A stretch of 64,000 nt of DNA from Gekko japonicus (lineage: Eukaryota): assembly GCF_001447785.1 (NCBI RefSeq), contig NW_015172065.1, positions 146,430 through 210,429 of the forward strand, written 5' to 3'. Position numbers and translations under genes: made by a program. The notes below the pieces were generated by a model, which was given only the letters and a program-made list of their open reading frames with translations, made no database searches and was not told where the DNA came from. Shown here one piece after another: positions 1 through 64,000 of this stretch (the stretch's first letter is position 1; every line of letters starts with the position of its first letter).

Positions 1-171
1 TAGGATGTGACGCTACGCGTCGCTCTGGCAATGGGGCTGTTTGGAGTCCCGTTGCCAGGGTGACACGTAGCGTCACATCCTGGCGACGCTGGTGCAACGC
101 GGATTGCTGTCCCCCCGCGGCAGCGATCCTGCGATGATGCACGGATCCCCCGCCGCGGTTTGGCAGCCCTA

Positions 172-455
172 GTGATTAACACATGGAATTCACTGCCACA
201 GGAAGTGGTGGTGGCTATAAGCATGGACGGCTTCAAAAGGGAATTAGATAGGCATATGGAGCAGAGGTCCATCAGTGGCTATTAGCCACAAGGTATAGAT
301 AGGGGCTCTGGGGCAAGTGATGCCCTGTCTTCTTGGTGCTTGGGGGGGTCAACAGTGGGAGGGCTTCTAATGTCCTGGCCCAACTGGAGGACCTCCTGAT
401 GGCACTGGTATTTCTGGCCACTGTGTGATACAGAGTGTTGGACTGGATGGGCCTT
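172..455 (+). mobile_element. CR1 LINE 3' fragment
   Basis: gtgattaacacatggaattcactgccacaggaagtggtg... ORF2 end and 3' UTR; similar to the reverse complement of 28330-28650. Confidence 0.8.
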
Positions 456-1194
456 TTCATTTCATTTGGGCTAGTATAAAATCCTGATTTTTTAATCTTC
501 ATTATACCTTGACTTCACTACATTTTTTTCCCACCAGGAGAGATTTATATTTTGTTTTAATAGTGTTTCATCTGTTTTCAATTCAGTTTTTTTGCATAGT
601 AAATTAGTAAATGCTTAGTAAATTCCTCAGGTGCTGGCAAAGGTTCCTCTTCGGGGCTGACTCTGGAGGAGGCTGGGTTGCTCTGTGCCTCTTCCTCATC
701 TGAGGAATAGTCAGCCTCAGCTGAGCCAGGACCCATGACACGAAATCTTATACCTGGAAAGAATGTTGTTGGTCTTAAAGGTGCCATGGGACTCCGATGT
801 TGTTCTCTCACTCTTTTCTCACCCTCCCTTCCTCACCAAAGGAGGGGGGAGGAAACCTCAGCCAATGGAGTGAAGGGAGGAGGAAGCCACTGAGGGATCA
901 TTCTCTCTGTGTGAGAGAGAGCGAGAGAAGGGAAGGAAGTCTTGGCTTTGTTTCTCTTCCATGGGAAGTAGGAAGCAGGAGAGAGCCATTGAGGGAGCTG
1001 TGTGTCTGTGTGTGAGAGAGAGAGAAGGGAAGAGAGGCAGGAAGCATTTAGGGAACTGGGAATAAGTGAGCTGCAGTGTGGCAGCAGCAGCAGTCTTGGA
1101 GAAGGAAGCAGATGAGAGCCAATTGCTTGTGGGCTGGATGTGAGCCCTGCAGGAGACAGTTCTGGCCTGTGGGCCGTATGTTTGACACCCCTTT

Positions 1195-3440
1195 CTAGAG
1201 GCTAATAAAAAATCTATGCGGGTATATACCTTATGCACAGCTGGAAAATATGTATATTCCCTCATTTGTGAATTTAAGAGACACTAGACATCACATAATT
1301 AAAATTGTCTAAAATCTTGCCAAGCTTTTCATCTTTTCCGATGGGATCTATCCAAAACAGAGTTTACAGTATAATTAAAATCACAGCCTAACAAAATATC
1401 ACCTTCCAGGAATGTTGCTAGTTTCGATAAGGCATCATTAATAAACCAATCTGATCATTCTTTGGGGCATAAATAGAGCCCAAAGTAATCAAAACATCAT
1501 CTAATTTACCAATTACAAATAAGAATCTCTCTTTAGGATCTTTTTTTTACCTTCAGGCAGTGGATTTGCACATTTTTAGAAATTAAAATGGCTACTCCCC
1601 TGGATTTGGAATTACTAGGGGCTTGAAAGTGATGTATAAACCAAGATGATTTTAATATTTGTTTTACTGAAGATTTGAGAAGGGTCTCTTGAAGAAATAA
1701 AATGTCAGGGTGTTCTTTAGTTAAGGTTGTAGAAACTCTTCTAAATTTGATAGGATTATTTAAAGCCCAACAGTTTAATGTTAAGGCTTTAAAATGAGTA
1801 TTCATCCAAAATAAATAAATAAATTTAATATATTGACATCTTGGTAAAATACTGCACAGAAGTTTGATTCATCCCTTTACTAATTGTTTTTATCTCTCAT
1901 CACAAACTCATTAATAATTTTAATAATTTTCTTTTTACACTCGATCCTCAGAACAATAATATTCTTAAGTCCTACCAATAACCAGAGAAAAGGTGGGGGA
2001 GGGAGAAATCTCAAACAACAAACTAACTGTTTTAACTGGGGAAAAATTTCAGGAACCAACCATTTCTTTCTCAAGTTCCCAACTAAGAAGAAACACAAAA
2101 AAATAACCAACATTCTAAACCCTGTATACAGGGTGAATTCACAGAAACCTGAACCAAGATAGCACAGGCAGATTGAGCAAGAAAAGTATTGCCCAGTGTC
2201 TGGGATTCCCATAGGAGGCAACAAGACAAACCCCTCCCCCAACAAGCCTCTATAGTTATACTTGAGCGATTAGAACAATAAAATATTCAACTAGAACTTA
2301 TAGTATTATATTATCATGACCATCTACTGTATAGTATTAGACGGACATAAGACTGAGATAATGGCAATTGCTTAATCAGAATTCTGCCCCATTTTTTAGA
2401 AGTACTAGGTTTATTAAGCAGGGTTCCTAGATTGTTTCCTGTATTATCCCCTAATATTTTCAAGATAAGTTTCTTCAGTAAGGTTATTCCAGTTGCAGGA
2501 TCATGTGACTGTAAATGGGTGTCATTGTGAAAAACTAAGCTTGAAGGGGAGCCCCCTCCAGTAACAATTTTTTGCTTCATTTTAGGATCATTGGTTTTAG
2601 TTCCTTTGTCCTCTATAAACTCTCTGATGGAAGATCTTGAAATACAGATTTTTAAAATCTTATATGATCATGATCCTTGTAGATGAGATTCTTTGAGATT
2701 TTTTTTGTTTAGAACGAAAGTTCTCATAAACCTTGCCACAATATCTCTTGTGTGTTTAGACTGAGGTGGTGGAGGGCCCTCATGATACGCACTTTCAACA
2801 CTAGGAGCAATACCACCCTGTCGTTCCAAAATGCCAGCAGGCCAATTTGAGAGGAACATAGTTAGTTCCATATTTCATTTGATGGATTCTTTAACTCCTC
2901 TAAAATGTAGGTTGTTTTGTTTAAATTTAAGTTCCATATCCATTATTTTGTTTTGCAAATGCATTTCGTTGGATTGGAGCCACTTGATTTCTTCTTGTAG
3001 AGTTATTCCAAGCTCCATAGCCAATTCTGCCATCTGGGCTGTGTCTTTTAAAGCATTCTTAATTTCTAGTAGTTGGGCAGAGACCGGGTCTAATAACTTC
3101 TGCATGGTATCTGTAATCCTTGTCTCTAGATGGTTCGTAAATTCTAACAGGTCTTCTTTTAGTAATAGAGCATTGCGTTTTCTTCACTATTTTGATTCCC
3201 CCCCCCGCCCCCAGCTTCATTGTTCACAGCGTTTTTGGAATCGCTAGATGAGAAAAAGGACTTTAACATTGATGGGATATTTCTGCCTTAGAGTTATTCA
3301 ATTTACTTCCTGCAGTTTCCCCCATACTTTGTTGTTTCTTCTGGGTGGGTTATAGCTAGTAAAGAGGTAAATCAAGAGGGTGAGGTCCGGAGGTCCCAGT
3401 CTATGGACCCGGCATTACAGGCATCGCTCCGCCTCCCTCA
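1195..3440 (-). mobile_element. Degenerate L1-clade LINE, 5' part (5' UTR, ORF1, endonuclease domain of ORF2)
   Basis: ORF1 pieces: coiled coil, KQNNLHFRGVKE, VESAYH...RDIVARF. APE endonuclease motifs: LTLNCWALNNPIK, DILFLQET, SRGVAILI, EYTYF..VHKVYTRIDFLL. Confidence 0.85.
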
Positions 3441-3470
3441 AGACTAGTATTTCTAATGCTGGTGTCCTTT

Positions 3471-5052
3471 CTAGTCTTCACAGTCTGTCACCAGAGCCCT
3501 CACTTGTTGTACTACCTCCACAAACTCCCTCATTGCCTCAGCATGAAGGTTGGGGTCTTGTGCCAAGTGCTTAAAAAGATTGGCGGGTGTAGCAGTGCGT
3601 AGGGCCTTGGGCATAGGTATCTGAATGGGCAGGGAAATGTTTCCAATCAGGAAGTGCTTAAGATATTTCTCCTGCAGGGCAGCACGCATGAATAAGAGGA
3701 TGTCCTGCAGCCTTTGCGCAATATCTTCACAGGCCCAGTCTGACAATGGCTGAAAGAGCAGGAGATGCATCAGACAAGTCTTGTAATGGTAGTCAGTGAG
3801 CACAGGGCTCTTCCCATCCGATGGTCTGGACTCCTTGAGGTAGATGATGATCTGTAAACATTTCAGGTGGCAGCTCTCCTCAGGGGCTCGCTGTCTTACC
3901 CATTCGAAAAAGAGCAGCTCCTGGATTGCAAAGGTCCTCTGCCAAACTGTACCAGCTGAACGGTCCATCTCAGCACCCTGGGTGGCCAGGAAAACTAAGC
4001 TGTCTCCTTGCTGGACTCCAAGTATGATGTCAACAGAGATTGTCTTTCCAGATCTAAATGCCAGGTTCAGCTTGCATGCAGTGTTGGAAGGCTTGGGCAG
4101 GAGATCAAGATTGTACTTATAACTTATATTTTTCCAGGCCTTCCTCACAAGACTCTGGAACCAGTGGATGGTTTTATCCACATCTAAGTGGGAGCTGGTA
4201 CACAAAACATCCATGAGGAAGGCACCTTGCTTGTCTTCACTCAGCGTTTGCTCAGGATGATGAAGGAAGCATACCACATCCCCTAGCAGCCTTTCTCTCT
4301 TGCACATACACTCCATCTCCACCATGATGTGTCCATGTTTGCTTGAGGTACCCTCAGAATCACTTGTTTCCAGATGGAAAGAGNNNNNNNNNNNNNNNNN
4401 AAGAGTGTCCTTTGGGTGGCTCTACTGGCACCAGTACACTGAATGCCTTGGACTGCTGTGTGTGCCATCCTTCAAAGGCACTGTCCACACCAATACAGTT
4501 CGCCAATGAAGGAAGGGTGTTCTGATAGGGAAGGTCATTCTGGCAGGCCTCCAGCAAGTCATTCACAAACAACTCAACAAAATCGCACAGATGGGTTAGG
4601 TCGCTGGTGGCAACATCTGTATGGCGGTCATAGAAATCCTCTATCACTTTTTGCCTGTTGCCACATGTTTCACTTTCCATGTCAGTATCATCATCCTCCT
4701 CCTCTCCACTGGTACTACTGGAGGTATCAGTGTTAGAATCATCACAGGGTTCCTTTTCCGAGGTGTATATGTAGCCCACTAAGAAGGCTAGAAGGATCAC
4801 ATACTGCCACACATCCCAGGTTTCATCATCCATAGGCCGATCAGTTGTAATCCAGTCCTTTGGAGTCCGCAGCAGCTTCGAGGTCCAGCCTTTCTGGTCA
4901 AACTCTGTCTGCAGGAGCTCCATTTCCTGTTTCATCCGCTTCTCATGGTCATGGAGCCGGATCAACGTGGCCAAGTCTGTGTTGTCACTGACCATCAGAG
5001 GGTGGTGGACCAGAGTTAGCACAGCCAGGAAGATGAGAGGGCCCCAAAGCAT
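3471..5052 (-). CDS. ITPRIPL1: ITPRIP-like 1 (signal peptide, coiled coil, TM helix, Mab-21/cGAS-like domain); single coding exon, 519 aa after closing the N gap
   Basis: ORFs 4360..5052 and 3471..4325 join across the N run 4384-4400. Motifs: MLWGPLIFLAVLTL signal, WQYVILLAFLVGYIY TM, IGVDSAFEGW, PPKGHSFHLE, ECMC..GDVVCFLHHP, SCHLKCLQ, YHYKTCLMHLL, LKHFLIGN. Splice acceptor (polypyrimidine + AG at 5072-5071) lies 18 nt upstream of the ATG. Head-to-head with SNRNP200, as in human. Confidence 0.9.
4384..4400. other. Assembly gap (17 N), probably spurious
   Basis: Both flanks share the 5-mer aagag. Confidence 0.9.
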
Positions 5053-5355
5053 CCTGACTTGCGCCTGTTTCTAGAGAAAAACATGAAAGGAAACTATTCA
5101 AGTTGAAGCCCAGGAAGAACACTAGGCAAGGCTGTATATATTATTTGCTGAAAGAAATTAAAATTCTTTGCCCAAGAACACGCCATCTGTATGAATTGTA
5201 TGGAACCTTACTTGATTAATTTTGTTTTAAGTTTGGTAGTCATAGGAAGAAACTCCACAGGGAGTTGAAACCCCACTCCCAACTTCCGTCAATCTTCAGC
5301 TTTTAATTTCAACAGGCATTGCCACTTGCTTTAACAAGGAAATGACTCTTCCTTG

Positions 5356-5486
5356 TTAAAAGCCTGAGCCTCCCCAAGCTGTCCTGCCTGCTTTCGACCT
5401 TGCTGGCTGCTGCTGACTGCAACATCAGCCTCTCCCATTATTACTTGGTCATCTGTGAAGTCACATCTGTCTCAAAGTCATAGCTG
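5356..5486. repeat. ~130-bp local duplication, copy 1
   Basis: Highly similar to 7360-7495. Confidence 0.85.
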
Positions 5487-7359
5487 TGGTTGTTGTTGTT
5501 TTTTAAATTTCAATAGGCGATGCCATATATTTCCAATTTTATCTTAGAAAAAATATCTTGGAGACAGAATAGGGGTGTACAAAGCAACTGGGTTAATAAG
5601 GAACAGTGTAGTCCCAAACAGAGTTGAACCCTTCTTAGGTGCATTGGGGGTACTATTTTTAGGAGGGTGCAATTGTTTAGAATTGCACTGTAAATAACTT
5701 TGCAACTATAGAGGCTAGAAACTTGCTGTTTGGTGTGTGAGAGAGAAGAAGCTGAAATGTCCAATCAGTATTGCATCCTGTGACTTTTATGCACTTCCAC
5801 ATAGTTCTGGAAATAGAAATATGTGGGGTGGGTGGAGTCAATGCATTCTGCTGCTGGATTTGCCATGGCAATTACACACATTTCAGCCCAATCACAAACA
5901 TTTTGATTCATATATAAACACTACTGATTTTATTGTGGAGCCACATTAAGACATGAGAATACTCTATGATATGTCAAATTTAAGAGACCCCATCACATTA
6001 CTAAAAATGGTAACTTGAAGTGGAGGTCTGGCAAACATAGAGCCCCAAACCCTGAAGGGTTTAGCATTCAGAGGGTCTTAAGCCCTGACGGGTGAAGCCC
6101 AAAGGTTAAGCTAATTTGTTCTGTGCTCAGCATGGGTGGAGGTGCAATTCGTAAAGGAATTTTAATGCATGCATCCTGTTTGAAAGTGATTGTTTATTAT
6201 TTTTCATACACCTTTCTCCAAGCAAGGTAGATTACAATTGTAATAAAAACAGTCATATAAATTGCCTGAATTGACCCCTGGCTCTCCCTTGCTCAGAAGA
6301 TGGGGTTTTAGCAGCTTGGTCATAGAGGGCTGAAAAAAGCTACAGCTGATGAACTTCTCCCTTCTACAAAACTATCCAAACAGTACAGGCACCTATACAG
6401 ACAAGGTCTGGAGGAGCAGGATTGTACTCAATGGCCTCCAAAGTCTACATGTCCACCCAAATGCCCCTACATGCATTGCTGGCATGTGACTGCATGCATG
6501 GGCCACCTCGGGGACCAGTGGGCATGACCTTGCTTCACTCTAGTCTCTTCAGTAAATCCATGTCTTCCTTTGTATGTGTTACCCTTTTCTTGCCTCCCTC
6601 CCTCCCTTTCGGTTTTTCTCCTTATAAACAAAGAAAGTCAAAGAATATAACAGTGGTGCAACACACCTTGGATTCAGAAACAAGGGTCTTCTACAGTTTG
6701 TTTAAAATATATTTCTGGTAGGACTGCCACTATTGCACTATTACAGGTAGCTTAGAAAACCATAGAAAAATAAAGTAATATACTTGGGAGGGGGGAATAA
6801 AAACAAAAATCAACCCTTAAAAAGCAGCAAACCCAGCAGGGAGAAACAAAACAAAGAATAAAGACAGCAGGGTAAAAAGCCTCTTGTTCCATCCACCCAT
6901 CGAGATGAAAGTCAGTCCATTACAATTTATCCAGAACCTTCTCCAAGGACCTTAGGACAGCATATACATTATTCTGCTCCTCTGTTTTATCCTCACAACA
7001 ACCAGTTAGGCTGTGAAAGACTGACTCAAAGTCACCCTCGGGGAGCTTCATAACTGAGCAGAGATTTGAACCAGGACTTTTTTGGTCAGAGTCCAACACT
7101 CTAACTATGGTGGCTCAAATCAGAAAGGCTCCCACTTTTCCTGGCCCTGCTCACACACCTTTACCTGTCACAGGATGCAGGTGAAGATATTTTCCCCATT
7201 AGTTTTATACCTATGACAGGAAAGCTTCATAGGCTTAATTTCCCCACCACTTCCATACCTATCTATGTAGGCACTCTGGGGCAGTGCATCCTACAGCAGG
7301 GGCATCAGTGTATCACTTCCTGATGGACAAAGCACAATATCCTCAGTAGCTCTCCTTTA

Positions 7360-7495
7360 TTAAAAGCCTGAGCCTTCCCAAGCTGTCTTGCCTTCTTTCA
7401 ACCTTGCTGGCTGGCTGGTACTGACTCCAACATCAGCCTCTCCCATTATTACTTGGTCATCTGTGAAGTCACATCTGTCCCAAAGTCATAGCTGT
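7360..7495. repeat. ~130-bp local duplication, copy 2
   Basis: Highly similar to 5356-5486. Confidence 0.85.
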
Positions 7496-7769
7496 CCTTA
7501 AAGGGAGAGGGCCCAGCCTCAGCTTCTCTTCTGCTGCTTCAAGAGAACCACAGTTTTATTTTTTAAATCAAACAGGAACTGCTCAAATGCTCACTGGAGA
7601 AGAAGAGAAACTAAAGAGTTCAAGGCTAGCATTCCTGGTTTTTAGACTTGGAACAACTATTGGATTGGTTACCGAGGTGAAAGACCTCAGATAGCAGCAT
7701 AATTCATTTCCAAAATAGTCAAAACTGTTGGGTGCTATGTGAATCCATTAAAAATTCCAAAACCTATAT

Positions 7770-7965
7770 ACTTGTGTAAAGTGCTGTCAAGTTGCAGCCG
7801 ACCTATGGCAACCCCAGCAAGGGGCTTTCAAGGCAAGTGGGAAGCAGGGGTGGTTTACTATTGCCTTCCTCTGCAGTGTCTTCTTTGGTGGTCTTCCTTC
7901 CAAGTACCAACCCTGCTTAGCTTCTGAGATCTGATGAGATTGGGCTACATCATGCCACCTTCCCT
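7770..7965 (-). mobile_element. 5S rRNA-derived SINE
   Basis: Reverse complement of the 5S-like head (gatctcagaagctaagcagg) plus a BovB-like tail; related to 44587-44796. Confidence 0.7.
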
Positions 7966-8740
7966 TCCCCTACAAAACCAATAGTAGTGAATAATACCTT
8001 ATTTAGATGATTCTAGTCAAAGTAGCACTTTTTAAATCAGTTCTTTTTTTTGGTATTTTTTTTTTGGTAACTTTTTAAATCAGTTCTGAAGTAGCACTTT
8101 TCACAGCAGGAGTGCTTTAAGAACTATTACCCTAAAATTATATAGGTGAGAAAGCTTCACATCAGTAGGGTCATCCAGGCACACTTTTCAGAAGAGATTC
8201 ACAAGATCATTTAACAGAACATTCACTGCAAAATGAGCAACAGAAGTTCATGCTTCAGTGTGAAATCATAGCTCATGCTTGATGTTATGATTGGATTCTC
8301 TTTGTCTGAACAGGGATTTTAGAGTCTCTGTTAGAACATCAAGGAAAATTGCTATAAGATTAGGGTGCAGCGGTACATACCAATTGATCTTTCTGTTTTT
8401 ATCCCATCCATTGTCCAAGGAGCTCAGGATGACGTCCATTCTCCTCTGCTCCATTTATCTTCACAACAATCTTATGGAAAGTTATGTGAGAGAGGAAGAG
8501 TGACCCAAAGTCTTGCAGCAAACTTCATGCCAGAGTGACATTGCTTAAAATAAATAAATCACATTTAGATTGCAATTACCTGTGTAGGTCATTTTTACAG
8601 ATCACCAGTTGAATATCCAGTTGAATATATAGGATGCTGGAATTTAGATAAAGCTTATGGAGCAAAAAATAGTCATAGGGAAACTTCATTCTTCTCTGGT
8701 GGAAATGAACTGCAGGGATTTGACATCCTTTAGACCCTCT

Positions 8741-9090
8741 AAGGAGCTGCGGTGGCTCAAGTGGTTAAAACGCTGAACTGCAGGCTGTGGAAGGTCAGTA
8801 GTTCAGCAATTCGAGACCCGAGTTGCCGCATGACGGAGTGAGCTCCCGTCTCTAGTTCCAGCTCCTGCCAACCTAGCAGTTCGAAAGCAAGAAATTGCAA
8901 GTAGATAAATAGGTACCACTTCGGTGGGAAGGTAACAGTGTTCCATGCGCCTTGGTGTTTAGTCATGCCGGCCACATGACCACGGAAACGTCTTCGGACA
9001 GCACTGGCTCTTCGGCTTTGAAACGGAGATGAGCACCGCAACCCTAGAGTCGGACTCGACTGGCTTTTGAGCAAGGGAACCTTTACCTTT
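8741..9090 (+). mobile_element. Sauria SINE, full length
   Basis: tRNA-like head ggtggctcaagtggttaa, core gctcctgccaacctagcagttcgaaagc, acctttaccttt tail; near-identical to 61294-61618. Confidence 0.9.
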
Positions 9091-9169
9091 TAGGGCCATG
9101 AGGATCACATCACTGTACATAATTTCCTTGTCTTCCAGGCTTTGAAATAAACTTCATGAAGTCTTCAGC

Positions 9170-9395
9170 TGCCAAATGAGAAGGGAACACTCACTGGAGA
9201 AGACCCTGATGCTGGGAAAGATTGAAGGTCAAAGAAGATGGGGACGGCAAAGGATGAGATGGTTAGACAGAGTTATCGAGGCAACGAACATGAAATTAAG
9301 CAAACTCCAGAGCGCGCCGGAAGACAGGAGAGCCTGGCGTGATGTGGTCCATGGGGTCGCGAAGAGTCGGACTCGACTATGCAACTGAACAACAA
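9170..9395 (+). mobile_element. BovB (RTE) LINE 3' end
   Basis: SLEKTLMLGKIEGQRR.GRQRMRWLD; ggggtcgcgaagagtcggac; caa tail. Confidence 0.9.
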
Positions 9396-9861
9396 AGATG
9401 AAAAACCTATCTGATTCATCAGAGCACCTTTTATGTTATTACCAGTTGGGCTGGTAGAGGGCGCAGTTGTATTACAGGAGATTCCATTTTTGAACTCCGT
9501 TTTTGCATGCCCACATACAAAAAGTTTAACTGAGCACATAGCCAAATATCACAGGTAATAATGCAGAACAGACCGTGATGTTTGAGTGATGCAGGATCTC
9601 TAACGATATTTGGCTCATTTGAACAGTACTTACTTGGCTGGGCACTCAGATTTGCCAGTGTTACACTGCTATTTCTGCAAGAAAGCCAAACATGTGAAGG
9701 ACTAGTAATCCTGAATCACACAGGTGTATGTTTGCCTGGTTTCACACTGTATCCACATAGGACATGCTATCCCACTGGTGTGCAATAGTAGTACTGTAGA
9801 AAGGCCCTCTGGTTAAGGAAAGAACACTGAACTGATAAAACTCAGCCATACATTCCCCAGG

Positions 9862-10035
9862 CCAGCATCCGTTGCTATAACAAAGTCCCAGCAATCAACA
9901 GCTCAAGCCAACAACAAATTCCCAAACCAGTAAACAACCTAATATCAAAACCAGCATCCATTGCTATAACAAAGTCCCACCAATCAGCAGCTCAAGCCAA
10001 CAAAATCCCAAACCAGTAAACAACCTAATATCAAA
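9862..10035. repeat. Tandem duplication, 2 x ~88 bp
   Basis: ccagcatcc.ttgctataacaaagtccca...aacaacctaatatcaaa occurs twice. Confidence 0.9.
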
Positions 10036-10713
10036 CATCATATCACACAACCTATGAAAAACATCCCCCCTCCCACTTTTCTAAAAGAAAGATGAAACCA
10101 GATGTTCTTCAAAAGGGAAGGAGTTCCATATATTGATATCTTGATATTACATAAGGCCCTGTTACTAATTTTGTTAGTGTGATTCTGTGCATGTTGGTGT
10201 AGTCCACTTCATTGTCTGAGAAATCTTGTTTATTGCCCCCTGCTTTGATTTTTCACCTTCTGCTATTTTACAGTCTATAACAGAGAAACATTTTCAGTTG
10301 TTTTAAAGAGATTTTACACATCTCCACAAACATAGCAGTTTATAAAAAGGACTCATAGATCTGGCTGGATACAAAAGTGTTAAGATTAACCACACGCAGA
10401 AATGCATACACATACACCATTGAACAGCTCTCAGTGTTTATATTTATGATGATTTATGGTTGAGTTTTGGGGAAAAAAGATCAGTTCTCAAAATGGAACA
10501 GTCCAGAAATTGCAGGAGTAAAAAGGCCCACACATCTCAGGGTGTTTTTTTTATTTTACTAGACTTTTTCCTGTATCTTTAGCAGCAGCAGCAGAGTTAA
10601 GCAGGGGAACATTTCCCACCATAATCTCAGAGCCAGAAAAAATGATCTGTTAACCTGTCTGCTAACGGCACAGAGCAACCCTAACACATGTATGTGCATG
10701 ACACACTCATAAT

Positions 10714-11025
10714 CAGGGGTCTTGTTGTAGAAAAAGAGCTGCCGGAGCTCATTAGCATAACTCATTAGCATAACTTATTTGCATATGCCATGCCCCCTGA
10801 CATCACCGGAAGTGACAGAAGGCCACACCCCCTGACATCACTGGAAGTGTGTCAGAAGGCCCGGCTACTTACCCTCCTGCTTCATCCTCATTCCCAAACG
10901 GAATGAGGATCGAAGCAGAGGGCGGGGTAAAGAAGGGGCGGGGCTTCACCACGTGACCGCCCCGCCCCCTAGAGGTTCTCTTCCGGAGCTCCGTACCTGA
11001 GAGCTCCCCCCCGACTAGAGCCCTG
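10714..11025. mobile_element. hAT-type MITE (CAGGG termini, ATGCTAATGAG cassette)
   Basis: 8-bp TSD ctcataat. Confidence 0.85.
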
Positions 11026-11912
11026 CTCATAATACATCAATTGCTAAAAAGTACATATTAAAGCCACAAAAATGAGGGTTAGCTTGACCGCTGTGATTAA
11101 ACTGGTCCAGTCTAGAAGAGTGTAATGAGCATGTATGTCCCAAGTTCTAAGCATGAGAGATGTTGGTAACTGAAATCGCTATTTACAATTAAACAGACCC
11201 TTAAATGTGAGGAAGTGCCTGCAAGATATTTCCTCACACTACATGAGTAGTTCAGCATGTGGAGATCGTTGAAGAAATGCCTGATCCTCAAAGAGAGAGA
11301 CCATGCATCACAATTGTGCCATTATGACTGTAACATCAAAATGCTTAGAGCATTGTGAACACTGGTTAGCAAGACCAGAGCAATTTTACAGGACACTGGC
11401 ATACTTTAGTCTGTCTCTGAGCTCAGGAACCTGTTAAGTCAGATTTGGAAGAGAATGACCTCCAGTGAGGCTGGGAAAACAGGTAACAAGGGAAGAGTCA
11501 TAGCCAAGTCCTGCAGAACTCTGGAGAGCTCAAAAAGTGATCCTACAAGCTCCTAATGAATCTTCTCATATCTACAAACACTAGAGCCCCACTCCCTAGG
11601 CAGGGGGTTTAGAGGGGGAAAGTTCATTTCAATTTGGATTCCACATTTGATTGGTTGTCACACTAGGAGTTGGCTAAGAATGATTGCCCAAGACACTTTG
11701 GCAAATAACCCTAGAGCAGAGATCTCTGATGTGATGTCCATCAACAGGTTTCCTGGCACCCATTTGATTCTCCTCCAAAGCATATCTTTTCCCAAAGTGA
11801 TGAGCCCTTCATACCTTTCCCTCCACCACCTCCCTGAAGCAGGAGGTGCTTCAGAAGAACCCAGAAGACATCATTGTTGTATCTGCTGGGAGCACCCATT
11901 CCAGAACAGAGG

Positions 11913-12100
11913 TAGGGTTGCCAGCTTCTGGTTGGAAAATTCCTGGAACTTTGGGGGCAGAGCCTGGGGAGTCGAATATAATGCCATTGAGTCCACCTTC
12001 CAGAGTGGCCAAATTCTCCAGGGGAACTGATCTCTGTGATCTAGAGATCAGTTGTAATTCCAGGAGATCTCCAGGTCCCACCTGGGGGCTGGCAGCCCTA
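11913..12100. mobile_element. MITE with TAGGGTTGCCA/TGGCAGCCCTA termini
   Basis: Terminal inverted repeats; related pieces at 21310-21525, 35953-36148, 40830-40980 and 60790-61010. Confidence 0.65.
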
Positions 12101-12492
12101 GCTGTCTCCATCATAGGAATATTTTTTGGCTTGAAGCTGCCCCAGTATTCCTTGGCACCCATTTTGTAGTGACACCCCCTCCGCATTTCTCAAAATTCCA
12201 AAAGTGTGTACAGGTTCAGCTAGACTGGGGACCCTGCCCTAGAACATCCTTGCATTGTGCTGTTTGACATACCAGCTCTGTTTATGGGGAACTGGTTAGC
12301 CTCTGGGGAGCTGGTATGTGACAGAATATCAAACTATTTTTTTTTGGTCTCTTTGAGTTTAGTCATTCTATAGTCTCCTTGGAACGTCACGGGAAATGCA
12401 GCACAGCTTTAAGCACAAGTAAAGTTTCACTAAGAGCAGTCACTTGGGTATCTATGCAATAGTAGCATTTGGTAGTCAGCCTTGGGTTCCTG

Positions 12493-12720
12493 GGCACCAA
12501 ATGAGAAGGGAGCACTCACTGGAGAAGATCCTGATGCTGGGAAAGATTGAAGGTCAAAGAAGAAGGGTACAGCAAAGGATGAGATGGTTAATGTTATCGA
12601 TGCAAAAAACATGAAATTAAGCAAACTTTGGACCACGACGGAAGACAGGAGGGCCTGGCGTGATGTGGTCCATGGGGTTGCGAAGAGTCGGACTCGACTG
12701 TGTGACTGAACAACAACAAC
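12493..12720 (+). mobile_element. BovB LINE 3' end with TSD
   Basis: Same family as 9170-9395; (caa)n tail; TSD ttgggttcctg on both sides. Confidence 0.9.
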
Positions 12721-15241
12721 TTGGGTTCCTGCAGCCATGCTAATAACCTATAATAGGATCTGGGTTATGTGCATAAGCCCTATTTACACGGCTGCACACA
12801 AGTGTTGGTGCCTATTACCAGTTACACATGCAATTCAGGGTGCACAAACCTTAGGTTTACTTGGATAACCTATGCACTTGACCCGTTTGTGGTCCTAAAC
12901 TGGACTTACTACCAGTGTGTTTACAATTGTAGCTTTAAGACCCCAAACACCTCTCTCTGTGCCTGGCTTACTTTTGCCCTTAAAAAGGTAGAACTGATCT
13001 CTCTTCAACTCTTCCTGGTTTTCATGTGGCTGACATAAAAGAAAAGAGTGCCTTAAGGTGTCTGAGAGATTAATGCTATCAGAGGAACTCAGTGGGACAA
13101 TGAAGATTCTCCATGGGGAGAGTCTCCCCCAACGCACCTCTGCCTTATCCCTCCATGGAAGATTAAACCTGTTCTGCAGCACCTTTGTTTGGGAGGAGGA
13201 GGAATTGAAGTGAAGATAAAGCTGACCCCAAGGTTATGGTGCAGACAGCCTGTTACTGGGAGCCTTAGAGAAATAAACACTGTATTTGGAGGAGGTGAAA
13301 GAAAAAAACAGGAAAGTACTTAGACTGGATTGAATTCAAGTCATGATCACAAGGAGAAAGGGCTTGATTCTTATCCCCAAGCCATTTTACTGTCCTGGGA
13401 GTTGGACATCAGGGCCTTGACATGAACTCTGTGATGCTGGGTCTCCCGTTATCAAGGTTCACAGATTGCTAGTGGAGGTCACAGAGCCCCCTTCTGTATT
13501 TTCTCCTGACACTGTGATTGGCAGATCGCATGAGCCATCTAATTTGGCCACGTTAAACGTAACTGCTCCTCTGATTTTCTGTCCTTGTAATTCAAGACAT
13601 TTGATTTTTGTAAACAAATGATTCAAAATTTGAATTTAACTTGCTCCTAATACATGTTCCCTCTCAAACCAAGCTTCCCATATAACGGCATTGTTTGCAG
13701 ATTTAAAATAAGAAATATATCAGATAGTTTTCCATCTATAGAACTGCTGGAATTCAGCCTAGTGTTTGACTCAGTAACTGCTGTTGGAGCATGTTCAAAC
13801 AGAAGAATTCAGCCATCACTGCTTGTAGTGATGATGATACTACCACAGGAGCAAAGTGTGTGCGCACATGGGTAGGAACAGACCTGGTAAAGGACTGAAA
13901 CCAAAAGCAACACTCGTCATTTTTAGATCAGGTATAGCTGCACAGTGGCCCCGTTCATACGAGCCCATTTGTTTTTAGATCAGGTATAGCTGCACAGTGT
14001 TAAGTAAAGCAAAGAGTCTACCATAACAATCTTTAAGATGCTACAGAAACCCTTCTCACCTGTAACAGACTACCATGGCTACCACTCAGAAATTTATCCT
14101 ATTGTTAAGTGAAGTTTGTTTTTTCCATACTTCAGTCTCCTTTGGCTTCATTTTATAAAGCTTTCAGCCAAAAAAGTACAACCTTGCATGGTCAAGAGAG
14201 CAGTGCTTTATACCTGCTATATTCTTAAGCCCTGACTCTGAATCATACCCCCAACTTCGGCAGCTGGTTGCAAGGATATTGGCTTCAAGAGCATTCTCTT
14301 GAAGCTTGGTTCTCAATACGCCCCTGTAATGGTCCTTGCTTTAGGGCAGCTGATCATTAGTTTTTAATTGGGGAGGGATCTGCTAAAATGGTACAGTAAT
14401 GTTGCCTGGGCATTACTAGTTTTGGTTGAATTTGAAAGGTCATGTAAGTGTTATTATTAAGTATGAAGCAGCCTTGTACTGAGTGAAACTTAGTTAAAGC
14501 AGCCTATATGGTGGGGAGTGACAACCCTTGCAGGGGTCACTTATGAACTGGTTGTGTCTTAACAGTACATACATACAGTGACTGGTAACAGCTTTCTAGG
14601 GTATCTGGCAGATCTCTAAAAGTCCTGGGGATTTAACCTGGGACAGTCGGCATGCAAAGCATTTGATCTCCTCCTGCCTTTTTCCTACAAAAATGTTGCT
14701 TTTATACAGCTTTAAGAAAAATAATTAGAGAGACATAAAAGGGCACCTTATGATTGCAGTGACCTTCCTAGGAAGATCAATTTTAGCACTATCATTTCTA
14801 CCTTTCCTGTAGCAGATTTATTCTCACAAGTTTTTCCTGAAATTATGTTTGTTACCCTTTCTGGCTCATCCTGAAGTTGCTCCGATTTTAGGTGTATTGA
14901 TTTTAAAGTTGTGCTTTTATGTTGCATTTTGATTTTTACAGAAGTTACTTTGGGTTTGCACAGAAAAAGCTTCCTTAGAAGAGCATCATTTCCGAGAATG
15001 GTCCTGTAAACTTTCTAGTGCTCAGTGGAAAGACAGGTGGAACAAATGTGTTATTGCTGAGCTGCTTTCCCCCCCTCAAGCTGCACGGGGTATAATGTTT
15101 GAGTTGCATCCTGTTGGGTCCACCCCTACTGCCTAATCTCCTCATGTCATCTCCATAATGGCCCCTTTGTACCCTGCAATGTGACACCTCATAAGAACAC
15201 TCCGAGAACGAAGCTGGGGTCAGAGAAAGATGGATGAAGAG

Positions 15242-15450
15242 CAGGGGTCATTTGGAGGGGGACGCGGGGGGACGCCATCCCCCCGGGTGAGGTGCGGGAG
15301 GGCGGGGTCTGGAGCTCCCTGCTGGTGCCCGCTGGAGGTCACCGCCGGCTGTGGGGAGGACACACTTCCGGTGATGTCAGGGGGTGTGGCATATGCTAAT
15401 GAGTTATGCTAATGAGTCCCCCTAGCTCTTTTTCTACAAAATGACCCCTG
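15242..15450. mobile_element. hAT-type MITE
   Basis: TIR CAGGGGTCATTT/AAATGACCCCTG; TSD atgaagag. Confidence 0.9.
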
Positions 15451-15653
15451 ATGAAGAGGATGGCGCACAGTGGAAAACTCGGCACATGCCATGTGTTGAC
15501 TTCAGAGTCATTCTACCAACTTTAATGGCGTGACTGTGGATTTACACTAGTGTTAGACCAGGTGTCAGTAATGCAGTAGAAACACCCCGTGGCATTTGAC
15601 TGTAATCACATAGGCCCAAAGGGACCCCAAACACAGCAAAATTGACTGTTCAG

Positions 15654-15859
15654 CAGTGTTCCCTCTAAGCTGAGTTAGTGTGAGCTAGGTCACAGTTTTC
15701 TAGTGTCCAGCTCACACATTTTTGTCTTAGCCCAGGAAGGATGGCTCCAGAGCAAACTAATTTATGCAGAAGCCAAATTGCTCACTCACAACTTTAATGC
15801 CAGTAGCTCACAAAGGAGAATTTTTGCTCACAAGACTCCACAGCTTAGAGGGAGCATTG
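15654..15859. mobile_element. hAT-type MITE (CAGTGTTCCCTCTAAG TIR)
   Basis: TIRs; TSD ctgttcag/ctggtcag; near-identical copy at 18232-18437. Confidence 0.85.
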
Positions 15860-15963
15860 CTGGTCAGCAAATAAAAATGTGAAAAATATGCCTTGTTTTA
15901 TGTTACAGTTGCTTCTAAGCAGAAATGAACCTCTGTATGCACACAGGCTTCCTTTCTTAAAAT

Positions 15964-16356
15964 TAGGTTTGCCAGGTCCCTTTTACCTGCCAGCGGGGTA
16001 GGGTGGGGATGTTCCGGAAGTGGGAAGTGACGCTGCCCCCCATTCACCTGCCAGCAGTGACATCACACATGACGTGCCTGTGTCACCTGGAAGTGATATC
16101 AGCATGCTGGGGGTGATGCTCTGGATTTGGGGCAAAACTCTACGGTAAAATTGGCATCAAACCATAGAGTTTTGCCCCAAAGCCAGAGGATCACATGCCA
16201 ACATCACTTCCGGGTGATGCAGGCATGTTGCATATGACATAGCTGGGGTTTTTTTTGGGGGGGGGGATTCCCTCCTGTTGACCAGCTGGCCAGCAGCGGG
16301 CAAGAGCCTGCAAAATCTGGGTATCCCCCACCCCCACTGGCCAAATGGCAACCCTA
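15964..16356. mobile_element. hAT-type MITE (TAGGGTTGCCA-like TIR)
   Basis: taggtttgcca...tggcaacccta; TSD cttaaaat. Confidence 0.85.
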
Positions 16357-17563
16357 CTTAAAATGTCTGCCCCCCTCCATTGGCTTTGGCTTAGACTGAA
16401 GTAGAATTCGATCTCCAACCTACCCCCTCCAACCTTCCCGTATCCCCCCATCTCTTTTCCAGAGGACCCAAGGCTCTGCCCTGGGAAGGTTATTGTATGT
16501 CTGGAGGGTGCCCTTTCATTCCAGCTACCTTCTTTGCTGGGGGCACATCCCAATCGAGGGGGATGTGCTTCCCAGGTATGCCAGGAAGGTGCAACATGAC
16601 AGCAGCTGGTATATTTACAGGCTGTGGCGGGGCAGTATCAAGGCTCCATGCAGTTGGGGGCTGCTGAATAACCTTTTGGGGTTTATTTATGCTGAAGCCA
16701 ATGCTCTGCCACCCTGCTGCGCCAGGCAGTGCTGAGGATTCAGCGATTCCATATCCCCTCATAAATCAGGCCAGCAGCTGGCTTGAGTTACGAGGGTCTC
16801 CCAGTAATGACAGCCAGTTAATCCTAGCCTCCTTAGCTGGGATTACTCTCCATCATAGTTCATTACCTTTGGGCCCAATCAGTACCCTTTATGTTCTGGG
16901 GTGGGAGAAGAGGCATATTTCCACTGGACAAGAGACACTCGCTGCCTCAAAGACTTGTCATCACTGTTATAAATAAAGTGACTTGTTTGCAGAAGAACAA
17001 ATTTAGCCTATCCAGAAGGTCAAGGTGGCAGGAAGCCCAGTCTGGCTCCAAATAGCCTTCCATTAAAATGGTTGTCATGTTTGAGTTTCACATAACCAAA
17101 GGAGGAGAGGGCGGAGGGACAGGAAAGGCAATAAGAGGACTGAGGGGCAGTGAAGGCGAGAAAATGTGGAGCCCTTCAGTTTATCAGCCTGAAGAAGATT
17201 TCTCCTTTTTACAGTCTAATGGTAGTGCATTTATTTTCACATTGTGGCTCATGAAGTGGACTATGGGTATCTCACAGGTGGACCATGGGTATCTCACAAA
17301 CTCCCCCGGGTTGTGGACCCCACCCACCCTCCAGTGATGGAAAAGAGATAAGAGAGGGAAGAACTATCACATTCCCCCTCTCCTTCATCCCGCACCTGCA
17401 TTTATTGCTGGATAATTGGCTTCCTCTCAACCTTCTGCAGTGCAGGAGATGATGGGCTCACTGCATTCTGGTAGGCATTGCTAGTGGCCTGTGGCACTAA
17501 ATTTTTTGGTTCTGAAAGACAGAATAATTTAGAAGTCAGTCTGACTTCAGATGAATCATCACT

Positions 17564-18147
17564 TGAAAAATTGTGGTGCCATAGGAGATTTTCTGCACTG
17601 CTGGTGGCAGTGCCCAGAGATTCATAACCTCTGGATACAAATAACTGATCAAATACAACACATAACTGGAGTTCGCTTACTTGATCTCCCCCAGGTCCTC
17701 CTGCTTGACTTCTGGTCGGAACCTATGGAAAACAAAACACAAAAATATCATTAATCAACACTCTGATTGCCATTGCTAGACTTACTATCACCCAAAAATG
17801 GAAAGAAAAGGCGGCCCCTTCTTTGAACTCCTGGAAGAACAAATTTTGGGAACACTTTCTTCTAGGGAAAATTACTGCGAAGAATGCGGCACTCACCTTG
17901 GGCAGCAGTTTGTGTAAATTCCAAGCAATTTGCTTTCCAATGATCTCATACTTATCTGAGGGGGACTTTGTCCCAAATAATCACTACTACCGAAAGCCCC
18001 TCTATTTTTGAACTATATAGGCTTATACTTGCCAATTGATAGATGTACATGTTGATACTCTTAAAATGTTTGAATTGCTTTTACAATCACATACAGTTAT
18101 ACTGATTGTTATGTTTGAAAATTTACAAATAAAATTATTTTTAAAAA
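17564..18147 (+). mobile_element. L1-clade LINE 3' end, 5'-truncated
   Basis: CGAIGDFLHCWWQCP ORF2 C-terminal motif; aataaa plus A-rich tail; approximate TSD atgaatcatcact/atgaactatcact. Confidence 0.8.
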
Positions 18148-18231
18148 ATGAACTATCACTTTAGTGGATCATCCACAAGATAATACCCTAATCCGCAAGA
18201 TAATACCCTAATACATAGACCTAATTCTCAC

Positions 18232-18437
18232 CAGTGTTCCCTCTAAGCTGAGTTAGTGTGAGCTAGCTCACAGTTTTTTAGCTTCCAGCTCACACATTTT
18301 TATCTTCGGTCAGGAAGGATGGATCCAGAGCAAACTAATTTATGCAGTAGCCAAATTGCTCGCTCACAACTTTAATGCCACTAGCTCACAAAGCAGAATT
18401 TTTGCTCACAAGACTCCATAGCTTAGAGAAAGCATTG
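18232..18437. mobile_element. hAT-type MITE (CAGTGTTCCCTCTAAG TIR)
   Basis: TSD attctcac. Confidence 0.88.
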
Positions 18438-19092
18438 ATTCTCACTGTGGTACTAAAGCTGTATCTGAAGATGCAAACTACATGATATTGTTTCTTCAAG
18501 GAGGAAGACAAGAAATGTCAACTCTTTCCTCCACGGCCATTTTTTACTGCCAAATGCTACCCCTGAGCTTCATTTACCCCCAATTCAGGAAAAAGATGGA
18601 TACCTACACATTTTCCCTAGATGTAGCAAAAGATGCTCTGGGATGTCTTTTTCCCAATGAGAAAAGGAGAGTGGAGAGGCAGGGTCAAAGTTTCACTCAC
18701 TCTCTTCTCCTTTTTGATAAAACAATCTGGGCAGCTATATTTGGAAAAAAGGAAGACGCTGAGTACTGAGGCTGTACCTCTTCAGGGTGCACTTGGGGTA
18801 GCTCCTGTGACTGAATGCTCCTCCATCCTCAGCATTCTTGCCACATGGAAAAAACTCTCCACTGTTGAAACCTAGAACACTTTTGTTGCATCTTGTGAAT
18901 TCCAGAGATCAATTAGGTATTGGATAAGGACATTCTTCCTTTTGCCTGTCCCAAATCTTCCTTCAATCAAAAACCCCAGGTGGCCTCCTGGAGGAGTGAG
19001 CCTCCATTAATTAAAACTGCTCTCCCCAGTTATCATGATGTGGTGAAAGACCACCCCTTTGCCACTCGTCAGCTGTCCAATTTGTAAGTAGT

Positions 19093-19366
19093 AGAAGAAA
19101 AGAGATTGGATTTATACCCCGCCCTTCACTCGGAGTCTCAGAACAGTTTACAAACTCCTTTCCCTTCCCCTCCCCACAACCGACATCCTGTGAGGTAGGT
19201 GGGGCTGAGAGAGCTCTTGACAGAAACTGCTCTTTCAAGGACAACTCTGACAGAACTATGGCTTGCCCAAAGTCATCCAGCAGCTGCAAGTGGAGGAGTG
19301 GGGAATCAAACCTGGTTCTCCCAGATTAGAGTCCACACACTTAACCACTACAGCAAACTGGCTCTC
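19093..19366 (-). mobile_element. tRNA-derived squamate SINE (Squam3-like)
   Basis: Reverse complement head agagccagtttg..gtagtggttaag; (gaa)n tail; similar copies at 19530-19775 and 44257-44540. Confidence 0.75.
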
Positions 19367-19529
19367 AATTGCAAGGGATAGTTAAATTGCATTAAGACCT
19401 ACATGAGGATTGAAACTGGAACCAATTGCAAGCAAAGTAGGTGTTCTACCATACTGCCAAGCCTCCGCCCATCCTCCTAGTTTTATCATTTTGAGATATA
19501 TATCAGCAATTTTATTTTGCCCAGGATTA

Positions 19530-19775
19530 GAAGAAGAAGAAGACTTGGATTTATACCCTGCCCTTTACTCGGAGTCTCGGAGAGGCTTACAGTCACCTTC
19601 CCTGTCTCTCCCCACAAACAGACACCCTGTGAGGTAGGTGGGGCTAAGAGAGCTCTGAGAGAACTGTGACTGACCAAAGGTCATCCAGCTGGCTACATGT
19701 GGAGGAGTGAGGAATCAAACCTGGTTCTCCAGATTAGAGCTCGCCACTCTTACCCACTACATCACAGTGGCTCTC
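19530..19775 (-). mobile_element. tRNA-derived squamate SINE (Squam3-like)
   Basis: Same family as 19093-19366. Confidence 0.75.
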
Positions 19776-21543
19776 TTAGGATGGTACTAAATATATCACC
19801 ATTATTGCAGAAGCAAGAAAACATCTAATCATGAGATACTTTAGGAGCCCAGTCAAGACAAATGTTTTATTCTTTTTTTAAATTTAATCTATTTATACCC
19901 TGCCCTTTGCAGTCTGCAAATGAGATGTCTCCCGATGAAATGAAAATACTAATATACAGTGTAGCAAATAAACCCTACAGTCACCAGATAGTACAGCCAA
20001 GCCTTAAAACAATACAACTGCTACAGGAACAAATAATATAGTAATAAAACCAGCAAGAGAGGCCCCCAGTAGAAGAAGGGAGGGGAAACTGGGAGACACC
20101 TTGCTGCTAGCTGTGACATTGAAGCTGAACACCACCACCCCTTCCTGTTTCCAGGCATAAAACTTAGGCATGACCAGAGATGTGAGCCCTTGGGTGCAAG
20201 CCAAAAGGCTATTGGCCTTGAGCCCTTAGCCTGTACCTTGTATTCGGTGGCCTTGGACAAGCTGAGCTATTCAATCCCGGACTGCCCCAAGCTACACTTG
20301 CTTATATTTCACTTGTTTTATTTAAATCATATTTTATTGAATTTTATTGTATATCTTTCCCCCACAATTGTAAACCACTTTGAGTCCTTTTGGGGATGGG
20401 GAGGGAATCAATAATTTATACAGCCATTTACACAAAGCAAGCTGAGAGAGAAAGGGCTGACAGGTGCCATACACACAACAACAGACAAGGAACAAAAGGC
20501 GGGAAATTGTTAAGCACACAAAACAGTTTTGATATATACGCACACACCTCCATTATATTCACCTCTTCTGCAATGATCCACATGGTGTTGCCAGTTCAGC
20601 ACATTAGACAGAGATAGATTTCAACCAATGCTGACCTCTGGGCAGTCACCCTCTCCCACCCTAAGTTACCTCACAGGATTGTTATCCACCAGGGTGCCAT
20701 GAGCCAGGTACATCACTCCATGGAGGAAAGACGGGCTTATGAAATATATATACAAGATATTAATATTCACCATCTGCATATAACAGAGACTCCTTCACCT
20801 CTCATCTTTGTAGAGGACATGGAAGGGGGAGGGGGAAAAATCCCTCCTTTGAAATTCAGATCTGGAGCCATTTTTGCCAAGGGGAGAAACAGCAGGTTGG
20901 CCTCCCAGCTGCCACAGCTGTCTGTAAATTCCAGCCTGTCTAACTCTGCCCCAGGGCAGCTGTTGGTAGAGGGGGGAAGGAGATAGGCTGTGTGACCAGA
21001 AGCCGCTGAGACAGTTCAGAGCCTATGGAGCAGAATGTCTTTAGTGCAGTGGGAATTCTGAAAAAACAGAAGGACATGAGGCAGAAGGGAGGGGAAAACT
21101 GGAGAGCGATAGAGCTCTCATGGGGAATCAAGAGGAAAAACAGGATAGGAATGCACTACCGTGAAGGAAATCTGTGTGTGTCACTCCAGAGGCGGTTGAA
21201 GGTCTTGCTGAAGATGGCCAAAACAGATGAAAAGCAGGATCACCAAGATTCAGATAATAAGATGAACTCTGATGTATGGTCTTGTCCAAAACATTAAAAC
21301 ATGGCTGCTTGGGTTGCCAACTCCAGCTTGGGAACTTCCTGGAAATATGAGACAGAAATGGGAAATGAGACTTTGACGATGGGAGAGAGCTCAGCCAGGA
21401 TGCAATTCCATAGAGTCTACCCACTGAATCTGCCGTTTCATCCAGGGGAACTGATCTCTGTAGTCTGGAGATTACATGTACATTCCAAGAGAAACCCAGG
21501 CCCCACCTGGAGGTTGGTTACCATAGTGCTCTAGCAACATAAG

Positions 21544-21960
21544 CAGAGGTCATTTCAGGAGGGATCGCGGGGGATCGCAGGTCCCCCGAGTGAGGTACGG
21601 GGGGCAGGGCACATGATGAAGCCCCGCCCCCTGCTTCCGGCTGCCCCGCTTCCGGCCCTCATTCAGCCAGGAGGAGGCAGGAGAAGAGGGAGGGTAAGTT
21701 GCTTCCTCCCTGCCTCTCCCCACCCCTGCCTGCCTGGGGCCAGGGAGGGCCTTCACAGGGCTTCCTTGCACCCCCGCCGGCCTTGCAGGTCCACCGCCGG
21801 GCCCCTCATGGAGCTGCAAGGCCGGTGGCGGCGGCCGGGACCATTGGGGGTGGGGTGTGTGGCCTTATGACACACTTCCGGTGATGTCAGGGAGTGTGGC
21901 ATATGCTAATGAGTTATGCTAATGAGTTCCCCTAGCTCTTTTTCTACGAAACGACCACTG
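21544..21960. mobile_element. hAT-type MITE
   Basis: TIR cagaggtcattt/aaacgaccactg; TSD aacataag. Confidence 0.88.
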
Positions 21961-22899
21961 AACATAAGTAAGCAAAGCATGCAATTAAGAATGATAATTA
22001 AAAGATTATCTTCATCCAGTTCTACTGGTAGGCCAGCTTCATCTATCATTTCAAGAAAGATGGAGGAAATTCGCAAGGAAATGCTCATGAGTTATCAGAA
22101 ACCACTGCTTGCCAGTGTTTACACTCAGAGACAGAAGTTTGTTTTCTTTCCGTGTGTTTGCATTCTACTTCTGTATTTTTAATGTCAGCATGAAAGAAAG
22201 AAAGACGAAGAAAAAGAGAAGAAAAGAAAAAAGAAGGCAGGAAGAGTGCTCCATCTACAGCATATTTGCTATAATGTAGGAATGATTAGATAGAGCACCA
22301 CTGGTAGGATCACCTGATTAACAAATAAATTTAATTATTGACCAGTTTATGAAATGCTGACCATGGAGGGATAACAGCCTTTAAATGAAAGTAGCTCAGT
22401 ATAGCCCCCTAGCCCCGAGATGGCTGGAGGAGGGTGCTGCTGATTCCCGAGTGTCTGCCAGAAGCCAGTCTGTCTGAAAAGCCTGGATGAAAGAAGAAGA
22501 GGGGATGAACATACCGCCTTCTTCAGCAGGCTCTGGGCAATTTACAACCTCAAACAGACCTCCTTCTCGAGATGGTGCCGAAGCAGCTATTCTGACCTGT
22601 CTTTCAAGGCCTAATTAGCCAGCTGGAGGGCCGGTGTCTCCTGCCCATCACCAGCAGCCGGCCAGTGTCACTTAACAATGCAGAGAATGCCCAGCTGGGA
22701 CAAAAGGGACAGAAGAGCCTGTTGGAGCTTCCTGCCCACCCACCTCTCTTTTTGTTACGGTAGATTTGCAGGTGCAGTTTTTGGAAGGCCAGACTTACAT
22801 CCACCGTGCCTTTGGCTCCTGCAGTCCAGACCCTGCTACTCAATGATGTGAACGGAGTGGTGGTCCAAGAAAGACAGAATGCATATTTTTCCAGATGTA

Positions 22900-24620
22900 T
22901 GTATTTATTTATTTTATTAGATTTATTAATTGCTCAACCCCGCAAGCAGGCTCTGGGCAATTTACAACCTCAAACAGATAAAACAAATAAAATATAGTTA
23001 ACATAATAAAATCGTCGCAGTATATTAATAAAACAATTCGGATGGTGATCAACCATAGGAAGAAAAGGAGGGTGCCAGTCTTAACTGTTGCTGCCCTCAA
23101 CTAAAAGCCTGGTGGAATATTTCTGCCTTACAGGCCCTGTGGAATTGTATAAGATTCTGCAGGACCCTGATGTTGTTCAGCAGAGAGTTCCATCAGGTTG
23201 GGGCCAGGACCAAAAAGGCCCTGGCCCTACTCGAGGACAGCTGGACCTCCCTAGGGCCTGGGATCACCAGTAAGTTGTTATCAGCTGATCTCAGTGCTTT
23301 TTTGGGGACATATTGGAGGAGGCGGTCTTGAAGATAACGTGGGTCCCTAAACACTTAAGGCCTTAAAAGTCAACACTAATACCTTCAACCTGACTCGGTA
23401 TTTCACAGGTAACCAGTGTAGCTGGCATAGCACAGGTTGTCTATGTGCTGTCCGTGTTGTTCCCGCCAGGACTTGCACTGCCGCATTCTGAACCAGTTGG
23501 AGCATCCGGGTCAGTTCAAGGGCAGGCCAGCGTAATGTTGCATGGATTACTGTGGCCAGGTCAGGGGACGACAGGAAAGGGGCCAGCAGCGATATCGCCT
23601 TGTACCAATGTTAGAGAGAATTGTTATAAAATGATGTATAGGTGGTACATGACTCCGAAAAAAATTGCAGCCTGACAGAGAACACTGGTGTTAATGGCAC
23701 CTCGTCTAGGGCTGGAACCTCAGTCCCGGAACCCTCCCCCCCCCAGCCACAGAACCTCCATCTTCCCCGGATTTAGTCTCAGCCTGCTCTTCCTTAACCA
23801 TCCCGCCACAGCCTCAAATCCCTCAGCCAGATGTTGCAGAGCGGTAGCCAGGTGGTCATCCAAGAGCAGATATAGCTGGGTGTCATCTGCATATTGATGA
23901 CACCCAAGCCTGAAACTCTGGGCCAGCTGGGCGAGCGGGTGCATATAGATGTTAAACAACATCGGGGAGAGGACTGCCCCCATGTGAACTTAGAGGACAG
24001 CTCTCCCCCCAGTGCAACTCTCTGTCCCCGACCATGGAGAAATGAGGAAAGCCATTGCAAAGCTACCCCACGAATCCCCACGTCGGCAAGGTGGTTGGTC
24101 AAAAGGTTGTAAACAACCATGTTGAACACTGCTGTGAGGCTGAATAACAACAACAGCACTGACCTGCCCCGATCCAGTTGCCTATGGAGATTAGGGCGAC
24201 CAACACTGTCTCCGTCCCATGACCCTGGCAGAAGCCAGACTGAAATGGGTCAAGTGCTGATGTGTCATCCAGGAAACTCTGGAGCTGTTCGGCTACCACT
24301 CTCTCAATCACCTTACCTAGGAATGGCAGGTTCGAAACTGGGCAGTAGTTGGCTGGATCATATGGATAAAGTGATAGTTTCTTTATGAGCAGTATAATCA
24401 CAGCCCTCCTTAAGACCCTCCAGAAAGACCCCTGTTTCCAGGGATAGACTGATAATGTCCTCTCCGTTTCCAGGGATAGACTGATAATGTCCTCTAATGG
24501 GCCCCGTATCCTCTCATTGCCAGTTTTCACCAGCCATGAGGGACACAGATCCAGGGGGCATGAGGTTGGTTGAACAGATGTAACAGTTATACAGTGTAGC
24601 TCTTTGCAGAGTAATGTAAG
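22900..24620 (-). mobile_element. L2-clade LINE, degenerate RT and 3' end
   Basis: NYCPVSNLPFLGKVIE, DPFQSGF..GHGTET, GAVLSPMLFNIY, HQYADDTQLY, LRLNPGKMEV; (attt)n tail near 22900. Confidence 0.88.
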
Positions 24621-25382
24621 CACAAAATGTCAGATCGTTTTGAAACTAAAAAAATAAATAAAATGGAGTTGTTCAGGAGGGCATTCTTATAATATGGAAT
24701 AAAGTTATCATCAGCATCTGTGAAACCAAAGCAGTTTTCTTTACATTATTCCTTGTATACGACACTGTTGATTGCATTGTTGTCACATGATTTGCATGCA
24801 TTTACTGTCATATTGTATGTACGATATTGTTTAGTGCCTTGTTCTCTACCTAATTTTGTTTGCTGTTAGTTATGTTCCTGTTGCATGGTTTAAAATTATG
24901 TAATCTTCCTGGAGTCTCAAGTGAGAAAGGTGAAAAAAGGAAAGGAAGGAAATATAAAACCGAAACTGAAGACATACTGCAGCTGTGAGTTCCTAATGAT
25001 AACTCCATTTAGAAGTGCCAAAGGGACTCACTGAGATTGAGACAATGGCCCATGCAGGCCAGGGGCTCCTGCCTTCCTAGGGAATCATTATGTGCCCCAT
25101 CAAGCAGCTGCACATACAAGCATTCTTTACTGTCCTCTTTACTGAGTGAAGACAACAGTGGGCAAGTAGAGAGTAATAAAGGACAAGTGCCAGCAGCTGG
25201 AATCACACATACGTTGGCTTCACTTCCATTGGGAATGCACATCCCCAAGACCTGCTTCCTGAGTTCGTTTATCTGGAGGTGCCAGGGATTGATCCTGTGA
25301 CTTACTATGTGCAAGGCCACTGAATTAGACCAAAGGGTTGGAGCATCTGCTCCATGAAAGAAGGCTAAGACATTTGTGGTGT

Positions 25383-25514
25383 NNNNNNNNNNNNNNNNNN
25401 NNNNNNNNNNNNNNNNNNNNNNNNNNNNNNNNNNNNNNNNNNNNNNNNNNNNNNNNNNNNNNNNNNNNNNNNNNNNNNNNNNNNNNNNNNNNNNNNNNNN
25501 NNNNNNNNNNNNNN
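25383..25514. other. Assembly gap (132 N)
   Basis: N run. Confidence 0.99.
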
Positions 25515-26645
25515 GCTCAGCAGAATGGAGGCATTTTTCTCCCTTCAGTGAATATGTATTCACTGTGTGCATAATCAATTTACGGAACTCACTACAAGAT
25601 ATGGCACTAGCCACTAGCATATAGAGTTTTAAAATAACAGCTTAAGTGAGAGATGAGATTCATGGGCCATGATAGCTCAGTGGGGCCCCACGTTAAGGAC
25701 AGAATATATTTGTCTAGATACCAGGGAAAAATAATAGAAGTCTCTTGCTTTCTTGCCCCACTTTATTAGCATCCCCAGAGAAATCTGGCTGCTGTGGTGA
25801 GAAACAAGCTGCTGGACTCCATCACCTTGTCCTGATCCAGCAAGGCTGGCCTTATATTCTTGCGTGAAGGGGTTCGAAGGGCAAGCCACAAAGATGAATA
25901 AAACTCCAACTGCAAAACTGTAAATACAGCGACAAATGGTGCCAGAACGATGCATATTTTTGTCTACTCTTCCGGCAAGCATTCTGAACAAAACAGTGGC
26001 CTCCCAGCTGCCATCTTCTCATCCATCCCCACATCTAGCTTCCCCAGTCTGCTATGGAGACCATGGCTGATTGGCACCTGGTTAGACTGTACTCAGCTGT
26101 CCCTCCCTGATATTTGACACATACACACATACACACACACCCCTCCTCCCCGCCAAGCCAAGAGCACTGCAGCCCTGGGAAAGAGAAATAAACATGTGAG
26201 GGAAGGAAGAAAGAAGGACAGGGAGCAGGGAAAGGTTCTGAGAAGTTGCAAACGGCTGTGGAGAGAGTCCAGAAGCCAGACCTTGGTGTGGACCTGGTAG
26301 AGGAAAGCTGAGCTCTCCAAGAATGGCTAGTATGAGTTCATGAAGGATATCTTGGGAAGGGATTGGGGATTTCCTATTTCATAACCTGGAAGGAACTGTG
26401 CAGATCACAGCCTGTGTGTGAAGGGATTCCATAGCTTGGACAATCCATCCTTCTGGGAGACTTGTACTCATTGCATTGGCACCATTTTGTTCCTGAGTCC
26501 TCTTCTGTCAGCTCATCAAAACAGAGACCTCAGGCCTTGTTGGCCAGCAAGGTCTTTTAAGAACTTGTGGCGTGGGAGGTATAAAGCCATTCTACTCTCA
26601 TACAGTAGACTTTAAGAAAGGACCTGTCTTTGGACTGCTGGGAAT

Positions 26646-26733
26646 ATGTCAGCCTTGCTGCAAGCCACGGATGGGAACTCCGAAGGGATACAGCCAAGAG
26701 CTCTGGCAGGGACACCCAGTACTGAGAGTGGAG
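26646..26733 (+). CDS. Candidate first coding exon of the PITX-like gene (MSALLQATDGNSEGIQPRALAGTPSTESG)
   Basis: ATG with A at -3 and an upstream in-frame stop; strong donor GAG|GTAAGG in phase 1, matching the phase-1 acceptor at 35533; upstream acceptor ...ctctcatacag at 26605; weak resemblance to the PITX3 N-terminus (AGTP). No transcript evidence. Confidence 0.5.
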
Positions 26734-28324
26734 GTAAGGCATGAAGGAGAAGCGTGTTCTGAAATACCATGTGGCCTGGGAACTTTGTGAACCTGACCCT
26801 GAGGATGGGTGTGTCTAAAGATGTGTTCTCAAGTCCATTCGTGTAAATGAGTTACAGCATAATATACCACGGGCTGAATTTTTTTCAAAATTGTTTGAGA
26901 AAGGTACTGTTTCCCATGGCGTGTGTACACATTTGTCCTTCAGTCATTACCCAGCAAAAAGGTTTGAGTGGTTTTTGAAACCATGGGTAACCTTGCAAAA
27001 TCTGTTAACCAGTAGTGAAAATTAGAAGCGTGAATATACTGCAAGTCAAAAATAAAGAGTCTAGTATTCATTCTGCCATAACTTTTTGTCAGCCAGAGCT
27101 AACTTTCATTTATTTATTTATTTTATTGTTTGTTTATTAAAATATTTATATCTCACCTTTCCTTGTGCCTCAAAGTAACTTAAAAGTTACAAATAAAACA
27201 TAATTAAAAACCAATATACTAAACACCCCCAGATATCTCCTTCTCAGTGATCCCTCACTTAACTCTCTAAAGAAAATGAGCATCAAGTGAGTGTCTGCCT
27301 CCAGCCATAGCCAATTCCTCTTAGAAATAAACACTCATAAAGGTTATTTTCTGATCCATGGTAGCAAGTACAGATTGTAAAAAAATGAACCATGGTGCCT
27401 TTAAAGTAAAATTAAAAAAGAGGTGCTGGAACTCTCAAGAGGGAAATTAAGTTTTCAATCTGTATACTGAAAACTCATGAACTTTTAAAGATTTTTAAAA
27501 GGATTTTGTCGAAGAGGTTCTGGAACTCCGTTCCAGTGCATTCCCCAAGAAAAAAAGCCCTGGATTAAGTAATCATGTGGAATCAAAGAGGGTGAAACCT
27601 GTGAATCTAAAGGACAGACTACGAGATATTTTTTAACAAGTTGAGTCCAGGTTCCTGCATGTACAGCTCTGAAGTGGGACAAATAACTCCCCTAGGGGTC
27701 GTTTCAGTGCAGGAAAGTGGAGGAGGGATAAGGCAGGGACCCCCCCTCCCATACTATGTTCCTGATCCAGGTCAGGGGCCCATAGACTTTTAAAATGACA
27801 TTCTCCACAGCTGCTCTGGAGGGGAGTGAGTCCCTGGACCCGACTAATTTTAAAAGTCTGTTGTAGTTTGGGCCTAAGGGAAGATAATAAAGAAGCACAG
27901 ATAAGAAGGAGCAAAAGGCTATGAGCGGAATCCTCCAGACCGGTTTGTGCTGCCAGAGGCAAGTACATTTTCTAACGGAACAGATCCACAGCATCTGACC
28001 TTATGCTACAAGAAAGTTTTGCATAGGTTGACCATAGGAGAGCATTGGGTGGGCACAATTGTTGATGTGATCTACGTCACTGGGGTCAATATGACTTCTG
28101 GAATGGAGCTGGTATAATTGTTCTGTAATAAATGAGCCTAGATTTGGGAGGTGGTGCAAGGTACTTTTTTAACCGTCCAATTGATTCCTGCCATTCTCTA
28201 ATGATGACAGTAGGGGGCAAAAATTGTGTCTTCAAGAGATTCTCTGCACACATGCACATAGTAACTTTATTTAAAAAAAGAAGAAGCAAGCCCCTTCCAA
28301 GCTTACAGTTTAAAATTTAGTCAT

Positions 28325-30720
28325 ATAAGAACATAAAAGAAGCCATGCTGGATCAGGCCAATGGTCCACACAGTCCAATACTCTGAGTCACACAGTGGCT
28401 AAAAACCAGGTGCCATCAGGAGGTCCACCAGCAGGGCCAGAACTCCAGAAGCCCTCCCATTGTTGCCCCCCAAGCACCAAGAATACAGAACATCACTGCC
28501 CCAGACTTAGTGTTCCATCCATACATTGTGGCTAATAGCCACTCATGGACCTCTGCTCCATGTTTATCCAGTCCCCTCTTAAAGCTGTCTATACTTGTAA
28601 CCACCATCACTTCCTATGTCAGTGAATTCCATGTGTTAATTACTGTTTGGGTGAAGAAGTACTTCCTTTTCTCTGTTCTAAGCTTACTGCTCATCAATTG
28701 CATTGAGTGCCCACAAGTTCTTATGTTGTGAGAAAGGGAGAAAAGTACTTCTTTCTCTGCTTTCTCTATCCCATGCATAATTTTGTAAACCTCTATCATA
28801 TCACCCCTCAGCTGTCGTTTCTCTAAACTAAAGAGCCCGAACCTTGTTAACCTTTCTTTATAGGAAAAGTGTTCCATCCCCTTAACCATTTTAGATGCCC
28901 TTTTCTGCACCTTTTCCAGTGCTATGATATCTTTTTTGAGATTCAGTGACCAGAACTGTACACAGTATTCCAAATGAGGCAGCACCGTCGATTTATACAG
29001 GGGCATTATGATACTGGCTGATTTTCCATTCCCTTCTTAATAATCCCCAGCATAGCATTTGCCTTTTTTTTTTATTGCCGTCGCACATTGGGTTGACATT
29101 TTCAGTGAGTTATCTAAGACTCCAAAATCTTTCTCCTGGTCAGTCTTCCACCGGTTTGGACCCCATCAACATGTATTTATAGTTAGAATTTTTTGCTCTA
29201 ATGGACATTACTTTGCACTTGCCCCCACCACGTTGAACCTCATTTGCTACTTTGACACCCAATCACCCAGCCTGACATATTCCTCTGGAGTGCCTCACAA
29301 TCCTCCCTTGTTCTCACCACCCCGAACAACTTAGTGTCATCCGCAAACTTAGCCACTTCACTGCTTACTCCCAACTCCAAACCATTAATGAAACAGGTAA
29401 AAAGCACCAGACCCAGTACCGAGCCCTACGATACCCCACTGCTTACCACCCTCGACTGTGAAAACTGCCCATGTATATTCACTCTCTGTTACCTGTTAAT
29501 CACCCAGTTTTTAATCCACAAGAGGACTTATCCCCTTATCTCAACTGCTGAGTTCACTTAGGAGCCTTTGATGAGGAACTTCATCTAAAGCTTTCTGGAA
29601 GTCTAGGTAAACAACATCTAATGGGTCACCCTTGTCCACATGTTTGTTCATCTCATCAAAGAAGCCTAACAGATTAGTGAGACAAGATCTTCCCTTATAG
29701 AATCCATACTGATTCTTCCTCAATAGTTTTTGTTCATAATGTGCCTACTAATTCTATCTTTAATAATGGATTCCACCAACTTATCCGGTATTGACCTTAG
29801 ACTGACCGGTCTGTAATTTCCCGCATCTCTTCTGGAACCTTTTTTTTTTTTTTAATGGGGTTATATTAGCTACCTTCCAAGTCCTCAGGAATGGAGGCAG
29901 ATTTTAATGATAGATTGCATATTTTTGTCAGGAGATCTACAAGTTCTCATTTGAGTTCTTTCAGAACTCTTGGATGTATACCATCTGGGCCTGGTGATTC
30001 GTCAGTTTTTAATTTGTCCATCAGTTGTAGGCAGGGGTCATTTAGTAGAACAAGAGGTGCAGGAGTTCATTAGCATAACTCATTCGCATAACTTATTTGC
30101 ATATGCCACACCCCGACATCACCAGAAGTGTGTCAGAAGGCAACACCCACCACTCAGGCTCCACTGGACTGTTTTGGATTGCTAGCTATTGGAAGGAGGG
30201 GGAACATCCAGATCTGTCCTCGCAGAGGAGGGAGAGCTTGTACCTGAATAAAACTTGGTCTTAAAGGTGCCACTGGACTGTTTGGGGCTGGGGGGCCAGG
30301 GGGAGCTTTGCAACTTACCTGGCTGCTTCTTGCTCTGACTGAGGGCTGCTGGGAGCAGGGGGTGGGGCTTGTTGCATGTGCCCGCCCCCTGAGCTCTTTA
30401 CTGCCGGAGCTCCGCTCCTGTGCACTCGTGCAGGAAATGACCCCTGGTTGTAGGACCTCCTCTCTTGTCACCTCAATCTGACTCAGGTATTCCAACACCC
30501 CTCCTAAAATTGGTGGTTCTGAAATGGGTGAGCACCTCCCATCTTCCACAGGGAAAACAGAGGCAAAAATGCATTCAGCTTCTCTGCCCTTTCCCTATCA
30601 TCCTTTAGTAATCCTTTTACCCCTTGGTCATCCAAAGGCCCCATTGCCTTCCTGGGTGGTTTTCTGTCACTAATGTATTTGAAGAAATATTTATTGATGG
30701 TCTTTATGTTTTATGTAGAA
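28325..30720 (-). mobile_element. CR1 LINE, degenerate ORF2 and 3' UTR, interrupted by a MITE
   Basis: QYGFYKGRSCLTNL, DVVYLDFQKA.D.VPH, PHLEYCVQFWS, LEKVQKRA, LRGDMIEVYK. Confidence 0.92.
30032..30446. mobile_element. hAT-type MITE nested in the CR1
   Basis: TIR CAGGGGTCATTT/AAATGACCCCTG; TSD gttgtagg. Confidence 0.9.
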
Positions 30721-31084
30721 GTGAACTTGTGCACTTTGGGAGTTTTAGAGGTCAGAGAAACTTTGCATACGACATATAACTGCTCTCTTTCAGCCTATGC
30801 TAATTAAGGTCTACTATTGGTTCTGACCCCCCCCCCCGGGCAAGTTTGGACATCAACAAGGCCTTTTTCTGTGGGGCACCAGTATTGTAGAACAGCCTTG
30901 CTGAGGATGTGAGGCAGGCCCCTACTTGGAGGGCTTTCCAGTGCCACTGCAAGGGTGAATAATTGAAAGGGGCTTTTGGGATATTGTTAGATTAAGATTT
31001 GTTTTTAATTACTTTTGGCTTGTTTCATATTTGTTATTTATTTGTCCCCTGCTTTGTGTCTTTGGGGAGAGAGACAAGATAGAT

Positions 31085-31650
31085 ATTTTTTTTTTAGAAC
31101 ACAATTTTATTTTTCATGAAAATATTGACATGTCATCAGTTCCATTAATGTTTCAATTTTTACCCCCAATATCCCCACTTTACTCTCCCCCTCCCCGTGG
31201 CTTCCCGCAATGCTTCCCCCCTCGTCACTCCAGTACACCTTAAGATAACATCATATTCTAGTTTCAATATTGTTCTAAATATAATAGATTGTGCTTTACA
31301 TCCCAGTTCTTTTCTAGGTAAATTTTAAAGTATCTCCATTCCTCATAGAATTCCTGATCTTCTTTGTTATTCAATTTTTTCGTAATTTTGTCCATCTCAG
31401 CCATAAACAAAGTTTTTTGTATCCATTCTTCTAACTCTGGAATTCTTTCTTGTTTCCAACATTGTGCATAGAGTATTCTCGCCGTTGTAATCAGGTACCA
31501 GAATAAAGTTCTTTTTGTAATATTCAATTCTTCCATTTTAAGTCCTAAGAGCAGAATTTCTGGTGCTTTTTTAAAGGAACATTTCAAAATTTTTTGCATT
31601 TCGCTGTGAACTCTAGTCCAAAAGTCCACAGCTTTTTCACATGTCCAAGT
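31085..31650 (-). mobile_element. L1-clade LINE 3' end
   Basis: ORF 31264..31629 (WTC..FWTRV...TTARILYAQCWK) followed by a poly-A tail. Confidence 0.8.
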
Positions 31651-33764
31651 TAGATTTTTTTTTTAAATGAATGAATACTCTAGGACAAATCATGAAGAAA
31701 AAGTGAATAGACAAAATGTATCCCCTTCTTCCATATTGCTAGAATTCAGGGTCACACCAAGACACTGACTGGCAATAAATTCAGGACAGTCCCAAGAAAA
31801 TCCTTCACACTGTGCACAATTCATAGAGAGAATCCACTCTCACTAGACGTGGGGATGGCTTGTCGAAGAATTGGACAAAATGGCAGGTGGATTGGTAGCT
31901 GTTAATCATGACAACTAAATAGAACCTCCATGTACAGAAGCAGTATGTCTCTGCATACTAGATGGGCAGGTTGTTGCCGTCAAGCCATACCTGTGAACTG
32001 CTGAACTAGGTGGATCCTTGGTCTCATTTATCCAGGCAGGTCTTACCATAGCTATGTTAAACAGAGGATCCAGCTGTTTACATTTAAGGTCTAATGAAAA
32101 TATACTACGCTTGCTGTCAGGGAGGAAGATGGATAGATCTGTCAGCAGCCCAGGAACTGCCTCTTCTTTAGGCTGAAACCCAACTGCCATGTGCCATCGC
32201 TCTCCAGTCTGTGAGGGCATCTGAAGTTCCAGAGGCTCAGAACAGTGTGTCCTGGTATAGTAGACTGTTTTGCAATGTACCTCTTCGCTGTGTGAACTGA
32301 TACATGTAAATATTCAGGATTAGCTGAGATTAAATGAAAGATCTTTTAAACTCCTGATTATGTCAGCTTCCGGCTACACTCATAAACACATCCAACATTT
32401 CGGGTATACTAAGCAATGGTTGTACTTTGTGCGCAAGGCCTGTGGAAAATACAGAACAGCTGGAAATTGTTCAATATATTATATTTCTACTGGGGGGTGT
32501 AGCCTTGGCAGTGTTCTGTTGCTGCTGCTGTCACCACTCCATTCTGTGAAACTGTGGCATAACTGTGCAACTGAGAGCATATGGGTACAAATTAAAGATT
32601 GGATTAATTGAAAGAGTTACATTTTAAAGGAGAAATTGCTGGGATGACATGATGAATACTGAACAATCTTAAATGAAAGGCTTATCCTTATAGCTGCTAA
32701 AACAGACATAAATTACACTTTGAAAAATGACAATTTATATTATGAATCTCAAAATGATTATTAATCCAAATTGATATCTTACTGTTTCCTTTTGTAATCT
32801 TTGATGTTTACTTTGCAACATGAGTTTGGTTCAAGTGAAGTAAGGGAAAGGCAACCAGTTTTTGCAGACCCAAACACATATACACTGTCCAAATAAATGC
32901 ATTGGCCTTAAAGCTGGGAAAGTTCAGCCAAGTGATTTTCTGTTAATCGTTATGAGAAGATGACATAAAATGATTAGGCATTAATTGACATTCAAAAATC
33001 AAATTAAATCCAATTTTGTATATAAAAATGTTAGTAAAACTGCTTTCGTCCCTTTGTAAAATCTGTATTTTCCAACAGTTTTTGGATAGAACCATTTTCT
33101 CTTATCACAACTGAGACGCCACATGTTACTGTTATTCACATGAGTGACAGACTCCTGCAGCTGCACATCTGAAAACAGAGGAGTGGGGAGAATTGGCTTG
33201 AAGGATGAAAAATGTATAACTAACAGTGCCATCCTATGCAGAGTTATACCCTTCTAAGTTAATTGAAGTCAGTGGTCTTAGAAGGATGTAACTCTGCTTA
33301 GAATTGCACTGTAAATACCACATAAAATTCAGTTTGGAATGCTTAACATTCATCGTTCATTTTATTGCATATCATCAGGAAAATAAAAGGTAAGTACCTC
33401 TCTGGAACAGCACCATGGAGGACATAACATTACTAAATGCACATTACTAAATCACATGTGAGTTGCAGGTTCTCCTCTGTTCCTGCACTCAGATCAGAAC
33501 CACAGTGCACACGGAGAAGAGGCTTTAGCCCTCCTCCCTGTGCCATTTCCCCAACCCGAAGAGTCTCAGGGCACTATTTTGGAAAACCCATATGTTCCCT
33601 AGTATACATGCGGGTTTCCCCAAAAGGCTCAATACCACTCTCCTGGGACTATTTCAGCCTGGGGCAGGAAGCCGGGGCAGGAAGCTTGTTGGATATTACC
33701 CCCGTCAGTGTCCATGTATCCAACCAGTCTCGGGTTGTCACAGGCTGAGATCTTAAGTTTTAAG

Positions 33765-35125
33765 TCAGCTGTTTTTATGAAGTATCTAGTCAGTCTCCTT
33801 ACAGCATTCCAATCAGAATGATTTGGTGAATCACTGTTTCTGCATAGGATTCCAACAGCTGCAGAGATATCAGGTCTTTACACTGTGCTTAGCTAAAGAA
33901 GTTTGCCAATTGCTTCTCTGTATTGCTGGTTGCTCTCTAGCAACATTCCACCTTCAAGCTTGAGGTATGCTGGCTCAAGAGGACTACTGACTCCATGCTT
34001 TAGGCCCAGGGACTCTGCAAGGTCCATAGTCTTGTGTCTTTGGTTCAGGAGAAAATTCCCATTCTCAGTTCTTTCAATTTGTATTCCAAAGTAGTGGTTC
34101 AATGCTCCCAACTGTTTGACTTCCACCTCTTTGTTCAGGTTATCTGCAATTTCCTGAACATCTTTTTTGGTTTAGCAGCATAATGACAGTCCATTCTTAC
34201 ACGCCAATACATACTGATACAGTCCATCTTTAAGCTTGGCAAGTAGGCAGGTGTCTGCCTTTCCCTGTGGAATGCCTTGGCTTTGCAGAAATATAATTAA
34301 TTTCTCAGTCTATGCTATGGCAGCTTGTTCCTCAGGCAAATCTCCACTGAAAAGGGCTGTCCCAATGTCCAGGTGCTGAACATGCGTTCTTCTTGCTGCT
34401 GCTATACTTAGTAATGTCCTGAAGGTGGCGTATTTGACAACAGGTGTAGGCTGTTCAATCATTTATTTGCAGTTCAAGGGTTCACACTCAGGATGCACAT
34501 TTACATGCAAGGTATACTTTTCAGGTAGTACTCCCTTATTGCTCCTCTGTGACCTTCTCATAGGAGTCTCCTTCTTCTCTGGCCTAGCTTGCCCTGCCTC
34601 CCCTTCTGTTTGTGGGGCATCTTGTTGACCTGCCTGTGGACAGGTGGTCTCTGCAGGCAGCCAAATGGCCATATCTGTAAAAGAGACTCCAACCTCAGCT
34701 TCTGGAATGATTTGAACCACCTTCAAGCTTGGAGCACATTGCTTTCATCAATATGCACATTCTTTAACTCAAAATGCTTTTGGATTCATAACTCCATATC
34801 CTTTTCCACCTCTAGCATACCCAACAAGGACCCCCACTTCAGCTCTGGTGTCCAGTTCCCCCCATCTTTCCTTGGGTATATGAGCAATAACTTTGGACTC
34901 AAATGCCTTCAAATGTCTTAGGCCTGGCAGTCTCTGTTTAAAGCACAGTTCAAATGGTGTTTTTCCTGTTGCTTTGGAAGGCATTCTGTTGTATAGATAA
35001 GTTGCTGTAGTTACAGCTTCTGCTCAACAGTGGTCAGGCAGGCCACAGTGTGTTGAATGCTCCTGTTAAGACGCTCAGCAGAGCCATTTTGCTGAGGAGA
35101 GTATACCACACTTGTATTATGCTGT
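33765..35125 (-). mobile_element. Degenerate Ty1/copia pol fragment (integrase C-terminus to RT)
   Basis: YSPQQNGSAERLNRS, EAVTTATYLYNRMPSKATGKTPFEL, GELDTRAE.GVLVGY..GGKGY, HLDI.TALFSGDL, YREAIGKLL; integrase precedes RT, the copia order. Confidence 0.85.
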
Positions 35126-35444
35126 GCCCCCCCCAGCATCTCTGATCTTACATCTCACACTGTCTTATGGAATCTGATCTTAGAACAAAGGGAGCAGGAA
35201 GAAACCCCCCCAAAAAAATGCCTATATGAAAAGTATCAGGTAACATCACCCAACTATGAACTGAGCAATGACCAGGCTAAAGGGCACTGCATTATTGAAT
35301 AGGATTTCCCCTTCTAGCGTGGGAACTTCTACTCAACATCTCATAGGTTCTAAGTTAACTAACTACAATTAGCATAGACAAACAAACAGGTTAACTCTTT
35401 CATGACACCAGGAAGTGAACTTGCAAATACCCCAACAAAACTAA

Positions 35445-36053
<609 letters not shown>

Positions 36054-36238
36054 TAGGGTGGCATTGTAACCCAATAAGGTTCCTGGCTTCCCCAGCCTCC
36101 ACCCCCCAAATCTCCAGGAGTTTCCCAACCTGGATCTGACAACCCTACTGCCCCATGCTCTGCCGGCAGCCAGAGGACCTGGCAACCCTAACTCTGGGGG
36201 GATGGAATTCACCGTTCTATCAGGAAACACTCTGACCT

Positions 36239-36241
<3 letters not shown>

Positions 36242-36293
<52 letters not shown>
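36242..36293. repeat. (TAA)n microsatellite
   Basis: About 17 perfect units. Confidence 0.98.
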
Positions 36294-36696
36294 TATTAGA
36301 AGGAAACACTCTGACCTGTGATCGACCCAAGATTGCCAGGAAGGCAGTGTGCTAAAATGGGTCCTTCCAGGCACCTTGCTTTCTATCAAATGGGATGTAG
36401 AATTTACATAGCCAACCCATGTTTCAAACTGCTAGACTGCAACGAGGAATTTGCCTTGCCAGATTTATTCCACCATTATCTAATACAGCTAGGGGCCAAA
36501 ACAGATGTGCCGGTGTTCATGGGTCTGCCCCATGGATGCCAACACCATTTTAGAGCTAAATTTAAAAATGCCACAAGGGCAAGGAAAGATTGCCTGGTCC
36601 CACCGCACTGCGAGCCTGGTCAGTATCAGGCCCTTGCAGCATTTTTAAATAGCCGAGTGCAGGTCTCAAATGGTGTCAGTGTTCATGGGTTGGACC

Positions 36697-37185
36697 CAGG
36701 GCTATTTTTGGGCAGGAACGCACAGGAATGGAGTTCCGGCTGGCTTCAGAGTTGGCCATGCCCACTACAGCCAAAACCTCTGCGTGCGTGGCTACAGAGG
36801 GAAGGCCTGGAGAGTGACCCCCCCCGCGACTGGGCTGGGGGGGCTCCGGAAGGATCGGGGAGGCATTTAAATGCCTCCCCATGCCTTCCCTGGCCTGTCC
36901 AAGGGTTGGCTTGCCCGGGCTCCCCATAGCCGCGGGGCACCTGGGTGAGCCAAAGGAAGGCAGTTTAAACTGCCTCCCCTCCCTTCCAAGGGCTGGCTTG
37001 CCTGGGCTCCCTGCAGCCAGGTGGTGCCCGGCCAAGTCAAGGGAAGGCATGGGGGTGTGGCCTTATATGCTAGTGAGCTCCACGGTCAGGGGTGTGGCCT
37101 GATATACTAATGCATTTCTGCTGTTCGGGGTGGCCTATTATGCTAATGAGTTCCTGCTGGGTTTTTTTCTACAAAATAAGCCCTG
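36697..37185. mobile_element. hAT-type MITE in the last intron of the PITX-like gene
   Basis: CAGGGCT termini; TSD gttggacc; ATGCTAATGAG motifs. Confidence 0.88.
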
Positions 37186-37758
37186 GTTGGACCCATGGAC
37201 ACCATAACATCTAGTTTGGCCCTAGGTTTCTTTTTTTGCAGCCACCAACAGGTTGTTAGGGCTTTAGTTGTCTGGTAATCTGTAAAGTGTTCATGGAAAT
37301 TTCCAGAACAACCAATTTCAACTGTAATTTAAATAAACAAGGCACACAAAGAAATACATCCTAGGTGGGCCTTAATTCACTGGGCTGGCTATTCTAGTCC
37401 CCAAGTTCTGAGCCAAAGGCCAAAAGTCCTTTAACTTGCACCTCCAACCATGCTCAGACAAGTACTTGAAAATACAGGAGAAACCAAAGTCAGCCCATGC
37501 GGTACCTAGTAAAGAAAACAACTTTGAATAATTAAATACTTAAATTAGCTGAGGCATAGGAGAAAGAGGTTAAACACCCTCTCCTCCAGTGATCCTTGAT
37601 CTTCAGTGCACCTGTTTGGAACTGCTAAACAGTTTTTACAACACCTGAAGGGAGAACATAATCTTTAGAGGCAATGGCCATCCTTCAAGCAATCACTGAA
37701 CAGTTATAACTGCTGCAATATAAACAGTACAGAACACTACAGTTTATTTAGATACATA

Positions 37759-38189
37759 CAGGGGTCATTTCGGGGGGGATCCCGGGGGATCGCAGTTCCC
37801 CCGGGTGAGATTCGGAGGGGCTGGGCACACGGTGAAGCCCCGCCCCCTGCTTCCGGTCAGGGTAAAATGGCAATTTGACGCACCCTGTAAGTGCTCACGG
37901 TGGACGGGTGTTCCTTACAGCAGTTTGGACTGTATTTTGGTCCAACACGGCTTCCCCCAGGCAGGGGGAATGACTGGCAGGCATCAAGACCCAAGAGAGA
38001 GTTGAGATTGGTGTGATCAAGTCTCGGAGGAGGCTTGTATTACACTTTGATCCCCTCTCCCGAAGCGGGCGAGCGCATTCAGGGTGTGTGGCCTCATGAC
38101 ATACTTCCGGTGATGTCAGGGGGTGTGGCATATGCTAATGAGTTATGCTAATGACTTCCCCTAGCTCTTTTTCTACGAAACGACCCCTG
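37759..38189. mobile_element. hAT-type MITE in the last intron of the PITX-like gene
   Basis: TIR caggggtcattt/aaacgacccctg; TSD gatacata. Confidence 0.9.
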
Positions 38190-38407
38190 GATACATATAC
38201 CCATTTTTTCCTCCTGAATGGAACCAAAAGTGGCTCACAACACCCTCCATTTTATCCTCATAACCTCATGTGGTAGGTTAAGCTAAGAGGGATGCCTGGC
38301 CCAGCATCATTCAGTGAGCTTTTATGGCAGAGTGGGGATTTGAACCTGGTCTCCCAAGACCTTGGTCCAATGCTCTAGCAACTCCATACTTTTCTCTCTC
38401 TTTCTAG

Positions 38408-38917
38408 GTTTGGTTTAAAAACCGTAGAGCCAAGTGGCGGAAAAAGGAGCGGCATCAGCAGACAGAACTATGCAAAGGGGCTTTTGGCTCGCCACTCAAT
38501 GCCTTGTCTGGAAATTCTTACGAGGACCTCTACCCAAGCTACACCTACAATAACTGGACCCCAAAAGGGCTGCATACCACCACCCCCATCCATGGCAAGG
38601 GGTTCCAGATCTTCAACTCTATGAATCTCAATTCCTTTCCAAGCCCCACAGTCTTCTCTGCAGCTGCAGCGGCATCCATGTCTGGCATGCCATCTCTGGA
38701 AACCTTTAATAACATGACAAGTTCTCCTGGGCCTCCCGTTTCAACATATGGACCAGGTGCTCCTTCACCGTACATGTACAGGGACCCCTGCAACCCAAAC
38801 CTAGCTGGTCTGAGACTCAGAGCAAAGCAGACACAGCCTCCCCTAGGCTATGGGATCCCACAAAGTCCAATTATAAGCCCCAGCTCCAGCCACTATAATC
38901 TGGACAGGCCAGTGTGA
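38408..38917 (+). CDS. PITX-family homeobox gene, last coding exon (helix 3 with K50, divergent OAR domain)
   Basis: Acceptor tttctAG, then VWFKNRRAKWRKKERHQQTELCK...YEDLYPSYTYNNW...PYMYRDPCNPNLAGLRLRAKQ...HYNLDRPV*; open frame to TGA at 38915-38917. Confidence 0.95.
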   Translation, partial: VWFKNRRAKWRKKERHQQTELCKGAFGSPLNALSGNSYEDLYPSYTYNNWTPKGLHTTTPIHGKGFQIFNSMNLNSFPSPTVFSAAAAASMSGMPSLETFNNMTSSPGPPVSTYGPGAPSPYMYRDPCNPNLAGLRLRAKQTQPPLGYGIPQSPIISPSSSHYNLDRPV

Positions 38918-39733
38918 TATTGTGGCCAGAAGCATGGAGGGATGAATGGATTTTTGTCTCCTTAGAACTCATTGCAGACAGATCTCGAAGATACATTTGC
39001 CACTGCAAACCCTGTGTGGAGAGTGAATGGGATTCACCAGGTGTGGACAGAAGACCTCCTTTGGCCTGCTCTGTTTTGAGGATTCATAACTTTCCTCTAA
39101 ATTGCCTTGACATAGACACCTTTCAGTGAGCTGGTGCTTTCTCTAAGGCCTCAGAATCTGGGCATGGCTGAAGCCCACAAAAAGCCAATGTAATCTGGAT
39201 TTAATTCAAATTACATTTGTTTGAGATGTCCTAAGTGTTTCTCTTGATTTAGCTCGGGGCCATTAAAGATGGTGGGATGGGAGGTCCGGTGCCAATTGTC
39301 TGAAGACTAAAGTAAGCCCATTCATTATGACCAAAAGAAACAAGCAGAACGACGAGGAGGAAACAACGAAGGACTGCAAAGAGCAGTGAGAGAAGGGAGC
39401 AGGTGTGACAAAGAAAAATCAAGGGCATTCCTGTCAGTTTTATCACACTATTGAGTTACATGGGATTAGGGCAATCATTTCTAAAATATGTGCCACCAGA
39501 GAGCTGTTGGTGTGCTGTGAGAAATAATGAAAAAAAATAACATTTCTTGTGATCCCAAAGTAGAGGCTGCCCGCTGCATCTCTGCTTGATATACTGCTCT
39601 GGCTTCTCTTCCTTCCAAATGCCTGTTGAGAACAGCTAACTCTGCTGTTTCTCTGCACTGGGTTTGATTGGATCAGCTAGTCACCCCTGATGCAGAAACA
39701 GAGAATCACCAGCCCTCATAGGAGACATACTCA

Positions 39734-40178
39734 GGTCCCTGCCACACGGCAGGGAAAACACCGGCCAAAGTGTGGCAAATTAGAGCCGCACCAAAATAGA
39801 GACGCCGCAGCGGGATCCCACGGATCCCCTTAGCCGCGGCGCTGTTGCTCCCCGGCACGATCAGATGCCGGGGAGGAAGACACAGTCGGGAGGGGGAGGC
39901 TGCTGAACTGTGCATGCCTGAGCATGCGCAGTTTGGGCTGGAGCCGGGGATGCGCCGGCGAAAGGACGCGCCGGCGATCCCACGGCCAGCTTTGATGCGG
40001 CCGTCTGGGATGAACCACCATGGTAGGTGGTTCATTTTTGCAGCGGGGTTTTGGGTGGAAGGGGTGGATCGGGGACGCAAGCACAACGCTTCCCAGATGT
40101 TGCGGTGGGATCGCGCCCGTTTGCTGCGCCCCCGATCCGTCCCTCTACCAGCCCAAAACCTCTCGTGTGACCGGGGCC
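39734..40178. mobile_element. CpG-rich PIF/Harbinger-type MITE
   Basis: Imperfect TIR ggtccctgccacacg/cgtgtgaccggggcc; 3-bp TSD TCA. Confidence 0.7.
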
Positions 40179-42353
40179 TCAGACTCATGAGAAACCCAAG
40201 TCGAGGGCTGCTCCTATATTCTTATGCATTCTAAAAGAAAAGCTGTTCAGCTGTAAGAAAGAAAAAAGCAGTGTCTCCCATTTACATTCAGACAGAAGTG
40301 CTCCATAGCTGCCAGAAGCTTGGTCAATATTGGCCTAAGATAGACAGCTGCAATTAAAATAAAAGGTTTCCCCCCTCCCTGCAGTGAGCCTTCCCTCTTC
40401 CTTATGCTTATCTAGTTATCAGTCTACTCTTGCAAGAACAGTAGTAAGGAAGGCTGTACTTCTTTTGCTTTCCACCCCTGGGCAACAGTTAGTTTTACAG
40501 GTGGGCTGCTTCAAAGAGTGAGGAAGGTGGGCCAGCTTTCCTTCCTCTCAGGCTCCCAAACTGGACTGCTAGCAAGTCCTGTGACCATCACTGGCCTTCT
40601 ACCCACCCACTCCTCTTGCCTCTGCCTTGTACATTGGGAGTGTTGGGGCGGAGCTGAGGTACCTCAGAGGGCTGAACCTGACTGGAAACTTTAGTTGTTG
40701 GATCTAATTATTCTATGGAAATGTAGAGGACTGTGATACAACCACCACAGGCATTTGGGGGATACCACCACCCATGACAAGTAACCCTCCTTCTTGGCCA
40801 GAGCAGTTTTAAAACTAGTGTTATCATATCAACCTCCAGATGTGGCCTGGCGATCTCCTGAAACTACAGCTGATCTCCAGACCACACAGGGCTCAGTTCC
40901 CCTGAAGGGAGTGATGGCAGCTTCAGAGGGCGGACTCTGGGGCATCACACCCACGTTGCACTCCCTCCATTTCTCAAATGCGCCCCCCCCCCCAGGAACA
41001 ACCACCAGAGTCGCCTTGGTGGCCCTGATGAGGCCAGAAAGGCAGGGTATACATTTTGTAAATAAATAAATAAAATACAATAAATACCTTTCGAGGCATT
41101 TCCTAAACTGGACCTAGCAGACCTCTCCTGATGTATATATTTAGTACACTTATGGTTTAGTACATGTATATTTATATGGCCCAAAGAGGGGGGAAAGAGC
41201 ATGAAGTCATGAATGAGGCCAGACCAGAAGCTGAAAGTATTATGGAGGCTCTCCGGTAAGGTGCTTGTGAGCCCCCTTCACTGAACAGCGGGGTAGGGCA
41301 CACCAGCCTCTTTCCTGCAGAGGCTCACCTTCCTCCTCTGTTGGTTGGTTGGGTCCTTCAGAAACCTGAGGACCCCAGCACTTGTCGTGCTCCATGCCAT
41401 GATCCGGACTTGTATCCACGATGACTTTGAAATCTTTTCCAATTTAACATTACTAACTTCAGTTCTGGCTACAAAGATGGAGCAGAGAAGGCAGCCCCCC
41501 GGTGGATTGCAGAGATGATGATGGCCCTCTAGCAACTTCTCCATTAATTTGCATGGGAAACAGAAAACCCTGTGCACACATGAAGCTAACTATCCACTGG
41601 TTTACATCACCAGGTGGATATGTGCAGACTGCCCAGAAGTAAAGGCTTTTCTTATCAAAGGTTCAACGCTAAGCAGAGTTATATCCTTCTAATGGATTTA
41701 GGAGGGTATAAACTGTATTTACTATAATGACACTGTCAGAACTGCAGATCCATTTTGAGTGGGGTGGTGCTATCATAGGAAAGGCATGGATACAGTTTTG
41801 AGAAACAGCCTAAACAAATGCTAGAAAAATTATAACAATGGAAACATATGCGAGCCTTTTCAATGTTTTACCAACTTGAGATGAAGAAAGTCCACTTTTA
41901 AACTAGACGTTTGATTATCTTTTCTGTGCGATTGCCTTGTGAGTGTTTCTGACATCCTTTCAATAAACCATTTTTTTCTATTTTACTACCTGTAGATTTG
42001 AACCCTCTAGTTTTACCAGTTCTGAACCATTAAAACAATAAAGTGTTGCAATTCTAGTCTAAATGACTAGTGTACAAAAAGTCACTACTAATAGTAAAAA
42101 TGTCAGGGCTTTATATCCATTAAGACCTTCCAAAAACACTTTCTGAATGGATTCATTTGTTGATGAGCCCTTGTATGTTGCAGAAGATTATGGGATTTGT
42201 TCAAGGGTACTTACTTGCTACATGGAGAAAAGTACCCTCACTTGAACAGAGGTCAAATTCACATAGAAACTGTAAAACACAAGAAGGCTGAAATGTGATT
42301 GTAAATTAACCTTCCTGTATGGTCATCAGTTAGTCCACAAAGCTGATCCAAAC

Positions 42354-42748
42354 CAGGGCTATTTTTGGGCAGGAACACACAGGAACAGAGTTCCGGCTGG
42401 CTCCTGAGTTGGCCACGCCCAGCAGGAACTCATTGGTATAATAGGCCACACCCAATAGCAGAAACTCATTAGGATTGGCTACATTAGGGGTGTGTGGCCT
42501 AACATGCAAAGGAGTTCCTGCTACAAAAAAAGCCCTGGGTTTTGACAACAAACAAGGTAAACAGAATAAGAAGGGAAAGGTGGGTGTGGCTGGATGACCA
42601 CACTTCTGGTAACATGAGGGTGTGGCCTAATGTGCTAATGAGCTGTGTGGTCAGGGGTGTGGCCCAATATGCTAATGAGTTTTGCTATTGGGTGTGGCCT
42701 ATTATGCTAATGAGTTCCTGCTGGGCTTTTAGTACAAAAAGAGCCCTG
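42354..42748. mobile_element. Composite or rearranged hAT-type MITE pieces
   Basis: Same CAGGGCTATTTTT...AAAAAAGCCCTG ends and GGGTGTGGCC/ATGCTAATGAG repeats as 36697-37185; TSD not clear. Confidence 0.75.
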
Positions 42749-44256
42749 CCAAAAACATTTAGCTACTTTCCTGTTCTTCTCCCTTGGTCATTAACAGTAG
42801 GGAAAAGAGGTGGAAAACACCATTAGTACATGAATTTGGTCTCAGTGTGATATAAAACACAACCAATATTCTGCAGTTAAGGAACTGCTGATAAGCCTCA
42901 GGGGAACGGGGGTTCTGGAAACAAAGCTTGAAAACTACTGCATTAAGACATTAAAAGTAATTTCAAGATCACTCAAGCTATGTTCACCCACCCAGTATCT
43001 TTAAAAAGGTCCTCACATTAATACAAAATTATCTTTCCTCCTTGGGTCCATTCTAATATGACCACAGCTCAGGAGTCTCCAGCCTTAAAGAATTTGTGTG
43101 AACACTTCTGGAAGTTTGGAAAACAGGTAGCAGATATCACCACAAAATAGTCACCATGGAGGCTGGCACCCAAAAATGTCGGCAAGTTCAAGCCAAGCAT
43201 TCTCCTATGATGAAACAGCTGTTTCCAAATTGTTGCTCCTTGTAGACACAAAGGGGATACTTCCTGGACTCCATTGAAGTACAAGTACTTCCTGCTAAGA
43301 AGGAGGAAAGCCGTGGTTGGCTTTTGGTGCCAGGAAACATATTGATGGGCACCACACTGGAGGATCACTGCTATAGATGATCAAACCAACTGTGTTGTGT
43401 GCACTAAAAACCATTGAAGTTTGGTAAGGGTTCTGTAAATGGTATGTCTGTACAGGCCCTAGTGCAGCAGCAAAATTTAACCCCCTCAATGCAGTCTAGT
43501 TTTTCCTTTACCTTACTTCAGCTATTGGGAGGGCTCTTCTCTAGCTCTAGTCTAGTGTCTTCCCTTCCCTAGATAAAGTTGTCCTTTAAGAGTGTCTGGA
43601 AGAAAACTTATGTCCTCTTTGCCCTATGCATTTGAAATAGCTGGAAAGGACAGCTGGGAAATTTAGAACAGGAGATACGTCTTTACACAGTGGGTTGCCA
43701 GATTGTAGAATTCACACCCGTGGGAGAAGCGCTTGGGTATTCTGCCTTGGAAATGTTGTACCTGTTGCAGATGTCCTTGGAATAATGAAACAGTGATTTT
43801 GAGAGCTGAATCAGGAGATTTCAGTGGGAGTCTTTCCTCCAAGACACAGAACTCCCCCCTCCCCCCAATTCAGGCCTAAGAGAGTGAATGAATTGAGTCT
43901 TAGCCAAGACAAGACAGAAGCGCTAATTAAGGTGACACAGGAATAGAAATATAACTTGCTGTCAGTGTGGCACAGCCCCGCTGCTCGTGGGCTTCTTGCT
44001 GTTGCTGGACATAAAAATGGTGGAGGAAACTGGGGTCCCTTTTATAAGTTTAGACTCAATCATCAGCTGCGGCCATTCCTAGAGAACCTAGACCGATGTT
44101 GGTATGAATCCAGCCTAAACTACTATCAAACTCTGCATGTAGGATAGCCTTGGAGATGACCCAGAAATTCTAATTGGTACAAAATGCAGCAAGGAGAGTC
44201 TTGACTGAGGTCTGCCATAATAAATATATACCACCAGTACTTCACTAGTTACCCAG

Positions 44257-44540
44257 AAGAAGAAGAAGAGATTGGATTTATACCCCGCCCTTCACTACCC
44301 AAGGGAGTCTCAGAGCGGCTTACAAATTCCTCTCCCTTCCCCTCCCCACAACAGACACCCTGTGAGGTAGGTGGGGCTGAGAGAACTTTGACACAAACTG
44401 CTCTTTTTCAAAGACAGCTGTGCCAGAGCTTGTGACTGACCCAAGGTCACATCAGCAGGTGCAAGTGGAGGAGTGGGGAATCAAACCCGGTTCTCCCAGG
44501 TTAGAGTCCGCACACTTAACCACTACACCAAACTGGCTCT
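44257..44540 (-). mobile_element. tRNA-derived squamate SINE (Squam3-like)
   Basis: Same family as 19093; flanked by the duplicated target ctt(c/t)actagttaccca. Confidence 0.8.
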
Positions 44541-44586
44541 CCGAGTACTTTACCCAGTAAAGTACTCGGTACTTTACTAGTTACCC

Positions 44587-44796
44587 ATGACCTGAATAGC
44601 CCAGGCTAGCCCAGTCTCATCAGATCTCGGAAGCTATGCAGGGTTGGCCCTAGTATTTGGATGGGAGACCTCCAAGGAATACCAGGGTTGGGATGTAGAA
44701 GCAGGCAATGGCAAATGACCTCTGAACGTCTCTTGCCTTGAAAACCCTACAGGGTCTCCATAAGTCAGCTGTGACTTGACAGCGCTCTCCACCACC
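44587..44796 (+). mobile_element. 5S rRNA-derived SINE with BovB-like tail
   Basis: cagatctcggaagcta.gcaggg...tggatgggagacc is 5S-like; tail gccttgaaaaccctacaggg...gtgacttgac. Confidence 0.8.
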
Positions 44797-46369
44797 ACTT
44801 TACTAGTTACACTTGCTCTTGGTCTGTTTCCAGGACTGAGTCTTTAACTTGGAAAGCTCTATAAACAGTTGGAATCTGGGGTATCCAAAGGGCCATTTCC
44901 ACTCATATCAGTATGCCCAAATACCTTCTCTCTCCCCAATTTTCTCTCTTGAAGTTAACATGCTTCACAGATTTGGGATTTGGGAGTATTTTGCATTTTA
45001 GAATTGGATCCTATATGTGCATTCTGACTGTTAGAATGTATTTTAGTCCACTCAAATAAACTACTTCTATCTTCCAACACTGACAAATTTCCTTACATGC
45101 TCCAGAGCCCCATCATGTTGACATAAATCCCTAAAATAACAGTGTTGTAGTCTAAGTTTTAGGATTGATTGTTCAGAGTTCAGAAAGAAATACACAAATA
45201 AGTGACCACAAAACAGAAAATGTACACATATCTTATTTAGTTGTATAATCTGAGGGCCAAATCTGGGTCTTTTGGCTACAGAATTAGGATGAATTTTGTC
45301 TGGACAAACTTCAAGTCAGAGGCTTTGAAGACAGAGTAGGCATACTGCATAGCCTAGGTCTTGGGCTCTATCTCTGGTGCCTTAGCTGCTTGTGAATCCA
45401 GACCTTCCAAAGCTATGGAGGGTGTTTCCAAAAATACTGCCACCACATATGAACCTTAAGCCTTCTGGAACACAGTCTTTGGCAGAATGCCGCAGATCTA
45501 TTTTAGTCCCACTACAGAGAAAGATTTTTTTTTAAAAAAAAAGCCACCTTGACCCCCTCTGCCTAGTTGGATTGTGTCAATGTCACATGTCCTCAAAGAA
45601 CCCTCTTAGTCTTCTGCTTTATTAAAGCTGCAATCATGTGCAAACTTAACCCCATTGAACACAGTGGCAAGTTACTTCTGAGCTATTTCTGTGGTTGGTC
45701 ACACAACTGGCTGGTACCATTAGAGGACCAAAGGTCATTTCTCCTTGTTCATGGGCTCCAGTAATCTTCCACATCTCAAAGTGCAGGATGAACCCGTGCA
45801 CCACCTTAGGTCAGCCCAGCAGGCTTTGAGTTGCACTCCTATCTTGACAAGTGTGTACATTGTCTACAATATTGCATGCCCTTTTGGCAGTTGCTCTTCT
45901 CCTTTGAAATAGTCTCTAACAGCAGACTTGGAGTGCCCCATCTGTGGCTATCTTTTTCTTGAAAAATCAGGCCTGCCTACTTGGATTCTTTTGGATTATA
46001 CTTGGTCTTTCAGCTGAGCTTCTGATAATAAATTGTGGTTGTTTTGCTGTTTTGTGCTTTATGATGGCACGGTTTTAATCAGTGATATTTTAAGCTGGTT
46101 TGAACTGATGAAAGGGTAGAAAATACATTAATCCAGTACATATACAGTCTTTGAGTTAAAGGGTTCAACTCACAGTTACACAGGTCTTTATAGCACACAG
46201 CCTCTATCCATCAAAAAGGGGACAATCCAGATGTGTATCAAAGGTAGTGGAGTGTAGTACACTAGTAAAAGACTGAGCAGTAGGTGTGTGCATTTTTTGT
46301 GGGGGGAGTTGGTAAATTTCAGATTTGTAATTTAGGCAGCATGAATACCAATTTCTAATACTAATACTA

Positions 46370-46920
46370 ATTTCTGGACTAAGGGGTCTATTGTTTCCTG
46401 GGGGGAGGACAGAGGAGTTTTCAGGGGGTCTGGAGCTGGTGTTTTTAGAGCAAATGGCACCAGATTTGCTGGGAACCAAGATCCCATCCCCCTAAAGCTA
46501 TCCCTCCCAAGTTTTTTGGGGGGATTGGAAAAAGGAGTGCGACTTAACATCCCCCAAACAAGACGTCCTTCCTCTCTCATAAAGGCTCCAAAAGTTTTAA
46601 GAAGATTGGACAACAGGTTCTGATTTTCCAGACATCTGAAACAAAGTCCCAGGTTCAATCTGTTATCCCTCCCAAGTTTTTGGGGGGATTGGAAAAAGGA
46701 GTGCGACTTAACATCCCCCAAACAAGGCACCCCCAGCCATTCTGGATCTCCTGTGGGGGGAAATGGGGTCTGGTAGTGTGAGGTTGTAGAGAAAATATCA
46801 CCAAAATTGCAGGGTATCACGTCCTTCCTCTCTCATAAAGGCTCCAAAAGTTTTAAGAAGATTGGACAACAGGTTCTGATTTTCCAGACATCTGAAACAA
46901 AGTCCCAGGTTCAATCCCTG
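46370..46920. repeat. Interspersed repeat with exact internal A-B-A-C-B duplications
   Basis: A: ~46499-46562 = ~46664-46726; B: ~46563-46660 = ~46819-46916. Confidence 0.75.
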
Positions 46921-47319
46921 TTATTTCCAGTGAGGATAAAGTAATAGGTGATGTGACCCTGAGTCTGAGACCCTAGAGAGCTGCTGTCAGTCTGAGTAGA
47001 TTTGACCGTAATGGACCAATGGTCTGACAGAGTCATATGGTCGTGGGGGGGGGGTGCGTCCCCACAACCATCCTAAAACAGGCTGTAGCCCACAAAAGCT
47101 TATGCTTCAGTAAATATATTAATCTCTCAGGCTGCTACACAGGTAAGGGTAGCTCAGGTCAACTCCCGTCTCTTTCTCTGCAAGGTAACATGACATCCAG
47201 GCACCCCCACCTGTTATTAGTTTCTATTTCTATCCTAGAGACATAAACCTACAAAAATAGAGTAGTTGAGACACACAGCCTAAGTTTCCCGTGGAAACAA
47301 CAGTAAACCGCAATTTATT

Positions 47320-47828
47320 ATCCTCTATAGACGCAGAGTGGCGCCGCTCTACCCTCTGACATCTTTGTGGTAAAGTCCCGCATTGGAATGGACAACCCGT
47401 TATACCGGGAATGCCGCTAACGCCCGCGCGAATCTGAGGATAAGAAAAAAAAATCCCAAGAGTTACACACAGCTCTCGTTTCCTATCTCCACTTGGACGA
47501 TGCCATATGGGAGTCCAGGAGCCGAATACAGAACGAAGAAACCGCTCTAGCCCCAAATATTTATGACTCCTCAGGTCCTTTTCGTTTTGATTTGTCTTCA
47601 CCCCCGAGCACAGTCACTTAGGAACCGGAAACGTCACTAGCGGCATTCGCCTCCACCTAGGGAAAGGAAGGGTTTGTGGATGTGACCCGGAACTGGAACT
47701 AGCTGTGTGTTCGAAGTGCGTGTGGGCATCGTTCTGCAGGAGTGGAGGAACTGTGTAAAAAGGCCCGGAGTAAAAGCGTTTGCCCTCCGGGTCGATAGCG
47801 GAGCAGGGAAGGAGGCAACGGGGCCGCC
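47320..47828 (+). promoter_or_regulatory. SNRNP200 CpG-enriched TATA-less promoter and 5' UTR
   Basis: Local CpG enrichment directly upstream of exon 1; ETS-like CCGGAA motifs (~47625, ~47687), an ACGTCA half-CRE, and a YY1-like CCGCCAT overlapping the ATG. Confidence 0.7.
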
Positions 47829-63933
<16,105 letters not shown>

Positions 63934-64000
63934 TGATAGACACTTTCTGTCTATCCCTATAGACTCAGCTCATGAATCTTTCAGAGGTTATAAGCTTCAC

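Follow-up and report, generated by a model that had tools for sequence, protein, structure and literature searches.

Gene content and structure of the locus

The window analysed, a stretch of 64,000 nucleotides from Gekko japonicus (contig NW_015172065.1, positions 146,430 to 210,429), contains a three-exon gene whose 270 aa product has a K50 paired-like homeodomain of the PITX type (Table 1). The gene is located 9 kb upstream of SNRNP200, whose start codon was placed by eye at about 47829 and whose exons gave PDB matches to the U5 snRNP 200 kDa helicase (48781-48945, Brr2 residues 16-70, E 4e-30; 60007-60150, Brr2 residues 567-613, E 2e-31). On the other side lies a Mab-21-domain gene, with a run of Ns at 4384-4400 inside the upstream of its two ORFs. 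These ORFs matched Pfam Mab-21_C (1.3e-9), their second-ranked Atlas cluster was 'IPIL1 protein' (score 0.94), and against PDB they gave generic cGAS/Mab-21 matches only. The matches fit a reading of this gene as a putative ITPRIPL1 orthologue.

An earlier interpretation of the DNA (the sequence-only reading) had placed the homeobox gene between ITPRIPL1 and SNRNP200. The Brr2 matches confirmed the SNRNP200 side of this position; on the ITPRIPL1 side there is a fitting match, across an assembly gap of 132 Ns (25383-25514) that ends up 1.1 kb upstream of exon 1. The gap could suggest that the location is an assembly artefact. However, no gap interrupts the sequence between the first exon and the SNRNP200 exons, the rest of the homeobox gene included, and the linkage of exons 2 and 3 was confirmed by RNA contigs, which makes an artefact very unlikely.

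Table 1. Positions of the genes and gene parts in the window
Feature	Position	Strand	Remarks
Mab-21-domain gene, upstream neighbour	3471-5052	-	single coding exon in two ORFs
Exon 1, coding part	26646-26733	+	starts at ATG; 29 codons + 1 base, phase 1
Intron 1	26734-35532	+	8.8 kb
Exon 2	35533-35747	+	acidic/serine-rich linker, then homeodomain residues 1-46 (35610-35747)
Intron 2	35748-38407	+	2660 nt; separates homeodomain codons 46 and 47
Exon 3, coding part	38408-38917	+	homeodomain residues 47-60 with K50 (38408-38449), conserved C-terminal motifs, stop
Degenerate OAR core (NLAGLRLRAKQ)	38798-38830	+	LRLRAK core kept
3'UTR	38918-39762	+	same RNA contigs as for the coding exons (X2 rec 9, X5 rec 15, X14 rec 5/6)
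SNRNP200 (Brr2), 5' exons, downstream neighbour	47829-64000	+	runs past window end

In agreement with the sequence-only reading, which had described a spliced gene with canonical splice sites and no stops, both introns have GT..AG ends and the frame is free of in-frame stops (exon 1 donor, ...GGAG/gtaagg; exon 2 acceptor and donor, ccctccag/GA... and ...ATCAGG/gtgagg; exon 3 acceptor, tttctag/GTTTGG...; stop codon TGA at 38915-38917). The three exon translations are identical, letter for letter, to residues 1-29, 31-101 and 102-270 of XP_015276304.1 ('pituitary homeobox 2-like [Gekko japonicus]'), thus the gene model equals an independent RefSeq model. Identity with the Gekko kuhli protein (P0001) is 29/29 for exon 1 and 97% for exon 3. 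PITX genes have an intron at homeodomain codon 46/47, and the same position is occupied here, exon 2 ending with ...RIR and exon 3 starting with VWFKN. Intron 1 carries retroelement debris (RT-like ORFs on the - strand, around 28614-29723), and highly repeated elements are present inside intron 2.

Transcription was supported by RNA contigs from three studies (runs X2, X5 and X14), which join exon 2 to exon 3 at 35747/38408, the correct splice joint. The joint in the contigs (35746->38407, cut +1) skips 2660 nucleotides with GT..AG ends. RNA coverage of exon 2 (35531-35746) was equal in depth to that of exon 3, depth in the unique bins of intron 2 was about 0, and the contigs contained no variant letters in exon 3. 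Contigs from position 40150 on have nearly the same depth as the 3'UTR contigs, and the first AATAAA sites past the stop codon are at 40358, 41061-41084 and 41962; the 3'UTR may extend to about 41.9 kb. Exon reads were absent from one raw RNA-seq run. The gene is transcribed in some gecko samples and not in others.

The homeodomain was recognized by Pfam (PF00046) with E values of 7e-15 for exon 2 alone and 7e-23 for the full-length Gekko kuhli orthologue. It is identical to the canonical PITX (PITX2/3) homeodomain in 55 of the 60 positions, including the lysine at position 50, which is part of the WFKNRRAKW segment at the start of exon 3. All PITX motifs quoted previously ([45 protein letters not shown] and the terminal DRPV) were found in the gecko translation.

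Phylogenetic position and distribution

A careful maximum-likelihood tree was rooted with echinoderm Pitx (supports are given as UFBoot/SH-aLRT). The gecko protein was placed with 100/100 support in a fourth clade of jawed-vertebrate Pitx, inside vertebrate Pitx relative to invertebrate Pitx and outside PITX1 (100/99), PITX2 (93/97) and PITX3; nesting within one of these three, which would have counted against the sequence-only reading, was not observed. The clade comprises sequences from chimaera, sharks, rays, coelacanth, bichir, sturgeon/paddlefish, bowfin/gar, turtles and squamates, with a bony-fish subclade supported at 100/99. Since both cartilaginous and bony fishes are represented, the lineage is older than their split.

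Several residues characterize the clade. A histidine directly follows the homeodomain in all members, bowfin and gar included, I45 is present in every member except the holosteans, and LRLRAK in the OAR is specific to the clade. The N-terminal motif LAGTP..ESG of exon 1 is common to members from sharks to squamates, and in a set of 27 members over 40 positions of the homeodomain did not vary. The sauropsid members also have P/L1, G36, P43 and K59 in the homeodomain. The sequence-only reading had used a 'mosaic' of PITX1-, PITX2- and PITX3-like residues as an argument for a fourth gene, which turned out not to be informative. Outside the clade P43 is found only in amniote PITX1, a member of the same family whose clade is distinct; shark, amphibian and fish PITX1 have A43, and so do the shark and coelacanth members of the fourth clade, indicating that P43 is convergent. 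The DRPV end is ancestral, being shared by PITX2, shark PITX1 and the PITX3 proteins of non-mammals.

The names given by annotation pipelines point to other family members. Labels of the type 'pituitary homeobox 2-like/3-like', anticipated in the sequence-only reading, were indeed found on database entries of the gene. Anolis carolinensis XP_003229309.2, named 'pituitary homeobox 2', groups in the fourth clade, so its name is wrong. Orthology to PITX2, which the RefSeq names state or imply in several species, was rejected: the PITX2 clade excludes the gecko protein, and in the gecko Heteronotia PITX2 (P0354) exists next to the fourth gene (P0367) as a second protein. Overall identity to PITX2, which has the same architecture, is about 50%. 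Orthology to PITX3 was rejected as well, because forcing the sauropsid members to group with sauropsid PITX3 cost 73 lnL units (AU test, p-AU 6e-6) and separate PITX3 proteins exist in the geckos Eublepharis, Euleptes and Gekko kuhli (P0055, P0069, P0070).

The RefSeq names, together with the long basal branch (0.53) of the sauropsid members, could be taken to indicate that PITX1, PITX2 or PITX3 was recently duplicated or retrocopied within reptiles and that the copy then diverged fast. The two introns at family-typical positions show that the gene is not a retrocopy, orthologues are present in sharks, chimaera, coelacanth, bichir and sturgeon, and the tree and the AU test refute recent duplication for PITX3 at least. 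We regard the probability of a recent origin as negligible and treat the gene as a member of the old fourth clade.

PITX3 shares with the fourth PITX protein the K50 paired-like homeodomain, the intron at codon 46/47 and the C-terminal motifs (YNNW block, PY.YRD.C, OAR core and QY..DRPV end). The fourth clade is nevertheless separate from PITX3, as geckos have their own PITX3, and identity over exon 3 is 40-45%. The fourth protein differs from PITX3 by I45, by the histidine after the homeodomain, by a faster rate and by the OAR motif, for which Pfam, with the limit relaxed to E<=10, still gave no match in the gecko sequence, whereas gecko PITX3 scored 34.7. Other members of the clade scored 16.3 (turtle; cut-off 20.1), 21.4 (coelacanth), 26.4 (shark) and 26.0 bits (sturgeon).

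Seven gecko genera have intact proteins of 269-271 aa with 88-97% identity, and intact frames were also found in more than 25 species beyond the geckos. Between Eublepharis and Euleptes the fourth protein is 94.1% identical, as compared with 96.5% for PITX3. Judged by these sequences, purifying selection probably maintains the gene across geckos. That the gene is a functionless or decaying remnant with a still open frame might be suspected from the eroded OAR motif, from the RNA-seq run without reads and from branch lengths, by which the rate among squamates is several times that of PITX3. The conserved frames, the nearly invariant homeodomain and the correctly spliced transcripts of three studies argue otherwise, and such a remnant is most improbable.

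Searches of 5.8 billion annotated proteins yielded no member of the clade from mammals, birds, crocodilians, amphibians, lungfish or teleosts. Mammalian PITX1, PITX2 and PITX3 were recovered by the same searches, which at the level of annotated proteins supports the absence from mammals claimed earlier.

Origin and predicted function

The topology of the tree was ((PITX1,PITX2),(PITX3, fourth clade)), in which PITX3 is the favoured sister of the fourth clade (94/89). Making the fourth clade and PITX2 sisters lowered the likelihood by 8.6 lnL units and was not rejected (p-AU 0.23), thus the pairing with PITX3 by the two rounds of genome duplication (2R) rests partly on synteny. In human, SNRNP200 is located in 2q11.2, in a region paralogous to the PITX3-bearing 10q24-25 region (ADRA2B/ADRA2A, GPAT2/GPAM and DUSP2/DUSP5 pairs). 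PITX1, PITX2 and PITX3 are found in the other three arms of this four-fold paralogy (human 4q, 5q and 10q). The ADRA2 family, ADRA2B and ADRA2A among them, has been described as a 2R quartet, together with flanking genes (bioRxiv 10.1101/106526).

The sequence-only reading had interpreted the gene as the missing fourth ohnolog. The existence of a separate old clade was borne out by the tree; the genome-duplication origin we infer from one neighbour in this window, SNRNP200, and from the 2q11/10q24-25 paralogy. Alternatively, PITX3 or PITX2 could have been copied on a small scale in a stem jawed vertebrate, the duplicate inserting near SNRNP200, independently of the genome duplications. Such an origin would agree with a tree that does not separate PITX3 from PITX2 as sister and in which the cyclostome sequences fell near the base without resolution. 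The observed topology is, however, the one expected from two duplications, the adjoining SNRNP200 belongs in human to the known partner of the PITX3 region, and the three known genes fill the remaining arms. Small-scale duplication appears unlikely on this evidence.

The preferred reading, which we consider well supported, is that a fourth transcription factor of the PITX type is encoded here by a functional gene. Its lineage is older than the split of cartilaginous and bony fishes and most likely goes back to the two vertebrate genome duplications, with PITX3 as its 2R partner; it was retained in chondrichthyans, non-teleost ray-fins, coelacanth, turtles and squamates, with apparent loss in mammals, archosaurs, amphibians, lungfish and teleosts. 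A more specific proposal, to which we lean only slightly, is a 'PITX4', a 2R ohnolog of PITX3 that would have disappeared in four or more independent events (mammals, archosaurs, amphibians, teleosts) and would have a tissue-restricted developmental role of its own.

PITX1, PITX2 and PITX3 bind bicoid-type TAATCC sites. As the gecko homeodomain keeps the DNA-contact residues (lysine 50, the N-terminal arm arginines and W48/F49/N51/R53), binding to sites of the same type, and regulation of transcription, are predicted for the fourth protein. The OAR motif of PITX2 modulates DNA binding and partner contacts; with the gecko OAR eroded to the LRLRAK core, this type of control is probably altered.

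The PITX family is routinely given as three vertebrate members, regulators of hindlimb identity (PITX1), left-right asymmetry and pituitary (PITX2), and lens and midbrain dopamine neurons (PITX3). Pax10 and Bmp16 are reportedly fourth ohnologs missing from mammals that show the same retention pattern and were overlooked because model species lack them. ADRA2D is likewise a 2R-age paralog present in sharks, some ray-fins and reptiles and absent from mammals (bioRxiv 10.1101/106526). These three genes have been described and named, whereas in the literature no paper was found that describes the fourth Pitx lineage. Expression studies can be misled where the gene goes under a wrong name ('PITX2' in Anolis, 'PITX3' in bowfin), and comparisons of PITX function between mammals and reptiles, sharks or basal ray-fins may miss a fourth player. 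Because a developmental regulator has been lost repeatedly here, one can ask how its roles were abandoned or passed to the other paralogs. Anolis sagrei, Paroedura picta, catshark and sterlet are established models in which direct work on the gene is feasible.

Gene structure and transcription

The three-exon gene of Gekko japonicus is real: it is an ancient fourth paralog of the PITX family, expressed and conserved. Both of its introns are of the GT..AG type, and the reading frame is open across the three exons. The position of the gene, its canonical splice sites and the absence of stop codons, all proposed in a sequence-only reading, were borne out when the sequence was read and translated, and every protein motif quoted there was found in the exon translations. 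Exon 2 alone matched the Pfam Homeodomain (E 7e-15). As is typical of PITX genes, intron 2 falls inside the homeodomain, between codons 46 and 47.

The exons were searched one by one, with P0001 and P0368 from the database representing the full-length protein. The best match of exon 3 was the 270-aa Gekko kuhli protein (P0001, 97% identity), which also matched exon 1 at 29 of 29 and exon 2 at 69 of 71 residues, in the expected order. RefSeq already lists the gene, with a "-like" name: XP_015276304.1 ("PREDICTED: pituitary homeobox 2-like [Gekko japonicus]") sits in the 90% cluster of the Gekko kuhli protein, a cluster that spans seven gecko genera, and its residues 1-29, 31-101 and 102-270 are, letter for letter, the translations of exons 1, 2 and 3.

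Features of the Pitx gene and its surroundings (window coordinates)
Feature	Position	Strand	Remarks
ITPRIPL1-like gene, Mab-21 domain	3471-5052	- (opposite)	candidate orthology
N run	4384-4400		inside ITPRIPL1-like coding exon, in the upstream ORF of two (4360-5052)
Reverse-transcriptase-like ORF (LINE fragment)	24099-24623	-	upstream of exon 1
N run, 132 N	25383-25514		between ITPRIPL1-like gene and Pitx exon 1, 1.1 kb upstream of exon 1
Pitx coding exon 1	26646-26733	+	ATG, 29 codons and one base; donor GTAAGG
Reverse-transcriptase-like ORF (LINE fragment)	28614-29723	-	intron 1
Pitx exon 2	35533-35747	+	acceptor ...ccctccag; donor GTGAGG
Short interspersed repeats	36648-36828, 37010-37190, 38096-38276		intron 2
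Pitx exon 3, coding	38408-38917	+	acceptor ...tttctag; stop TGA at 38915-38917
Two neighbouring A>G differences	39415-39416		3'UTR; X2 and X5 RNA contigs
CpG-island-like stretch	39501-40400		Pitx 3'UTR/downstream
160-aa ORF	39706-40188	-	overlaps CpG-island-like stretch
SNRNP200 start	~47829	+ (same strand)	8.9 kb past the Pitx stop codon

Some part of exon 3 and its 3'UTR was present in 20 runs from six studies, and in 17 of the listed runs 50% or more of the words sampled from this region occurred. Four runs were mapped onto 35200-40600, an interval that covers the exon 2-exon 3 junction, with exon 1 lying outside. In X2, X5 and X14 (coded RNA runs from three studies) a single contig spans exon 2, skips 2660 bases and reaches the 3'UTR via exon 3; the ends of the skip are GT..AG and fall exactly at 35747|38408. 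RNA depth was about zero in the unique bins of intron 2, indicating that these three runs are transcriptomes and not DNA. The coding exons carried no variant letters in the RNA contigs. Correctly spliced exon 2-exon 3 transcripts are therefore on record from three studies, whose tissues are coded. No exon reads were found in X22 (raw RNA-seq, about 12% of the reads sampled), which, against the contigs in X2, X5 and X14, indicates that expression depends on the sample. A weak lead to the sites of expression is a lizard study (PMC10740616) in which "PITX3 / pituitary homeobox 2-like" is one of the genes that differ between populations in brain and testis.

The RNA contigs contain about 525 letters 5' of exon 2, of which coding exon 1 accounts for only 88, the other ~440 nt being additional 5' sequence. 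This length speaks against a promoter-like TATAAAG at ~26581, and transcription would start further upstream or in another exon. At the other end (40150-40600 and beyond) contigs ran past 40600 (X2, 1802 nt; X5, 844 nt), at a depth almost equal to that of the Pitx exons (9.6 versus 8.8; 17.8 versus 17); they represent either a 3'UTR of about 3 kb ending near the AATAAA at 41962 or a separate, co-expressed transcript. The A>G pair in the 3'UTR could be an allele or the result of editing. The repeats in intron 2 reached summed depths of up to ~1e5 in all RNA runs and contained many variant letters; they belong to abundant transcribed repeat families and break contig assembly. The CpG-island-like stretch is the sole one in the 64 kb (GC >= 0.55, CpG o/e >= 0.6) and is located neither at exon 1 nor at the SNRNP200 start (~47.8 kb).

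Phylogenetic position

Roughly 40 members of the group are known. Homology searches returned proteins of 250-295 aa, annotated as "pituitary homeobox 2-like", "3-like" or "Homeobox protein"; the source animals were squamates, turtles, sharks, rays, chimaera, coelacanth, bichir, sturgeons, paddlefish, gar and bowfin. In a maximum-likelihood tree of 76 rows (LG+C20+F+G4 by PMSF; exon 3 as its own row; supports given as ultrafast bootstrap / SH-aLRT) the gene fell, as the sequence-only reading had proposed, into a fourth clade (100/100) apart from PITX1 (100/99), PITX2 (93/97) and PITX3 (97/93). Within it, the bony-vertebrate members (100/99) and the sauropsid members (100/100) were grouped. PITX3 joined the fourth clade with 94/89, and the PITX1 + PITX2 grouping was weak (82/13). 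Constraining the fourth clade's sauropsid members to group with sauropsid PITX3 cost 73.4 log-likelihood units (p-AU 6e-6). Grouping the whole fourth clade with PITX2 cost only 8.6 units and was not rejected (p-AU 0.23), so the clade is solid but sequence alone leaves its nearest paralog unsettled. Geckos possess PITX3 and PITX2 as separate genes, and the gene under study is therefore neither.

The earlier interpretation as a fourth ancient paralog holds, but not its argument from "mosaic" residues, which are uninformative: P43 is shared with amniote PITX1 alone and is convergent, and DRPV is the ancestral terminus of the family.

The branch that carries the bowfin and gar proteins is very long (>1.2 changes per site); I45 is lost in these proteins, and they give no Pfam OAR match. 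Polyodon spathula has two fourth-clade loci (P0336 and P0374) on different scaffolds, consistent with the additional genome duplication in the paddlefish lineage. The stem branch of mammalian PITX3 is long (0.49), in agreement with the accelerated rate of mammalian Pitx3 reported in PMC3296468.

Distribution, probable losses and proposed origin

Among annotated proteins, no search returned a fourth-clade member from a mammal, bird, crocodilian, amphibian, lungfish or teleost; PITX1, PITX2 and PITX3 of these groups were present in the same result lists. Short, high-scoring teleost proteins (Takifugu, Neogobius, Sparus and others) turned out to be isoforms of PITX2, PITX3 or PITX1. A profile search of 50%-identity representatives, in which the family is collapsed too far to show its distribution, led to the bowfin protein. 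This protein, used as query, found gar and paddlefish members and no teleost one. The absence from these groups points, on the basis of annotated proteins, to several independent losses of the fourth paralog, a well-motivated reading.

Many automatic annotations contain the gene, sometimes misnamed: XP_003229309.2 of Anolis carolinensis (P0379) is "pituitary homeobox 2" and XP_066570367.1 of the bowfin Amia ocellicauda (P0227) "pituitary homeobox 3" in RefSeq, yet both belong to the fourth clade. Searches of the literature outside subscription journals found no account of a fourth Pitx lineage in vertebrates, and an earlier one may exist elsewhere in print. A genome-wide survey of genes lost in mammals, by Kuraku & Kuratani 2011 (PMC3296468), was blind to this gene because its reference, chicken, lacks it.

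Of the flanking genes named in the sequence-only reading, SNRNP200 was confirmed; ITPRIPL1, beyond the 132-N gap, is putative and identified by its Mab-21 domain, the ITPRIPL1-like ORF having given only generic Mab-21/cGAS matches in a PDB search. Human SNRNP200 lies at 2q11.2, in a block paralogous to 10q24-25, the site of PITX3; PITX2 (4q25) and PITX1 (5q31) mark the remaining two arms of the four-fold paralogy. The pairing of ADRA2B/GPAT2/DUSP2 with ADRA2A/GPAM has been described, as has the ADRA2 family as a quartet from the two vertebrate genome duplications (2R), with a fourth member that mammals lack (bioRxiv 10.1101/106526). Two duplications fit the tree shape ((PITX1,PITX2),(PITX3,X)), where X is the fourth clade, and a whole-genome-duplication origin of the fourth paralog is a well-motivated proposal.

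Conservation and predicted function

The proteins of seven gecko genera are all intact, 269-271 aa long and 88-97% identical. Between Eublepharis and Euleptes the identity is 94.1% for the fourth-clade protein versus 96.5% for PITX3. Across 27 proteins of the wider clade, more than 40 homeodomain positions and several C-terminal motifs are invariant. A histidine right after the homeodomain is found in all members, even in the very divergent proteins of bowfin and gar, and all but the holosteans have I45 (RIRV). The core of the C-terminal OAR motif is LRLRAK where it is otherwise LRLKAK. P/L1, G36, P43 and K59 are confined to the sauropsid members. OAR scores were 34.7 bits for gecko PITX3, and 26.4 (shark), 26.0 (sturgeon), 21.4 (coelacanth) and 16.3 (turtle) in the fourth clade; the turtle protein is below the Pfam cut-off of 20.1 and the gecko protein has no match. 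In sauropsids the role of the OAR tail, a region that in PITX2 tunes DNA binding and contacts with partners, has probably changed.

For the gecko gene, the analysis showed that the K50 homeodomain is intact, that exons 2 and 3 are correctly spliced, and that the gene is transcribed and conserved; its protein would be predicted to bind TAATCC-type sites and to regulate transcription, as PITX1, PITX2 and PITX3 do.
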